From: a virus
Lineage: Duplodnaviria; Caudoviricetes
Strand: one strand, 5' to 3'
IMG/VR virus record: IMGVR_UViG_3300031669_000026
Coordinates: 1 to 59,964 of that record
DNA length: 59,964 nucleotides
A model generated the notes under the pieces. The model saw nothing but the letters and a program-made list of their open reading frames with translations, did no database searches and was not told the origin of the DNA. Below are positions 1 to 59,964 of the stretch, in pieces. Both the position numbers and the translations under genes were made by a program. The first letter of the stretch is position 1. Each line of letters starts with the position of its first letter.

Positions 1-845
1 ATGACCACACAACTGCTACTCAGTTAGGATTTGAGAGTACAAGTCGATGGCTTGAACTTGTTTTGCCAGGTGCTGCTCGTCAAATGGATATAAGGATTTT
101 AGATAAAGATGGAAATCTTTTAACAACGGATCCGAAATTTATAGATTTGACAGTATATGATGATGGTGAAAAGATTATATGGTCAGGTAGATATCCTTCT
201 GAAACAACTGAAATAAAGAAACGAGAAGATGGTGCATATTTCTATCTTTTAAATGCTGGTGCAAGTCAAGCTGATTATATGTTATATTGGACGGTTTACA
301 TCGGAACAGGTTATACAAATATTGATGTTTTTCAATATGCTAAAGTTGCAAAGCCACGGGCTCTAATGTTGTTGCCAAATCTTCGCAATCAGTTGGATAA
401 GTCAATGAAAAATGTTCATGAGACTCATGGATGGGCAGACGACCAATTGTATTTGTTATTAGAGGGCGGAGTGCAAGAAATTTGTAAGGCGAATCCCCGT
501 GTCAATTATACTTTAGCAAATTATCCTATTGAAGAATGGTGGCAGTTGCTTATAGATTCTGCTACTTTATTGGGATTAATATCGCAGGGCATTTTTAGCA
601 TAGATTCTGATTTACATTATACTGATCAGGGTATTTCATTTTCTGTTGAACATGCTGGTCAAATAAATACATATTTAGGTTTTTTAGTAACAAGATTTAA
701 TGAAAGTATTCAAAAGTTTGGATTGAGACATTATGCAAAACCAAAATTATTAATGCAGCTTCCAAGAAGAATTTATGGCTACCAAGCGTTGGTTTCTGCA
801 GCGCCGTATGGCGTAAGTTTTCCACGAATATTTGGAAGACAATAA
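1..845 (+). CDS. Virion neck/head-tail adaptor-like protein, 5'-truncated
   Basis: The frame of ORF 63-845 is open back to position 3, so the real start is upstream of the window. Helical C-terminal half and position before the head-closure gene suggest the function. Confidence 0.5.
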   Translation, partial: DHTTATQLGFESTSRWLELVLPGAARQMDIRILDKDGNLLTTDPKFIDLTVYDDGEKIIWSGRYPSETTEIKKREDGAYFYLLNAGASQADYMLYWTVYIGTGYTNIDVFQYAKVAKPRALMLLPNLRNQLDKSMKNVHETHGWADDQLYLLLEGGVQEICKANPRVNYTLANYPIEEWWQLLIDSATLLGLISQGIFSIDSDLHYTDQGISFSVEHAGQINTYLGFLVTRFNESIQKFGLRHYAKPKLLMQLPRRIYGYQALVSAAPYGVSFPRIFGRQ

Positions 846-868
846 GTTTTAGAGTCAAGGAGATCAAG

Positions 869-1165
869 ATGAATAAAATAGATAAGAAAGATATGTGGGT
901 TTTGCTTTTGAGTACGGTGAGATATAGTATGGGAAGAATGACGTATATGTCTTCGCTTGCTCCTGAACTTGTTTTTCGTTATAAAGATTATCTCAATGAA
1001 TATCAATTGAAACAAATAAAGGAAGAAGTTGAAAAGGAGCTTGAATGCCATAACGTAATGAAAAAAGAAAAGATTCAAGAAGATTGGTTGGGACATGAAT
1101 GTGATGTAAATTCATGGATTAAATTTAAAAACGATTTGGAAGAATTATTAAAAAGAGGTGAATAA
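869..1165 (+). CDS. Hypothetical phage protein (98 aa)
   Basis: AGGAG RBS upstream; compact ORF abutting the next gene. Confidence 0.6.
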   Translation: MNKIDKKDMWVLLLSTVRYSMGRMTYMSSLAPELVFRYKDYLNEYQLKQIKEEVEKELECHNVMKKEKIQEDWLGHECDVNSWIKFKNDLEELLKRGE

Positions 1166-2170
1166 ATGGCAAGTTCAAAATTCAGAGGTGTTGATTGTAA
1201 TAGAGGAAAATGGAGAAGTAGGATAACGGTTTATGGAAAAAGTGTAAATCTAGGTTATTTTGAAAAAGAAGAAGATGCCGCTCATGCATATAATATAGCA
1301 AATAAAAAATATCATATAGAATTTGCTTTTTTGAAGAAATGGAAAAAACGTAGAAAAATGTCTGATGAAAATAAACAGAAGATATCTTTGAGTTTGTTTG
1401 GAAGGAAATTTTCTATTTTACATAGAAAAAAATTGAGTGAGGCAAGAAAAGGAAGAAAATTTGGTCAATTATCTGAAGCACACAGAGAAAAAATAGGATC
1501 AGCAAACAGAGGGAGGAAATTTACTGACGAACAGAAAAAAAGAATGAGTATTGGCCAGAAAGGAAAGAAATTATCGAAGGAACATATAAGGAAATTATGT
1601 TTATATTCACAAAGGAAAGATGTAAGAAAAAAAATGAGTGATATGAACAAAGGACAAAAAAATCCTATGTATGGAAAAACTCATTCGTCCGAAGCAAGAA
1701 AAAAAATAAGCGAAAGTAGTAAAAGAACATGGAATAATCCTAAACACAGAATTAAAATGTCTATGATAATATCAAAAGGAGTTAGGAAGAAGTGGAAAGA
1801 TACAAAGTATCAAAAATTGCAAAAAATTGCAAAGAATGCAAGTCCAAACAAGCCCGAAACAACTTTAATTAACTTGTTAAACGAAGTTTTACCAGGAAAA
1901 TATAAATTTGTAGGCGATGGAAGTTTTTATCCAAAAGGATGCGGTTTAAATCCTGATTTTATGAATATCAAAGGAAAGAAAAAACTAATAGAACATTTTG
2001 GTGATTGGTGGCATGGGGAAAAAATTCAAAAGAAATCCAAAAAATACCATGAGAGAGAAAGAATAAAACATTTTCGGAATTTTGGTTATGAAACATTGGT
2101 AATTTGGGAATATGAATTAAAAGACATAAAAAAAGTTGCAAGAAAGATTATGAATTTTGATAGGAGGTAA
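1166..2170 (+). CDS. Free-standing homing endonuclease: AP2 domain + NUMOD3 repeats + Vsr/DUF559-like PD-(D/E)XK nuclease
   Basis: N-terminal SKFRGV..KWRSRI..LGYF..EEDAAHAYN (AP2); repeated SExxxxKIS and NPMYGKTHS (NUMOD3); C-terminal PDF..IEHFGDWWHG..GYETLVIWE. Confidence 0.8.
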   Translation: MASSKFRGVDCNRGKWRSRITVYGKSVNLGYFEKEEDAAHAYNIANKKYHIEFAFLKKWKKRRKMSDENKQKISLSLFGRKFSILHRKKLSEARKGRKFGQLSEAHREKIGSANRGRKFTDEQKKRMSIGQKGKKLSKEHIRKLCLYSQRKDVRKKMSDMNKGQKNPMYGKTHSSEARKKISESSKRTWNNPKHRIKMSMIISKGVRKKWKDTKYQKLQKIAKNASPNKPETTLINLLNEVLPGKYKFVGDGSFYPKGCGLNPDFMNIKGKKKLIEHFGDWWHGEKIQKKSKKYHERERIKHFRNFGYETLVIWEYELKDIKKVARKIMNFDRR

Positions 2171-2171
2171 A

Positions 2172-3068
2172 ATGGGATATTGGGGCAATCCACGCCAAAG
2201 GTTGGAACAATTAAAATTTTGGTCAAGAGTACGAAATGCAAACGAATTTTTATTATCTATAAATGCTTTTGTAGGATATTTATGGATTCGTAAAACTGTC
2301 GGACAGCAGTGTACTTGTGTTAAAGATATTTCTGAACAGGCCGACAAGAAATGTTCAATTTGTTATGGAACAAAAATAGTAGGTGGATATGAACGATGGG
2401 GTTTTAATACAGTTTCTATGGATTCACAATTTGAAGGATTGGAAATAGATTCAAAATTGAGAATAAGAACTGATTTTACTCCACATAGAATAGTTTTGGA
2501 TAGAGGATGGGAGAGTGGTGAAATAATTACTCCTTATGTTGAGCCTCGACCAAATTTAGGATGGATTGGTTTTAATGCTGATGATTATGTATATGATTCA
2601 GAACATTCTGGAATAGATTATTATTGGCAGGAATATGGGAAAGATGAATGGAATTCAATAATAAATTTTCCAACTTTGGCTGTTATTGAAAGATATGTGA
2701 AATTTAAAATAGTTATACGAAGAAATAATCAAACTATAAAAAGCCCTGTTTGGGGTATGATTCAAGTAAGAAATAAAAACTTTATAAAAACTGAATTAAA
2801 TCTATCAAGAGAAAGGCCTTCTCAAAGAAAAGATAGAAGTAGGGAGAAATACGGAAATTTCGAAGTGGAAGATGGATTGAAGATGTGGACAATAAATGCT
2901 CCTGTTATAGATGATAATGATTTTATAGAATTACGAACAGGATTGAGAGAAAATAAAAGATACAGAGTAACAGGTTTTGAACAAAGCGAGCCAGGTGGAA
3001 TTTTATTAAGTCAGCACATGACTTTAAGAATTTTACAACCAAATGAAATTTATTATAAGGTATTCTAA
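2172..3068 (+). CDS. Neck/head-closure protein with CxC..CxxC motif
   Basis: QCTCV..CSICYGT motif typical of large-myovirus neck proteins; AGGAGG RBS favours ATG 2172 over 2157. Confidence 0.55.
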   Translation: MGYWGNPRQRLEQLKFWSRVRNANEFLLSINAFVGYLWIRKTVGQQCTCVKDISEQADKKCSICYGTKIVGGYERWGFNTVSMDSQFEGLEIDSKLRIRTDFTPHRIVLDRGWESGEIITPYVEPRPNLGWIGFNADDYVYDSEHSGIDYYWQEYGKDEWNSIINFPTLAVIERYVKFKIVIRRNNQTIKSPVWGMIQVRNKNFIKTELNLSRERPSQRKDRSREKYGNFEVEDGLKMWTINAPVIDDNDFIELRTGLRENKRYRVTGFEQSEPGGILLSQHMTLRILQPNEIYYKVF

Positions 3069-6000
3069 TGGCAACAAAGATTTGGACAACCAAAGAAGAT
3101 TTTGATAGTGGCAGTTTAAACAATGTAGTAGATCATCGTAATAATGATTTACAATTGGTTTACGCCTGGAGTTTTGGGGGAGATCTAAACGAAGCTAAAT
3201 ATAGTATGGCAGGGGCTGGAACACAAACTGCAGGTCTTTGTTTTGGTGGCGATAAAGATGGTAATGACGCACTTATAACAACAGAAGAATATGTTGGATC
3301 ATTATGGGCATGTGCTGGAGATTTAAATACTGGTCGGCGTAATTTGTCTGGTTGTGGTACTCAAACAGCGGCGCTCAGTATTGGCGGACGTACTACTATA
3401 GATGAAGTTATCACAGAAGAATATGATGGAACATCATGGGCATGTGCTGGAGATCTAAATGTAGCCAGATTTTGGATGGGCGGGGTTGGAACACTAACCG
3501 CTGGAATTTGTTTTGGTGGAAGAAATGGTGTTCCCACAAACTTTGATAGTACAGAAGAATATAATGGAACATCATGGTGTTCGGGGAATGGTTTAAGTGT
3601 AATAAAATTTGGTGTGGGTGGAGCAGGAACACAAACAGCAGCGCTTTGTTTTGGTGGTAGAAATATTGCTAGTTATGCTACAACAGAATATTACAATGGT
3701 ACTTCTTGGAGTTTAGATAGTGATTTAAATAAGGCTAGAGATAGGTTGGGAGGAACAGGAACACAGTCAGTGGCTTTGAGCTTTGGTGGTTATGACGGTG
3801 TTACTTATTTAGCAAATACAGAAGAATATAATGGTTCTATATGGACAGTAGCTTCAAGTTTGAATGTGTTAAGGTATCTTTCAATGGGAGCTGGAACTCA
3901 AGAAGCATTATGTGCGGGTGGTTCCGCCGCAGTAGGTTTTAGATTAGAAAGTACAGAAGAATATTGCCCAGTAGCATCAGGAACATGGACAGTAGATTTT
4001 GATAGTGGTTATAATCTTTCAGTTTGGGGAAGTACAAAATGGGATGATTTATCATGGTTAAATGCTGGCGGAGGTAGTTGCAAGGCCAGAGTGAAGTCTG
4101 CTACTACTCAAGGCGGTTTAGTTGGTGCCACTTGGTATCCTACTGGCGGAAGTGGTTATTATGAAACACAACCAGTAGATGTGGAGTGTCCGGACAATAG
4201 ATGGTATAGATTAGAAGTAACTTTAATAGAAGGTAGTACCCCACAAATAGAGCAAGTGGGTCAAGATTACAGTCCTCCCTTGCCAACAATTATTGGAAAT
4301 GCAAATATTCAAACTTATATATTTTATACAATAGGGGCAAATGGAAGAATTCAACCTGTTATAACTGCAAACAGTGAGATTAGTTTAAATGTTCCATTGT
4401 ATGCAAATGGAAGAATTCAACCAATAATAAATGCAGATGGGAGAATAAGTCCTGTTATATCAGCAAATGGAGAAATTGTTGGAAATGTTCCATTGTATGC
4501 TGTTGCAAGAATTCAACCATGTATAAACGCTGATGGAAGAATAAGATCTGTATTACCCGCTGTTGGAAGAATTCAACCTATTATAAGTGGAGACGGTAGA
4601 ATATGTCCCATAATAATTGCCAATGGAAGAATTCTTTATATGATTACAGCTAGTGGTAGAATAAGTCCGATCATTACAGCGACAGCAGTAATTTTTCCAA
4701 GCATAAGAGCTAGTGGAAGAATTCAACCTACTATAAGTTCTAATGCTGAGATTTGTTTGAATGTTCCATTGTACGCCGTAGCAAGAATTCAACCTGTTAT
4801 AACTGGCAATGGAAGAATTCAACTTATAACAACAGCTAGTGCAAGAATTGCACCATCTATAGGTGGTAATGCAGAAATTGCTTTAAATGTTTCATTGTAT
4901 GCAAATGGCAGGATAAGACTTCCAAATTATTCAAGTTATACTATTAATGCACTTGGAAGAATTATTGCAGAAAGACGAACAAAATTATTTATAAGCTCTG
5001 ATGTAAAAGAAAATATTTTATTATATCAACGATATCAAGATTTAAGAGGTTTGGTAGTAGATGAGAATTTTTATACTAGGGATGGATATGTAGTTCCTCG
5101 CAAGAGAGGAAGAACTAATTTAGGAAAATATTTGTTTGCATTACAGAGTCCGTTTTTCGCACAAACAGTATGGTCAGTGAATTTAAACAGTTCTTATCAA
5201 TTTGATATTTTAACTGATGCAGTTGGAATAGCTCCTTTTAGAATGGCATTAGCAAGAGGAGAGAATAGAATTGATGTAACTCGTAAAGAAACTAAAGTAG
5301 AATTGTTAGAAATACATCCTACAACCAGAACAAACATTACTCCTTTTGCAAAAACAGCAAGTATGATACAGAAAGAAACTTTTGTGATAAAGGATGTGAG
5401 TGGACAAAAAACAAGATTATTGGATAGTGAATATTCGTTTGTTAATACTAGTTATATTAAAATTGTAAGTTCTGCATACGATGCGTCTGCTATATATACA
5501 ATTTATTATGTGGTAATAAATCCAGGAGAATCTGAACCAGAAAAAAGAACGTATACTTCGTGGGTGAGAAGTTTAAATTATGTAACATGGTTTGGAGCGT
5601 ATTCTGAAGAATTAATGTCAATAGACGATTCTTCTGATGAAACTAAAGATGATACTTATTTGAAAACTGCTACACATCAGAGTTTGATAGATAATTTTGG
5701 AGCAACTTTAGCACGTACAGAACCTGATTCAAAATGGACAGTAGATGGTTATCGGGAGATTTTAGAAGAGTATTATCATTCATATTTAAGATCTTCAACA
5801 ACTCAAAAAGGTGTTAAAGATGGAATTGGAAATATAGTAACAATTCCTCCTAAATTGGAAAGTTATCAAAATTACAAAAAATGGATTTTGGGATGGCAAT
5901 GGCTTCCTACTAGGGAATTAAATGTTAATCCTATATCAGGATTTCCTGATGGATGGGTAATTAGTGGAGGAACATGTGAGGATTCAAATAATAAACTTTT

Positions 6001-6919
6001 TGGTAATAATGCGCTAAAAATCACCGTTTCAAGTGGTGCTACTGAAGTAATTATCGAATCTAATGCAATTTCGACATGGAAACGATTTATAAATCGAAAT
6101 TGGAGATTGAGAGGATGGTTATGTAAAGAAAGTGGACCAACACTAGGTATCAAACTTGGAATATCCGAAGATGGTGGAAATTCATGGAATTGGAATTCTC
6201 AAACTTTGACAAGTACATATAAAAGATTTACTTTTTCTAGACATGTTAGTAAATATGCTACGAATATCCGAATAAGATTTAAAATTACTGGACCAATAGC
6301 TGGAAAGATTATTTATCTGAATTGGCCATCTCTGGAAGAAATGAGAGATAAATGTTTGCATGTGGGATCTTCATCCTACTATCCTGAGACAATGAATTAT
6401 ATTCCTGCTACTTATGTAAATGCATACACATTTACAGTAGGAGGAAATAGAGTAGCGGAATTTACATATTTGAGAGACGTATGTGCAAATTGTGGAGTTG
6501 ATGATATAAAATATGGTAAGGTATCCCAAAGTTCGTACGTGGTTGCTACAGACATTACAACAGTTTTGTTGACAACAAGTATTTTAACTTCTAATTTGAC
6601 AGATGTTAAATTTACAGTTAATCCTGTTTATTGGTCAACTGTGCCAAGAAGTAAAGCAAAATCGTATCATGGGTTTAGAGTATTTTGTTGGGGAATTCAT
6701 ACTTTGACAGAGCAGGAAAAGAGATTAGTAGGATTTGTATCATCTGGTGGGATCAATGTTATGAATCCTGGAACAGGACATCCGTTTTACATCAAATCAG
6801 CAGAAGCGATTTTAGAACTAGTAGAGGAAGATGATTATAGAATTTATAGTTCTTATGATAATTTGAAAGCAGGACAGAAAACAAACATGGAAGTGGTGAA
6901 ACGAGAGGATATTGTATAA
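3068..6919 (+). CDS. 1283-aa multidomain structural protein (Kelch propeller, IxAxGRIxP repeats, baseplate-wedge-like and carbohydrate-binding-like regions)
   Basis: Six Kelch-like repeats, a long run of RIQP-type repeats, and a SLIDNFG..YREIL..GV segment reminiscent of gpI-type wedge proteins. Confidence 0.65.
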   Translation: MATKIWTTKEDFDSGSLNNVVDHRNNDLQLVYAWSFGGDLNEAKYSMAGAGTQTAGLCFGGDKDGNDALITTEEYVGSLWACAGDLNTGRRNLSGCGTQTAALSIGGRTTIDEVITEEYDGTSWACAGDLNVARFWMGGVGTLTAGICFGGRNGVPTNFDSTEEYNGTSWCSGNGLSVIKFGVGGAGTQTAALCFGGRNIASYATTEYYNGTSWSLDSDLNKARDRLGGTGTQSVALSFGGYDGVTYLANTEEYNGSIWTVASSLNVLRYLSMGAGTQEALCAGGSAAVGFRLESTEEYCPVASGTWTVDFDSGYNLSVWGSTKWDDLSWLNAGGGSCKARVKSATTQGGLVGATWYPTGGSGYYETQPVDVECPDNRWYRLEVTLIEGSTPQIEQVGQDYSPPLPTIIGNANIQTYIFYTIGANGRIQPVITANSEISLNVPLYANGRIQPIINADGRISPVISANGEIVGNVPLYAVARIQPCINADGRIRSVLPAVGRIQPIISGDGRICPIIIANGRILYMITASGRISPIITATAVIFPSIRASGRIQPTISSNAEICLNVPLYAVARIQPVITGNGRIQLITTASARIAPSIGGNAEIALNVSLYANGRIRLPNYSSYTINALGRIIAERRTKLFISSDVKENILLYQRYQDLRGLVVDENFYTRDGYVVPRKRGRTNLGKYLFALQSPFFAQTVWSVNLNSSYQFDILTDAVGIAPFRMALARGENRIDVTRKETKVELLEIHPTTRTNITPFAKTASMIQKETFVIKDVSGQKTRLLDSEYSFVNTSYIKIVSSAYDASAIYTIYYVVINPGESEPEKRTYTSWVRSLNYVTWFGAYSEELMSIDDSSDETKDDTYLKTATHQSLIDNFGATLARTEPDSKWTVDGYREILEEYYHSYLRSSTTQKGVKDGIGNIVTIPPKLESYQNYKKWILGWQWLPTRELNVNPISGFPDGWVISGGTCEDSNNKLFGNNALKITVSSGATEVIIESNAISTWKRFINRNWRLRGWLCKESGPTLGIKLGISEDGGNSWNWNSQTLTSTYKRFTFSRHVSKYATNIRIRFKITGPIAGKIIYLNWPSLEEMRDKCLHVGSSSYYPETMNYIPATYVNAYTFTVGGNRVAEFTYLRDVCANCGVDDIKYGKVSQSSYVVATDITTVLLTTSILTSNLTDVKFTVNPVYWSTVPRSKAKSYHGFRVFCWGIHTLTEQEKRLVGFVSSGGINVMNPGTGHPFYIKSAEAILELVEEDDYRIYSSYDNLKAGQKTNMEVVKREDIV
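3167..3964 (+). repeat. Six Kelch-like repeats (~45 aa), likely a 6-bladed beta-propeller
   Basis: W..xxDLN..R....G.GTQTAALxFGG.....TEEYxG repeated six times. Confidence 0.85.
4280..4970 (+). repeat. Low-complexity I-x-A-x-(G/A)-R-I-x-P repeats
   Basis: Many copies such as ANGRIQP, ADGRISP, AVARIQP; the nucleotide word GAATTCAACC recurs. Confidence 0.8.
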
Positions 6920-6935
6920 CATTATTGATAAAATT

Positions 6936-6945
6936 GTGTATAATA
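6936..6945 (+). promoter_or_regulatory. GTGTATAATA putative promoter element (class II)
   Basis: Same 10-mer occurs in intergenic gaps at 30979 and 48835. Confidence 0.45.
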
Positions 6946-6949
6946 CATT

Positions 6950-7510
6950 GTGGGAGATATTATATTGTTTCAGATGAAATTAAAAGTGGAGTTCGGAAAT
7001 ACATGGAATAGATTGAAAAATTCCTCCAATTGGGGCGATATTAGAAATGATTTGCTAGTTCGAATTTCTAATGAATTAATGGGAACAATATCTTCTACTG
7101 CAGCGGCCGGATGGAAGAGACCAACTGGATTGGGAGATCAGAGTTGGTATGTAACTGTTGATAAAGGTGGTGGATATGCAATAATAGGAAATAGACAACC
7201 GTACATGTATTGGCAAAACTTTGGAGTAGTAGCTCATCAAATGCGTTATTTACTAAATGTTGGTGAGAAGATGTATTTAGCTTTTGGAAAATATCCATAT
7301 TGGGCAAAAAAATTCATACCTGTAAGAACTGAAACAGGAACTATTGTTTTTAGAAGATGTACAGAAAAATCCATACGTGCCGGAGGATGGTGGAATCCTG
7401 GATATCCAGGGAAAAACTTTGTTAGGGACGGCATAGAACTTTATAGAAACACAGTTTTAAAACAGACATATCGTGATGTATTGTTACGTGGCGGAGCATT
7501 AAGGAGATAA
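6950..7510 (+). CDS. Tail completion/neck protein (HK97 gp10-like position)
   Basis: Basic protein with WWNPGYPGKNFV near the C-terminus, upstream of terminator and sheath; likely start ATG 6974. Confidence 0.5.
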   Translation: MGDIILFQMKLKVEFGNTWNRLKNSSNWGDIRNDLLVRISNELMGTISSTAAAGWKRPTGLGDQSWYVTVDKGGGYAIIGNRQPYMYWQNFGVVAHQMRYLLNVGEKMYLAFGKYPYWAKKFIPVRTETGTIVFRRCTEKSIRAGGWWNPGYPGKNFVRDGIELYRNTVLKQTYRDVLLRGGALRR

Positions 7511-7514
7511 ACAA

Positions 7515-7706
7515 ATGAGAATAAAAATGTCAGAAATAGAAGCAATGCCTAGAGATTATTGTGATAAATGCGGAAAAGAATTGGGAGATCCTACATCGTG
7601 GCACAGAGACATTTTAGGAAATAGATTTTGTAGTTATGCTTGTAAAGAAAATTATAAAAGAAAACAAGATAGACAACAAGATCAAAATAGACAAGGAGAG
7701 GTTTAA
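7515..7706 (+). CDS. Small TRASH/zinc-finger-like protein
   Basis: CDKCG..FCSYAC; GGAG RBS. Confidence 0.6.
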   Translation: MRIKMSEIEAMPRDYCDKCGKELGDPTSWHRDILGNRFCSYACKENYKRKQDRQQDQNRQGEV

Positions 7707-8410
7707 TGGCTTTTGGTAATTTTATAGAAAATGCAAAAAAGACTATAATACAACTTATTAGAGACCAGTTTAAGGATGAAGGCTGGGCCTTTGAAGAAAT
7801 GCCGAAAATGGAGAAGTTTAATTTTTATTCTGCAGATCCGTACGAAACTTTTGTTCGAGCATTAACAAGCCTTCCCGACATCGACCAACAATTGCCATTA
7901 ATTGCTGTAACAGTTGGAAGTTCTATTGGTAAAGAAATGGGAATAGGAAGATCAGGGGATTATTTAGGCATGGTAACAGACACTGATGGTTATTACTATA
8001 AAAGATATAGTTGTGCTGTAAATATGACAATAAATATTGATATAGGAAGTGAAGATGAAAATACTAGGACTGAATTAGTAGATATAGTGCTTGGATTATT
8101 TCAATTTTATATGAGGGAAAGGGGGTGGGAATATAATCCTCCAGAAGATTCAGAAGATATGTTTCAAATAATTTTTGATAAAATAGTGAATGTGATGGGA
8201 GAGAATGAAGTACCAAAGCCAGAAGGAGATGTGTACGACAAAATATTTGTAAATCGATTGTCTTTTAATGTGATTATGATAGATTATGTAGATAGGCTGG
8301 CGGAAGGTCAGGGTAAAATTGGCCCAGGAGTAGATGAAGCACATAAAGGACCAATTTCTGTTGAACCAGATCCAGATGGCCAAACAGGAGAAACTTATAA
8401 TTGGAAGTAG
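7706..8410 (+). CDS. Tail terminator/completion protein
   Basis: LPLIAV motif and acidic composition, directly upstream of the sheath. Confidence 0.55.
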   Translation: MAFGNFIENAKKTIIQLIRDQFKDEGWAFEEMPKMEKFNFYSADPYETFVRALTSLPDIDQQLPLIAVTVGSSIGKEMGIGRSGDYLGMVTDTDGYYYKRYSCAVNMTINIDIGSEDENTRTELVDIVLGLFQFYMRERGWEYNPPEDSEDMFQIIFDKIVNVMGENEVPKPEGDVYDKIFVNRLSFNVIMIDYVDRLAEGQGKIGPGVDEAHKGPISVEPDPDGQTGETYNWK

Positions 8411-8491
8411 AATAAAAAAAAACAAGGAGGTAAAACATGAAAGCAAAATTAATTATAATCTTAATAACCTTTGGAGAGGAGGTGTAACATT

Positions 8492-10183
8492 ATGAGTACA
8501 AGTAATTATCAACGACCCGGCGTTTATATTAGCCAGGATACAAGAGCAGTTCTCGCAGCTTTTGGAGGGTTGCCGAGAGCATTGTGTATTGTTGGAGAGG
8601 CAAGTAGATCGAAAGTTGTTTCAGATGAAATAGTAAGACGTGGTTATGTGTTAAAGGAAAGTATTACGCCCGCCGCCGCGTCTCCACATCAGGCTGAGTT
8701 AGATTATACGGCTAATCAAGTAAAAACAGATACAATAATGTATCGAGATAATGTAGAATTGGATCCTGATGGATGGGATTTTGATGACGCAACACATGTA
8801 ACTATCAAAGATTTTGCATTTACTGGAGGTTCTGTTTATACAATAAGCTATCAAGCAAGTGCAGTATCTCCGCCCGCAACTGATCCGTTAGTAAATGTAA
8901 CTATTGAATCAATATCAATGGTAGGAACTTATCCGAGAGTATCTTATTATGTTCAGGGAACGGATTATCAATTGACAGCTAATAAAGTGGATTGGACTCT
9001 TGGAGGAGCAGAACCAAATCTGGATACTTTTTACTATGTTTCATATACATATACAAGACCAGATACAGATTATAGTACTCCAAAATTAGCTTTTAGTTTG
9101 GATGAAGTGTTGAATGATGTTGGTGGTTTAGATGCTACCAATTATTTAGCAATAGGTGCTCAAATTGCATTTCAGCAAAATACACCATTTTTATGGTATA
9201 TGCAAGTTAAGGATGCTGATGCTGATGGAACTTATACAGTAAATGATTATAAGACTGCTGTGGATGGATGCAAATTGAAAGAGGAAATAACGGATATTTG
9301 TATTTTAATGCCAACTAATTTTAGTAATTCGGATTATGATTTATTAACTGCGTATGTACGTCAGCATGTAATTGATGAATCAAATATCTATAAAAAGCAC
9401 GAAAGAATTGGTTGGTTCGGAAGAAAGATAAATACGGATATAGGTGATAAATCAACACAATATACTTTTGTTTATACAGCATCACAGCTTTTGGTAGCTT
9501 TTGCTGGTAGTCCTGGAAGAGGAAGATTAGTATTGATTGGTCCGAGTTATTGTCAGAAGACTATTACTACAGAATCTGGAATGGAATTGACAATGACTTT
9601 AGATTCATCCTTTTTAGCATGTGCAGTTGCTGCAAAACAAAATAGTTTTGATAGCGTGGCAGATTCGTTGTTAAGAAAAACAATAACAGGATTTGATTCT
9701 ATTGAAGAGTGGAGTCCAGAACAGGTAGATTATTGTGCTGCTAGCGGAGTTTGTGTTGTAAGTTATGTAGGAGGATTGCATATATTGTTGGATCCGATTA
9801 CTACTGAAAGTGGAAATGCAATTGAATTTCAGGAAATATCAGCAACATGTCAAAGAGATTTGCTTACAAAAAGGATGAGAGAATATTTGGATGCAAATAT
9901 TATTGGTTTAGTTCCAGATGACCTTGATGACTTTTTATGGGATATAAAAGGAGCAATTGTATTGGTATTAAAAGCGGCTGTTTCAGATGGTGTGATTGGT
10001 ACTTTTACAGATGAAGATGGAACTACAAGGGAAGTAGATACAACAAAAGATATTGATGTGAAACGTGATTTAACAGATGCAACAAAATATCTTTTTAAAT
10101 ATTGGTTTAATCTCAGATATCCTGCTAAGAGATTGTTTGGTTCATATACTGTAGATACACCATTTTATGAACAGAAAGTATAA
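8492..10183 (+). CDS. Contractile tail sheath protein
   Basis: N-terminal YQRPGVYI; C-terminal sheath-like region ending YWFNLRYPAKRL; GGAGGTG RBS puts the start at ATG 8492. Confidence 0.9.
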   Translation: MSTSNYQRPGVYISQDTRAVLAAFGGLPRALCIVGEASRSKVVSDEIVRRGYVLKESITPAAASPHQAELDYTANQVKTDTIMYRDNVELDPDGWDFDDATHVTIKDFAFTGGSVYTISYQASAVSPPATDPLVNVTIESISMVGTYPRVSYYVQGTDYQLTANKVDWTLGGAEPNLDTFYYVSYTYTRPDTDYSTPKLAFSLDEVLNDVGGLDATNYLAIGAQIAFQQNTPFLWYMQVKDADADGTYTVNDYKTAVDGCKLKEEITDICILMPTNFSNSDYDLLTAYVRQHVIDESNIYKKHERIGWFGRKINTDIGDKSTQYTFVYTASQLLVAFAGSPGRGRLVLIGPSYCQKTITTESGMELTMTLDSSFLACAVAAKQNSFDSVADSLLRKTITGFDSIEEWSPEQVDYCAASGVCVVSYVGGLHILLDPITTESGNAIEFQEISATCQRDLLTKRMREYLDANIIGLVPDDLDDFLWDIKGAIVLVLKAAVSDGVIGTFTDEDGTTREVDTTKDIDVKRDLTDATKYLFKYWFNLRYPAKRLFGSYTVDTPFYEQKV

Positions 10184-10231
10184 AATGAAGAAAGGAATTT
10201 AAAATTTAATTTTTGGAGGAGGTGAATTTAT

Positions 10232-10684
10232 ATGGGTAGAGCGCCATTTACAAAAGCCATAACTCAACATATAGTTTCAATTAGAGTTAATGGTCAGACT
10301 ATAGGTTATATACAGCAGTGGAATGCATCACAAAGAAAGGATATAACTCGTGTTTTTGAGATTAATGCTGCGACTTCAGGAAGAGCAATTGAATTAGTTC
10401 CTGGAAATACTACCGAGGATACTATTGCTGTAAATAGATATGATATCTACAAAAAGTTAATGTGGAAGGCATTTGGTTTTGCAGCAACAATTGTCCATTT
10501 GTCAGATCATTTAAGACCTTTTGATGTTAAAGAAATTTGGAAAACACCACAAGGAGAAACTTACGGAACAATGTATACAGGATGTTGGTTTGCTGATACT
10601 GGAAGAGATATAGGTGCGACAGGTGAAAGAGTTATGATGGCTAGAGGAACATTACAAGTAACTGATAGAATTCCATTAAGATAA
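10232..10684 (+). CDS. Tail tube protein
   Basis: 150 aa directly after the sheath; IRVNGQTIGYIQ..ELVPG..YTGCW pattern. Confidence 0.85.
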   Translation: MGRAPFTKAITQHIVSIRVNGQTIGYIQQWNASQRKDITRVFEINAATSGRAIELVPGNTTEDTIAVNRYDIYKKLMWKAFGFAATIVHLSDHLRPFDVKEIWKTPQGETYGTMYTGCWFADTGRDIGATGERVMMARGTLQVTDRIPLR

Positions 10685-10714
10685 TTTTTATGAAAATGAA
10701 TTTGGAGGTGAAAC

Positions 10715-11128
10715 ATGGCAAGTCCATTAGATGATTTGAAAAAATTGTTAGTTGATGGTTCAATAACTAAAGATGTTGAATACGAAGGACATACTTATAC
10801 TTTTTCAAGTTTAAATGAAGAAGAAGATGTTTGGAAAGATAGGTTTGTTCAATTGGATTCACCTTTAGCAATGGCCACTTCTAAAAGAGCACCTACTTTG
10901 GCAATAGCTTTGAGAAAATTGGATGGGATACGTGTTGAAGATTTATTTCCTGATTTTAATAATAATGCACTATTGGAAAGTGGAATAAAATTTCTTATAG
11001 CACAGACTTTGTTAGATGATTATTTTAGGAAAATGAAGAGAGAACATATTTCCGCTTTATTTGGTTTATATGTTACTGAAATAGAAAAACCAGAAAAAGA
11101 GGCAATAGTTCAAATAAAAAACTCCTAA
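10715..11128 (+). CDS. Tail assembly chaperone (gpG-like)
   Basis: Between tube and tape measure; ends in slippery heptamer A AAA AAC. Confidence 0.75.
   Translation: MASPLDDLKKLLVDGSITKDVEYEGHTYTFSSLNEEEDVWKDRFVQLDSPLAMATSKRAPTLAIALRKLDGIRVEDLFPDFNNNALLESGIKFLIAQTLLDDYFRKMKREHISALFGLYVTEIEKPEKEAIVQIKNS
11116..11122 (+). other. Programmed -1 ribosomal frameshift site (A AAA AAC)
   Basis: The -1 frame reads CTC CTA AAC GAG CCC TCT TGG AAG ATG, in frame with ORF 11146. Confidence 0.8.
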
Positions 11129-11145
11129 ACGAGCCCTCTTGGAAG

Positions 11146-11529
11146 ATGAAGTCTAATATATTGGCTTCTAAAGGGGTGCTCGTATCTGATCCAAATGTAA
11201 AGAAAATGAATAAAGCTCAATGGATTTTTGAATATGAGGGATATGTAAGAAAAAGAAAAAAATTCCTAAGAGATCTAGGATTGCTTTTGGTAGGAGAAAA
11301 AGCTCAAAAATTGGATATAGATGAGGAAATGGAATTACTTCCATTAGCGTACGTTTTGAATCCAGAAGTAATGAATGAGTATATTAAGAAAACAGAAGAA
11401 GAGGAAGAAGGTTTGAATATGAATGATGAAGAATACGAGAATATGTTGAAACGGTATGAAGAATCTGGTTATAAACTTGATGATATTGAATTGATGGAAG
11501 AAAAAAATGAACAGGAGAAAAATAAATAA
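11146..11529 (+). CDS. Tail assembly chaperone frameshift extension (gpT-like)
   Basis: In the -1 frame of the upstream chaperone; precedes the tape measure. Confidence 0.7.
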   Translation: MKSNILASKGVLVSDPNVKKMNKAQWIFEYEGYVRKRKKFLRDLGLLLVGEKAQKLDIDEEMELLPLAYVLNPEVMNEYIKKTEEEEEGLNMNDEEYENMLKRYEESGYKLDDIELMEEKNEQEKNK

Positions 11530-13563
11530 ATGTCTGATGAACAACTTCAGTTAAAATTAGAATTAGAAACTGAAACTGCAAAAAGAGAAGCCACTGAAGC
11601 TCTTGGTTCTATAGGAGAAGAAGTTAAAAATTTGGCTGAAACTTTTACTGATGTTTCTACTAAATTAGAAAGTGTGGCCGATTCTTTTAGTTTATTAAAG
11701 ACTAGAAGTGCGGCCGATTTAGAAAATGTTTCTAAAACAGTAAGAAAAACTGAAGAAGATTTTGAAGAACTTACTAATACTCAGGAACGAGGCACTCAAA
11801 AAATGGGAACAACTGGAAAGGTAATGGGTGCTGTATGGAAAGATTTGAGTTCAGGAATGGGCGCGCTTAAACAAAGATCAATGGACCTTTTAGGTTTAAG
11901 AGGATTAGCTTTGGGCGGTGTTGGAGTGACGGGAGGATTTGTAGCACTTGCTGTTGGAAGTTTTTTAACGGTAGATAAATTAGATACAGCAATTAAAAAT
12001 CTTTCTTTTGATGCCCAAGGATTGAGAGGCCAGCTTCTAGGTTTGAAAGAAACCAGGGCTGGTGATACTTTTAAATTAATGGGACATAATGTTGATGCTT
12101 TACATGAACAATTTAAAGGATTAGGGCATAAAGGCGCTGTAGAAGTAATGTCAGCTTTTGCAAAGTCTGGAATTGAAGTAAAATCCTTGTCAGATAATAC
12201 ACGAGATTTATCTGTTTCTTTTGATACCATTTTAGGACTTCCAGTAGGAACTACAATGGGAGATTGGACATCAAAAGCTAAAGAATTTGGACAGGATATT
12301 AATTTTGTATCTGATTCTATGGTGAGTATGTACGGAGATTTTGGTGCTTTTATTGAACAGGGACGAAAGGGTGCAGTAGCTGTTACTGATTTGATGAATT
12401 CTTTGGAAATGGCGGGGAGGTCTTTATCGGGATGGCATACAAATTGGCAACAAATGATAGATTTGCAACTTTTATATATTGATGGTGCTGAAAAAGCTGG
12501 TATGAGTACTGAAGGAGCGAGCCGTTCTTTCGCAGGTTTAGCTGGATCATTGGCGAATTTATCAGAAGGTAAATGGTCTTTTATTCTTAAAGATATGGAG
12601 AAAGTGGGAGCGGGTACTACGGGTGGAACAAAGGAAAGTATTGAAAGAGTGCAAGCCCATTTAGTAAAACAAACAGAGGCAATGGGAGGCGGATGGTATG
12701 GTAAAATGGAAGCTGCTATTCAGATGCCTATGACGATGGCTAAAGAAGGTTCAAAAATGAAAGCGGCGGATATAAGTACTTGGTATGGTATGTTGTTGGA
12801 ACAAATGGTACCAAAAAGTATGCGAGGAAACAAAGGTTTGGAAATGGCGTGGTTAAAGAAAGAAATGGGAATGGGACAGCAAGAGGCTAAAGCTATAACA
12901 GAAATGGCTGAATTTTATAGAAAAGAAAAAAAAGGAGAATTGACTGAAGAAGGTAAGAGTAAAAGAGATAAAACAATAACAGATATGGCAAAACAACAAA
13001 TGGAAGATAGGTTATCTGCAACAGAAAGGATAACTGCAGGAATTGCTCGTTGGTGGGTTAGAGTTGCTCCACACATTTTTTCTATGATTATGGGAGCAGT
13101 GGATCTCATTGTTAAGGCTATTGGTGTAGTAGCAGGAGAAACTGAATGGAAAGATGTTAAAGAAAGTATGGCTTTTTCATCGGCCGCTTTTGGAAAATTT
13201 ATGGATGTTACAAAAACAGAATTTAATAATCTGTTGGGCATTGGAAAAGATATTAAAGGAATAGAAGGTTTGCTACCTCCAGATTGGGGAAAAGATGAAG
13301 AAGAAGCTAAACTTTCCAGAGAAAGAGAGCTTATAAAAAAACTTTCCTCACCAGATGAACCAGGGTGGAAAAAAATTGGAATGAAAGGGAGGAATCAAAT
13401 GGAAAGAGATACTTTTGGAGTGGAAAGGGGATCATTGGCCTCAGCTACGGCAGGAGTAGTCAACGTTGTAAGAGGTAAAGAATTATTTATTAGAATTACT
13501 AAAGGACAAATGTTACAAGTATTGGGCGGGGAATCTGATGCAACAAATAAAGGAGGGGTATAA
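11530..13563 (+). CDS. Tape measure protein
   Basis: 677 aa, helical and Ala/Gly/Met-rich with hydrophobic segments; canonical position. Confidence 0.8.
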   Translation: MSDEQLQLKLELETETAKREATEALGSIGEEVKNLAETFTDVSTKLESVADSFSLLKTRSAADLENVSKTVRKTEEDFEELTNTQERGTQKMGTTGKVMGAVWKDLSSGMGALKQRSMDLLGLRGLALGGVGVTGGFVALAVGSFLTVDKLDTAIKNLSFDAQGLRGQLLGLKETRAGDTFKLMGHNVDALHEQFKGLGHKGAVEVMSAFAKSGIEVKSLSDNTRDLSVSFDTILGLPVGTTMGDWTSKAKEFGQDINFVSDSMVSMYGDFGAFIEQGRKGAVAVTDLMNSLEMAGRSLSGWHTNWQQMIDLQLLYIDGAEKAGMSTEGASRSFAGLAGSLANLSEGKWSFILKDMEKVGAGTTGGTKESIERVQAHLVKQTEAMGGGWYGKMEAAIQMPMTMAKEGSKMKAADISTWYGMLLEQMVPKSMRGNKGLEMAWLKKEMGMGQQEAKAITEMAEFYRKEKKGELTEEGKSKRDKTITDMAKQQMEDRLSATERITAGIARWWVRVAPHIFSMIMGAVDLIVKAIGVVAGETEWKDVKESMAFSSAAFGKFMDVTKTEFNNLLGIGKDIKGIEGLLPPDWGKDEEEAKLSRERELIKKLSSPDEPGWKKIGMKGRNQMERDTFGVERGSLASATAGVVNVVRGKELFIRITKGQMLQVLGGESDATNKGGV

Positions 13564-13566
13564 ACA

Positions 13567-14259
13567 ATGGATGTAGAAAAAATATTTGATTATACTTTAT
13601 GGAATCCATTGAATCCTATTGAACATTCACAGAGAATTCCTATGAAAATTTGGACCGATTTATCAGTTCATGATGGGGGAGGGGGTAAAGTACCAGGTGC
13701 TGGAGCTAATAAAAAACAAACAATGCTGGAATTATCTGTAAATCCTCAAAGCGTAGCTTTTAAACAAGTAAAAAGAATTACCAGTGATGTAGTTAGAAAA
13801 GGAAGAGTATATTATTTTTGGTCTTCGGCTCCTGGAGAACGAAATTTGGATATATTGGCTTTGACAATTGGAGGAGTATCTGGATCTATTTTGAATAGAG
13901 TGGCAAATACTCAATATCAGCAAACATTGGGAGAACAAAAAATATCAAATCCACCAGAGGGCGCTATTAATAAGAAACATCAAAAATGGATGAAATTATA
14001 TTCTATGACAAGAGAGGCAGCATATCCTTTAGAATTGAATGGAGAATTTAATTATGCATATATTGAATATGTAAGTCCAATTTTTCCTGCAGGAAAAACA
14101 ATAACTTTTAAAGGACATTTTTCTAATCCATTGGATTTTGAAGAAAATGCAGAGAGACCATTTTTAATAAATTACTCTTTTGAATTTATAGTTCATCAAA
14201 CCGATCCTTCATTGGATACTATTTTAGAAGAAGCATCAAAATTTTTATTAACTAGATAG
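13567..14259 (+). CDS. Baseplate/tail tube initiator protein
   Basis: VNPQS..FKGHF..F.E.AERPF..YSFEF pattern; follows the tape measure. Confidence 0.6.
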   Translation: MDVEKIFDYTLWNPLNPIEHSQRIPMKIWTDLSVHDGGGGKVPGAGANKKQTMLELSVNPQSVAFKQVKRITSDVVRKGRVYYFWSSAPGERNLDILALTIGGVSGSILNRVANTQYQQTLGEQKISNPPEGAINKKHQKWMKLYSMTREAAYPLELNGEFNYAYIEYVSPIFPAGKTITFKGHFSNPLDFEENAERPFLINYSFEFIVHQTDPSLDTILEEASKFLLTR

Positions 14260-14269
14260 AGGATAGAAA

Positions 14270-16075
14270 ATGGAACAAGAATTTTTTCCAGAGGGCGGAT
14301 GTGTTCGTACAGGCGAACCTTCATATAGAGTTTTTATATTTACAAAAGAAGTGACTGAGGATGTGAAAAGTGTAAACATAACATGGTCTACAATTGATTC
14401 GACTTGTTCTATTGAATTGACAAATCCTCGTGAAAAATGGATTATAACTGAAAATAATCTTAATGGAATATGGAGAGAGGATGAAAAAATAAAGAAAGCA
14501 ATTTATAAAAGAAAGAAAACATTTATAGTTACAAAAAAATCTAAAAGTACTATTAATAAAAATGAAAATCCAAAAAGTGAATCTTCTACTACTCATACTG
14601 AGGCGGGAACTTGTGTTTATGATTTATATGAAGGAGATAGTGTTATTTCTTGTGGTGATACTGTTAGAGTATATTTAAAAGATCCGTTTTCTGATTATTG
14701 GTACAGAGGATTTACAGGATATGCTTCTCCTGTAACAGATTCTTACAGCGCAGATGCAGATCATTTTATTTTAACAGTTCATTGTGAAGATACAAAAAGA
14801 TGGATAAGAGCTACAAGATTAGGATGGGGAGTTTGGGGTTCAGATAGTTCTGTTAGTTATGCAACACAGGAAGAAACAGAAAAAGCAACTGTTTCTTCTA
14901 TATGGCAGTATGTTGCACCTGGTAAATCATTGGAAGAATTAGTAGTTTGGTTAATTACTGGAAAAACTCTTGATACTTCTGTTATTGGTGATATGCAAAT
15001 AAAACCAGACAAAGAAGAGGAATTAGAATTACGTTGTGGGAATTTTACATTAGGAAAAAGATGGGTTATAAAAAATAACAAAGATGTTGAAGATGCTCAA
15101 TTATTTTTATTTAATGAATGCTTGAGAGTACAAGGAAAAGGCGCAGATGCCGAAGATCTTATTACTGAAGAAGGCAAATTTGTTACTCGTGCGGGAAGTG
15201 GAGAAAATGCAAAGAAGGTAGATGATGGAAGTCTTTATAATGTAGATGGTCAGATTCATGTAATGATTCCAGAATATTTGACATATACTGGAGAAGATGA
15301 AGAAGAAGGAGGTATTTATTTAAAACCGCATACAATGCTTCAAGAAATTGGATATAGAGACGAATATTCATCCAGACTAGGTATAATTCAAGATTGGGCA
15401 GAAACAGTAGAATTTAAATTTTATGCATTGCCAAATGGCGATGTTTTGTTAGAATTTCCACAATATGATTTTAGACCTGAAGATTATGGTAAAGCTAATG
15501 ATTCAATAACAAAAGGTAAAGAAGTTTTTAAAGTGACAAATAAAGAAATTATGGGATGGGATATTACCGAAGATGATGGAGGCATTGATACTCTTTTTGT
15601 AGTAGGAGGTTCTTTAGAACAATATTTTAAAAAAATAGGTGATTCAGCTCAATTAAGCGGGAGAATAGGAATATCTGGAAAAGAAAGTCTTACTAAAAGA
15701 TTTGGTTGGAGATGTAGAAATTTAGATGCTCCTTTAGTTACTTCAAAAGAAGGTTGTGTATTATTGGCTGAAGCACTTTTGAATAGATCATTTTCTGAAG
15801 CAAAAACAATGAATGTGGATTGTACTGCTCGATATGAAGTTTGGCCAGGAAGGCCTTATTTAGTGGAAGGAAGAAGAGTTTTAGGATATTGTACTTCTAT
15901 AGAACATACTATTGTATGGGGATCTCAATTAAAGACTAAAATAAATCTAAGCTATTTAAGGGGTTGGAATACAGAAAAAGAAGAATGGACTACAATAGGA
16001 GGAAAGTTAATAAGTGAAGAAAGACGATATTTGGATTATAGTAAATTATATTCTTCTGAGAAGAAAGGAATATAA
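14270..16075 (+). CDS. Baseplate hub protein
   Basis: CSIELTNP, FTGY, FYALPNGDV, RFGWR..R.EVWPGRP hub-like motifs; position. Confidence 0.65.
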   Translation: MEQEFFPEGGCVRTGEPSYRVFIFTKEVTEDVKSVNITWSTIDSTCSIELTNPREKWIITENNLNGIWREDEKIKKAIYKRKKTFIVTKKSKSTINKNENPKSESSTTHTEAGTCVYDLYEGDSVISCGDTVRVYLKDPFSDYWYRGFTGYASPVTDSYSADADHFILTVHCEDTKRWIRATRLGWGVWGSDSSVSYATQEETEKATVSSIWQYVAPGKSLEELVVWLITGKTLDTSVIGDMQIKPDKEEELELRCGNFTLGKRWVIKNNKDVEDAQLFLFNECLRVQGKGADAEDLITEEGKFVTRAGSGENAKKVDDGSLYNVDGQIHVMIPEYLTYTGEDEEEGGIYLKPHTMLQEIGYRDEYSSRLGIIQDWAETVEFKFYALPNGDVLLEFPQYDFRPEDYGKANDSITKGKEVFKVTNKEIMGWDITEDDGGIDTLFVVGGSLEQYFKKIGDSAQLSGRIGISGKESLTKRFGWRCRNLDAPLVTSKEGCVLLAEALLNRSFSEAKTMNVDCTARYEVWPGRPYLVEGRRVLGYCTSIEHTIVWGSQLKTKINLSYLRGWNTEKEEWTTIGGKLISEERRYLDYSKLYSSEKKGI

Positions 16076-16078
16076 CTA

Positions 16079-17518
16079 ATGAGAAATTTATCTCCAGGAG
16101 AAGCAGCAAGTTGGGAAAAAAGAGTAATAAAGGATCCTTATAATAAACTGGTTGAAGGTATTATTACTAATGTTTTTACTGATACTGGTTATGCAACGGT
16201 GAGAATTCTTCAACATGTGGGAGTAGAAAAGGATTGTCGAATCGCCTTTCAAAGTATAGGAGCTTTTTGTAATTGTAGAGTTATGCCATGTCAAGGTGAT
16301 ATGGTTTTAGTTGCATATACTAGAGGAAATAGACCAGAAATTATAGGATATGTTTCTCCGACTAAATCTAAAGTAATGAATAGTTCAGGAAAGATGGATG
16401 AAGATCAAAGCAGAGGAGGTTATTATCAATTAATAAAAGCTTCGCAAGATGGGGAAGAATGGGAAGTTGTTTCTCCAGGTGGAAATGGTAGTAAAAAACC
16501 CTGGAAACAAAAAATTGTTTTTCGAAGAATTGAACAAGGAGAATTTAATTATAAGAGCGGTGCTCCCCATTATCCAGGCGGTGCAGAAATATATGGAAAT
16601 AGAATGGGAAATTTATATTTATACGGAGGACCTGCAGTTTTAATAAAATTATTAAGAGATGCAAATGAAAATCAACAATATGCAGATTTATTTAGAAGAA
16701 GAGATAATGATTCTGGATTAGGTAGTTGTTCAATAGAAGAACGATTTGGAACAGTAAAAAGAAAAGTAGATACAATGAATATTACTTCACTTGAAGAAGA
16801 ATGGCCAATTCCAGTAGGAGGTTGGAAAGGAAGTTGGAAATCGACTACAGAATCGGCGAAAGAATATTGTTTAAAAATAAAAAGAAAAGTTGGGATGGGA
16901 AGTGCTTCAACTCATAAGAATTTGATAGAAATTAAATACGGAGATGTTATAGATAATAAAGGATTGGTCGAATATAACCCAAAAACTAAAAAAGAAGTTA
17001 GAGCCAAACTATCAGTTTTTGATGAAGATGATCAGAGTGGAAAAAATTGTACAACTTTTAAAATTGACAAAGCTGGAAATGTTTATGTAAGACAGATGTT
17101 AAAAGCGACAGATTTTTCGATAATAGGATTAGCAGCGACATTTTGGACTCAATTTAAAAATTGGACTGCTTATATAACTGAAAATAAAAAACAATATATT
17201 TTAAAAGATGATTTAAAAATGGTTGGGGGAAGTCAGACAAATATAGTTTTAAAGAAAAGCATAAATTTTATAGGTAAACAGAAAACAGATATTGTATGCG
17301 GAAAATGGGAAGTAATGGCTTTAACTGCAGAAATAAGAGCTATGTCAGTTAAACTAGGAATGGGAAGTTTTCAGAAATTAGTGAATGAGACTTTTTTAAC
17401 AAATTTATACAATACGCATACACATCCTGGTGTTTTTCCAGGGCCTAGTGTAACAGGACCTCCTATAATTCCAGGAATTCCATTGGTACATACAACAATT
17501 AATACTGAGGCGGGATAA
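16079..17518 (+). CDS. Baseplate central spike (gpV/gp5-like)
   Basis: N-terminal OB-like MPCQGDMVLV, beta-helix-like repeats, C-terminal YNTHTHPG metal-binding tip. Confidence 0.75.
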   Translation: MRNLSPGEAASWEKRVIKDPYNKLVEGIITNVFTDTGYATVRILQHVGVEKDCRIAFQSIGAFCNCRVMPCQGDMVLVAYTRGNRPEIIGYVSPTKSKVMNSSGKMDEDQSRGGYYQLIKASQDGEEWEVVSPGGNGSKKPWKQKIVFRRIEQGEFNYKSGAPHYPGGAEIYGNRMGNLYLYGGPAVLIKLLRDANENQQYADLFRRRDNDSGLGSCSIEERFGTVKRKVDTMNITSLEEEWPIPVGGWKGSWKSTTESAKEYCLKIKRKVGMGSASTHKNLIEIKYGDVIDNKGLVEYNPKTKKEVRAKLSVFDEDDQSGKNCTTFKIDKAGNVYVRQMLKATDFSIIGLAATFWTQFKNWTAYITENKKQYILKDDLKMVGGSQTNIVLKKSINFIGKQKTDIVCGKWEVMALTAEIRAMSVKLGMGSFQKLVNETFLTNLYNTHTHPGVFPGPSVTGPPIIPGIPLVHTTINTEAG

Positions 17519-17519
17519 A

Positions 17520-17993
17520 ATGGCTGGAAAACCCTTTGATGAATGTTTCTATGATTTATTACGAGCTTTGGCCGTTGATGAACTTGCAAGTTTAAAACAA
17601 TATCTTCAAGATTCTAAAGGATTGATTTCTCATGAAATAAATGATATAGGTTTTAAAATATCAAGAATTGATGATTGGCAATCAACTCTTCAAGGTGAAT
17701 TAGGTAGAATAGAGAATAAGGTTAAAAAATATGCAGATCAATACGGAGCAATGCCTTTTGCAGATTTTATTGATTGTATAGATAGTGGAAATATGGCGGA
17801 TGATATGCGGTCAATGATGGAAGGATATCTTGATAAATATTACGATTTAAAATACAATTTAATAAGTTCTACGAGTATTCAAACTTATTGGGAAAATATT
17901 GATTTATATAGAAAAGATTTAGAATCCAAAATAACAGACTATATTGAATCTATAGATAGCATTTTAGCAGAAAAACTTACAGGAGTCTTTTAA
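17520..17993 (+). CDS. Hypothetical helical baseplate-region protein
   Basis: Translationally coupled between the spike and gp25. Confidence 0.5.
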   Translation: MAGKPFDECFYDLLRALAVDELASLKQYLQDSKGLISHEINDIGFKISRIDDWQSTLQGELGRIENKVKKYADQYGAMPFADFIDCIDSGNMADDMRSMMEGYLDKYYDLKYNLISSTSIQTYWENIDLYRKDLESKITDYIESIDSILAEKLTGVF

Positions 17994-18430
17994 TGACTAA
18001 AACTTTTAAAATATCAGATATAACACGGACAGGTATTGGTGATGTTGAATTGTCCAATCAAGGACAACCAGAAATTTTGGAAAACAGGGATAAGTTGATA
18101 CAGGATATATTGGAAATATTGTTAGTAATGGAAGGTCAGCGTGATGTGCCAAGAACGTCTCCAGAATTTGGTTCTAAAATATATAAAATTTTGGGATATC
18201 CACTTCCAGCAGGAAGTTTAGAAACTTTATTGAGAGGTGCAATTGATTCTGCTATAGTGAAATTAAAAACAATGCAAGGAGAAAAAATAAATTTATCAAA
18301 AGAAGAACATATTTTTAAAATAACTTCATTACAAATTAAAAAAGAACAAAACGTGCTAGGATACAGATTTCATTTGGCTATTGATACTTATGATAAACGT
18401 GTGGTAACAATTGAAGGAACTTTAATCTAG
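17993..18430 (+). CDS. Baseplate wedge gp25/GPW-like protein
   Basis: KLIQDILEILL..PEFGSKI motif; 145 aa. Confidence 0.8.
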   Translation: MTKTFKISDITRTGIGDVELSNQGQPEILENRDKLIQDILEILLVMEGQRDVPRTSPEFGSKIYKILGYPLPAGSLETLLRGAIDSAIVKLKTMQGEKINLSKEEHIFKITSLQIKKEQNVLGYRFHLAIDTYDKRVVTIEGTLI

Positions 18431-18439
18431 GAGATTATA

Positions 18440-19846
18440 ATGGCTGTCTTAAAATATACAAGAGAAGAAATAATTGCAAGATTAAAAAAAGCTATTCAAG
18501 ATTATGATTCTAATATGGATGTTGATTACGGTCCTGTGAAGGATTTAGTAATTGATCCAATATCAGAAGAATTAAGATTGGTAAATGATAATATTTATCA
18601 TGTTCATAGAATACAATCTCTTTTAAATTCAACAGAAATGGATGACGAAGAATTGGATAGGTTAGCTTATAATTGGCAAATTGTTAGAAAAGGTGGAACT
18701 CAGTCAACAGGTACGGTATGGTTTCAATGTTCATCCCCACCTTTGTTGGATATGGAAATTCCTTTGAATACGGTAACATCAACAAGTAATAATACAAATC
18801 CAATTAAATTTGTTACTACAGAAGTTAAGGTGTTTAGAGCTTCTTATGCTGCATCCTATAAAAATGTAGCAGAAGATGTTTATGAATTGGCTGTTCCAGT
18901 AAGAGCTTTAAATCCAGGATTGAATACTAATGTTGCAGCGGGAAGTATTTCAGTTTTATCATCTAATGTTTCTTATTTTACGAATGTTGTTAATAAAGAA
19001 GTGACTGCTGGCGGGACAGATAGTGAAACAAACGCCCAATTAACACAACGATTATTAATGGCTTTAATGGGAATTGAAAGAGCTACAGTTCAGGGTTTGG
19101 AATTATGGTTTGAAGAACAAGATGGTGTTATTGATGCATCAGTAATTGATGCACAGGATCCTTTAATGACAAGATCGGAATCTGGTGCGGTTGATGTTGC
19201 AATTATAGGAACAGATTATGTAGAAACACAACAAATAGAAGTTTTTAATAGATTGAGTATAATTTTAGAAAAACAACCAGTTAAATCTGTTATTTCTATT
19301 ATAAGTTCTATTAAAGAATATAAAGAAGGAGTAGAATGGGTATTTGTACAAGATACAACTTCTGATTATGCCAAAAGTACTAGAGCACTAAGTAAAATAG
19401 AATGGAGAAGTATTGATACTCTTCCTGCAATGGGTGAAAGTGTTACAATAACTTATCAATATGATAAAAAAGTAGAAGATTTACAAGAATTGGTTGAAGA
19501 AGATGATAACAGATTTTTAGCAGATGTTTTAGTTAAAAGTGCTGATCAGATTTTCATCGAAGTAGCATTGAGGATAAAAGTGTATTCGAATTTTTCACAA
19601 CCAAACATTAGACAATCTGTAAAAGATGTTATATATGGTTTTATAAATACTTTAAAATTAGGTGAAGATGTTGAACAAAGTGATTTAGTTTTCGAAATAA
19701 GAAAGATTGCTGGAGTAGACAATGTGGAATTGCCTTTTATTCAACTTAAAATAGATGGGCCTGGAACAGGGACATCCGATATTATTATTCGGAAAGATCA
19801 ATTTGCAAGAATACAATCATCAAAGATTGAAGTTTGGTCAAGTTAA
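18440..19846 (+). CDS. Baseplate J-like protein
   Basis: LDRLAYN..RKGG..STGTVWF, GGTDSET..L..R, IAGVDNV motifs. Confidence 0.9.
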   Translation: MAVLKYTREEIIARLKKAIQDYDSNMDVDYGPVKDLVIDPISEELRLVNDNIYHVHRIQSLLNSTEMDDEELDRLAYNWQIVRKGGTQSTGTVWFQCSSPPLLDMEIPLNTVTSTSNNTNPIKFVTTEVKVFRASYAASYKNVAEDVYELAVPVRALNPGLNTNVAAGSISVLSSNVSYFTNVVNKEVTAGGTDSETNAQLTQRLLMALMGIERATVQGLELWFEEQDGVIDASVIDAQDPLMTRSESGAVDVAIIGTDYVETQQIEVFNRLSIILEKQPVKSVISIISSIKEYKEGVEWVFVQDTTSDYAKSTRALSKIEWRSIDTLPAMGESVTITYQYDKKVEDLQELVEEDDNRFLADVLVKSADQIFIEVALRIKVYSNFSQPNIRQSVKDVIYGFINTLKLGEDVEQSDLVFEIRKIAGVDNVELPFIQLKIDGPGTGTSDIIIRKDQFARIQSSKIEVWSS

Positions 19847-19860
19847 TGCGGAGATTTTAA

Positions 19861-21219
19861 ATGCCAGTACAAGAAAACAAAAGTTTTGTATGGACTCATA
19901 AAATTACTTTAAAAAATGCAGACGGATGGTTAAGATCTGAACAGGAGAGGATTATTTCCAGGATTATGGAAATATATCCTTGTAATAATTTTCATTTTAT
20001 TCAAAGATATTCTTCTCATTGTAAAGAAAATGTAGGAAATGGAAAGATAAGAGTATGGAAAACGGCTAATCAAAAAGCCAAAGGTTTGATTTCTAGATGT
20101 GAAGAAGCTCTTCTTTGGAGTACTGCAATAATTCAACCAGTGATTGCAGCAATTGCAAGAATACAACCTTCTATAATGGGAACAGCAAACATTGCACTAG
20201 GTCCACAAATATTTGGAAATGGCGATATTATTCAACCCCCAAACAAGATTGAGGGCGATGGGAGAATAAGTCCTGTAATTTCTGCAAGTGCTTTAATTTT
20301 TCCAGGAATTACTTGTACTGCAAGAATTCCTTATCAAAGATGGTCAATACCTTTAATGAAAGGGGATGCTAAAATAGTTTATACTTCTGAAAAAGTAGTA
20401 TGTGGAAACTCCAGAATAGTGTTGGGAAATTATCCGATTAACGATGCACAGGGAAATGTTAAAATAGGAAAACTTAGGGGATGTGATTTGAAAGGTGATT
20501 TGCCTTTTACTGGATGGCGTTTAACTAGAAATGGAAGCATTGAACATTTGGTGTGGTATATGAGGGGTGTTAAACAAGAAAGATGGGTGCCGAAAGTAAC
20601 GCAAATTGAAATTTGGTTTAATCCGGTTGCAGGAGATACAAATGGAGAAATATTCAGAGATACAATAGAGGATTTAATGGATTATTACACTTTTGGAAAT
20701 CGCAGAGTGGATTATATTTCAGATACAAAATTTTCAATGAAGGGCGATTATACTAATCAATTATTTAAAGGAATGAAATTGCAAATCAATTCTCCAGATT
20801 TCTGTTGTAAGTTGTTTAATGATCAAATGCAAGAATTGGCATATTTTAAATGGATGATTGATAACTTTCCTTATCAAGTAGCATTATCAAAAATAAACAG
20901 TACTAATGCATTGAAAGTAAATGCAAAAATAAATGATGATTTACATGAAGTTATAGTAATAAAATCTATTTTTAATGGAACAAATACTGTAGTGGAAGTT
21001 TCCGGAGAGGCAATTAAAGATAGCGATTGTTTAATCATGAGCTGGAGGGAAAGATTTGATAGTGTAGAAGTAGAGAAAGATTACTATCCCTTTTCTACAA
21101 ATGCACGTATACAGGCGTTTTTACGAACAACTGGAAAAATATTCTGGCTAGTAGGCCCACCAAATCTTCCTGGAAATGAAGAAGATTATGCATATAAAAT
21201 ATTGGATGTGGGAGAATAG
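19861..21219 (+). CDS. Baseplate-associated structural protein with RIQP-type repeats
   Basis: Follows baseplate J; shares repeats and a second module with the 3068 protein. Confidence 0.55.
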   Translation: MPVQENKSFVWTHKITLKNADGWLRSEQERIISRIMEIYPCNNFHFIQRYSSHCKENVGNGKIRVWKTANQKAKGLISRCEEALLWSTAIIQPVIAAIARIQPSIMGTANIALGPQIFGNGDIIQPPNKIEGDGRISPVISASALIFPGITCTARIPYQRWSIPLMKGDAKIVYTSEKVVCGNSRIVLGNYPINDAQGNVKIGKLRGCDLKGDLPFTGWRLTRNGSIEHLVWYMRGVKQERWVPKVTQIEIWFNPVAGDTNGEIFRDTIEDLMDYYTFGNRRVDYISDTKFSMKGDYTNQLFKGMKLQINSPDFCCKLFNDQMQELAYFKWMIDNFPYQVALSKINSTNALKVNAKINDDLHEVIVIKSIFNGTNTVVEVSGEAIKDSDCLIMSWRERFDSVEVEKDYYPFSTNARIQAFLRTTGKIFWLVGPPNLPGNEEDYAYKILDVGE

Positions 21220-21221
21220 GA

Positions 21222-22187
21222 ATGGTAACTTATCAAAAAACAATAGGAGCAGTGTGCAGAGTTTATAATAAATCAAAATCTTTGGAAGATAAGTTTAGTT
21301 TTATAAAGGCTTCAACTTCTTCAAAAGTTGTTCAAGAGCCTCTTATTTTAAACATAGCCACGAGGCTGGCCAAATTAGCATATAAGTCTGACCTAAAATG
21401 GAATAGAGCAATGTTATTTAAGAATGATATTCCTGTAATTTCTACTTATATGGGTTTTACAACTGTTCCTTTACCAACCAGACAATCTTCTGGTTTAGGA
21501 TGGAAAGAAACTTTATCAAGTATTGCCAGAGTGGGAGTTCCCTACAAACAATTGTGGTGGTTTAATTCGGCGAATGAAATAGAATTACATCCGAATATTT
21601 GGGATATAAGCGCAGTTAAAGATTATTCTTTATCATATAATAAACTTACTCAATATATTTCATATAAACTATTATTAGGGGATGGCGAATCTTGGTATTT
21701 GGATTGGCAAGTTTATAACAGAAGAACTTTGGATCAAAATATTAAAGAAGAAGTTGAAGAATTGATTTTTGATGAAATAGGTTTTAATGCCAAATTGATG
21801 CATTTTCCTGTTAAGGATCAAAATACAGCTATTTTATATCAACATACAGGAATTATAACAATAACAGTTCCTGTAGAGAATTGGTCATGGAAAGATGAGA
21901 AGGAAGTTGTATTTAATTCGAGAAATTATTTAGATACTGCAAGTAGGTATTCTATTTATTATAAATATTATCAGCCAATAGAAGCTCCAGTTATAAATTA
22001 CACTGTAGAAATTGCACAATCAATAGATGATGGAGAAAATTGGACAGCATGGGAATTAATAGAAAGAGAGTTTTTGGTAGATAAAACTAAAGGAAGTTTG
22101 ATAAGATTTAGATTAACTATAGATGAAATTGATGATCCGAATTCATTCAGATTTAAATCTTTTTGTGCTAGAAAAGTTAGTACTTAA
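21222..22187 (+). CDS. Baseplate/tail structural protein
   Basis: Beta-rich; C-terminal SIDDGENWTAW..IRFRLTI. Confidence 0.5.
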   Translation: MVTYQKTIGAVCRVYNKSKSLEDKFSFIKASTSSKVVQEPLILNIATRLAKLAYKSDLKWNRAMLFKNDIPVISTYMGFTTVPLPTRQSSGLGWKETLSSIARVGVPYKQLWWFNSANEIELHPNIWDISAVKDYSLSYNKLTQYISYKLLLGDGESWYLDWQVYNRRTLDQNIKEEVEELIFDEIGFNAKLMHFPVKDQNTAILYQHTGIITITVPVENWSWKDEKEVVFNSRNYLDTASRYSIYYKYYQPIEAPVINYTVEIAQSIDDGENWTAWELIEREFLVDKTKGSLIRFRLTIDEIDDPNSFRFKSFCARKVST

Positions 22188-22205
22188 TATTAAAAAGGAG
22201 ATTTA

Positions 22206-22892
22206 ATGAAAATTAAAATGAAAGAAATTGAAAGATTAACAATGAAAGAAGCAATTGATACGTCCCAAGAGGAGCAGGATACATCGGTAGAAAAAATGCT
22301 TCAAAGGTATTTGGGAGAACCTACTAATCTTTGGCTTTATTCAGATTTGCCAATAGAAGATAGAATGGCACTTGCATATCTTGCGGCAGATGAGTTTATG
22401 GGCGCAGAGTATAAAGGCGACCAAGTACGGCAATTTGTAGATGCAATTAAGCGGGTAATTAACAAACCAGAAGTTTTTTGGGAACAGATTAAAGAAAAGG
22501 ATCCTGAGAGGCTTGAGCGTTTAAAGTCATTGAATTGGTCATTGGAAAAAGTAGCTTTAGAGGACATAGGTGTTTATCCGAATTTTGGTGGATTCCCTCG
22601 TTTTTGGAGTTATGGTAACGTGCTTGACACAGCAAAAATTTTGGCTATGAGTACAGATGAACCTGAAAAAAGACATCAAGTGTTGTTAATGGTGCCAAAG
22701 TGGATGACAGTTTTAAAATTCCTGCCTCCTATAATTGTTCCAGGAAAAACATTACGTGGAAAAGATGTAAATTATGAAAAAACTAAATGGGCTATTGATG
22801 ATGGAAATCATAGGGTAGTAGCCGCTGCAATAGGTGGTGCAAGATACGTTGTTGCATTTGTAGGAAGAGTTAAAAATAAGGAGACTTTATGA
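22206..22892 (+). CDS. ParB/Srx-like domain protein
   Basis: PPIIV...IDDGNHRVVAA motif; strong AAGGAG RBS. Confidence 0.65.
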   Translation: MKIKMKEIERLTMKEAIDTSQEEQDTSVEKMLQRYLGEPTNLWLYSDLPIEDRMALAYLAADEFMGAEYKGDQVRQFVDAIKRVINKPEVFWEQIKEKDPERLERLKSLNWSLEKVALEDIGVYPNFGGFPRFWSYGNVLDTAKILAMSTDEPEKRHQVLLMVPKWMTVLKFLPPIIVPGKTLRGKDVNYEKTKWAIDDGNHRVVAAAIGGARYVVAFVGRVKNKETL

Positions 22893-23086
22893 AAATATTT
22901 ATGAAAGAAGCTAGTTTGGACAGAGCGGATTTTATTGTGGAGGATGTCAAAAAAATACGTCCTGGAGATAAAATTACATTTCATCTGTGGGGTGAATATC
23001 TTAAAGGAGTGTTAAAAACAAAATCAGGCAACAGATGGCAAATAAAAGGCGATAATGGGATGGATTATTATTACATTCCTGTTTAA
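22889..23086 (+). CDS. Small SH3/Tudor-like hypothetical protein
   Basis: IRPGDKITF..G.L.....WQI; overlaps the upstream stop (ATGA). Confidence 0.5.
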   Translation: MKIFMKEASLDRADFIVEDVKKIRPGDKITFHLWGEYLKGVLKTKSGNRWQIKGDNGMDYYYIPV

Positions 23087-23098
23087 GAGATAAAAATT

Positions 23099-25408
23099 AT
23101 GAAAAGAACTTTATATCAGGATGGCGTTGAGGTTAAAGCAGACGATTTAAATAATACTGAAGACCAGAAGTCTATCAGCATTAAAGAAAGGAAAAAATCG
23201 TTTACACAGGCTGGTGTTATCTCTGGGATGAGAGTAACGGCTGGCGTAGGGAATACTGTAGATATAAGCTCTGGGATAGGTTTTTGTGCGAACGGTGAAC
23301 GAATTGAGTCGATCTCTGTGTCTGGAGAGTCGGTAACGTTAGACGAATATAATTTTATTTGTTTGGTTTATAAAGAGACAGAAGGAACACCAAAACCTCA
23401 TGAAGATTCTGGTATTTCATACAATACTAGAATAGAAGAATCTTATGAAGTTAAAGTTCTTATGGAAGCAGATTATAATGCTTTATCTCAAGAAGATAAA
23501 AATAATAGAATAGTTGTTGGAATAGAGAAAAATGGAATAATTCAACAATCTCTGGAAATAAAAGAAGAAATAACCTCTTCATTGATAGGTATTACTGGAG
23601 CGGATATATTGAAATTTAGTTATGGAACTCCACATGGAAAGGCATGGTTTTATTATGAATGTCTTTCTGGACCTCCTTTTATAAATCCAATAATTCGTAT
23701 TAAATACAAAGCTCCTGGAGATAGTTACGGAAGCTTTGTATCTTTGACTTCAGATAATGATTATCTTTTGATATCTAATAATCTATTAAATACTTGTTTG
23801 TTGCGGGTTAGATATAAATTTTTACCAAAAAGAAGTGCAGAGGTTTTTACAGAAATAGAAGAATTATATAATCCTCCCATAGAAGGCAATCAATTTTATA
23901 ACACTGCAACAGGAAGTGCAAAAGAAAAACTTCATAGAAACAAAGATGGTCATGGACTTCCTACGGAGGTTAATCCTCATGGTTTATGCAAAGAGGATTT
24001 ATTAGGCGGAGCAGAGGATGTGGTGGTTCATCAAAAAAGAATGCATAGTGCAAAAGATAGAACTACAGGGGATATATTTGGAAAAAATTGTATTGTATCA
24101 CAAAATTATTTTAAAACGGGTTCTACTTCTACTTTAAAACCTTATGTTTATAATGGAACATATATTTACATAAATGAATTGCCTGTTAATGATAGATATT
24201 ATATAAGAGGAGTTGGTTTTTCTGAAGTTTTCGATACAAATATTCATATTACAGGATCTGGTATTAAATATATAGGTATTTATAATGCAACACAAAAACT
24301 AGTTCAAAGCTCCTCGGAATTAGATGAAAATTATTTAAATTTATGTAGCATTTTTTTAAGTGGTGGAAATTTATTAGACTTTATTGATTTGAGAACGTTT
24401 GCTTCTCATTCTGATTTTAATATACAGAAAAAAGCTATAACAAAGGAAAAAATTAATACCGCTGCAGTAAGGAATAAACATTTATGGTCAGAGGGAGATA
24501 ATAGTTTTGTCGATCTTTTGGTGAATGGAGAAAAAGCAGATTCGTTACATACTCATTTTGATATAGTAGAAAAATGGAAAGAAAAATGGTACTTAAAAAC
24601 TCTGCTAGCAAAGCCTCAAGTTCCTATTCCAGAACCCGATTGTTGTAGAAATTATGATGGGGCTAATTTTTGTGAGGCAGATGATCCAGGAGCATCATTG
24701 ATTGGAATTACAATGGATCCTGTGACAAATACTGTTAGAATTCCATCAAGTTATAAAACTCCAGGTCAGGAAGTATCTCTCGAACAAGAAATGAGAGGAA
24801 TAGGAAGAGTTGGAAGAAATAATTTAAACGATGTTCAAGAAGCTATTGATTATTTGGCAAGTTTAATGCGGGATTTAAAAAACAGAGAATTTCCTGTTGC
24901 TACTGAAGTTATGAATACAAGCGGACGTGTTTTAAATTTAACTGTTGTTCCTCTGCCCGATGGCCATAGAACTGGAAAATGGTTTGATGGAGAAGAAGTT
25001 TTAGAAAGAGAATGTTCATGGATTGTGAGTCCTACTTTTCTATGGGGAATGGATGGTGTTATGGTACCTTGGTGTCTTATCTGTTCTTCTTTTGGATTTG
25101 GTACTGGAGGAAATCCGAACATCCCTAAAAATACATGGTCGTGGAATAATTGGGTTGAATTAATGTGGAAATTTATTAATGGAGATATTTTATACGGGCG
25201 ATGGGTAGTATTCTTTCTGTGCATGGGTGCTGTAAGTTTGGCAACATCATTGGCTTCAGTAGTTTCTACTCATGCAAATTATCATATAATTGGAAGTCAT
25301 CAGACAAGATTAGATTTTGATAAAAATTACGATTTAGGACCATCAGAGGTACCTTACGGAGGCGATCCTGGATATGTTCCAGATAATGAAAACATACCCA
25401 AAAAGTAA
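23099..25408 (+). CDS. Tail fibre/baseplate fibre paralog A (769 aa)
   Basis: MKRTLYQDGVEV N-terminus, NPHG and HxH motifs, C-terminal CSWIVSP domain; paralogous to downstream genes. Confidence 0.7.
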   Translation: MKRTLYQDGVEVKADDLNNTEDQKSISIKERKKSFTQAGVISGMRVTAGVGNTVDISSGIGFCANGERIESISVSGESVTLDEYNFICLVYKETEGTPKPHEDSGISYNTRIEESYEVKVLMEADYNALSQEDKNNRIVVGIEKNGIIQQSLEIKEEITSSLIGITGADILKFSYGTPHGKAWFYYECLSGPPFINPIIRIKYKAPGDSYGSFVSLTSDNDYLLISNNLLNTCLLRVRYKFLPKRSAEVFTEIEELYNPPIEGNQFYNTATGSAKEKLHRNKDGHGLPTEVNPHGLCKEDLLGGAEDVVVHQKRMHSAKDRTTGDIFGKNCIVSQNYFKTGSTSTLKPYVYNGTYIYINELPVNDRYYIRGVGFSEVFDTNIHITGSGIKYIGIYNATQKLVQSSSELDENYLNLCSIFLSGGNLLDFIDLRTFASHSDFNIQKKAITKEKINTAAVRNKHLWSEGDNSFVDLLVNGEKADSLHTHFDIVEKWKEKWYLKTLLAKPQVPIPEPDCCRNYDGANFCEADDPGASLIGITMDPVTNTVRIPSSYKTPGQEVSLEQEMRGIGRVGRNNLNDVQEAIDYLASLMRDLKNREFPVATEVMNTSGRVLNLTVVPLPDGHRTGKWFDGEEVLERECSWIVSPTFLWGMDGVMVPWCLICSSFGFGTGGNPNIPKNTWSWNNWVELMWKFINGDILYGRWVVFFLCMGAVSLATSLASVVSTHANYHIIGSHQTRLDFDKNYDLGPSEVPYGGDPGYVPDNENIPKK

Positions 25409-25422
25409 TATGGAGAATTATA

Positions 25423-26682
25423 ATGGATAGAACATTGTATCATGATGGAATAGAAATTCATGGAGATGATTTAAACAATGCCGAATCTAGTAAGATTGAA
25501 GCTCTTAAAGATAGGCGGGAGTTTGTAAAATATGGATCAATAGGATTGTTGGTTACAGCAGGTATCGGAGATACTGTAAACATAAGTGAAGGAATTGGTT
25601 ATTGTGCAAATGGAGAACAGATAAAAAGTAATGGAGAAACTAGTGTTGTTGTAATTCCAGGACAATATAATTTTATTTGTTTGATTTATAAAGAAATAGA
25701 AGGAACTCCAAAACCTCATGAGAATACAGGAGATTCCTATAATACAAGAGTTGAAGAATCTTATGAAGTTAAAGTTCTTATGGAAGCAGATTATAATGCT
25801 TTATCTCAAGAAGATAAAGATAATAGAGTCGTTTGTGGAATTTATTATGATAGTACTCATATTCAAACCGGACATGATTTATCAAGAATTCCTATTTCCA
25901 GTGTAATTGATATAAGCGGTGTATGGGTTGGACAATATAGTGAAAAGACTTTAGATGGAATAGGATATTTTGAATTTGACAGGTCTTTAATGAGTATACG
26001 ATATAAAGCACCAAGTGATTTATTGTGGGGTGCATGGGAAATAATAACACCGAGTTGGATAGATAGTGAGAATATAAAGCTAGAATCTTATAATGCTGAT
26101 TATTGGGTGTATGTAGAAATTTTATCATCTTTATTGCCTGTTGAAAATGCCGATGCAGAGGTTAATGTAAGAGATTTATACAATCCGCCTATTGAAGGTG
26201 ATATGGAATTGGGTTACAATACACCAACATCTTCTTCAGTGGATAGATTTCATAGAGGAACACATTTAATATATCCACCATCAGTGGATGAAGATGGCGG
26301 CATCAGTGAAAAAAACCCGCATGGAATGCATAGCAAAGATTTGACAGGTTATCAAGCCGATGTTCATAGACATCAGGATTTGATGCATTGTAATGGTATT
26401 CTTGCAAAAGAATGGTTTTTAACGGGCGAATCAGATGTATTAAAACCAGTTTGTGATGAAGCTAATAAAAAAGTCACAATTACAAATGATTTAGGGATTG
26501 ATGATTATTATCATATAAATGGTGTGGTATTTGACGATGTTGATGAAACGTTTCCGTGGGAATATACTTTTGGGATAGGTTTGTGGTACGTAGTTTTAGG
26601 TCCGGATAAAAAGTTTCATATTTTTGAGGATTCGTATAATACTAAAAAATATATTCCAATTGTTAGGGTGTATTTGAGTTAA
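25423..26682 (+). CDS. Fibre paralog B, N-terminal half
   Basis: Aligns with roughly the first 420 aa of paralog A and the first 430 aa of paralog D. Confidence 0.7.
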   Translation: MDRTLYHDGIEIHGDDLNNAESSKIEALKDRREFVKYGSIGLLVTAGIGDTVNISEGIGYCANGEQIKSNGETSVVVIPGQYNFICLIYKEIEGTPKPHENTGDSYNTRVEESYEVKVLMEADYNALSQEDKDNRVVCGIYYDSTHIQTGHDLSRIPISSVIDISGVWVGQYSEKTLDGIGYFEFDRSLMSIRYKAPSDLLWGAWEIITPSWIDSENIKLESYNADYWVYVEILSSLLPVENADAEVNVRDLYNPPIEGDMELGYNTPTSSSVDRFHRGTHLIYPPSVDEDGGISEKNPHGMHSKDLTGYQADVHRHQDLMHCNGILAKEWFLTGESDVLKPVCDEANKKVTITNDLGIDDYYHINGVVFDDVDETFPWEYTFGIGLWYVVLGPDKKFHIFEDSYNTKKYIPIVRVYLS

Positions 26683-26757
26683 ACTACTGGACTTTTAGTG
26701 TTTTGGGTATTGATGTTATTTTAGAAGTAAGTTTATAATAATTAAAAGGAATTTTTT

Positions 26758-28224
26758 ATGATTAAAAGGTGGGATTCTAAAGCAGATTGGGAGACTTATT
26801 TTTCCAAGGATGCTGTTATTATAATAACTCCAGATGGTAAATTAACAGAGGGAGGAAATAGACAAGGACATGTGATCTACCATTATGATTCAGGCATTCC
26901 TTTAAGCAAGTGGATTGAGTCAAGGATATCTTGTGAATGTGAACCAATTGTTCCTCCCCATGTCACTCTTGTTCAAGTGACTTTTAAGTTTGCAGAAACT
27001 GTGGAGGATTTAACTTTAGCCACTTCTTATCAATATTATGGATGCTATCAACCTGGAGGATTACACGAATTTCCTGTGGATTTGAGTAGTTATGTAGGAA
27101 GATGGATTAGTGTTGATTTTAGACTTTTAACAACCGATAATCTTTTATTCAAATCTTATGTTGATTGGATTGAAGTTGAGTATGAGTCCGAACCCACGCC
27201 TCCACCAACATTTGAATGTGAGGATATTCGTCCATTCGCAACAATTTGTAAAGATGTGGTTCAAGATAAAGCAATTATTCCAAAGAAAATAGACGATGGT
27301 GAAGTACGACAAGAAAATTTATGGGATAGAGGAGATGATAGAACTATAGAAAATTTAGTAAAAGGTGAAACAACTTTTGCTGATGATCTTCATGGGCATA
27401 AAGCTATATTGGATATGTATAATATGTGGGCAAAAAGATGGTATTATAAAAAATCTTTATATAAACCCCAAAATCCTCCTGATGAAAGTACATCACAGGC
27501 AGGTGCAGATTTAGTTGGTTATAAAGTAAAAAGTAATACAGCGTTACAACCTTCCTGGAATATAGATAATGTAGATGAAGCCATTTTAGCGTTGTCTCTT
27601 TTGATGAAAGGTTTAAAGGAAAGAAAATTTCCAACCATTCAAGAAACAATGCATACTTCAGGAAGAATGTTAAATTTGACTTTTGTACCTTTACCGGATA
27701 ATCATACTAATGGAAAATGGTACGATGGTACAAATGTTAAAGAATCTCAATGTTCGTGGATAGTAAGTCCATCTTTTATATGGGGAATAGATGGAGTTCC
27801 AACTCCGTGGGTTTTTTCATGTTCAACATACGGTGTTGGATCAGGAGGGGAATATCCACCTCCACAAGAAGGAACAAAATGGAATTGGGAACAATGGCAT
27901 TACTTTTTTACAAGAATTATAAATGGAAATATTTTATACGGTAGATGGTTAATTCAATTTCTTTGTGCAGGTACTACAAGTCTTTTCTCTTCATTATTTT
28001 TTGTACTTGCTGTTCATGCTAACTATACTATTGTGGGAACTCATTGGTTTGGAGAGGAGGAAGAAACATCAGTTAAAGATCACGGAAGTTACAGAGATGA
28101 AAATGGAAATTATATTAATGGTTGGTATTTAAATAAAATAATTGATTATAATAACCCTGATAATCATTATGATTCTGATTGGGTTTTAAATCCCGAAAAT
28201 CCTACAATTTTTCCAATAGAATAA
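26758..28224 (+). CDS. Fibre paralog B C-terminal half with a new ~150-aa N-terminal domain
   Basis: From EDIRPF onward aligns with the C-halves of A and D; has its own AAGGA RBS. Confidence 0.7.
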   Translation: MIKRWDSKADWETYFSKDAVIIITPDGKLTEGGNRQGHVIYHYDSGIPLSKWIESRISCECEPIVPPHVTLVQVTFKFAETVEDLTLATSYQYYGCYQPGGLHEFPVDLSSYVGRWISVDFRLLTTDNLLFKSYVDWIEVEYESEPTPPPTFECEDIRPFATICKDVVQDKAIIPKKIDDGEVRQENLWDRGDDRTIENLVKGETTFADDLHGHKAILDMYNMWAKRWYYKKSLYKPQNPPDESTSQAGADLVGYKVKSNTALQPSWNIDNVDEAILALSLLMKGLKERKFPTIQETMHTSGRMLNLTFVPLPDNHTNGKWYDGTNVKESQCSWIVSPSFIWGIDGVPTPWVFSCSTYGVGSGGEYPPPQEGTKWNWEQWHYFFTRIINGNILYGRWLIQFLCAGTTSLFSSLFFVLAVHANYTIVGTHWFGEEEETSVKDHGSYRDENGNYINGWYLNKIIDYNNPDNHYDSDWVLNPENPTIFPIE

Positions 28225-28242
28225 TTAAAAGGAGATGATAAA

Positions 28243-30444
28243 ATGAAAAGAAGCAAATATCAAGATGGTGTTGAAGTTCACATGGAGGATTTAAACAACA
28301 CTGAAAAAACAAAGGCAGATGCTATAAAAGAAAGACAAAAAAGTTTTACTCAGTCAGGTACAATTGCAGGATTGAGAGTTACTCCTAATACTTTTACTCC
28401 TTCTCATATAGATATTGGAGTAGCGGGTCCGGGTGGTATATGTTATTGTGAAAACGGAGAAAGAATAGAAGTACCTTCGGCTGTACTGGATAAACAGTTG
28501 GCAGATGAAACTATGGATGTTTATAATTTTATTACTCTTGTTTATACAGAAGTGGAAAGTGATTATAAAGAACATGAATCTGATGGAAATACTTATCCTA
28601 CAAGAGCAACAGAAAGCTATGTAGTAAATATTTTATCTGAAGCTGATTATGGAAGTTTGTCACAGGAAGAAAAAGAAAACAGAGTGGTTGTAGGAATTGT
28701 TCGAGCAAACGGCCCAGGATTGGCATTATCTCAAAATAGAATTCAGACCAGTCTTGAATTATTACCTATAATTACTTCTACGGCAATAGATATTGATGGT
28801 GTTTGGTTATTAAGGTTTAGTGATAATACTGAAAGAGGATCGGCTTCTTTTAAATATACTTATTCCAGTGAAAAAAGAGAAATTCAATACATGGCTCCGA
28901 ATGATACAGATTACGGTGCTTCGGTAACATTGGTCGGAGATGGGGATTATTTATTAGAATCAAATGATACAGATTTCTGGTGTAGAATTAGAATTATTAT
29001 AATTATGATGCCCACTGCTAGTTTAACAGTATCAACAAATGTTACAAAATTATATGAACCTCCTTTAGAAGGTTCTACAGAATTATATCCAACTCCTACT
29101 GCAACTGCAGTAGATAGATTGCATAGAACAAAAATAGGAACAGGATTGCCAACTTCAAACAATCCGCATGGATTGACGTATGATGATTTAACTGGTGGTT
29201 TTACAGATGTGACAAAGCATCAAGATTTAATGCATGCCAATGGTATAGTTTCGCAAACATGGGAAGAAACAGGTTCCTCCAATTGTTTAGCATGTTCAAT
29301 AAATGTTGGAACAGTTTTAGTTTCACAACCAGGAGCAAATGAATTTTATTTTGTACATGGTTTGGGATTTTCTACAATAGAAGGAATTACAAGTGTGGTG
29401 TGGAATATAACCGATCCAGCAGGAACATGGTTTATAGCTTTGGGAACTGATCAACAATTGCACAAAAGTTTATTGGCTTTTGATGAAGATGATTATTTAA
29501 TACTTTGTAGTGTTGATGTGACAGTGAGCGGCGGTAATAGATTGTTAGGAAATTTGGTTGATTTTAGAAAATTTGGAACTACAGCAACAGGAAATATTCA
29601 AGATAAGGCAATTACTCATAAAAAGATAGACGATGGTGCGGTTAGACAAAAACATTTATGGGCCGATGGCGATGATCAGACATTGGAAGCATTGGTTAAA
29701 GGTCCAAATAGTAATGCTGATCATCTACATTACCACGATGTTGAAGATCCGAGAGATTTATTTTATCTTAAACCTTTACTATATGCGCCCCAATCAACTG
29801 AACCAGATGAAGTAGGTTCAATTTCAGGAGCTAATTTGGTAGGTTATAAGAATCCAATGATTGATAAAGAAGGAGAGGATTATGGAGATTTGTTTCCAGA
29901 GGATGTTAAAACTATTCAATCGGCCATTGATAAGTTAGCAGCTTTGATGAAAACAGAAATGGCAAGAGAATGTCCTCAAGTACAGGAGATAATGCATTCG
30001 GGTGGACGCATGTTAAATTTGACTTTTGTACCCTTACCAGATAACCATTTAAATGGTGGTTTTTGGAAAGATGGAGTTACGCAAGTTTCAGAAGACCAAT
30101 GTTCTTGGATAGTAAGTCCAGCTTTTGTATGGGGCGCAGCGGCGGCTGCAGTTCCGTGGGTTTTTTGTTGTTCAACATTTGGTTTGGGAGTGGGAGGAGA
30201 TTTTCAACCAACTAATGATTCGGCATGGACGGGCGATGGAAGCAGCGCAGCTAGTTTTACTGCAGCTTGGAAAAATTGGCTATTGTTATTTAATGCTGTA
30301 TTAAATGGACAAATTGCTTGGGGAAGATGGTTGATAATGTTGGTTTTTGTTGGTACGGTAAGTGGGATTCTCTCAATTTTTAATGTTTTTGGGTCACATG
30401 CAAATTATCAAATTACTGCAACTAATCCAAAACCTATAAGTTAA
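28243..30444 (+). CDS. Tail fibre/baseplate fibre paralog D (733 aa)
   Basis: MKRSKYQDGVEV; same architecture as paralog A. Confidence 0.7.
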   Translation: MKRSKYQDGVEVHMEDLNNTEKTKADAIKERQKSFTQSGTIAGLRVTPNTFTPSHIDIGVAGPGGICYCENGERIEVPSAVLDKQLADETMDVYNFITLVYTEVESDYKEHESDGNTYPTRATESYVVNILSEADYGSLSQEEKENRVVVGIVRANGPGLALSQNRIQTSLELLPIITSTAIDIDGVWLLRFSDNTERGSASFKYTYSSEKREIQYMAPNDTDYGASVTLVGDGDYLLESNDTDFWCRIRIIIIMMPTASLTVSTNVTKLYEPPLEGSTELYPTPTATAVDRLHRTKIGTGLPTSNNPHGLTYDDLTGGFTDVTKHQDLMHANGIVSQTWEETGSSNCLACSINVGTVLVSQPGANEFYFVHGLGFSTIEGITSVVWNITDPAGTWFIALGTDQQLHKSLLAFDEDDYLILCSVDVTVSGGNRLLGNLVDFRKFGTTATGNIQDKAITHKKIDDGAVRQKHLWADGDDQTLEALVKGPNSNADHLHYHDVEDPRDLFYLKPLLYAPQSTEPDEVGSISGANLVGYKNPMIDKEGEDYGDLFPEDVKTIQSAIDKLAALMKTEMARECPQVQEIMHSGGRMLNLTFVPLPDNHLNGGFWKDGVTQVSEDQCSWIVSPAFVWGAAAAAVPWVFCCSTFGLGVGGDFQPTNDSAWTGDGSSAASFTAAWKNWLLLFNAVLNGQIAWGRWLIMLVFVGTVSGILSIFNVFGSHANYQITATNPKPIS

Positions 30445-30460
30445 AAACTAATAAGGAGGA

Positions 30461-30967
30461 ATGAAAATGTTTTATGTAGTTGATAAATATAGAATATTGG
30501 CTGAATCTGAAATACCAGTTCAAATGAAAGATTATCCTGACTGTGAATTGATTGAAGGACCTCCAGGAGTATCCATGATAAATTTTGAAGTTTGTATGGA
30601 AAAGGGGATTAAGAAAATTAAAACTAAACAAATAACAAATGCTTTTGATATTGATGTATCAATTCCAGGAATGGAAAAAACTGATGGTGCGTATAAAATA
30701 AAAATTGGTGGAGAACCAATTGAAATAGAAATAAAAATAAGCGGTGTTCCTTATATTCCACCCCTTTTTAAATTTCCTGAAAATTTTGATCCTGATAAAA
30801 ATAATATAAACATAGACTGCACTAGAGGAAAATTAAGTACAAATGTTCTTGAAAAGTCTGGAATTATAGAATGGACTCCAGTTGATGAAACAGTAGAATG
30901 TTCTATTATTGTAACAGCATTAAACTTTCCTCCAATTCAGAAATTTATAACAATAAAATTGATTTAA
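30461..30967 (+). CDS. Putative fibre accessory/chaperone protein
   Basis: Last gene of the fibre cluster; beta-rich; AGGAGG RBS. Confidence 0.4.
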   Translation: MKMFYVVDKYRILAESEIPVQMKDYPDCELIEGPPGVSMINFEVCMEKGIKKIKTKQITNAFDIDVSIPGMEKTDGAYKIKIGGEPIEIEIKISGVPYIPPLFKFPENFDPDKNNINIDCTRGKLSTNVLEKSGIIEWTPVDETVECSIIVTALNFPPIQKFITIKLI

Positions 30968-30978
30968 TGAATAAAAAT

Positions 30979-30988
30979 GTGTATAATA
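30979..30988 (+). promoter_or_regulatory. GTGTATAATA putative promoter for the coiled-coil gene/ncRNA unit
   Basis: Same 10-mer as at 6936 and 48835, just upstream of the GGAGGTG RBS. Confidence 0.5.
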
Positions 30989-31005
30989 TACAGTAGGAGG
31001 TGATT

Positions 31006-31329
31006 ATGGCCAAGGGAAACCAGTTGGGGATTTGGAAAATAGAAAAGAAGACAATAAATGAATTATTAGTTTGTATGTCGATTGTTCGTAAAAGAATTAA
31101 TGATTTAAGCGAAATTCGGAAAGAAGTTAGTAAAAGAGAAAGAAGATTCTTTGGTAATGAAGAAACAGGTGTAGTAGAGCCACAATATGATGTAAAAGAA
31201 GTTGATAAAAAGATTACAGATTTGCAGAATTTTTTGTACGAAGCAGATTCGAAAATAAAACAATCAAATGCCAAAACTAAAATAGATATTGAAGCAGATG
31301 TGAAAGTGTTATTGGAACCAATTAAATAA
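31006..31329 (+). CDS. Small coiled-coil protein resembling the DIP1984/DUF6847-like family
   Basis: Pattern TINELL..RKRINDL..VEPQYDVKEVDKKI..L...IKQSNAKTKI (helix, linker, helix ending I..SN..T.I); RBS gives ATG 31006. Family call is from memory only. Confidence 0.55.
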   Translation: MAKGNQLGIWKIEKKTINELLVCMSIVRKRINDLSEIRKEVSKRERRFFGNEETGVVEPQYDVKEVDKKITDLQNFLYEADSKIKQSNAKTKIDIEADVKVLLEPIK

Positions 31330-31350
31330 AGGTTAAATTTGAGAAGTGCT

Positions 31351-31542
31351 TAGTTAATGCAGAATAGTTCATATTTTATGGATGAAAAAGCTGAAAACAG
31401 TCATATCTGACTGTTACTTTTGGACAGAGATCTCGCCTGTTGTGGATAAAATTTATATAATTTGTTATTTTTTGTTAATATCCTGAGAAAAAGGCGAAGA
31501 CATTGTTAATTGTTGATCTTTTCAGCCTTTCTGTATTAACTA
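31351..31542 (+). ncRNA. Putative structured ncRNA (~190 nt, six nested stems)
   Basis: 14-bp closing stem 31351-64/31529-42 with one GU; 8-bp 31390-97/31519-26; 8-bp hairpin 31396-415; TCGCCT/AGGCGA 31433-38/31492-97; GGATA/TATCC 31444-48/31479-83; hairpin 31368-82. Confidence 0.7.
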
Positions 31543-31577
31543 TTTTTATGCGCAAAAAATAATTTTAAAGAAAAGAC

Positions 31578-31605
31578 TTGACATTTTTTAAATTGGTGTT
31601 ATAAT
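31578..31605 (+). promoter_or_regulatory. Sigma70-type early promoter P1
   Basis: TTGACA-N16-TATAAT preceded by AAAAGAC. Confidence 0.8.
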
Positions 31606-31630
31606 GTTATTATTAAAAGGAGTTTTTTAA

Positions 31631-32071
31631 ATGGGCGGAATAAAACTAGGCATGCCAGTAGGCATGATGTCAATTATAAAAATTCGCAACATGGCGGAGG
31701 AAATGCGAAAGGAAGCAAAGGGAAAGGATTTAATAGATTTCGCATCTTCCAAATTTTTGCAAAAAGATTATTATGAAATTCATTTGGAAAAATTTGTGTC
31801 GAGACGAAAAGAAGGTGCATACGAGTTTGCTTGTTCGTATGAGTGGATGCCATCTGGAACAATTATGGAGCATTTTTCTGTAGGACATAAAGGACGAGTT
31901 CTATTGCCTAATGAAGCCCAATTGTTGGCGATTTTGTTAGGCATAAGAGATAATCGAAAAGCTATACAATCGAAGCGAGGAATTTGTCATTGGTTTCAGC
32001 CAGTGAATTTTAAAAAGAGAGATAAAATCCCTCAAATTGGTTTTACAGTTTTGGAAACTGTTGATAATTAA
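31631..32071 (+). CDS. Hypothetical protein
   Basis: AGGAG RBS, directly downstream of P1. Confidence 0.6.
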   Translation: MGGIKLGMPVGMMSIIKIRNMAEEMRKEAKGKDLIDFASSKFLQKDYYEIHLEKFVSRRKEGAYEFACSYEWMPSGTIMEHFSVGHKGRVLLPNEAQLLAILLGIRDNRKAIQSKRGICHWFQPVNFKKRDKIPQIGFTVLETVDN

Positions 32072-32161
32072 AAATGTAATAAAAAAGGGAGGTGAAAATA
32101 AAGTTTAGATGGCAAAGTAAGATGGCAAGAAAACCAAAACAATTTTAAGAGGAGAAAGATT

Positions 32162-33127
32162 ATGCTTAATGTAAAAATGCCAGGATTGACTACCGAGTTA
32201 GAAAAAGAAAAGGATTTTAAGATAATAACAATAACAAATGTTGAAGAGATTTTTGACAGAGGTTTTACAAAAGAAGGCATTGCGGCTATTGGCAATAGTT
32301 GTGGCATTCCAGCAGGATATTTGAAAAAGTTGTATAAATCAGATAAAGATTTGTTCAATGCTACTATAAAACATTGGATGGGAGTTGAGGATGTTTTGGC
32401 TAAAAGAAGTGTAGCCGTTAAAAATGAACAAGTAGCTGGTTTGTGCAAACAAGACAAAATTTTAATTCCTACTGGTAACATGCTTGAAAAAGTTTCAGAT
32501 ATCTTTGATATGAAGGGATGGGATGGTGATTTGGTGAAAGGAGCAATCCATCCTAATGATTCTTTTTTAAGTATTGTATTTAATGATATTCAGAAAAACG
32601 CGGCGGAGGGTGCAGAAAAAGGAGATTTGTTAAACGCTGGTTTTTCTATTGTTCATTCAATGCTTGGAGATTTTAAAGATAGAATAGCATCGTATGTTCA
32701 TCGTCTTGTTTGTACGAATGGAATGATAGTTGATGATGAGCAACACTCTTGGGATATAAGTGATGATACTTTTCCAGATACGGCAGAAGATTATATTTGT
32801 CAAGCCAAGGACATTGGAAAGGAACTCATGGATAGATTTATTTCTAAGAAACATATTCTAGTAACAAATCCAGTTTCTGCCATTACTTCAATGGCAAAAC
32901 AAATGGGGATTGGTTCAAAAGATGTTAATTTGCTTTTACAGGAAATTGGAAGGCAACCTCTTGAAAATATGTATGATGTGTCAAATCTTTTAACATTTTA
33001 TGCTTCACATCAATCAGACGATCCGTATGAAGTGAGAAAACTTCAAACTCGCATCGGGAATTTAATAAATGTAGATGTTTGTGATTGTTGCCATTCAGTA
33101 ATCAAAACCATTAACAAAAATATTTAA
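32162..33127 (+). CDS. DUF932/DUF945-like protein
   Basis: HRLVCTNGMI signature. Confidence 0.7.
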   Translation: MLNVKMPGLTTELEKEKDFKIITITNVEEIFDRGFTKEGIAAIGNSCGIPAGYLKKLYKSDKDLFNATIKHWMGVEDVLAKRSVAVKNEQVAGLCKQDKILIPTGNMLEKVSDIFDMKGWDGDLVKGAIHPNDSFLSIVFNDIQKNAAEGAEKGDLLNAGFSIVHSMLGDFKDRIASYVHRLVCTNGMIVDDEQHSWDISDDTFPDTAEDYICQAKDIGKELMDRFISKKHILVTNPVSAITSMAKQMGIGSKDVNLLLQEIGRQPLENMYDVSNLLTFYASHQSDDPYEVRKLQTRIGNLINVDVCDCCHSVIKTINKNI

Positions 33128-33136
33128 ATATTAACC

Positions 33137-33169
33137 AAAGTGTAGGGAGAGATTCTCCCTACACTTTTT
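33137..33169 (+). terminator. Rho-independent terminator
   Basis: Perfect 14-bp stem AAAGTGTAGGGAGA / TCTCCCTACACTTT with a 3-nt loop, ending in a T run. Confidence 0.85.
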
Positions 33170-33182
33170 GGGAGATTTTATT

Positions 33183-33353
33183 ATGGGAAGTGTATCTAAA
33201 AGGATTAAAAGAAATATGATAGAAAATAAATATGGAATAAGAACTTCTGTTAGTAAATTGAAAAAAATGAAAAAAGTAAGAGAAGAAAAAGCCAAAAAGA
33301 AGGAAGAAGAGATGGCTTTATGGGATAAAATAAAGAATATAGGAAAGGAATAA
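33183..33353 (+). CDS. Small basic hypothetical protein
   Basis: GGGAG RBS before ATG 33183. Confidence 0.45.
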   Translation: MGSVSKRIKRNMIENKYGIRTSVSKLKKMKKVREEKAKKKEEEMALWDKIKNIGKE

Positions 33354-33355
33354 AA

Positions 33356-33559
33356 ATGAGCTTAAATCTCAATCCAATTGTTTATGAAATTATAAAAATT
33401 AAATCAGCAATTGATATTAATGATTTTGATAAGGCGAGGGAAATTATTACCACTATTAAATCAAAACAAGAACTTGTTAAACATTCAGAATTTTTAGAAA
33501 GAGTTATTAAAAAATTAGATGAATTGATAGAGAAAAAGCAAATCAAAGAGGTTTTGTGA
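33356..33559 (+). CDS. Hypothetical protein
   Basis: AAGGA RBS; coupled to the upstream ORF. Confidence 0.5.
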   Translation: MSLNLNPIVYEIIKIKSAIDINDFDKAREIITTIKSKQELVKHSEFLERVIKKLDELIEKKQIKEVL

Positions 33560-33562
33560 GCA

Positions 33563-33587
33563 TAAGTGTTTAATTTTTATAGAGAAA
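33563..33587 (+). repeat. 25-nt promoter-upstream repeat, copy 1
   Basis: TAAGTGTTTAATTTTTATAGAGAAA, identical at 39506-39530. Confidence 0.85.
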
Positions 33588-33613
33588 CTATATAAAATTA
33601 TTTAAAAAAAGAC

Positions 33614-33642
33614 TGGACTTCCTTTTAATCTTATGGTATAAT
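33614..33642 (+). promoter_or_regulatory. Sigma70-type early promoter P2
   Basis: TGGACT-N17-TATAAT with AAAGAC upstream and an extended TG. Confidence 0.7.
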
Positions 33643-33665
33643 GTAGAGATAATGTAAGGAGAATA

Positions 33666-34049
33666 ATGAAGGATATTAAGGATATTACTAAATGGGGAAA
33701 AGACCACTGGAGTCTTCTTGTTTATGTGGAGACATGTTGTGTTGACACAATTGGAAGGTTAGATAGAATAAGATTGAGTTGTAATGAAGAGAGACATCCA
33801 TTATTAAAAGGTGAGATGAATCCAAAATGGGATCCCAAATATTGTACGAGAATGAAAGAAGGAGTTATTGATGGGCATGATGATTGGGACTGCCTTGAGG
33901 AGTTGGAGGAAGTTGGATTTATTGAAATAATGAGTATGATAAACGGGTATGTTAAAATTACAATACAAGGTAAAAAGATAGCTGCACAATTAAGAAGCCA
34001 TAAAGCAGACGGCGGAAATTTTGCAAATTTTGTTCCTATCAAAAATTGA
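33666..34049 (+). CDS. Hypothetical phage protein
   Basis: WGKDHWSLL.Y.E..HDDWDCL motifs; AAGGAG RBS. Confidence 0.6.
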   Translation: MKDIKDITKWGKDHWSLLVYVETCCVDTIGRLDRIRLSCNEERHPLLKGEMNPKWDPKYCTRMKEGVIDGHDDWDCLEELEEVGFIEIMSMINGYVKITIQGKKIAAQLRSHKADGGNFANFVPIKN

Positions 34050-34063
34050 TGGAGGGAAAAATA

Positions 34064-34579
34064 ATGAAGAAGTTTATTATTTTGTTTTGTTTATTGATAA
34101 TGCCTTCTTTTCTTGCATCTCCTGGATTGACGAATGATATTGAAAAGGATATTAATAATTTTATTAAGAAAGAAAGAAAAGAATTAATTAAATATGTTTG
34201 TGGAGATTATAAAGAAGAGATAGTTTCAGCCATTATCAAGCATGTTCCTCGGGAAGAATGTTTGCATGGAGAAATTAATCTGAGAAAATTATTAATAATT
34301 ATGGCAAATAAGGAGAGTTCTGGAAATCCAAAAGCGATTAGTAAAAAAGGCGCTGTAGGTGTTTGGCAGATAATGCCGAATGAAGCAGAAAATTATGGTT
34401 ACGCAGCTTCTGATATGCTTTTAATAGAAAAGAATTTAATTGTTGCTAAAAAAGTTCTTTATCGAAAGGCTCGTTTGGTTAAAAATCCTTGGAATGCTGT
34501 GAAATATTATAATGGCAGTGGATCATGTGCGCATAATTACAAGATTAGTATTAAAAAGGCTTACTATAAAATTATTTAA
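34064..34579 (+). CDS. SLT-family lytic transglycosylase with N-terminal signal/anchor
   Basis: KESSGNPKAIS.KGAVGVWQIMP..YNG motifs; MKKFIILFCLLI N-terminus. Confidence 0.85.
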   Translation: MKKFIILFCLLIMPSFLASPGLTNDIEKDINNFIKKERKELIKYVCGDYKEEIVSAIIKHVPREECLHGEINLRKLLIIMANKESSGNPKAISKKGAVGVWQIMPNEAENYGYAASDMLLIEKNLIVAKKVLYRKARLVKNPWNAVKYYNGSGSCAHNYKISIKKAYYKII

Positions 34580-34590
34580 ACGAAAAAGAT

Positions 34591-34857
34591 ATGAGCAAAA
34601 TACATATTTTAAAAACTTGGCCTGAAAGTTATCAATCAATTAAAAAAGGTTTTAAAACATTCGAAGTCAGAAAAAACGATCGTGACTTTAAACTTAATGA
34701 TGTTCTTGTATTACAAGAATATGATCCTAATATGGAATTATATACAGGGGAAATGGGTTCATTTACTATTACTTATATTTTACAAGGAGAGTTTGGATTG
34801 CCAAAGGATATAAGTGTGATGTCAATAGTACCTGAAGAAAATTCACTTGTATTTTAG
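34591..34857 (+). CDS. DUF3850/ASCH (PUA-like) protein
   Basis: HILKTWP..G.KTFEVRKNDRDF..D.LVLQEY. Confidence 0.85.
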   Translation: MSKIHILKTWPESYQSIKKGFKTFEVRKNDRDFKLNDVLVLQEYDPNMELYTGEMGSFTITYILQGEFGLPKDISVMSIVPEENSLVF

Positions 34858-35104
34858 GAGATTAAATTATTTAAAAAGGAGAATAAAGATGTGGAGAATA
34901 GATAAGGATGAATCTCATCTATCCGATGCAGAGATTATTGCATGGGAATATGTACTTCCATTTAAATATATTTTAATACTTGAAGGAGATAGGAACAAAG
35001 CTGAAAAATTAAGTGAATTTTTGTCAAAGACCTTTTCAAAACAAGTTCTGAAAAAAATAGCAATGCGGATAAAAAATACTGCAGAGGAGAATCTTATCTT
35101 ATGA
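34847..35104 (+). CDS. Hypothetical protein
   Basis: Fills the gap; internal AGGAG RBS suggests the start is at MWRID. Confidence 0.45.
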   Translation: MYFRRLNYLKRRIKMWRIDKDESHLSDAEIIAWEYVLPFKYILILEGDRNKAEKLSEFLSKTFSKQVLKKIAMRIKNTAEENLIL

Positions 35105-35619
35105 TAGTAGCAGGTTTTGATTTAAGTTTAACAGAAACTGGTTATGTTTTCTTAAAAGTTGGACAAACTTCTCTTTCTTCAATTATAAAAAAGCAAGGAG
35201 TAATTAAAACGTCTTTGAAAGCAGAGGCTCGTTTGGATTTTATATTGAAAACCATAACCAAATTGGTAGAAGAAATGCAACCTTTATTAATTTGTATAGA
35301 GAATTACTCTTTTGGTTCAAAATTTAATTTGCCTCAAGCAGGAGAATTGGCGGGAATAATAAAACATTTTTTATGGAAAAATGATTATAATTTTAAATTG
35401 GTAACACCGCATGAGTTGAAAAAATTTGTTTGTGGGAAGGGAGGAGTTAAAAAGGAAGTAATTTTATTACATACATACAAAAGGTATAACGAAACTTTTG
35501 AGAATAACAATATATGTGATGCTTTTGTTTTATCAAAAATTGCAGAAGCTATAATTAATCAAGAAATAAACCTAACTGATTTTCAAGAAATTATAATAAA
35601 AAATTTAAATAAAAAATAA
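35101..35619 (+). CDS. ruvC: RuvC-like Holliday junction resolvase
   Basis: GFDLSLTETG, IENY, LKKFVCGKG..KKE, NNICDAF. Confidence 0.85.
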   Translation: MIVAGFDLSLTETGYVFLKVGQTSLSSIIKKQGVIKTSLKAEARLDFILKTITKLVEEMQPLLICIENYSFGSKFNLPQAGELAGIIKHFLWKNDYNFKLVTPHELKKFVCGKGGVKKEVILLHTYKRYNETFENNNICDAFVLSKIAEAIINQEINLTDFQEIIIKNLNKK

Positions 35620-36572
35620 TGATTGATTTTACAAAATCTTTAAAGAAAGGAATTTTACCATTTTATTATCTATATGGTGATGAATTCTACTATATTGATA
35701 AAGCGGTAGAATTGCTCAAGAAAAAAATAATAAATAACGAACAAAATCTTATTGTTTTTCAAGGAAATGTATCTCCGAACGAGATTGTTACCTCCGCAAG
35801 AATTATTTCTGTTTTTGGGGATAACAAATTAATAATAGTTAAAAATTTTAAAAAAATGGATTGGCAAGTCTTTATTCACTATTTTGAAAATCCAGTTGTA
35901 AATTCTACTCTAGTTTTTATATCTTCCAAATATGAATTGTCTGCAAAAATAAAGAAAATTTTCGAGAAGAAGGGAAAGGCGAAAAATTTTAAAAAAATTC
36001 CAGAATATAAATTAGATAAAATAATAATACAGCTTTTCAAAACACATGGAAAGTTAATTGGTGAACGAGAAGCAAAATTAATAATTTCTTATTTGGGCAG
36101 CGACTTGCTAACTATTAACAATGAAGCTAAAAAGTTGGTAATGTATTCTGGTAAAAAAGATTACATAGGAGTACAAGATATTAAAACAGTTTTAGAAAAA
36201 TCAAGAATGGGGACAATTTTTGAATTAATTAATTTTTTATTGGATGGAAATAAAACTCAAGCAATAAACTTGTTTAATGATTTGTTAGAAAATTCCGGAA
36301 GTGAATTTGTAATGGTTGTAATGTTTAAAAACTCTTTAAAAAAGATAATTAATTGTAAAAAATTAAAAGGATTGGGAATTAATGATAATGAGATTGGAAA
36401 GATGCTTGAAATTCATCCCTATTTCTTAAAAGAAACTTTGAAGAGGTCGGGAAATATGTCATGGAATAAAGCAAAAAAAATGTATGAATTATTAGCTTGG
36501 ACAGAGAATGCAATGAAATTTAAAAAAACTTCCAATAAAATTTTGGTGGAGAGATTGTTTTATGAAATTTGA
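35619..36572 (+). CDS. holA: DNA polymerase III delta subunit (clamp loader wrench)
   Basis: YYLYGDE.Y.ID, S.FGD.KLIIVK, G.DL..I.NE..KL..Y, IFELI, IHPYF motifs. Confidence 0.85.
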   Translation: MIDFTKSLKKGILPFYYLYGDEFYYIDKAVELLKKKIINNEQNLIVFQGNVSPNEIVTSARIISVFGDNKLIIVKNFKKMDWQVFIHYFENPVVNSTLVFISSKYELSAKIKKIFEKKGKAKNFKKIPEYKLDKIIIQLFKTHGKLIGEREAKLIISYLGSDLLTINNEAKKLVMYSGKKDYIGVQDIKTVLEKSRMGTIFELINFLLDGNKTQAINLFNDLLENSGSEFVMVVMFKNSLKKIINCKKLKGLGINDNEIGKMLEIHPYFLKETLKRSGNMSWNKAKKMYELLAWTENAMKFKKTSNKILVERLFYEI

Positions 36573-36584
36573 TAAAGGAGAAAT

Positions 36585-37505
36585 ATGGAAACTTTGATGT
36601 TAGTGGATGGCAATCATACAGCGGCACGGGCTTATTTTAAATATAATTTATCAACCAAAGGATATCCGACAGGAGTCATTTATGGTGTAATTAACATTTT
36701 AAAAGGTTTATGTAATGCATGGAAACCAGATGAGTTGATAGTATTATGGGATATTGGCAAATCAAGCTATCGATGTGATTTGTATGAAGGGTATAAGAAA
36801 AGACCTAGTCTTTTGGGAGATGATTTTCGTAGTCAATTGGAAATGCTCCAAAAAATATTGGATGATATGGGAATTGTTCAACTGGGGATACAGGCAGTTG
36901 AGGCAGATGATTTATTTGGAATAATTATAAACGATAAAAAAATAATGAATGATTATGAAAAAATAATAATAGTTTCATCCGATCACGACTTGTATCAATT
37001 GATTGAAGGAAGTAGGGTTATTCAATATGATCCTATAAAGCATAAGGTGTTTGATGAATTGGCTTTGGATAGAATAGAAGGTTTGAAACCTTTGCAAATT
37101 ATTGATTTTAAAGCACTGGCGGGAGATACTTCTGATAAAATTCCTGGTATTGCAGGTATAGGCAAAAAGACGGCAAAAACCCTTCTTAAAAAATACGGCT
37201 CGATGGATAATTTTGATTTTAACGAACTAAATAAGAAGAAATCTACAGAAAAAATTGTATCAAATTGGGAACTTGCTTTGTTATTTAAAAAGCTGACAAC
37301 AATTTTTACATCAACAGATATGTTGAATGATTTTCAGAAAATAGTGTACAATGATTGGTATAATTGGTACATAGATAAAAGAAATTTTAAGAGAGCCAAA
37401 AAAGAATTTTTAAAAGAATCTTTTAGAGTGCTTGATTTCAAATGGGCAGAGGATATTCCAAATTTCTTAAGAGAATTTGGGAAAGCAATTCATAGAGGAG
37501 ATTGA
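36585..37505 (+). CDS. 5'-3' exonuclease / flap endonuclease (PolI N-terminal-like)
   Basis: LVDGN, YKKR, EADD, SSDHDLYQL, ALAGDTSDKIPGIAGIGKKTA. Confidence 0.9.
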   Translation: METLMLVDGNHTAARAYFKYNLSTKGYPTGVIYGVINILKGLCNAWKPDELIVLWDIGKSSYRCDLYEGYKKRPSLLGDDFRSQLEMLQKILDDMGIVQLGIQAVEADDLFGIIINDKKIMNDYEKIIIVSSDHDLYQLIEGSRVIQYDPIKHKVFDELALDRIEGLKPLQIIDFKALAGDTSDKIPGIAGIGKKTAKTLLKKYGSMDNFDFNELNKKKSTEKIVSNWELALLFKKLTTIFTSTDMLNDFQKIVYNDWYNWYIDKRNFKRAKKEFLKESFRVLDFKWAEDIPNFLREFGKAIHRGD

Positions 37506-37518
37506 GTTTGTAAATTAA

Positions 37519-37785
37519 ATGAAAGGAGAAAGAATGAAAGTAAAAATCGGTGACAAAGTATATGATGGAAAAGAAGTTCCTATTATGTTATTATTAAACA
37601 AGGGGGAAAGAGAACAAATAGCTGAAATGCATCCCGCATGTACAAGATATTGTATGTATCCAGAAGATAAGTATACAGTAGAACAGATTAAAAAATGGAT
37701 GCATGATCCTCCAAAAGAAAAGTGGGAAATCTTATATGAAGAAAATGAAGGGAATTTTCGTAGGAAAGTTCTTAAAAGAAAATAA
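37519..37785 (+). CDS. Hypothetical protein
   Basis: AAGGAG RBS before MKVKIG. Confidence 0.5.
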   Translation: MKGERMKVKIGDKVYDGKEVPIMLLLNKGEREQIAEMHPACTRYCMYPEDKYTVEQIKKWMHDPPKEKWEILYEENEGNFRRKVLKRK

Positions 37786-37810
37786 ATTTGAAAAAAAACA
37801 AGGAGAAATA

Positions 37811-38191
37811 ATGGAAAATTTTGTTTCATTAATTTTAAAAGAATCAATTGATATTCATTGTTGTAATTCAAAATACGGCTCAAAATCCCTTCCGCATAAT
37901 CCTCCAAAAGAAAAATGGGAAATCTTATATGAAGAAAGAATGGAGTATTGGGACATAGAATTACATGTTTGTTCAGATAATAAGAATCTTATGCTTGAAA
38001 AATATGTTAAAAAAATTAGAAATATAATACACAACTGTTATTCATTGGATATTCATTGTATTATTAAACCCTTTTGCATGATAAATTTCTGTGAATATTT
38101 ATCCGATCAAATTTTAGATTTAGGTTTAAAATTAAAAAAAGTAATTATAACTCCTAGAAAGGATAACTATATATTTTTATGGGAAAAATAG
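37811..38191 (+). CDS. Hypothetical protein, possibly a degenerate QueD/T-fold-like protein
   Basis: AGGAG RBS before ATG 37811; H..PH..W.IE spacing is only weakly QueD-like. Confidence 0.3.
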   Translation: MENFVSLILKESIDIHCCNSKYGSKSLPHNPPKEKWEILYEERMEYWDIELHVCSDNKNLMLEKYVKKIRNIIHNCYSLDIHCIIKPFCMINFCEYLSDQILDLGLKLKKVIITPRKDNYIFLWEK

Positions 38192-38904
38192 TACATTCTG
38201 CTTTTTCATTATCTCAATACGAGACATGTCCATACCGATGGTATTTGATGTATAAAATCAAAATTTATCGGTATGATCCACCTTCCTCTGCGCAACTTTT
38301 GGGAAAATCTTTTCATAAAACTGTTAAAAGTTTTTTAAAAAGTAGTTATAGAAGTCAAAAATGGTTGTACCAACTTTGGAAGCAAAATAAAAAAGTAATA
38401 AACGATATACATTTTGAAATGATTGGTGATATAGCAATTGAATGTTGGTGGAAGTGGTATAAGGCTACAATTATTTTAGAATACATACCAAAGAAAATTG
38501 AAGAAGAATTTAATATTTTTATTATGGGGCATGATTTCAAAGGTTATATTGATAGTGTTTTTCAAAAGAAATATGAAACTGATAAGTATTTAATTTCCGA
38601 TTGGAAAACCGGATCATGGGAGATAAAAAACATAAATGATGTTGATACGATTTTAAAAAATTCTATGCAATTGTATATTTATGGTTGCATGGTATCTGAA
38701 TTATTGAAAATAGATATTTCACAAATAGATTTAGCTTTGTATTTTGTATCTTATGACATATATGCAGTTTGTAATATGTCTGAAAGTAATGCTGAAATGA
38801 AAATTCAGAAATGTTTAGAGGATATTTCCGAATCTAATTATCGAAAAATAAAAGGAGACGGTTGTCTCTATTGTCCATATAAGGATTCTTGTGATGACGA
38901 GTAA
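38179..38904 (+). CDS. PD-(D/E)XK nuclease, RecB/Cas4-like (PDDEXK_1)
   Basis: S.SQYETCPYRW, G..FH, KGYIDSV..DWKTG..QLYIY, C.YCPY...C. Confidence 0.85.
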   Translation: MGKIVHSAFSLSQYETCPYRWYLMYKIKIYRYDPPSSAQLLGKSFHKTVKSFLKSSYRSQKWLYQLWKQNKKVINDIHFEMIGDIAIECWWKWYKATIILEYIPKKIEEEFNIFIMGHDFKGYIDSVFQKKYETDKYLISDWKTGSWEIKNINDVDTILKNSMQLYIYGCMVSELLKIDISQIDLALYFVSYDIYAVCNMSESNAEMKIQKCLEDISESNYRKIKGDGCLYCPYKDSCDDE

Positions 38905-39343
38905 ACAAAAAGAATTAAAAGTTTTGGCGCAAGTAGGAAGATCTAAGAAAGGGTTTGGATGTTTAACAGTTCTTTCAGTTAAGTTAAATGGAGAAGTTAT
39001 TTCATGGAATAACGCCGAGGGAAGTTGGGCTACAAGTTTTGCGGAGAGAAATAGAAATTTATGGTTTGTAGCCGAATTGGATGTTGTTGATGGTGATGTA
39101 ATTGAATTACAATCGTTTGTAACTACTCCACAAGGTGTGCTGGAACGGCACACTTGGAAGCGTATTTATGTGGTTGATGAAAAAGAGAGCTTAATTAAAC
39201 CAAAGGATTATAAAGTAGGACATAGTAAGTTTCCTATAATTCAGGGGAATTTAAGAGAGATAATGAATGTTTCTAAACATGACGAAAGAATGGACGAAAT
39301 ACAGGGGTTATATGAAGATTTGGAAGATAATTTAACATTTTAA
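38891..39343 (+). CDS. Hypothetical protein
   Basis: Overlaps the upstream stop; typical coding composition. Confidence 0.55.
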   Translation: MMTSKQKELKVLAQVGRSKKGFGCLTVLSVKLNGEVISWNNAEGSWATSFAERNRNLWFVAELDVVDGDVIELQSFVTTPQGVLERHTWKRIYVVDEKESLIKPKDYKVGHSKFPIIQGNLREIMNVSKHDERMDEIQGLYEDLEDNLTF

Positions 39344-39355
39344 AAAGGAGATAAA

Positions 39356-39508
39356 ATGGACGATTTAAAAAATTGCATTGAAAATACAAAATGCTTGTTG
39401 AAAGAAATTGACCCTACTGGAGAACTTTCAGGAACAGAACTGATTGTAATTATGGAAAATCAAATTATTATTATGAAAGCCCTTTGTGTGTTGTTAAATA
39501 CAGGCTAA
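39356..39508 (+). CDS. Small hypothetical protein (50 aa, not in the ORF track)
   Basis: AAGGAG RBS; MDDLKNCIENTK...LNTG. Confidence 0.5.
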   Translation: MDDLKNCIENTKCLLKEIDPTGELSGTELIVIMENQIIIMKALCVLLNTG

Positions 39509-39530
39509 GTGTTTAATTTTTATAGAGAAA
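39506..39530 (+). repeat. 25-nt promoter-upstream repeat, copy 2
   Basis: Identical to 33563-33587. Confidence 0.85.
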
Positions 39531-39546
39531 TTATTAAAGAAAAGAC

Positions 39547-39575
39547 TTGACTTCGCTTTAAATTTACGTTATAAT
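39547..39575 (+). promoter_or_regulatory. Sigma70-type early promoter P3
   Basis: AAAGAC TTGACT-N17-TATAAT GTAGTTAAAT. Confidence 0.8.
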
Positions 39576-39656
39576 GTAGTTAAATTAGAATAAAAAAAGC
39601 TAAAGTTTTTAAAGCATTGTGCCGATAAGAAAGATAAACTTTAAAGGGAGGTTATT

Positions 39657-40106
39657 ATGAAAATTTTAGTTAGCACGAAAAATACCCAAGGAAAGAGAAA
39701 TAATGATTTTTGTTTTGTACCAGAAAATGAAATAGTAATATATCCATTTTTTGAATGTGGGAGTGAAAGTTTGGATGATGATTGCGGTTGTAAGAGAAGT
39801 TTATGCGGGATAAAATCGATGACAGCAACAACAACTTTTAAAGTAGTGGATATGGCTATAACTAAAAAAGAATTTGTAAAGTTATACAAAAAAGCGATGA
39901 TAAACGCTGGTTTTGGAAAGATTTTTAAAGGAAGAGATAAAGAGCTTAAAATTGAAATGGAAAAGCGGTTGGATGCTATGGCGACAGAACTTACTATGAT
40001 AGCAAAAATGTACGCTCTTGAAACAGTTTTGGAGCGGAGAGAGTTTGGTTTATTTTGTACCAGACAAAACAAAGGTGTAGAAAAGAGTGTAGAAATAGTA
40101 AGATAA
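39657..40106 (+). CDS. Cys-rich hypothetical protein
   Basis: TQG.R.NDF..C......DD.CGC.R; GGGAGG RBS. Confidence 0.6.
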   Translation: MKILVSTKNTQGKRNNDFCFVPENEIVIYPFFECGSESLDDDCGCKRSLCGIKSMTATTTFKVVDMAITKKEFVKLYKKAMINAGFGKIFKGRDKELKIEMEKRLDAMATELTMIAKMYALETVLERREFGLFCTRQNKGVEKSVEIVR

Positions 40107-40143
40107 AGATAAAAACAATTATTAATTTTAGGGAGGAAAGCAA

Positions 40144-40293
40144 ATGGCAGAAGTTAAAATAACAAAGGAAAAGAAAGCGGAATATTTGCAAAAAATAAAA
40201 AACAGAATATGTCTTAAATGTGGTGCGAAACATACCAAAAAGTATTGTAATGCTTTATGTCCTGTTTGTTATAAACTGTTTAGAAAAGTTTGA
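40144..40293 (+). CDS. Small zinc-finger protein (49 aa, not in the ORF track)
   Basis: GGGAGG RBS; CLKC..CPVC. Confidence 0.55.
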   Translation: MAEVKITKEKKAEYLQKIKNRICLKCGAKHTKKYCNALCPVCYKLFRKV

Positions 40294-40385
40294 ATCCAAA
40301 GAACCTGTTAGCATTCCAATACATTGTGTCCTATTTGCTACAAATGGTTTAGAAAATGTTTGAATGCATTATAAAAAGAAAAGAC

Positions 40386-40414
40386 TTGACAAACAATTTT
40401 AAAGATGGTATAAT
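40386..40414 (+). promoter_or_regulatory. Sigma70-type early promoter P4
   Basis: AAAAGAC TTGACA-N17-TATAAT with an extended TG. Confidence 0.85.
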
Positions 40415-40450
40415 GTAATCAATTGTTAATTAATTTAGGGAGGAAAGCAA

Positions 40451-41071
40451 ATGGCTGGAATAGAAAGTTTATTAAATGAAGTTAAAGTAACAAAGGAAAA
40501 GAAAAGTAACGGTAAAGAAAAAGTATTTTATCCCTGTCAGAAAAGAGTAGTTGATGATATTGTATCATTAAAAAAGGAAAGAGATAATCTTAATACTGAT
40601 ATTGCCAAAAAAGAATACGATTTAGAAATAGGTGTCAGAGCAAAAAGAGAAGGCGATGCGAAAAGAGGAAATTATATCCAGACTTATTATTTGGAAGGAA
40701 GTGACCAAACAATTAGAGTAACTTGCAGCGACCGTTTTAGTAATATAGCAGAAGAAGATGTGGAGGATTTGAAAGAATTTTGTAAAAGTAAGGATCTGGA
40801 ATTTGATAATTTTTTTACTACAAAAGAAAGTCTCCAGACAAAGTCTGAAGCTTTTACAAAAGAAAATCTTAATAAAATGTTGGATTCTTTTAAGAAGACT
40901 TTTGGAAAAGAAGGCGGAGTTGATTTTTTTAAAAGTATGTTTGAATATACAAACGTGGTTTCGCCATCCAAAGGTTTTGATAAATCCCAATTTGATTTGC
41001 AGGATGATGTTAGAAATGAAATAACAACTCGTTTTACCAAACAAGCAAAAGCATCCGTTGTTACAAAGTAA
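40451..41071 (+). CDS. Hypothetical early protein
   Basis: Strong promoter and GGGAGG RBS. Confidence 0.65.
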   Translation: MAGIESLLNEVKVTKEKKSNGKEKVFYPCQKRVVDDIVSLKKERDNLNTDIAKKEYDLEIGVRAKREGDAKRGNYIQTYYLEGSDQTIRVTCSDRFSNIAEEDVEDLKEFCKSKDLEFDNFFTTKESLQTKSEAFTKENLNKMLDSFKKTFGKEGGVDFFKSMFEYTNVVSPSKGFDKSQFDLQDDVRNEITTRFTKQAKASVVTK

Positions 41072-41101
41072 GACAACTAACAAAACAGGAGGTATTGAGC
41101 A

Positions 41102-41299
41102 ATGGAAATGCCGGGAATAAAAAGCACATTTAAAAACGGTGACATTGTAAAACATATCCGCGGAGGAAGTGGGAAAATAAAACATCAGGAGAATGATTGG
41201 TCCACAGTTCCTCCTACGGTGATGGCGATAGTAGAAGTTATGGATACAGCATTTCATAATATCAGACGAATCCCAATAGAAGATTTGAGGTTATTATGA
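41102..41299 (+). CDS. Small SH3-like hypothetical protein
   Basis: FKNGDIVKH..G.GKI; GGAGG RBS. Confidence 0.55.
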   Translation: MEMPGIKSTFKNGDIVKHIRGGSGKIKHQENDWSTVPPTVMAIVEVMDTAFHNIRRIPIEDLRLL

Positions 41300-41946
41300 A
41301 ACTTGATAAATTCAAATTTTATTTTCCAGCACAACCAAAAAGAGTTTGGGAAGGTAGTTCTTTATTGTTAGAAATGTGCCACGATAAAGATGTTGTTGCC
41401 GAGTATAAAAAGAATGGCTGGCAATGGATTTTGGTTAGACAAGCAAACGGTGTTTTCGAAGCTTGGAATAGGCATGGGGAAAAATCTTCTCTTCGAATCG
41501 AGCCTTATATAGAAGAATTAAATAGATTGCCTTGGAAGGGATTGTGCTCCGTTCAAATAGAGGTTTTGGATAGAAGGACGATTAAAAAAGAAGAAAAAGA
41601 AAAGTTATTCTTTTTTGATACTATGATTTGGGATAATGAGCTTTTAAATCAAAGAACTTTTGCAGAACGGAGAGAAATTTTAGAATATCAATTTAAAGAT
41701 ATAGATACAAAATATGATTGGTTAAAAGGCGATGGCGAACAGTTGCAGTTATCAAAGATTTTTTACAATAGTGAAACAGATTTTAAAGAACTTTATAAGG
41801 AAGCAATTAAAACTAATCTTAATGAAGGATTGGTTTTAAAAAGGCTATCTGCAAAATTAGAAATACATCCAAGAAGTGAATTTAAAAGCCGATTTTCTTG
41901 TTATAAATGGAAGAAACTTGAAGCACACATGAAGGAAAAAAAATGA
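41296..41946 (+). CDS. ATP-dependent ligase-like adenylation domain
   Basis: EYKKNGW (motif I), WNRHG, FFDTM, F.ERR..L, EGLVLK, YKWK. Confidence 0.75.
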   Translation: MKLDKFKFYFPAQPKRVWEGSSLLLEMCHDKDVVAEYKKNGWQWILVRQANGVFEAWNRHGEKSSLRIEPYIEELNRLPWKGLCSVQIEVLDRRTIKKEEKEKLFFFDTMIWDNELLNQRTFAERREILEYQFKDIDTKYDWLKGDGEQLQLSKIFYNSETDFKELYKEAIKTNLNEGLVLKRLSAKLEIHPRSEFKSRFSCYKWKKLEAHMKEKK

Positions 41947-42563
41947 AAAATTTAATGAAAAATTTGATTGAAGAAACTCAAGAATTTGCTATTGAAGGTT
42001 TTTATAAAGTATTAATAACCAAGACCGAGCAAGCAAAAAAGGAATTAAAATTAATTCAGGAGATTTTCGAAAAGAATTCTAATTTTATTTTGGATTCTAA
42101 TGTTGGTATTAGTACTCCCGCTGGAAAAATGGGTATAATGTCTTATATGTACGGGATGCTAGTTCTTATACGTAACGCTGAAACAGTAGTTTTTAGGGCG
42201 GATACAAAAGCTATATGTGGGTTTTATAAAGAAGATAACAGATATATAATGGTTCCATTTTTGGGAGCGGATAAGATTAAAATGGGAATTGAAATTGATC
42301 GTATTTTAAGGGATGCAAATATTCATGTTGAAGTTCATGATGAAACTGATTCTTTTGATGGGCCTTGGCAATGGGAAATGCCTAAAAAACAAAAACTTTT
42401 AATAGGAGTTCCGTCTGAAATTGTAAATTTATCAGGAAGACAGAGATATGCAACTAATGTCGCTAAAGAATTTGTTCCTTTAATAGAACAAGAATTAAGA
42501 AAGGAACAACAATTTGAAGCTATTTTAAAAAATATTGATTCCAAAAAAATGGCAAGGGCTTGA
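41943..42563 (+). CDS. Hypothetical protein
   Basis: Coupled ORF, 206 aa. Confidence 0.55.
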   Translation: MKNLMKNLIEETQEFAIEGFYKVLITKTEQAKKELKLIQEIFEKNSNFILDSNVGISTPAGKMGIMSYMYGMLVLIRNAETVVFRADTKAICGFYKEDNRYIMVPFLGADKIKMGIEIDRILRDANIHVEVHDETDSFDGPWQWEMPKKQKLLIGVPSEIVNLSGRQRYATNVAKEFVPLIEQELRKEQQFEAILKNIDSKKMARA

Positions 42564-42593
42564 AATAGTAAACTATTTTTAAAGGATAAAAAA

Positions 42594-42833
42594 ATGAAAA
42601 GTTTTACAAATATTGTTGAGGAAAAAATGATAAATAGACTTTCACCGAAAGAAAATATTGAAACTAGGCTTTATCGAAGAGAATTGGCTGATGCCAGAAT
42701 AAAATTATGTTTAGGTGGAGATCCTACTGATGTTACAAAGTTTTGTGAGTATTATTTAGTATGCAAAGAAATAGGTTTTTGTGCTTTACAACAATGCTGT
42801 TTTGAGGAAGGAATAATATTACCCACTAATTAA
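42594..42833 (+). CDS. Small Cys-rich hypothetical protein
   Basis: AAGGA RBS. Confidence 0.45.
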   Translation: MKSFTNIVEEKMINRLSPKENIETRLYRRELADARIKLCLGGDPTDVTKFCEYYLVCKEIGFCALQQCCFEEGIILPTN

Positions 42834-42855
42834 AAACTTGAAAGGAGTTAATCTA

Positions 42856-43062
42856 ATGGGAAAGGCCAAAGAAAAAATAAGGAAAAAAAGATGCGGACGT
42901 TCTAAACGGAAAGAACGAGCAAGTGCATTTGAAAACATAGCCAACGCTGCTTCCTTGAAATGTTATGATAAGTTTAAAGAAAAAATAAGGGATTTGGAAA
43001 GAATAGAAAAGGAAAAAAAATGTGGTGGTACAAAGAATAGAAAGGAAAAATATACAACATAG
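42856..43062 (+). CDS. Small basic hypothetical protein
   Basis: AAGGAG RBS before ATG 42856. Confidence 0.45.
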   Translation: MGKAKEKIRKKRCGRSKRKERASAFENIANAASLKCYDKFKEKIRDLERIEKEKKCGGTKNRKEKYTT

Positions 43063-43069
43063 GTTAGCT

Positions 43070-43098
43070 AAAAATACTAAAGCTTCGGCGTATTTTTT
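43070..43098 (+). terminator. Possible terminator/hairpin with UUCG loop
   Basis: AAAAATAC..GC TTCG GC GTATTTTT; bulged stem. Confidence 0.35.
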
Positions 43099-43113
43099 AT
43101 TAATGGGGAAACT

Positions 43114-43317
43114 ATGTATATTAAAATTAAAATAAATGATAAAGAAGTGTTAGTCGACAAAGAAGATTATATTGTAGCAAGAACTAAAGATTTAAAGGAA
43201 TTTGGTTACAGTTCCATTACTGAGGATGATGTGAGGTCTCAATTAGAAAAAGTTTTCAAAGGAGAAGTGTTATCGGTTATTGGTCTTTTTATTAAGGATG
43301 ATATAATAAAAAAATGA
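43114..43317 (+). CDS. Hypothetical protein
   Basis: GGGG RBS; 67 aa. Confidence 0.5.
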   Translation: MYIKIKINDKEVLVDKEDYIVARTKDLKEFGYSSITEDDVRSQLEKVFKGEVLSVIGLFIKDDIIKK

Positions 43318-43339
43318 TAAAGAAAAGGAGATTTCAATT

Positions 43340-43993
43340 ATGCCACCTAAAACAGTTGTTTGTTCTATATGCGGATATAAAGTAAACAAAAGACAAACAC
43401 TTCAAATTGGAAATGGTTTAAGGGCATGCCATTTTCATAAAGAGACAATAAAAAAGTCCGAAGAATTGAAGAATGAATTAAAGAATGAATTAAAGAAAAA
43501 AGAATTAATTAAAAAAGAATTAAAGAAAACCAATAGATTTTTGACAACAGAATCTTTGGAAAAACATAAAGATTTTGTTCAGAATCATTGTTGGGTTTGT
43601 TGTAAAAAAGGAATTAACATCAAGGAATTGTATTACAAAATGTTAGTTGGAATGGAAAAAATCAAACTTAAAGGAGAACAAATTGATTTTCTAAACATGC
43701 CTTTTCAGCTAAAAAAAGAAATGAGTTTGGAGAATGTTCCAACCCTCGTAACAATTGAAGTAAAGAAAAAGGATATATCAAAATTTTTACATAAAATGGT
43801 AGCAGAGTTTTATTCTTTTACTCGAACGGCACAAATATGTGTTGAATGTTTAAAAAAGCTAGACTTATTTGATGAATGGCAAAAATCAATTCCACAACCT
43901 TCTCTGAATCAAATGTTATATTTGGGAGAAGCCTACCAAACTTCAGATTTAGCAAAAAATGTTTTAAAAGATGCAGTTGATTCTTTGGATTAA
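43340..43993 (+). CDS. Zinc-binding hypothetical protein
   Basis: CSIC..CHFH, CWVC..CVEC; AAGGAG RBS. Confidence 0.55.
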   Translation: MPPKTVVCSICGYKVNKRQTLQIGNGLRACHFHKETIKKSEELKNELKNELKKKELIKKELKKTNRFLTTESLEKHKDFVQNHCWVCCKKGINIKELYYKMLVGMEKIKLKGEQIDFLNMPFQLKKEMSLENVPTLVTIEVKKKDISKFLHKMVAEFYSFTRTAQICVECLKKLDLFDEWQKSIPQPSLNQMLYLGEAYQTSDLAKNVLKDAVDSLD

Positions 43994-43999
43994 AAAATA

Positions 44000-44596
44000 A
44001 TGAAAAAATATACATTTGTAAAAATAAAATATAAGGGATTTGGTGACTGGGGTTGGTGGTTAAAAATAGAAAATTGGTTGCAGCTTTATGATTGGTACAT
44101 GGAAGTACAGGCAAGAATAGTTGGTTGGGGTGTCTTAAATTTTTTAGCTTCAAAAGAGTTTCACTATCTTATATCGGATAAACCCCATAAAAAAAATCAT
44201 TACAATACAGCATACGGCCAAATACTTTTGTTCGAAGCAAAAAAACAATTTGCATTAGGTAAAAAAGTTGGTCTTATTTCATTAATAGAATTTTTATCCA
44301 AGACTTTGTTGGAAGATAAAACTAAACAGCTAAACAAAGGAATTATTTTGTATATAAACAAGGCTGGTGGTTATTCTCCTGAATGTAAGTCATTTGAAGA
44401 AATTGATTTTGTAAAAAAAGATGAATGTATATTTCCAGAATGTACAGAAAATGATATTAAGATTTTACAGTGGGATGGTGGAAAACACTGGTACGCCAAG
44501 TTAGGTGGCACGGATGTTGTGGTTGATGGTAAGCAAAAATGGAAAACTTATGATCAAGCAAAAAACAGCGCAATAGAATTTTTAAAAGTTTTATGA
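44000..44596 (+). CDS. Hypothetical phage protein
   Basis: 198-aa ORF within the operon. Confidence 0.55.
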   Translation: MKKYTFVKIKYKGFGDWGWWLKIENWLQLYDWYMEVQARIVGWGVLNFLASKEFHYLISDKPHKKNHYNTAYGQILLFEAKKQFALGKKVGLISLIEFLSKTLLEDKTKQLNKGIILYINKAGGYSPECKSFEEIDFVKKDECIFPECTENDIKILQWDGGKHWYAKLGGTDVVVDGKQKWKTYDQAKNSAIEFLKVL

Positions 44597-44616
44597 AATA
44601 TGAGAAAAGAGGGAAT

Positions 44617-45060
44617 ATGATAAATAACTTTTCAGGTAATTATAGATTTTTAAGTAACTTTTATGAACATGAGATTTGTGTGGATGAAATACCATATCCA
44701 ACAATGGAACATTACTTCCAAGCCCAGAAGACTAATAACTTGGAAGAATTTAGTAAAATTATAAACGCACGATCGCCTGGAAAGGCGAAAAGAATTGGTC
44801 GAACAGTAGTACTGAAAGATGATTGGGAAAATATCAAAATATCATTAATGGAAAGAGGACTTCAAGAAAAATTTAAGGATAACATACTCAAAATTCAATT
44901 ACTTCATACTGGAGAGAATGAGTTAGTTGAAGGAAATAATTGGAACGACACCTTTTGGGGTGTATGCAAAGGGGCCGGAAGGAATGAGTTAGGAAAACTT
45001 CTTATGAAGCTTAGAGATAAATTGAGAAGAGATGAGGAAATAAATTTAAAAAAGTTATGA
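44617..45060 (+). CDS. NADAR (YbiA/DUF1768) family protein
   Basis: FLSNFY, EHYFQAQK, AKRIGR, LVEGN.W.DTFWG..G.N.LGKLLM..R. Confidence 0.92.
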   Translation: MINNFSGNYRFLSNFYEHEICVDEIPYPTMEHYFQAQKTNNLEEFSKIINARSPGKAKRIGRTVVLKDDWENIKISLMERGLQEKFKDNILKIQLLHTGENELVEGNNWNDTFWGVCKGAGRNELGKLLMKLRDKLRRDEEINLKKL

Positions 45061-46826
45061 TTTATATTGAACATTTGGACAATTATAGATTGAAATGTTG
45101 GCATGAAAAGAGAAAATCATTGGCACTGGTTTTTAGTTCTTTGATATCTGCCAGATTTTCTAAAAAAGAGAAAACATGGTCTTTTGATTTAAGAGAACTT
45201 TCTAAACTCGTAGATAATCTTGATATTCTGAAAATTACAGATAGAATTATAGATGATGTTGCTATAGAAGAATTTGTTAAATATTCTAACCTAGAGAAAG
45301 ATTTAAAATTTATTAAAACAGGAAAAAATAATTTTATATTGGATTCTGTTAAGTTTAAAACAAAACAATTTTTAGAACAGAAAACAGGATCGTTATATTT
45401 ATTGCAAAGAAATAAAAGCGGTATTTTTGATGAAATGGGATTAGGTAAAACCAAACAGGTTTTGGATACATTGCAATATTGGAAAGATCATAAAATGATA
45501 AAAAGCGGTGGGATAGTAATATGTCCAAATACTGCTAAATTTTCATGGACAGATGAAATTAAAAAACATTCTAATTTTAGTCATTTTGAAATAGGAAATG
45601 GAACTGAATTATGTAAAAGAGATATTTCTTTTATGCGAACTTCTCCACGTGATTTGTTTATAATACACATGGATAGTTTGAGATATATTGTTGAAGATTT
45701 AATGAAATTAAATCCAGGATTTATTTTTGTTGATGAATATCATTTTTTTAAAAATATAGGAAATTCTAGAGTTCCCGGATCCCTTAGAACACAGGCATTG
45801 TTTTTTCTTATTAATGAATGGGAGAAAAAAAATAAAGATTTAAAAGTAATTATTATGACAGGTACTCCAATAGCTGAGAGACCAGAAGAAGCTTATTCTG
45901 TTTTACAAATGCTTATGCCAGGTTTTGTATCTTCTTATAGTAGGTTTATTAGTAGATTTTGTGTATATGAAGATAAATTTTTTTATGTAAAAAACAAAAA
46001 CGGAGGAAAAGCATTCCGCAAAAAGATTCGAGAGGTTGCGGGATATAAAAATTTAAGAGAATTAAAAGATTTAATAGAATTTGTGGGCATAAGAAGACTT
46101 AAATCTGAAGTAGAAGATTTTCCAGAAAAAATGGAAATTAAAAAATATGTTGTATTGGATAAAGAGCATCTGAAAAATTATGAGAAAGTTAAAGCAGCGA
46201 CCAGACAAGAAATTGTACAATTAAAAGCAAGCGGAACTCCTTTTAATGTAAAAAACAAATTTGTTAGACTTATGCAGATCATCAACAATCCAGCAATTCT
46301 TGGAGGACATAATTACTCATGTAAATACGAATTACTAGACGAGTTGTTGGATGAAATAATGTGTGACCAAGAAGAAAAAGTAATTTTATGGACAATATAT
46401 AGAAAAGCTATTGAATTGTTATTTAATCGTTACAATAAACTTTATGGTGCGGATTGTATTTTCGGTGATGTTAAAATACAAGATAGAGGAGATATAGTAA
46501 AAAGATTTAATAATGATAAAAAACCTCGTTTGTTAATATGTAATCCACAAGCTGGTGGAGTTGCTCTTAATTTGCAGAGAGCACAAACTGCAATTTATGT
46601 GGATTGTATGTTTTCACTAACACAGCGATTGCAAAGTGAAGATAGAATACATCGAAGAAGTTCCAAAGGAACAGTAAGAATTATTAGCATAGTTGCAAAA
46701 GATACAATAGACGAAGGTTTAATTGAGATATTAAAGAAAAAGAAAAATTTAAAAGAAGCATTGTTGACATCGGATGATTTACTTGTAGAACAAAACAAAG
46801 AATATTTGTTATCCTTTTTAAAATAG
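45057..46826 (+). CDS. SNF2-family DEAH helicase
   Basis: DEMGLGKT, DEYH, MTGTP, GGVALNLQ, QSEDRIHR. Confidence 0.92.
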   Translation: MIYIEHLDNYRLKCWHEKRKSLALVFSSLISARFSKKEKTWSFDLRELSKLVDNLDILKITDRIIDDVAIEEFVKYSNLEKDLKFIKTGKNNFILDSVKFKTKQFLEQKTGSLYLLQRNKSGIFDEMGLGKTKQVLDTLQYWKDHKMIKSGGIVICPNTAKFSWTDEIKKHSNFSHFEIGNGTELCKRDISFMRTSPRDLFIIHMDSLRYIVEDLMKLNPGFIFVDEYHFFKNIGNSRVPGSLRTQALFFLINEWEKKNKDLKVIIMTGTPIAERPEEAYSVLQMLMPGFVSSYSRFISRFCVYEDKFFYVKNKNGGKAFRKKIREVAGYKNLRELKDLIEFVGIRRLKSEVEDFPEKMEIKKYVVLDKEHLKNYEKVKAATRQEIVQLKASGTPFNVKNKFVRLMQIINNPAILGGHNYSCKYELLDELLDEIMCDQEEKVILWTIYRKAIELLFNRYNKLYGADCIFGDVKIQDRGDIVKRFNNDKKPRLLICNPQAGGVALNLQRAQTAIYVDCMFSLTQRLQSEDRIHRRSSKGTVRIISIVAKDTIDEGLIEILKKKKNLKEALLTSDDLLVEQNKEYLLSFLK

Positions 46827-46840
46827 AAATGGGGTTTGTT

Positions 46841-46966
46841 ATGATGGCTATTATTGGTACTTTGGGTTGTATTTTGGGTTGGATTTTGGCGGGATTTTAT
46901 TATAGAAAAAAAATGAAATCTTTGGAAGAAAAAAACTTTTACCTACCGGGGAGATATTTAAGATGA
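46841..46966 (+). CDS. Small membrane protein (not in the ORF track)
   Basis: MMAIIGTLGCILGWILAGFYYRKK hydrophobic helix followed by basic residues; stop overlaps the next ATG. Confidence 0.4.
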   Translation: MMAIIGTLGCILGWILAGFYYRKKMKSLEEKNFYLPGRYLR

Positions 46967-47352
46967 AAACTTTAAAAGTTTGGGGAAGTCGGGAAGAGTT
47001 GTTTAGAAATGATAATGTTTTAGTTGCTTTATTGAGATTAGATGTGGGTACTTATTCAAGTTTTCATAATCATAGTGCAAAGTCAGATAAGTTTATTTTA
47101 ATAACTGGAGAAGTTAAAATAGTTACTGAATTGGGAGAAACAATTTTAAAGGATGGACAATCATTGGTTATTGATCCTCCATTATTACATCAGTTTGTAG
47201 TAGAGAAAAATTCAATAATGATTGAGATTTCTTATTCAACTTTAGATTTAGAAGATATTAATCGTATTTATCAAGGTGGTAAAATAATTGACGGAGAAAG
47301 ATATAGTTTAAATGATTTAAATAGAATAGCAAGAGAGCAGGAGGAGGTGTGA
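46963..47352 (+). CDS. Cupin domain protein
   Basis: KVWG..SSFHNH..K...G.V..IDP..LHQF..EIS..DI.R. Confidence 0.75.
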   Translation: MKTLKVWGSREELFRNDNVLVALLRLDVGTYSSFHNHSAKSDKFILITGEVKIVTELGETILKDGQSLVIDPPLLHQFVVEKNSIMIEISYSTLDLEDINRIYQGGKIIDGERYSLNDLNRIAREQEEV

Positions 47353-47353
47353 T

Positions 47354-47626
47354 ATGCCGTATATTAAGAAAGAAGATAGAAAGTGGTTTGATGAATCAAT
47401 TAATGAATTAGTTGATAGATTATGTTCATTAGAGGATGGCCCTGTTGCTGGAGAATTAAATTATGTAATTTCAAGCATATTAGTAAGATGCATGAGAAGA
47501 AAAAAACTTTGTTATAAACTTGCTAACAGGTTGGATGGTGTCTTAGGTTGTGTTTGTAAGGAATTTTATAGGCGGTGGATCGTCCCTTATGAGGACATAA
47601 AAATCAAAGAGAATGGAGATATATAA
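47354..47626 (+). CDS. Conserved phage protein (DUF6899-like)
   Basis: MPYI...R..GELNY.I..G.L.C...EFYRR...PYED.KI.ENGDI. Confidence 0.7.
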   Translation: MPYIKKEDRKWFDESINELVDRLCSLEDGPVAGELNYVISSILVRCMRRKKLCYKLANRLDGVLGCVCKEFYRRWIVPYEDIKIKENGDI

Positions 47627-47627
47627 A

Positions 47628-48827
47628 ATGTTAACAGAAAAACAATTACAAAAATATGCTGATGTGTTAATATGGGGTCTTAAGAAAGCTCGAAAGAAAA
47701 AATATAAAAAAGGTGATATTGTTGTTGTACAATTTGATTTAGGAGCACTTAGGCTTGCTGAGATTTTGCAAGTAAAGTTGTTACAGATAGGATTGAACAC
47801 TCTTATTAAAATGAGTGGAACTGAAACAATGATTTGTGACTTTTATATGAATGCTAATAATGACCAATTAGTTTGGAATTCTCCCTGGAGTAAAAAATAT
47901 GCAAAAAATATCAATGGTGGTATTTATCTTTATGCTCCCGAAGATCTTACTTATTTGAAAGATGTTGATTCAAAGAAGATTGCTCAATCTGCGATATCCA
48001 GAAAATTTATAAAAGATATTTTCGAGAGAAGGGTCCAAGAATGTGAATATGGTTGGACATTGTGTTGTTTACCAACTAAAGCACTTGCTGACGGAGCGTG
48101 CATGAATTTAAAAGATTATACAAATCAAATTGTCAGAGCTTGTTATCTTAATACAATTGACCCAGTTCAAGAATGGGAAAATATGTATAAATCATCTCAA
48201 AGTATTCAGAAAAGATTAAATCACATGCTAGTGAAATCTTATCATATTAAATCACCAAGCATTGATATGGTGATAACTATTGGTGATAATAGAAAGTGGC
48301 TTGGATCAAATGGTTGTAACATTCCAAGTTTTGAGATCTTTACTTCTCCAGATTGGAGAGGAACAGAGGGAGTTTATAATGCAGATTTTCCATCTTATCG
48401 AAATGGAAATTATGTAAAAGGTGTAAAACTTGTGTTTGAAAAAGGAAAAGTTGTTAAAGCCACTGCCGAAAAAGGAGAAAAGTTTTTGAAGAGTCAGTTG
48501 GAAACGGATAATGGTGCTAAAGGAATTGGGGAATTTGCTTTGACAGATAAGAGATTTTCAAAGATTAATGCTTTTATGGCAGATATATTGTTTGATGAAA
48601 ATTATGGCGGGAAGTATGGAAGCATGCACATAGCTCTTGGGGATTCATATACTGATACTTATGATGGTAATCTCAAAACAATGACAAAAGCAAAAAAGAA
48701 GAAGTTAGGTTTTAATGATTCATCAATACATTGGGATTTAATAAATACTGAGAGGAAAACAGTTACGGCCAAACTTTATGATGGCAATGAGGTTATAGCT
48801 TACAGGGATGGAAAATTCATTATTTGA
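47628..48827 (+). CDS. M29 (thermophilic metalloprotease/aminopeptidase T) family aminopeptidase
   Basis: KYADVL, NIPSFEIFTSP, GEFAL, LFDEN..HIALG.SY, G.N.SSIHWDL. Confidence 0.92.
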   Translation: MLTEKQLQKYADVLIWGLKKARKKKYKKGDIVVVQFDLGALRLAEILQVKLLQIGLNTLIKMSGTETMICDFYMNANNDQLVWNSPWSKKYAKNINGGIYLYAPEDLTYLKDVDSKKIAQSAISRKFIKDIFERRVQECEYGWTLCCLPTKALADGACMNLKDYTNQIVRACYLNTIDPVQEWENMYKSSQSIQKRLNHMLVKSYHIKSPSIDMVITIGDNRKWLGSNGCNIPSFEIFTSPDWRGTEGVYNADFPSYRNGNYVKGVKLVFEKGKVVKATAEKGEKFLKSQLETDNGAKGIGEFALTDKRFSKINAFMADILFDENYGGKYGSMHIALGDSYTDTYDGNLKTMTKAKKKKLGFNDSSIHWDLINTERKTVTAKLYDGNEVIAYRDGKFII

Positions 48828-48834
48828 AGGAAAA

Positions 48835-48844
48835 GTGTATAATA
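48835..48844 (+). promoter_or_regulatory. GTGTATAATA putative promoter element (class II)
   Basis: Third copy of the 10-mer, in an intergenic gap. Confidence 0.45.
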
Positions 48845-49009
48845 TAGTTAAAAGGTTACATTAGGCTACAGAGATATTTGGAAGGCAAAGCGAGTAAAGC
48901 TACTAGAGTTACTGGAAAAGAGGCTACAGAGCCAGATTTGGCGGAATTTAAATAGGTTTGTGAGCCAGCAAAGGCTCTTATTCTACAGTGTTTTTAAGCC
49001 AGAAAAAAT

Positions 49010-49038
49010 TTGACTTCTTTATAGGTTTATGGTATAAT
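49010..49038 (+). promoter_or_regulatory. Sigma70-type early promoter P5
   Basis: TTGACT-N17-TATAAT GTAGTTAAAT with an extended TG. Confidence 0.8.
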
Positions 49039-49074
49039 GTAGTTAAATAATAAACCTAACCAGAAGGAGGATTG

Positions 49075-49224
49075 ATGATGGCATGGTTACAAGTATATTG
49101 TCCTAAATGTAAAAAGAAGCATCTATCCCATAAATCAATCATTAAACGGTTGTTGGTGGGATCAGTTTATAAATGTCCTGCTTGTAATCATGAGTTTGGA
49201 ATAAGAACCAGGGAACCGAAGTGA
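49075..49224 (+). CDS. Small zinc-ribbon protein (not in the ORF track)
   Basis: AAGGAGG RBS; CPKC..CPAC. Confidence 0.6.
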   Translation: MMAWLQVYCPKCKKKHLSHKSIIKRLLVGSVYKCPACNHEFGIRTREPK

Positions 49225-49273
49225 TTGTTGTCAAAATTTAAGAAAGGTAATCTTATTAAATAAGGGAGAAATT

Positions 49274-49468
49274 ATGGATAATGAAGAATGGAATGAGGAA
49301 TTGTTGCAAATTTTGGACATTGAAGAAACATTGGCAGATGAAGCCAAAAAAAGAGAAGATGAAGAATTAAAGCGTAATTATGCAATTATTACTTCTCGAC
49401 ATATAAAATTTAAAGATAATGATGATACTTATTGTGGAGTACCTAGAATTTTTCGAGAGGATAATTAA
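49274..49468 (+). CDS. Small acidic hypothetical protein
   Basis: AGGGAG RBS. Confidence 0.5.
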   Translation: MDNEEWNEELLQILDIEETLADEAKKREDEELKRNYAIITSRHIKFKDNDDTYCGVPRIFREDN

Positions 49469-49469
49469 A

Positions 49470-49655
49470 ATGAAATATAATGATTTGACTCTAGACCAAA
49501 GGATTTCACTTAAAGGAGAATTTGAAACAAATCCTGATTGTGTTTGTTTTAAAGCGATTATGCTTTTTTGGGGATTTATTGATGCAGTTGAATACTTTTT
49601 AAACGATGACATATCAATACTAAGAAATAAAATATTTGAAAATTGGTATATCTGA
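49470..49655 (+). CDS. Hypothetical protein
   Basis: GAGG RBS before ATG 49470. Confidence 0.4.
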   Translation: MKYNDLTLDQRISLKGEFETNPDCVCFKAIMLFWGFIDAVEYFLNDDISILRNKIFENWYI

Positions 49656-49863
49656 AGGAGCTATTTTGATAATACCATCCGAAGGAGTTTTGAGAATATT
49701 AAAAAGCTGGCGGATTAAACATGGTTATCAGGAAATGAAATTCAGACAGTCGGCAATTACCATTGCTAAGAATTATGGAGCTTTTGGCATCGAAAATTAT
49801 TTAAGAGCTATTTCAGATAATCAATATAATGAATTATTGAATGATTGGTGTGGGACAAGGTAA
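49636..49863 (+). CDS. Hypothetical protein
   Basis: Overlapping ORF within the operon. Confidence 0.4.
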   Translation: MKIGISEGAILIIPSEGVLRILKSWRIKHGYQEMKFRQSAITIAKNYGAFGIENYLRAISDNQYNELLNDWCGTR

Positions 49864-49865
49864 AT

Positions 49866-50903
49866 ATGTTGCCAGAAAAGTTTAAGTTAATATTTGAGAC
49901 TGTTGCGGGTTCTTATTTATATGGAACTAATACACCTAGTTCGGATTTAGATATTCGTGGAGTATTTATACCTACAGAAGAATATTTTTTAGGGTTGAAC
50001 AATGTGGAGCAGTATGAGAATAAAAAAGATGATATTACTTATTGGGAAATTAAAAAGTTTTTGAGATTGGCACTAGATTGTAACCCCAATATAATTGAGT
50101 TGTTATTTATTCCAGATAATATTTGGATAAGGAGTACAAAGGAGTGGGAGAGTATTATAGAGAATCGTCAATATTTTTTATCAAAGAAAGCCAGGTGGAC
50201 TTTTTCCGGATATGCGTTCTCACAATTGAATAGAATAAAAAAGCACCGACAATGGTTATTAAACCCACCTAAAGAACAACCCAAAAGAGAGTATTTTAAA
50301 TTACCAAAGGATCGATCCTTAGTTCCCAAAGAGCAGTTGGGTGCTTTTAATAAATTGTTGTCAATGTATTTAGAAGATATTGGACAATTCCATCCTCTCA
50401 AGGAGCAGTTAGATGAGATGACTGAAACCAGAGATTTTTTAGGAATTGTTCAAAGTATGAAAGAGATTGATTTGTCTGTGGTTAGAAACATAATGCCCGT
50501 GAGTGATAATTTATTGGAGATTTTAGATAAAGAGAAAAGATATGCACAAGCCCAAAGAGAGTGGAGTCAATATCAAAATTGGAAGAAGAGTAGAAATCCA
50601 GAGAGGGCTATGCTGGAAGAGAAGTATGGGTTTGATACTAAACATGGCGGTCATTTATATCGTCTGTTAACAGAGGGTGAAGAATTAATGACTTTAGGTC
50701 GTATAACATTTCCCAGACCTGATGCAGAGTTTATATTAAAGATTAGGAATGGAGAATACGATTATGAAGATTTGTTAGATATTGTTGGAGATATTGATAA
50801 AACCTTTGAAAATTTATACGAGCATTCTGATTTACCTTATACTTCAAACAAAAAGAAGATTGATGAGTTGTGCGTAAAAATAGTAAAAAATTATTTATTT
50901 TAA
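49866..50903 (+). CDS. Pol-beta-superfamily nucleotidyltransferase (YcgL/RlaP-like)
   Basis: GSYLYGTNTPSSDLDIRGVF, NPNIIELLF, K.G.DTKH..HLYRL. Confidence 0.88.
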   Translation: MLPEKFKLIFETVAGSYLYGTNTPSSDLDIRGVFIPTEEYFLGLNNVEQYENKKDDITYWEIKKFLRLALDCNPNIIELLFIPDNIWIRSTKEWESIIENRQYFLSKKARWTFSGYAFSQLNRIKKHRQWLLNPPKEQPKREYFKLPKDRSLVPKEQLGAFNKLLSMYLEDIGQFHPLKEQLDEMTETRDFLGIVQSMKEIDLSVVRNIMPVSDNLLEILDKEKRYAQAQREWSQYQNWKKSRNPERAMLEEKYGFDTKHGGHLYRLLTEGEELMTLGRITFPRPDAEFILKIRNGEYDYEDLLDIVGDIDKTFENLYEHSDLPYTSNKKKIDELCVKIVKNYLF

Positions 50904-50912
50904 GGAGGGCAA

Positions 50913-51104
50913 ATGATAAAATATTTTTTAATACCAACTTGGCTGATATATTTAGTATTAAAAAGAATGTTTCCGAAAAAGCATGTTTGGTACGATAGAA
51001 ATTTTAGTTTAGAACAATGGAGTACAGGCGCTACCCTGTTTACTTTGTTTGTATCTTTAGTTTTGTGGCTTGATTGTGTAGGCTTGTTAATATTACAGAT
51101 TTGA
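50913..51104 (+). CDS. Small membrane protein
   Basis: Two hydrophobic segments; AGGAGG RBS. Confidence 0.55.
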   Translation: MIKYFLIPTWLIYLVLKRMFPKKHVWYDRNFSLEQWSTGATLFTLFVSLVLWLDCVGLLILQI

Positions 51105-51119
51105 AGAAGAGAGAAGTGT

Positions 51120-51254
51120 TTAACTTAATTATTACTTTTTAACAATCAATAATTAACTTAACTTTTTTAAAGCTATTTCATAATTAAGTTAATTTTTATA
51201 CATCTTTTAAGAATTTAAGTTAAAAATTTTGTTAATTTTCAAAAATTAACTTAA
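51120..51254. repeat. Five TTAASTTAA pseudo-palindromes phased at 31-33 bp (candidate origin)
   Basis: Copies start at 51120, 51153, 51184, 51215 and 51246 in an ORF-free AT-rich gap. Confidence 0.7.
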
Positions 51255-51425
51255 TTCTTGAAGGGTGCTAAAGAGTGTTTTTTATAGATATTATAGCGAT
51301 GAGGGAAATATAGGGGAATAACTATAAATGCTGTATAGTAGAATAGTACTAATACTAGTACTAATATTTGTATTCTTCTTAAAAGAATGAATGAAAGTAA
51401 TAAAAGAATTGAAAAGGGAATTTTT

Positions 51426-52136
51426 ATGGAAATTAATTTAGAACAAATTAAAGAGAAAATTGAAAGACGAATAAAAAATAGATTGGAAAAAATAGATTGG
51501 GAAATTGTTTTCGGATTAACTGAATTTTATATAGCTGGAAATTCACTTAATATTGGAAAACCTAACGACCTTGATTTATTTCCAATTAGGAAAAATGATT
51601 TTATAAAAATTAAAGATTTGGTTTTTAAGAACAAATTTTCTATAAAATCTTCAACAAAAAATGCATTAACTATAAAACATAAGGATAGAATAATTCAATT
51701 CTGTAATTATCATTTTGATAGTTTGGAAGAATTGGTAGAATCTTTTGATTTTTCCCATATTAAAATAGGTGCAAAAATATTTTGCAATAATGGAAAGATT
51801 TTTTCAAATGATATGTACATGTCTTCGGATTATATAGAATCTCAGGTTGTAGGAAGAACATGGTTTACTGGGAGTTCATATCCGTTGTCGTCCTTAATGC
51901 GGCTATTTAAGTATTATAAAAATGAGGATGGAGTGTTCCGACAACAGTTTATCTACGAGAGTATTAAAATATTAAATCAGATTATTTCTAGGGGAATGTA
52001 TAGCTATAAAGACTTTAAAGAACAATTAGATGCGGTTGATTTAGGATTGGTTCCGGAAGATTTTAAAGAATTAACTAAAAACAATGATGTATTATCTGAA
52101 TTGTTTTCCCTTCTTAAAAGAGGTGATAACAAGTGA
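51426..52136 (+). CDS. Nucleotidyltransferase-like protein (CCA/poly(A)-polymerase head-like)
   Basis: IAGNSL..NDLDLF, FDFSH, SLMRLFKY; likely start 51426 (track start 51387). Confidence 0.6.
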   Translation: MEINLEQIKEKIERRIKNRLEKIDWEIVFGLTEFYIAGNSLNIGKPNDLDLFPIRKNDFIKIKDLVFKNKFSIKSSTKNALTIKHKDRIIQFCNYHFDSLEELVESFDFSHIKIGAKIFCNNGKIFSNDMYMSSDYIESQVVGRTWFTGSSYPLSSLMRLFKYYKNEDGVFRQQFIYESIKILNQIISRGMYSYKDFKEQLDAVDLGLVPEDFKELTKNNDVLSELFSLLKRGDNK

Positions 52137-53242
52137 GAATTCTGAAAAAAATGGTTGTCACTCCATTGGCAATTAGTTGTATGAATGATGGTGTTTATAC
52201 ATTATCAGACCGAATACGCAAGAAGGTTTTTAATAATTATGATGATGTTTGTATCTTATGTGAGGAAAGATGGAAACAATTTGCAGTATGGGATTCAAAT
52301 ATCAAAAAACCAAGTTGGACGAAAAGTGAAAAATCTGAAGTACGTTTGGAAAATATGTATCGATTGGGAATGGCATTGGATCAGTTAAATAATCCAAAAC
52401 GAGAAGATGATTATATATATTCTTCTATTTTCCAATCTGATTCAGAATCTATTTCCAAAGGTTTAAAATTTTTACATAGTGTAAAGTATCTTAAAGCATG
52501 GGAATCTTTTTATGAAAAAATAACAGTATTTGGTTCTTATGAAAAAATATTTTTATCTGTTACTCAATTGTATGAAGAATATATTCATTTCTGTACGGAA
52601 GTTTTACAAAAAAAGCCTTTTATGAAATCAATACAAATGATTTCTGGAAGTTATGAATATTCAGATTTTGGTCCTTTGTTGAACTCCGCAGTTTGGTGTA
52701 TTAGATATGAAATTGATCCATCAGTTTATGTAAAAGTTATGTATGATGCTTTTATGGTTTTTCAAGAACAAAAACAAGGTGATGCGGGAGGTTTATATTT
52801 TTCTACTAAACACATTGGAAGCACCTCTCAAGTAAGGCCATCAGTTAAAAAGTTTAAAATGCATGATGAAAAAGTTCACCCATGGAAGGAGATAATTCAA
52901 TTTTTGGGTTTAAATGAAAACATAAAAATTGAATGTATAAGAGGAATTCCATTAGGATTCAATCTTGCAAAAAATCATGAAGCAAGTGGAGGAAGCTTAA
53001 AAGATATAATACTTATTCATGATAGTAGTTATTGGGCGAAAGGTATTAACTATGAAGCTTGTTTTCAATTTAATGATAATTCTGCTTTTGCACTTTATGT
53101 GACGCCAGAGAATTTTCACGAATTTAAAGATAAATGGTATGACGATGACCCTCAGATTCCCGATTATGAGGTTTTACGAAAAAACGGAAGTAATATTACA
53201 AGAGAAAGATATACGGCAATTAGAAAATTAATTAGGAGATAG
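52133..53242 (+). CDS. Hypothetical protein, candidate replication initiator
   Basis: Lies upstream of the helicase loader; function from position only. Confidence 0.35.
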   Translation: MRILKKMVVTPLAISCMNDGVYTLSDRIRKKVFNNYDDVCILCEERWKQFAVWDSNIKKPSWTKSEKSEVRLENMYRLGMALDQLNNPKREDDYIYSSIFQSDSESISKGLKFLHSVKYLKAWESFYEKITVFGSYEKIFLSVTQLYEEYIHFCTEVLQKKPFMKSIQMISGSYEYSDFGPLLNSAVWCIRYEIDPSVYVKVMYDAFMVFQEQKQGDAGGLYFSTKHIGSTSQVRPSVKKFKMHDEKVHPWKEIIQFLGLNENIKIECIRGIPLGFNLAKNHEASGGSLKDIILIHDSSYWAKGINYEACFQFNDNSAFALYVTPENFHEFKDKWYDDDPQIPDYEVLRKNGSNITRERYTAIRKLIRR

Positions 53243-53246
53243 GATT

Positions 53247-53480
53247 ATGAAAACATTAAATGCAATAATAGAAGATACTAACGATAACGATGACAGTTAT
53301 CCAACTACGACCCCGTGGTGGTGCAGCGGTGATTGTTTGTTATTAGGTTGCTTGTTTAATGATAATTTAGTTTGCATGAAAAAGAAAAAAGATGAGTTTG
53401 CTACTTGTGATTTTGAATTACCAATTGCAATTAATTGTAGATTCAAGTTGATGAATGAAAATGAAGATGAAGAAAGATAA
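53247..53480 (+). CDS. Small Cys-rich hypothetical protein
   Basis: AGGA RBS; six Cys. Confidence 0.4.
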   Translation: MKTLNAIIEDTNDNDDSYPTTTPWWCSGDCLLLGCLFNDNLVCMKKKKDEFATCDFELPIAINCRFKLMNENEDEER

Positions 53481-53535
53481 TGAAAATGTAAACATATACG
53501 GGCGTCATGCGCAAGAAATAGAGTAGGAGATATTA

Positions 53536-54312
53536 ATGAATGATGATAGGGCTATTGAACTATTAAAAAAAGATACAATAGGTCGATGTGAAAAATGCAA
53601 GAAAACAGGTTATTTGGATTATAGCCTTTGTGAATGTAATAAAAAATTCCAAGCGGGAGTAAAACTATTACTAGGAGGATTCCCTTTGGATTTATTGAGA
53701 ATGAAAAAACCAAAGGATATTTTCGATATTCAAAAAATAAACTTTTTTATAAAAAATCCTCAAGAAGTTTATGATAATGGATTAAGTTTGTATATTCATG
53801 GTCCCTTGGGAGTAGGAAAAACTTTTTGTTCTGTTTGGTTAGCAGAAGAATTTGTTAGTGCTTTTAGTCCCGAAGGTCTTTGTGAATATAAGTATGATTT
53901 GAAAGTAACTTTTATGGAAGCTTCGCAATTTGTTATGAAGTCTCGTTTGTATAATAATGAAGAATTAAAAGAATTTTACAAAACGTTTGATAGTAATTTG
54001 TTTGTATTGGATGATTTAAGTAATGAATATAAATCCCAGGCAAATCCGCAGTATGTTGATAAGCTGTATGAAATGTTTTTACGTCATAGAATATCACATT
54101 GTTTGGCTACAATTATTACTTCCAATGTTAAACCTTCTGATGTAGAAAACAAGTATAATGAAAAAATAGCATCTTTAATGGGAATAAAACAGACAAAAAT
54201 TGATTTTGAAATGGCGGGGAGATTTGCAGAAGTTCAATTAGAGGGACCTGATTGTAGGAAAATAAAAGAAATAACACAGAATATTGCTTGGGGAGAACAA
54301 GTGAAACTATAG
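53536..54312 (+). CDS. DnaC/IstB-like helicase loader ATPase
   Basis: CxxC..CxC, GPLGVGKT, LFVLDDL, R......TIITSN. Confidence 0.85.
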   Translation: MNDDRAIELLKKDTIGRCEKCKKTGYLDYSLCECNKKFQAGVKLLLGGFPLDLLRMKKPKDIFDIQKINFFIKNPQEVYDNGLSLYIHGPLGVGKTFCSVWLAEEFVSAFSPEGLCEYKYDLKVTFMEASQFVMKSRLYNNEELKEFYKTFDSNLFVLDDLSNEYKSQANPQYVDKLYEMFLRHRISHCLATIITSNVKPSDVENKYNEKIASLMGIKQTKIDFEMAGRFAEVQLEGPDCRKIKEITQNIAWGEQVKL

Positions 54313-54370
54313 ACTCATTGGTATTGTAGATTTTTTTCAAAAAGGATAAAAAAAAAGAAAGGAGATTGGG

Positions 54371-55594
54371 ATGGAACCTAGATTTGGTGATTATTTACCT
54401 GTTGAAATTTATAAAGTTTTGAAAGAAGTTGGGTTTAATGGTGATCCAGGGAATTATATTTATGTTTACCTTTCAAATCCTATGAACACCGTTATGCTGT
54501 CTCATTTTGATTTTGTAAAGTCTCGTTGTGATCTTTGTAGATTTAATAATAGTAAGCAAAGAATGTCAGGATTGTACGAGTTGAAGTTTAAAGATTCAAT
54601 TGGGAATTGTAGTTTGTGTATATTATATTTTAATATGGATTATTTAAGTGGCCGACAACATCAGAATTTTTGTGGGTTGTTAATTCAGAAGAGTTATCAA
54701 GAACAATCTTTTAAAACATTAGCTAATTTGTATATAAAGTATGGTGGTTGTAGAGAACCAGAGACTACAGTGAGAGATTTATCTTGGGATAGGATTTTTT
54801 TAAATAAGGATTTGAAAGATGAGTTGAAGAAAGATTTCGAAAGTTTTTTGAAGAGTAGAGAATTTTATAATAAGGAATTGAAGTTACCGTGGAAAAGAGG
54901 CTATATGTTTTATGGTCCTCCAGGTAATGGAAAAACATTATTGATTAAAACACTAGCAAAAGTTTATGATCTCCACACTTATGATATGAAATGTGCATGT
55001 CGAAACGGGGAACTCTTCATAGAAGAACATAGAACTATGGATCCATTTAAAAGTATTCATGATTATGTTTATCCCGAGGATATAAAACCAACTATTTATT
55101 ATATTGAGGATATTGATAAGTTTACAACAGGTACAGGAACAGAGGATGCCGCCACAGTGAAGTTACATAATTTGGTAAAGGGTTTGGATGGTGTTGTTGA
55201 TATAGATGATGTGATTGTTATAGCGACAACTAATGAAATGAATTCTTTGTGTGAGGCGCTTGCAAACAGACCAGGTAGATTTGATGTGATAAGGGAGATA
55301 GGCCATCCAGATGTAAAAGCAATTAAAAGTCTTTTTAAATATTATGAATTTGAAGTTATAGATGATTTGGTTTGTTCTATGGTCGAAGATAAGTTTACAA
55401 TGGCTTACGCAGAGGAGTTTGTAAAAGTTGCAAAAACTCGTTATTATAAGATTAATTTAAATAGTGATGAGCTTAATAATTTATACAATGAAATAAAAAA
55501 CCATATTAAAAAATTTGAACGAAATTTCAAAGATATAAATAGTAATGTTGGATTTAGAGAACATTATATTACAGATGCAAATGGTGCGGACTAG
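54371..55594 (+). CDS. AAA+ ATPase (BCS1/FtsH-like clade)
   Basis: PWKRGYMFYGPPGNGKT, IEDID, LDG, ATTN..AL..RPGRFD. Confidence 0.9.
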   Translation: MEPRFGDYLPVEIYKVLKEVGFNGDPGNYIYVYLSNPMNTVMLSHFDFVKSRCDLCRFNNSKQRMSGLYELKFKDSIGNCSLCILYFNMDYLSGRQHQNFCGLLIQKSYQEQSFKTLANLYIKYGGCREPETTVRDLSWDRIFLNKDLKDELKKDFESFLKSREFYNKELKLPWKRGYMFYGPPGNGKTLLIKTLAKVYDLHTYDMKCACRNGELFIEEHRTMDPFKSIHDYVYPEDIKPTIYYIEDIDKFTTGTGTEDAATVKLHNLVKGLDGVVDIDDVIVIATTNEMNSLCEALANRPGRFDVIREIGHPDVKAIKSLFKYYEFEVIDDLVCSMVEDKFTMAYAEEFVKVAKTRYYKINLNSDELNNLYNEIKNHIKKFERNFKDINSNVGFREHYITDANGAD

Positions 55595-55619
55595 CATTTT
55601 GAGAGAAAATGAGGTATTA

Positions 55620-56936
55620 ATGAAATTTTCACAAGAATTAGAATTTGAATTTTTTGCGAGATTGTTGCAAGATGCTGATTATATTGAAAGTTATTCAGAA
55701 CAATTAAAAAAATACAAAGGTTTGTCATTTCCAATTGAATGGATTCGCATAGAAATTTTGAAATGGAATAAGGATTACAAGGGGTTGCCGCCAAATGAAT
55801 ATTGGGCATTTAAAGCGGAAAATGAATTACAGGAAGATAAAAGAAAAATTATTTTATCTACTATAGAAACCCTTTTAAATCATGAGAAAAAATTTGAGGA
55901 ATTTGCAAAAGATCAATTTATAGACTTCATTTGTTCTCAAAGTTTGGAAAAATCATACGAAGAAGGAAAGGATTTATTTCAAAGAACTCTGGATGTTAAT
56001 TTATTTTTTTCCAAAATAACAGAAGGATTGGTTGATTCGGAAAGATTAAGATATGGTAAAAATCCGGATAGAGTAGTTGATTGGTTGGAGCAACGTCCAA
56101 AAAGAGAGTCACGAAGAGGATTGATTTCTGAGGGTTTGAAACTTGGAATTCCATTGTTAGATGATCAGCTAACTTTTAAAAGAGGAACACTTAGTTTATT
56201 TCAGGGTCCTTATAAAAGATATAAATCTATTATGCTTCATCATTGTGGATTTGCTGCATTGTTGCAAGGATATAACGTATTGCATGTGAGTTATGAAAAT
56301 ACAGAGCAACAGGTTGGCGATAGATATGATTCTCGTTTTACTATGATCGATTACAAAAGAATGGTTAGAAATTTAATTTCTATAGAAGAAAAAGAATTAA
56401 TGGAAACTGTTTTTGAAAGATTAGAAAAATTACCAAATAGATTAAAAATTCAATTATGTGTTCCGTATGAAGATAATATCGATGTGGTAGAAAAAGGAAT
56501 TATTAAACTTAAAAATGTTCATAGCTGGGCGCCTGATGTAGTAATTTTGGATTATATTAATCTTCCCGCTTGTAAAAAGAAAGATATTGAAGATGATTAC
56601 AAACGCATAGAACTTGTTTGTTGGGATCTGCAAAATCTTGGAAAATTGAAAGATATGGTAATGATATCTGCTTGTCAATCTGTTAAAGGTGCAGAAGATG
56701 AAAACGATTTAAAAGGTTCAGATACAGCAGGTTCTGTTGGAATTTTAAGAGCTTGTGATAATCAAATAGCTATTAATCAGACAGATGAAGAGTTTAAGCA
56801 AGGAATTATTAGATTATCGCCAGTATTTTTTCGAGACGATGAGTTAATAACAAAAAATATCCCTATGAATCATGAATTAACACGAATGTGTGTGTCTCGT
56901 GAAAGTGATAATTTGTGGAGAGAATTGGAAGATTAA
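55620..56936 (+). CDS. DnaB-like replicative helicase
   Basis: G...LD..L, GPYKRYKS (variant Walker A), VSYEN, VILDYINL, SACQ; GAGGT RBS before ATG 55620. Confidence 0.8.
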   Translation: MKFSQELEFEFFARLLQDADYIESYSEQLKKYKGLSFPIEWIRIEILKWNKDYKGLPPNEYWAFKAENELQEDKRKIILSTIETLLNHEKKFEEFAKDQFIDFICSQSLEKSYEEGKDLFQRTLDVNLFFSKITEGLVDSERLRYGKNPDRVVDWLEQRPKRESRRGLISEGLKLGIPLLDDQLTFKRGTLSLFQGPYKRYKSIMLHHCGFAALLQGYNVLHVSYENTEQQVGDRYDSRFTMIDYKRMVRNLISIEEKELMETVFERLEKLPNRLKIQLCVPYEDNIDVVEKGIIKLKNVHSWAPDVVILDYINLPACKKKDIEDDYKRIELVCWDLQNLGKLKDMVMISACQSVKGAEDENDLKGSDTAGSVGILRACDNQIAINQTDEEFKQGIIRLSPVFFRDDELITKNIPMNHELTRMCVSRESDNLWRELED

Positions 56937-56975
56937 ACTATTAAGGCCGCAAAAATAAACCTTAAGGATTCAATA

Positions 56976-57827
56976 ATGATCGATATTAGAACCTATATTT
57001 TAATAAATTTTCCAGAAGGACGAGAGCGTAAGGGAGGGGAAGAAATAATGATAAAATGCCCATTCCATGAAGAAACTATGCCATCTCTATCAATTAATTT
57101 AGAATCTGGAATCTGGAGATGTTTTGGCTGTAATAAAAGGGGAAATTTTACTGCATTATACAAATATTTTGAGAAAGTTTCTTGGAGAGAGGCAAAAGAG
57201 AAATGTTCTGGTATTTATTATGAAAAAAGTGACAAAGAGAAAAAATTAGTTAATATCAAATTGCCCGAAGGATTGATATCTTGTAGGATAAAAATATCTC
57301 CGTATCTGAAATCCAGGGGTTTTTCAGCAGAAGATTTAGAGCCTTTTGATGTTTTTTGGAAATTTTCTAATTTTATGGTATATTTTCCTATTTATGAACA
57401 AAATGGAAAATTGATAAGTTACGCAAGTAGAAAAGCTTCTGGAAGAGATTATTATTATCCGAGTGAAAGTCCTCACATGAATTATCTGTATGGTGAGAAT
57501 TTAAAATTGAAAGATAAGGTTTTTATAGTAGAGGGAGTATTGGATGCAATTTCAGTCAATAGGGCGGGATTTAGTGCATTGGCAACATTTACAAAACAAT
57601 TTTCAGGATCGCAATTGAACAGATTAAAAGATTTTATAAAAAATGGAAGATGTAAAGAATATGTTATTATGTTAGATGCAGATGCAGAAGAACAATCTGA
57701 TTTGTTACAGTATCAATTATTGTTGATGGGTTGTAAAACAGACCAGATAAAATTAGAAATTGGAGATCCTGGTGAAAAAAGTATTGAAGAAATAAGGGAT
57801 TTGACATTCTCGAATAATACGTTATAG
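56976..57827 (+). CDS. DnaG-type primase (CHC2 zinc finger + TOPRIM)
   Basis: CPFHEE..PSL..CFGC; IVEGVLDAI; MLDADA; DPG. Confidence 0.9.
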   Translation: MIDIRTYILINFPEGRERKGGEEIMIKCPFHEETMPSLSINLESGIWRCFGCNKRGNFTALYKYFEKVSWREAKEKCSGIYYEKSDKEKKLVNIKLPEGLISCRIKISPYLKSRGFSAEDLEPFDVFWKFSNFMVYFPIYEQNGKLISYASRKASGRDYYYPSESPHMNYLYGENLKLKDKVFIVEGVLDAISVNRAGFSALATFTKQFSGSQLNRLKDFIKNGRCKEYVIMLDADAEEQSDLLQYQLLLMGCKTDQIKLEIGDPGEKSIEEIRDLTFSNNTL

Positions 57828-57868
57828 TATAGAATGTAAATAAAAATAATTTTAATAAAGGAGATTTT

Positions 57869-58030
57869 ATGGGAGTTAAAAAATGTAAAAAGATGATGAA
57901 AGAATTAAGTAACTCATGTGCTTGCGGCAAACCAGGAACAGAAAGAATTGATAATGGATTGAAAGCGGGGATTCATTGTGATGTTTGCTGGGAGAAACTT
58001 ATTTCAGATTGTAGAATGCGGAGTTATTAA
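57869..58030 (+). CDS. Small Cys-rich protein (not in the ORF track)
   Basis: AAGGAG RBS; CACG..HCDVCW. Confidence 0.5.
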   Translation: MGVKKCKKMMKELSNSCACGKPGTERIDNGLKAGIHCDVCWEKLISDCRMRSY

Positions 58031-58032
58031 TA

Positions 58033-58560
58033 ATGGAAGATAATATTAAAGAGGTTTATAAGAAGTGGGAACCTTGGATTTTAAAATGGAGACGCAAATT
58101 AAATATTCCTGATTATGAAAAAGAAGATTTTATTCAAGATGTGAAGGAAAAATTGATACATGCTGCCCTGTTTTATGATGAGGATATGCCAGCTTCTTTT
58201 TCATCTTGGAGTTATCTTATTCTTCGTAATTATTTTTATAATAGAAAAAGAAACCAAAAAAATATCAAGTTTGGATTTGAGAATGATTCTTATGAAATAT
58301 ATAATTTAATAGAAAAAAAGGATATAGAGGAAAATGTTCTTGTACGCCTATCTCCAATTGCCAAAAAAGTTGCAAGCATTATGTGGGAAAAGGAGAATAA
58401 ACATTCTAAAGATTTTTATGCTACCCTTCGAAAAAATAGCAATAAAAGAAAATTATCAATAGAAAAGGAATTAAGGGATTTTTTTTCTTTGTCAAAAAAT
58501 GATTTGAAAAAAACTTATAATGAAATTAAAAAAGTTGTAAACGAGGTAACAAATGAATGA
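58033..58560 (+). CDS. Sigma-70 region 2-like phage sigma factor
   Basis: EDFIQD....L..A...YD.....FSSW.Y.ILRN. Confidence 0.65.
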   Translation: MEDNIKEVYKKWEPWILKWRRKLNIPDYEKEDFIQDVKEKLIHAALFYDEDMPASFSSWSYLILRNYFYNRKRNQKNIKFGFENDSYEIYNLIEKKDIEENVLVRLSPIAKKVASIMWEKENKHSKDFYATLRKNSNKRKLSIEKELRDFFSLSKNDLKKTYNEIKKVVNEVTNE

Positions 58561-59203
58561 ACTTGTAAAACAAATTCAGGCTTGTCAGAAATGTAAAATT
58601 TCTAAACCCAAGAAGGTTTTGGGAGAAGGAAATTTTCCGTGTGATATTGTTTTAGTATGTGAAGCGCCTAGTGAACAAGAGGAAAAGATGGGAAAGATTT
58701 GTGTCGGGAAATCTGGTGAGTTATTAACCGAAGTTTTGAATGCGGTTTTTCCAAAGAAAGATATTTATATTACGAATATTGTAAAGTGTAATCCTCCAAA
58801 CAATGAGATTACTAATGATTTGGCCTTATCTTGCCAATCATGGTTGTTTCAGGAATTAGAAATTGTTAAACCCAAAATAATAATATCTTTAGGATCGTTT
58901 GCAACTTCTTTTTTTATTAAAGATGTTATGTCTACAATGAGTAATGTGAGGGGAAAATTGGTTCAATGTGGAAATTATAAAGTAATGCCAACATTTCATC
59001 CAGGATACGTTTTACATGGCGGAGGACCTATGGCGAAAGATTATATAATAGCTGATTTTTTAAAAGTACGTTCAGAATTAATGGGAATAAATAACAAAAT
59101 TAAAGCAATAAAAATAAAATCAAAATTACTTAATGAAACATTTTTAGTTGGCGAGGGAGGGATACCTCTTTCAGAATTGTGGTTAAATTTAAAACAACAA
59201 TAA
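58553..59203 (+). CDS. Uracil-DNA glycosylase family 4
   Basis: C..C, V.GEG, EAP...E...G...VG.SG.LL, YITNIVKC.PPNN, PTFHP. Confidence 0.9.
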   Translation: MNELVKQIQACQKCKISKPKKVLGEGNFPCDIVLVCEAPSEQEEKMGKICVGKSGELLTEVLNAVFPKKDIYITNIVKCNPPNNEITNDLALSCQSWLFQELEIVKPKIIISLGSFATSFFIKDVMSTMSNVRGKLVQCGNYKVMPTFHPGYVLHGGGPMAKDYIIADFLKVRSELMGINNKIKAIKIKSKLLNETFLVGEGGIPLSELWLNLKQQ

Positions 59204-59216
59204 AAGGAGAAGATAA

Positions 59217-59964
59217 ATGATAACTGTAGATAAAGAAAAATTTACTAAAATGTTAGAAATTTGTCAAAGTATTTCGGTAGCCGATTCACCTGACGGGAAA
59301 CCTCAAAGTTTGAGACCTTTGCATGCTTATGTAGAATTGAAAGTAGAAAATGATAAACTAAAAATGTCTGTTTTTAGAGAAAATATTGATGGTTATTTTT
59401 ATTATGAACCAGAAGAAATTAAGGAAGAAGAGGAAGGAGCAAAAATAGTAGTTCAAACACAAGAGATATTGAAAATAATACGGTCAAGATATCCAGGAAT
59501 AATAACAATTACTAAAGAAAAGGATAAAGACGAGGAGGATTTGGTTATTAAGCAGGGAAGTTTTAAAGCTAAACTTCGTTTGTATAGTGATGATGTGTTT
59601 TCAAATTTTGTTTTTGATGCAGATTGGAAACCAATGCCAAAAAATGTTATAAGAGATTTAAAAGCATGTTCAGTTGTAAGTGATACACAGACTGTTTTAA
59701 TGGATATAGAAGGATCGGAAATATCTTTGTTTGCTTATACTCCAGTTCAGTTGTATTATAGTTTAATAGAATTAAAAACCAAAGGAAGCAAAGTTGGAAG
59801 AAAGATTCTTGCTATGAATACTGTTAAAATAATAACGTCTTGTTTTGAAAACATGGATGATATGGAATTTTCTTATAAAGAAGAAGATGAAAAATTCTAT
59901 ATAAAATCTCCTATTGGAAGCGCACGTTTTGGGTTATTATATGACGATATGCCCATGCATTATA
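59217..59964 (+). CDS. DNA polymerase III beta-clamp-like protein, 3'-truncated (not in the ORF track)
   Basis: AAGGAG RBS; MITVDKEKFTKMLEICQSI..VELKVENDKLKMS..GAKIVV..LVIKQGSFKAKL resembles DnaN domain 1; open to the window end. Confidence 0.6.
   Translation, partial: MITVDKEKFTKMLEICQSISVADSPDGKPQSLRPLHAYVELKVENDKLKMSVFRENIDGYFYYEPEEIKEEEEGAKIVVQTQEILKIIRSRYPGIITITKEKDKDEEDLVIKQGSFKAKLRLYSDDVFSNFVFDADWKPMPKNVIRDLKACSVVSDTQTVLMDIEGSEISLFAYTPVQLYYSLIELKTKGSKVGRKILAMNTVKIITSCFENMDDMEFSYKEEDEKFYIKSPIGSARFGLLYDDMPMHY

Follow-up and report, generated by a model that had tools for sequence, protein, structure and literature searches.

A small gene and a structured RNA at the locus

We analyzed a stretch of 59,964 nucleotides from a virus of the Caudoviricetes (IMG/VR record IMGVR_UViG_3300031669_000026, positions 1 to 59,964), referred to here as the window. 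We found that a small gene and a structured RNA lie next to each other on its + strand and together occupy ~520 nt. The gene (31006-31329) encodes a protein of 107 amino acids that is a distant relative of DUF6847/DIP1984 and is predicted to form a two-helix hairpin and a homodimer. Ahead of it is a putative promoter, TTGATT-17-TATAAT (30959-30987), that matches the consensus at 10 of 12 positions. The TATAAT of this site (30982-30987) and a Shine-Dalgarno-like AGGAGGTG (30994-31001), 4 nt 5' of the ATG at 31006, were read from the sequence. The gap between the gene and the RNA is too short for a separate promoter. The next block of genes has its own promoter, TTGACA-16-TATAAT with TG present (31578-31605; 12/12 consensus), which is outside the gene-RNA unit and marks its boundary.

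The RNA (31345-31549) was matched over its full length by our family model R3 (41.9 bits, E 2.3e-4). The seed of R3 was 26 sequences; the window and one other locus, L018, were left out of it. Another family model, R2, matched 31346-31548 with an E of 0.66.

The ends of the RNA pair to form a closing stem, P1. The 5' arm, TAGTTAATGCAGAA (31351-31364), and the 3' arm, TTCTGTATTAACTA (31529-31542), form 14 bp, including one G·U, and all 12 of the pairs modelled for the family are present. The 5' arm is purine-rich, probably a mere product of transition-driven compensation. At the junction of P1 and P2 is an unpaired UAG (31365-31367) that is conserved in the family consensus and alignments. It is followed by the P2 hairpin (31368-31382), in which TTCATA (31368-31373) pairs with TATGGA (31377-31382) and which covaries across the family, and then by a conserved GA(A)A stretch (31384-31389; consensus GAnA). 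P3 is formed in the predicted fold by GCTGAAAA (31390-31397) and TTTTCAGC (31519-31526). P4 pairs TCGCCT (31433-31438) with AGGCGA (31492-31497), with 4/4 modelled pairs. P5 (31444-31483) pairs GGATA (31444-31448) with TATCC (31479-31483), with 5/8 modelled pairs, and its large loop contains TTGTTA at 31462 and 31472. Between P4 and the 3' arm of P3 is a single-stranded linker (31498-31518) with TTGTTA at 31503 and TTGTTG at 31510, as placed by the motif positions and the consensus. The window also has an extra hairpin, AACAGTCA-tatc-TGACTGTT (31396-31415; 31396-31403 with 31408-31415), that falls in insert columns outside the family model. Just after P1 is a run of five Ts (31543-31547, read from the sequence) that is likely the 3' end of the transcript.

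Most of these features had been described in an initial annotation made from the sequence alone. The promoter element, ribosome-binding site, 107-aa gene, pairing ends and nested stems were each found in the sequence or the fold where that annotation had put them, and the next promoter does start past the end of the RNA, at 31578. The annotation also called the unit self-contained. That description holds in the window, where the gene has its own promoter-like site, but not in several related loci, where the end of the preceding gene runs into the small gene.

The RNA appears to be new. There were no matches to Rfam 15 anywhere in the window at the gathering score, and in searches of five loci at E≤1 only tRNA genes elsewhere in those loci were matched. 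We conclude that the RNA is a family that matches nothing in Rfam 15, in line with the initial remark that it does not resemble tRNA, tmRNA, a recognized riboswitch or a terminator. No description of it turned up in the literature as covered by listings and the openings of abstracts.

The gene and the RNA are conserved as a unit

We gathered 81 related loci, all of them by way of the protein; copies of the RNA without the gene are thus outside this set. In searches with R3, 49 of 69 sources had a + strand match immediately behind the homologous gene, and 38 of these matches had E≤0.01. With R2, there were 38 matches at E≤1 in the same number of sources, and 37 were on the + strand right behind the gene. 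R3 had no match in 14 of the 63 sources that have at least 200 nt past the gene, and several of the R3-negative sources still show a stem-closed region rich in UUGUU. Weak minus-strand matches to R3 were found in the same region of L003 and L058. R3 searches of four whole records found no second copy; the window's own RNA also went unreported there at E≤0.1, unlike in the direct cmsearch.

The RNA is 3' of the gene in the window, as it is in 49/49 model matches. In 36 of the 49 loci P1 starts 0-22 nt past the stop codon, and in five it starts within the coding sequence, in its last ~40 nt; at least four Ts are found within 10 nt after P1 in 34 of the 49 related RNAs. Neighboring genes are not conserved between loci, and the gene and its RNA are thus the only elements that stay together. 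These results show that the gene and the RNA are a conserved two-part unit, as had been proposed for the window.

The unit is widespread in large, uncultured phages that were sampled in metagenomes of soil, sediment and water. Seven sequencing runs were checked for RNA data, and all are DNA metagenomes. There was no blastn match to 30979-31600 among GenBank phage records, nor did tblastn of these records with the window protein, P0021 or P0036 give a match. Linkage to tRNA genes was considered as a rule and dropped; tRNA genes were found in 9 of 48 scanned loci and nowhere in the window.

The fold is conserved, with covariation, on the + strand

A shared, covarying fold behind homologous genes had been suggested as a check on the unit, and we found one. 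In a 53-row alignment, 87.7% of cells were paired, compared to 41.6-48.6% when the partners were slid; two-sided (compensatory) changes were present in 28/28 modelled base pairs; and the covariation score was 0.793 versus 0.224 in shuffles, with 0/500 shuffles reaching it, although these counts lean towards the model because the alignments were fitted to it. Pairing of the closing stem was also compared between loci. In 31 of 60 loci, none of the 15 non-cognate partners paired as well as the cognate 5' and 3' ends; ~4 such loci would be expected by chance. For P3, the cognate pair came out on top in 9 of 45 loci and reached the top three in 14 of them (rank 2/45 for the window), and the P3 pairing is thus supported only in part. 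Helices first predicted in the UUGUU linker were dropped from the model because their variation was only one-sided. Four helices covary across the family.

Several results indicate which strand is used. G·U or U·G pairs outnumber A·C or C·A pairs in the model alignment, 86 to 25, and this excess indicates that the element is a + strand RNA. The folding energy of the + strand in the window was -52.2 kcal/mol (z -2.9; 0/200 shuffles as good), compared to -40.9 kcal/mol for the - strand (z -3.3 relative to its own shuffles). The initial annotation had favored a + strand RNA, and we agree. Together, these results show that the fold is conserved, with covariation, on the + strand.

UUGUUR motifs are enriched behind the gene

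The sequence YTGTTR occurs exactly six times on the + strand of the window RNA, at 31411, 31437, 31462, 31472, 31503 and 31510. All six positions had been noted before and said to be mostly in loops or linkers. This placement holds for about five of them, because the motif at 31411 is within a hairpin stem.

The motif is a property of the family. The 260 nt immediately downstream of the gene (61 distinct regions) contain 14.3 TTGTT per kb, compared to 2.0 per kb in the rest of the loci, an enrichment of about seven-fold on one strand only. The complement, AACAA, was present at 2.0 per kb in the downstream regions and 3.1 per kb elsewhere. These counts support the conclusion that UGUU-type motifs are a conserved, strand-specific feature of the RNA.

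Some possible explanations of the motif were discarded. RegA-like operators at gene starts were dropped, as TTGTT is not enriched there (4 observed versus 7.2 expected in the window). Pairing of the RNA with AACAA in its own coding region was also dropped (4.3 per kb in the gene versus 3.1 in the background). Mimicry of an anticodon loop by UUGUUA was rejected by inspection because the motifs occupy a large loop and a linker and not 7-nt loops.

We also used the motif to look for copies of the RNA that lack the gene. The pattern TTGTTGTT-gap-TTGTT-gap-TTGTT was present in 14 of 60 family loci, with a background of zero, and in at least 120 stretches of viral contigs. Among the matches listed, none of the 120 stretches encoded the small protein. 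R2 was run on 80 of the at least 120 stretches and gave one match that overlapped the pattern (L099, E 0.033), inside a minus-strand gene. The pattern scan was rejected as non-specific.

The small protein is distantly related to DUF6847/DIP1984 and is predicted to dimerize

The protein had been called DIP1984-like, and the likeness is real but distant. The window protein matched NF038048 (DIP1984) with 24.9 bits (E 1.8e-5; profile positions 69-147 of 149), below the curated cut-off of 70, and PF20935 (DUF6847) with 23.9 bits (positions 63-139 of 141), below the gathering cut-off of 27; in a six-frame search the PF20935 score was 21.8 bits. DUF6847 was matched at E≤0.1 by 22 of 35 family members (best E 8.2e-6), and one homologue, P0016, has a precomputed PF20935 match. 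On these profile scores we regard the small protein as a sub-threshold relative of DUF6847/DIP1984. The likeness is weak and confined to the C-terminal half of the family. DUF6847/DIP1984 proteins are ~141-149 aa, whereas those here are ~92-107 aa and viral, and the small protein covers only half of the profile because it is shorter. DUF6847/DIP1984 is without known function, so the likeness says nothing about mechanism. Neither DIP1984 nor DUF6847 is named in the papers searched, as listed; only 'septicolysin' is.

We found 34 homologues of 65-99 aa. A scan of viral contigs with the single window protein found no relative; relatives came from an alignment-based scan. The profile search gave 274 representatives at E≤1e-3, of which 174 had E≤1e-10, mostly of 90-100 aa among the 150 matches listed. 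No known RNA-binding domain was found in the small protein by searches of Pfam, NCBIfam and PHROG, and the family is not basic, with pI ranging from 5.1 to 9.0 across 35 members. None of the seven proteins run through PADLOC matched a defense family.

The AlphaFold2 model of the protein, of moderate confidence only (mean pLDDT 66.6), has a pair of long helices (H17-43 and H63-86) flanked by short strands at either end. The homodimer model scored 0.42, compared to 0.13 for the best control. Among proteins whose structures were solved as pairs, 20 of 30 attained that mark, compared to 1 of 23 among those solved as single chains; these calibration counts apply only approximately because the model used our own alignment. 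The homodimer runs agreed in at least 92% of contacts, with a partner pLDDT of at least 75. An oligomeric protein had been suggested at the outset, and the modelling likewise predicts a homodimer.

In a Foldseek search of the PDB, the model resembled 3kdq_C, a protein of unknown function from Corynebacterium diphtheriae that is presumably of the DIP1984 type (rank 9, probability 0.80, TMq 0.57, rmsd 3.5 across 79 columns). The E of this match, 1.7, is not significant, and nothing in the PDB or BFVD was found at E≤0.001. Thus, the structure search that had been proposed for the protein gave no significant match. In an Atlas structure search, a DUF6847 cluster was found at TM 0.64. When the family profile was run against PDB sequences, the sole match was a coiled coil that we attribute to chance (E 0.12).

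Discussion

Our results identify a conserved RNA tied to a small phage gene. The reading we prefer, to which we give a probability of about 0.5, is that it is a new phage RNA family that makes up the 3' end of the small gene's transcript and probably forms a particle with the dimeric protein. The gene would be transcribed together with ~200 nt downstream. These nucleotides fold, in order, into P1, the unpaired UAG, P2, GAAA, a variable P3, P4, P5 and the linker, with a U-run after P1. The large loop of P5 is A-rich and then contains UUGUUGUU, and the single-stranded linker bears two to four more UUGUUR motifs. The 3' part may persist as a stable non-coding RNA, and the dimeric two-helix protein would bind it, most likely at the UUGUUR repeats, to give a ribonucleoprotein particle. 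Because P1 starts at or within the end of the gene, the particle could assemble on the protein's own transcript. It might serve as a regulator, or as a decoy in host takeover.

There are partial precedents for such a particle. Rop/Rom of ColE1 is a helix-hairpin protein of <110 aa that dimerizes to a helical bundle and recognizes folded RNA. The small protein is likewise modelled as a short helical hairpin and predicted to be a dimer. Rop binds the kissing loops of two RNAs, in contrast to a repeated linear motif here, and neither a PDB sequence search nor Foldseek found a match to Rop. In the Ro/Y RNA and OLE particles, the gene for a structured non-coding RNA is beside the gene for its partner protein, and the ends of Y RNA form a long closing stem. 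The RNA described here also adjoins a protein gene and, as in Y RNA, P1 closes its ends. In contrast, the Ro/Y and OLE proteins (TROVE; OapA/B/C) are unrelated to the small protein, and the RNAs differ in size and motifs. A more specific form of this reading, which we regard as less likely than not, is a new class of phage ribonucleoprotein in which a Rop-like dimer of helical hairpins sits on a scaffold RNA processed out of the 3' part of its own mRNA, and the array of single-stranded UUGUUR sites within the P1-closed fold lets the particle act in trans during infection. If so, it might titrate a host RNA-binding factor or ribonuclease, or it might regulate globally, as RegA does, in large phages without RegA.

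It is also possible, if somewhat doubtful, that the RNA alone is a multi-site decoy or sponge whose UUGUUR array binds a host factor or another phage factor. Candidate targets would be a single-stranded RNA-binding protein, a translational repressor or an endoribonuclease, and the small protein would be merely co-transcribed or would help in some other way. Sponge RNAs such as CsrB and RsmZ carry many short, single-stranded copies of a motif in loops and linkers, and their partner, CsrA, is a small dimer. The RNA here also has a short, repeated, strand-specific motif in a loop and a linker, and its candidate partner is a small predicted dimer. The details differ: the motif is UUGUUR and not GGA, and the family consensus is without repeated GGA; CsrB/RsmZ is a string of hairpins, whereas this is one fold closed by P1; and, in contrast to CsrA, the candidate partner is a predicted helical hairpin encoded directly upstream. 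That the small protein is not basic fits the sponge. So does the work on RegA of phage T4, a translational repressor and small homodimer that is reported to bind unstructured A/U-rich RNA and to have a SELEX ligand, aaAAUUGUUAUGUAA, that contains UUGUUA (PMC3014915). RegA itself is not a close parallel. Its operators are over ribosome-binding sites, whereas the motifs here are in a structured 3' RNA. The window protein had no Pfam match to RegA (PF01818); a PF01818 search of five records also found none, but the controls were likewise without a match and that search is uninformative. Gene starts in the window show no enrichment of TTGTT, which argues against the sponge, and the tight and exclusive association of the RNA with one gene amid changing neighbors argues for a direct partnership of the two.

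A purely cis-acting role is unlikely. The RNA would then be a 3' UTR that ends or stabilizes the small gene's mRNA, or that couples translation to folding (autoregulation), with no function in trans. The Ts that follow P1 in 34 of 49 loci and the lack of room for a promoter between gene and RNA are what one would expect of such a UTR, as is the start of P1 at or inside the end of the gene, since terminating ribosomes must then melt P1. But the RNA has, over ~190 nt, four helices that covary and several unpaired motifs that are invariant, which goes far beyond what a terminator or stabilizer needs, and a terminator scan of the window called no intrinsic terminator at the end of the RNA.

A pair like a type III toxin-antitoxin system, with the protein a toxin restrained by the repeated-motif RNA, had been among the initial suggestions and now seems very improbable. 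In ToxIN, the antitoxin RNA consists of tandem 34-36-nt repeats upstream of the toxin gene, with a terminator between them, and the toxin is a ToxN/AbiQ-type endoribonuclease; such systems are found on mobile elements and phages. The phage unit described here resembles them in that a protein gene adjoins a repeat-bearing RNA and the two move among varying neighbors. However, the RNA is downstream of the gene and not upstream, and Tandem Repeats Finder reported no rows for 30900-31700. There was no ToxN/AbiQ-type match to the small protein in Pfam, NCBIfam, PHROG or PADLOC, and the protein is modelled as a helical hairpin and not as an endoribonuclease fold.

That the inverted repeats act as DNA (an origin, packaging site or recombination site), with the RNA fold incidental, is scarcely credible: the - strand also beats its shuffles and L003 and L058 have weak minus-strand matches, but the G·U excess, the strand-specific motif, the constant location just 3' of a same-strand gene with a U-run after it, and the 11 kcal/mol greater stability of the + strand all argue otherwise.

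To our knowledge, the structured non-coding RNAs that are understood in phages are few, and phage-encoded RNA-protein particles are rarer still. The RNA family described here is ready for deposit, as its seed alignment, its conserved motifs and its four covarying helices are available. Gene and RNA move as a unit between genome contexts, as accessory genes for host takeover or counter-defense often do. The RNA is a concrete candidate ligand for the phage branch of DUF6847/DIP1984, and the unit offers a small, readily synthesized system in which to learn how a linear RNA motif that is repeated might be recognized by a dimer of helical hairpins. Should the RNA turn out to be a decoy that captures a host factor, the conflict between phages and their hosts would gain a further mechanism, one based on RNA.

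Organization of the locus in the window

The window (a virus record of 59,964 bp, with an estimated completeness of about 30%) carries all of its long ORFs on the + strand and has a G+C content of 28-37%. The small gene and the RNA downstream of it lie between a tail-fibre-like gene block and a perfect consensus promoter (31578-31605). All of the elements listed in the initial annotation were found where it had placed them: a promoter-like site that contains TATAAT (30959-30987), a ribosome-binding site (AGGAGGTG) ahead of the small gene, the ORF for the 107-aa protein (31006-31329), a closing pairing of 14 bp (P1; 31351-64 with 31529-42), and, within the RNA segment, nested stems and six YTGTTR sites.

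The promoter at 31578-31605 (TTGACA-16-TATAAT with an upstream TG) opens the next block of small genes right after the RNA and may separate the late structural genes from a different expression class. Two genes downstream, a 321-aa ORF (32162-33127) matches phrog_1362, a family of unknown function.

A structured RNA family downstream of the small gene

We found that the RNA recurs in related loci. Of 81 such loci, 16 are on viral contigs, 64 on metagenome contigs and one on a contig from a metagenome-assembled genome; the 73 with at least 250 nt past the stop codon gave 61 distinct downstream regions. Over the first 260 nt downstream, the density of TTGTT was 14.3 per kb, compared to 2.0 elsewhere in the loci. 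Its complement, AACAA, was not enriched (2.0 downstream compared to 3.1 per kb elsewhere). The extended motif is U-UGUU-R, and successive copies are most commonly spaced 3, 7 or 10 nt apart. Pairing of the first 45 nt past the stop codon was best with the distal region of the same locus, ahead of all 15 non-cognate ones, in 31 of 60 loci (about 4 expected by chance).

A five-sequence seed yielded the closing stem P1, hairpins P2 and P5 and stem P4, with compensatory changes in 19 of the 38 predicted pairs. Two further helices predicted inside the UUGUU linker were dropped because they varied on one side only. The first covariance model (R1) had 20 matches in 69 sources. The second (R2, 12-sequence seed) had 38, including 37 + strand matches immediately 3' of the gene, and it matched the window at 31346-31548 with an E-value of 0.66. 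The third (R3) was built from 26 sequences, excluding the window and its close relative L018, and had 53 matches at E≤1. Forty-nine of these were on the + strand directly 3' of a homologous gene (38 at E≤0.01); the other four were weak and were elsewhere or on the - strand. R3 matched the window at 31345-31549 (41.9 bits, E 2.3e-4). Six of the 20 unmatched sources have less than 200 nt after the gene, so the effective rate for R3 is 49 of 63.

In the 53-row alignment, which like the others was fitted to the model and so limits how the pairing counts can be read, 87.7% of cells were standard pairs, compared to 41.6-48.6% when partners were slid by 1-3 columns, and both partners had changed in all 28 pairs. 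Covariation scored 0.793 compared to 0.224 in shuffles, and none of 500 shuffles reached it.

The + strand RNA of the window folds at -52.2 kcal/mol (z -2.9; none of 200 shuffles folded as well) and the - strand at -40.9 kcal/mol. The alignment contains 86 G·U/U·G cells and 25 A·C/C·A cells, an excess that fits a + strand RNA rather than a DNA palindrome, as had been proposed from the window alone. The family consensus runs P1 (its purines mostly on the 5' arm), an unpaired UAG, P2, GAnA, a variable region, P4 (GGnU.. with ..nCC), P5 (a large loop, A-rich and then UUGUUGU), the linker UUgUUnUUaaUUGUUgu, the 3' arm of P1 and a U-run. From first to last base of P1 the median is 187 nt (range 145-240), and at least four T's fall within 10 nt after P1 in 34 of 49 loci. 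The window forms 12/12 pairs of P1, 4/4 of P2, 4/4 of P4 and 5/8 of P5. The proposed GCTGAAAA/TTTTCAGC stem (P3) does occur in the window, but is supported in only part of the family: across 45 loci, the cognate arms took first place in 9 and one of the first three places in 14, with the window in second place.

Seven loci (L004, L009, L025, L028, L035, L041 and L051) had no covariance-model match; the sequence of the ~200 nt following the gene is UUGUU-rich and closed by a long stem, and may be a second structural variant. In L014-L016 (about 4308-4500), AUUGUA/UUAUU repeats replace UUGUU, and the repeated motif may co-vary with the protein lineage. A weak match within the window (34041-34127; E 0.5-0.7; 87 nt of the 197-position model), at the junction of two ORFs, is most likely due to chance.

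The small gene and the RNA travel together

In 36 of 49 loci, P1 starts 0-22 nt past the stop codon. In five others the 5' arm of P1, and P2 with it, lies within the final ~40 nt of the gene (L002 4245-4288; L024 790-833; L032 3236-3279; L027 3226-3273; L029 2872-2919). Protein and RNA structure thus both constrain the codons of this stretch, and a ribosome that completes the gene has to open the RNA fold. Since there is no space for a promoter between gene and RNA, we infer that the small gene's own transcript contains the RNA as its 3' portion.

The neighbors are not conserved. Clustering of flanking ORFs at E 1e-5 linked close relatives alone. Family scans of ten flanking ORFs identified a 5'-3' exonuclease, PD-(D/E)XK nucleases, a DNA methylase, a gp44-like clamp loader, an epimerase, DUF932, a tail tube protein and a gp32-like protein; one had no match. 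That is, only the small gene and the RNA travel together. The unit had been described as self-contained. It has its own promoter-like site in the window, but in several related loci the upstream gene ends within the small gene, so a separate promoter is a trait of the window and not of the family.

In L003, the gene immediately upstream of the module (3156-4001) is DUF932-like. Some phages have tRNA genes a few hundred to about a thousand bases from the module (9 of 48 loci scanned, none in the window; L013 3668-3740, L056 1141-1215, L061 2185-2259 and L062 4147-4222, among others). One copy (L082; protein 58% identical; RNA 101.5 bits with R3, whose seed includes it) is on a 12-kb contig binned with a Methanosarcinales archaeon. 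This is either a phage contig binned in error or a clue to the host range.

The protein family and its predicted structure

The likeness to DIP1984 that had been noted is a sub-threshold one. The window protein scored 24.9 bits against DIP1984_fam (cut-off 70) and 23.9 against DUF6847 (cut-off 27), with both matches confined to the C-terminal half of the profile; 22 of 35 family members touched DUF6847 at E≤0.1. A first search gave 34 homologues, which are 65-99 aa long. When 1.84 billion representatives were searched with a profile, 274 matched at E≤1e-3 and 174 at E≤1e-10, and most of the 150 matches listed are 90-100 aa. The nearest ESM Atlas clusters are viral. Judged by these searches, the small protein is a member of a real family. 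The family is not basic (pI 5.1-9.0).

AlphaFold2 predicted a hairpin of two helices, flanked on either side by a short strand (mean pLDDT 66.6). Foldseek with this model gave no significant match; a Corynebacterium diphtheriae protein of unknown function (PDB 3kdq_C) ranked ninth (prob 0.80, TM 0.57, E 1.7). The homodimer model passed its controls, scoring 0.42 compared to 0.13 for the best of them. In calibration, 0.42 was reached by 20 of the 30 proteins whose solved structures are pairs and by 1 of the 23 whose structures are single chains; these counts are only approximate because our own alignment was used. Contact agreement between runs was at least 92% and partner pLDDT at least 75. 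The modelled interface involves the N-terminal strand and the SNA-T segment, both of them conserved. A conserved EPQYDVKxVDKK stretch at the hairpin tip falls largely outside it and, on this model, would be a candidate ligand site.

Comparison to known systems and possible function

The initial annotation saw no resemblance to tRNA, tmRNA, a familiar riboswitch or a terminator. We found no match in Rfam 15, nor a description of this RNA there or in the titles and abstract openings that our literature searches covered. The region is not a tandem repeat, and a scan for defence families gave no match. The module was not found in 50,697 GenBank phage records with one blastn and three tblastn queries. 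The suggestion of a type III toxin-antitoxin-like pair was not supported, as the type III features tested were absent.

It is possible, as the main alternative, that the RNA acts on another factor. The SELEX ligand of RegA, the T4 translational repressor, is aaAAUUGUUAUGUAA, which contains the UUGUU-type motif (PMC3014915); the motif that it shares with the RNA is a lead only. Gene starts in the window showed no excess of TTGTT.

That this family of RNAs exists and is linked to the small gene is well supported (probability roughly 0.9). The linkage is exclusive and mobile, and P1 abuts the stop codon. Based on these features, the simplest notion is that the protein and the RNA form a particle, to which we would give an even chance.
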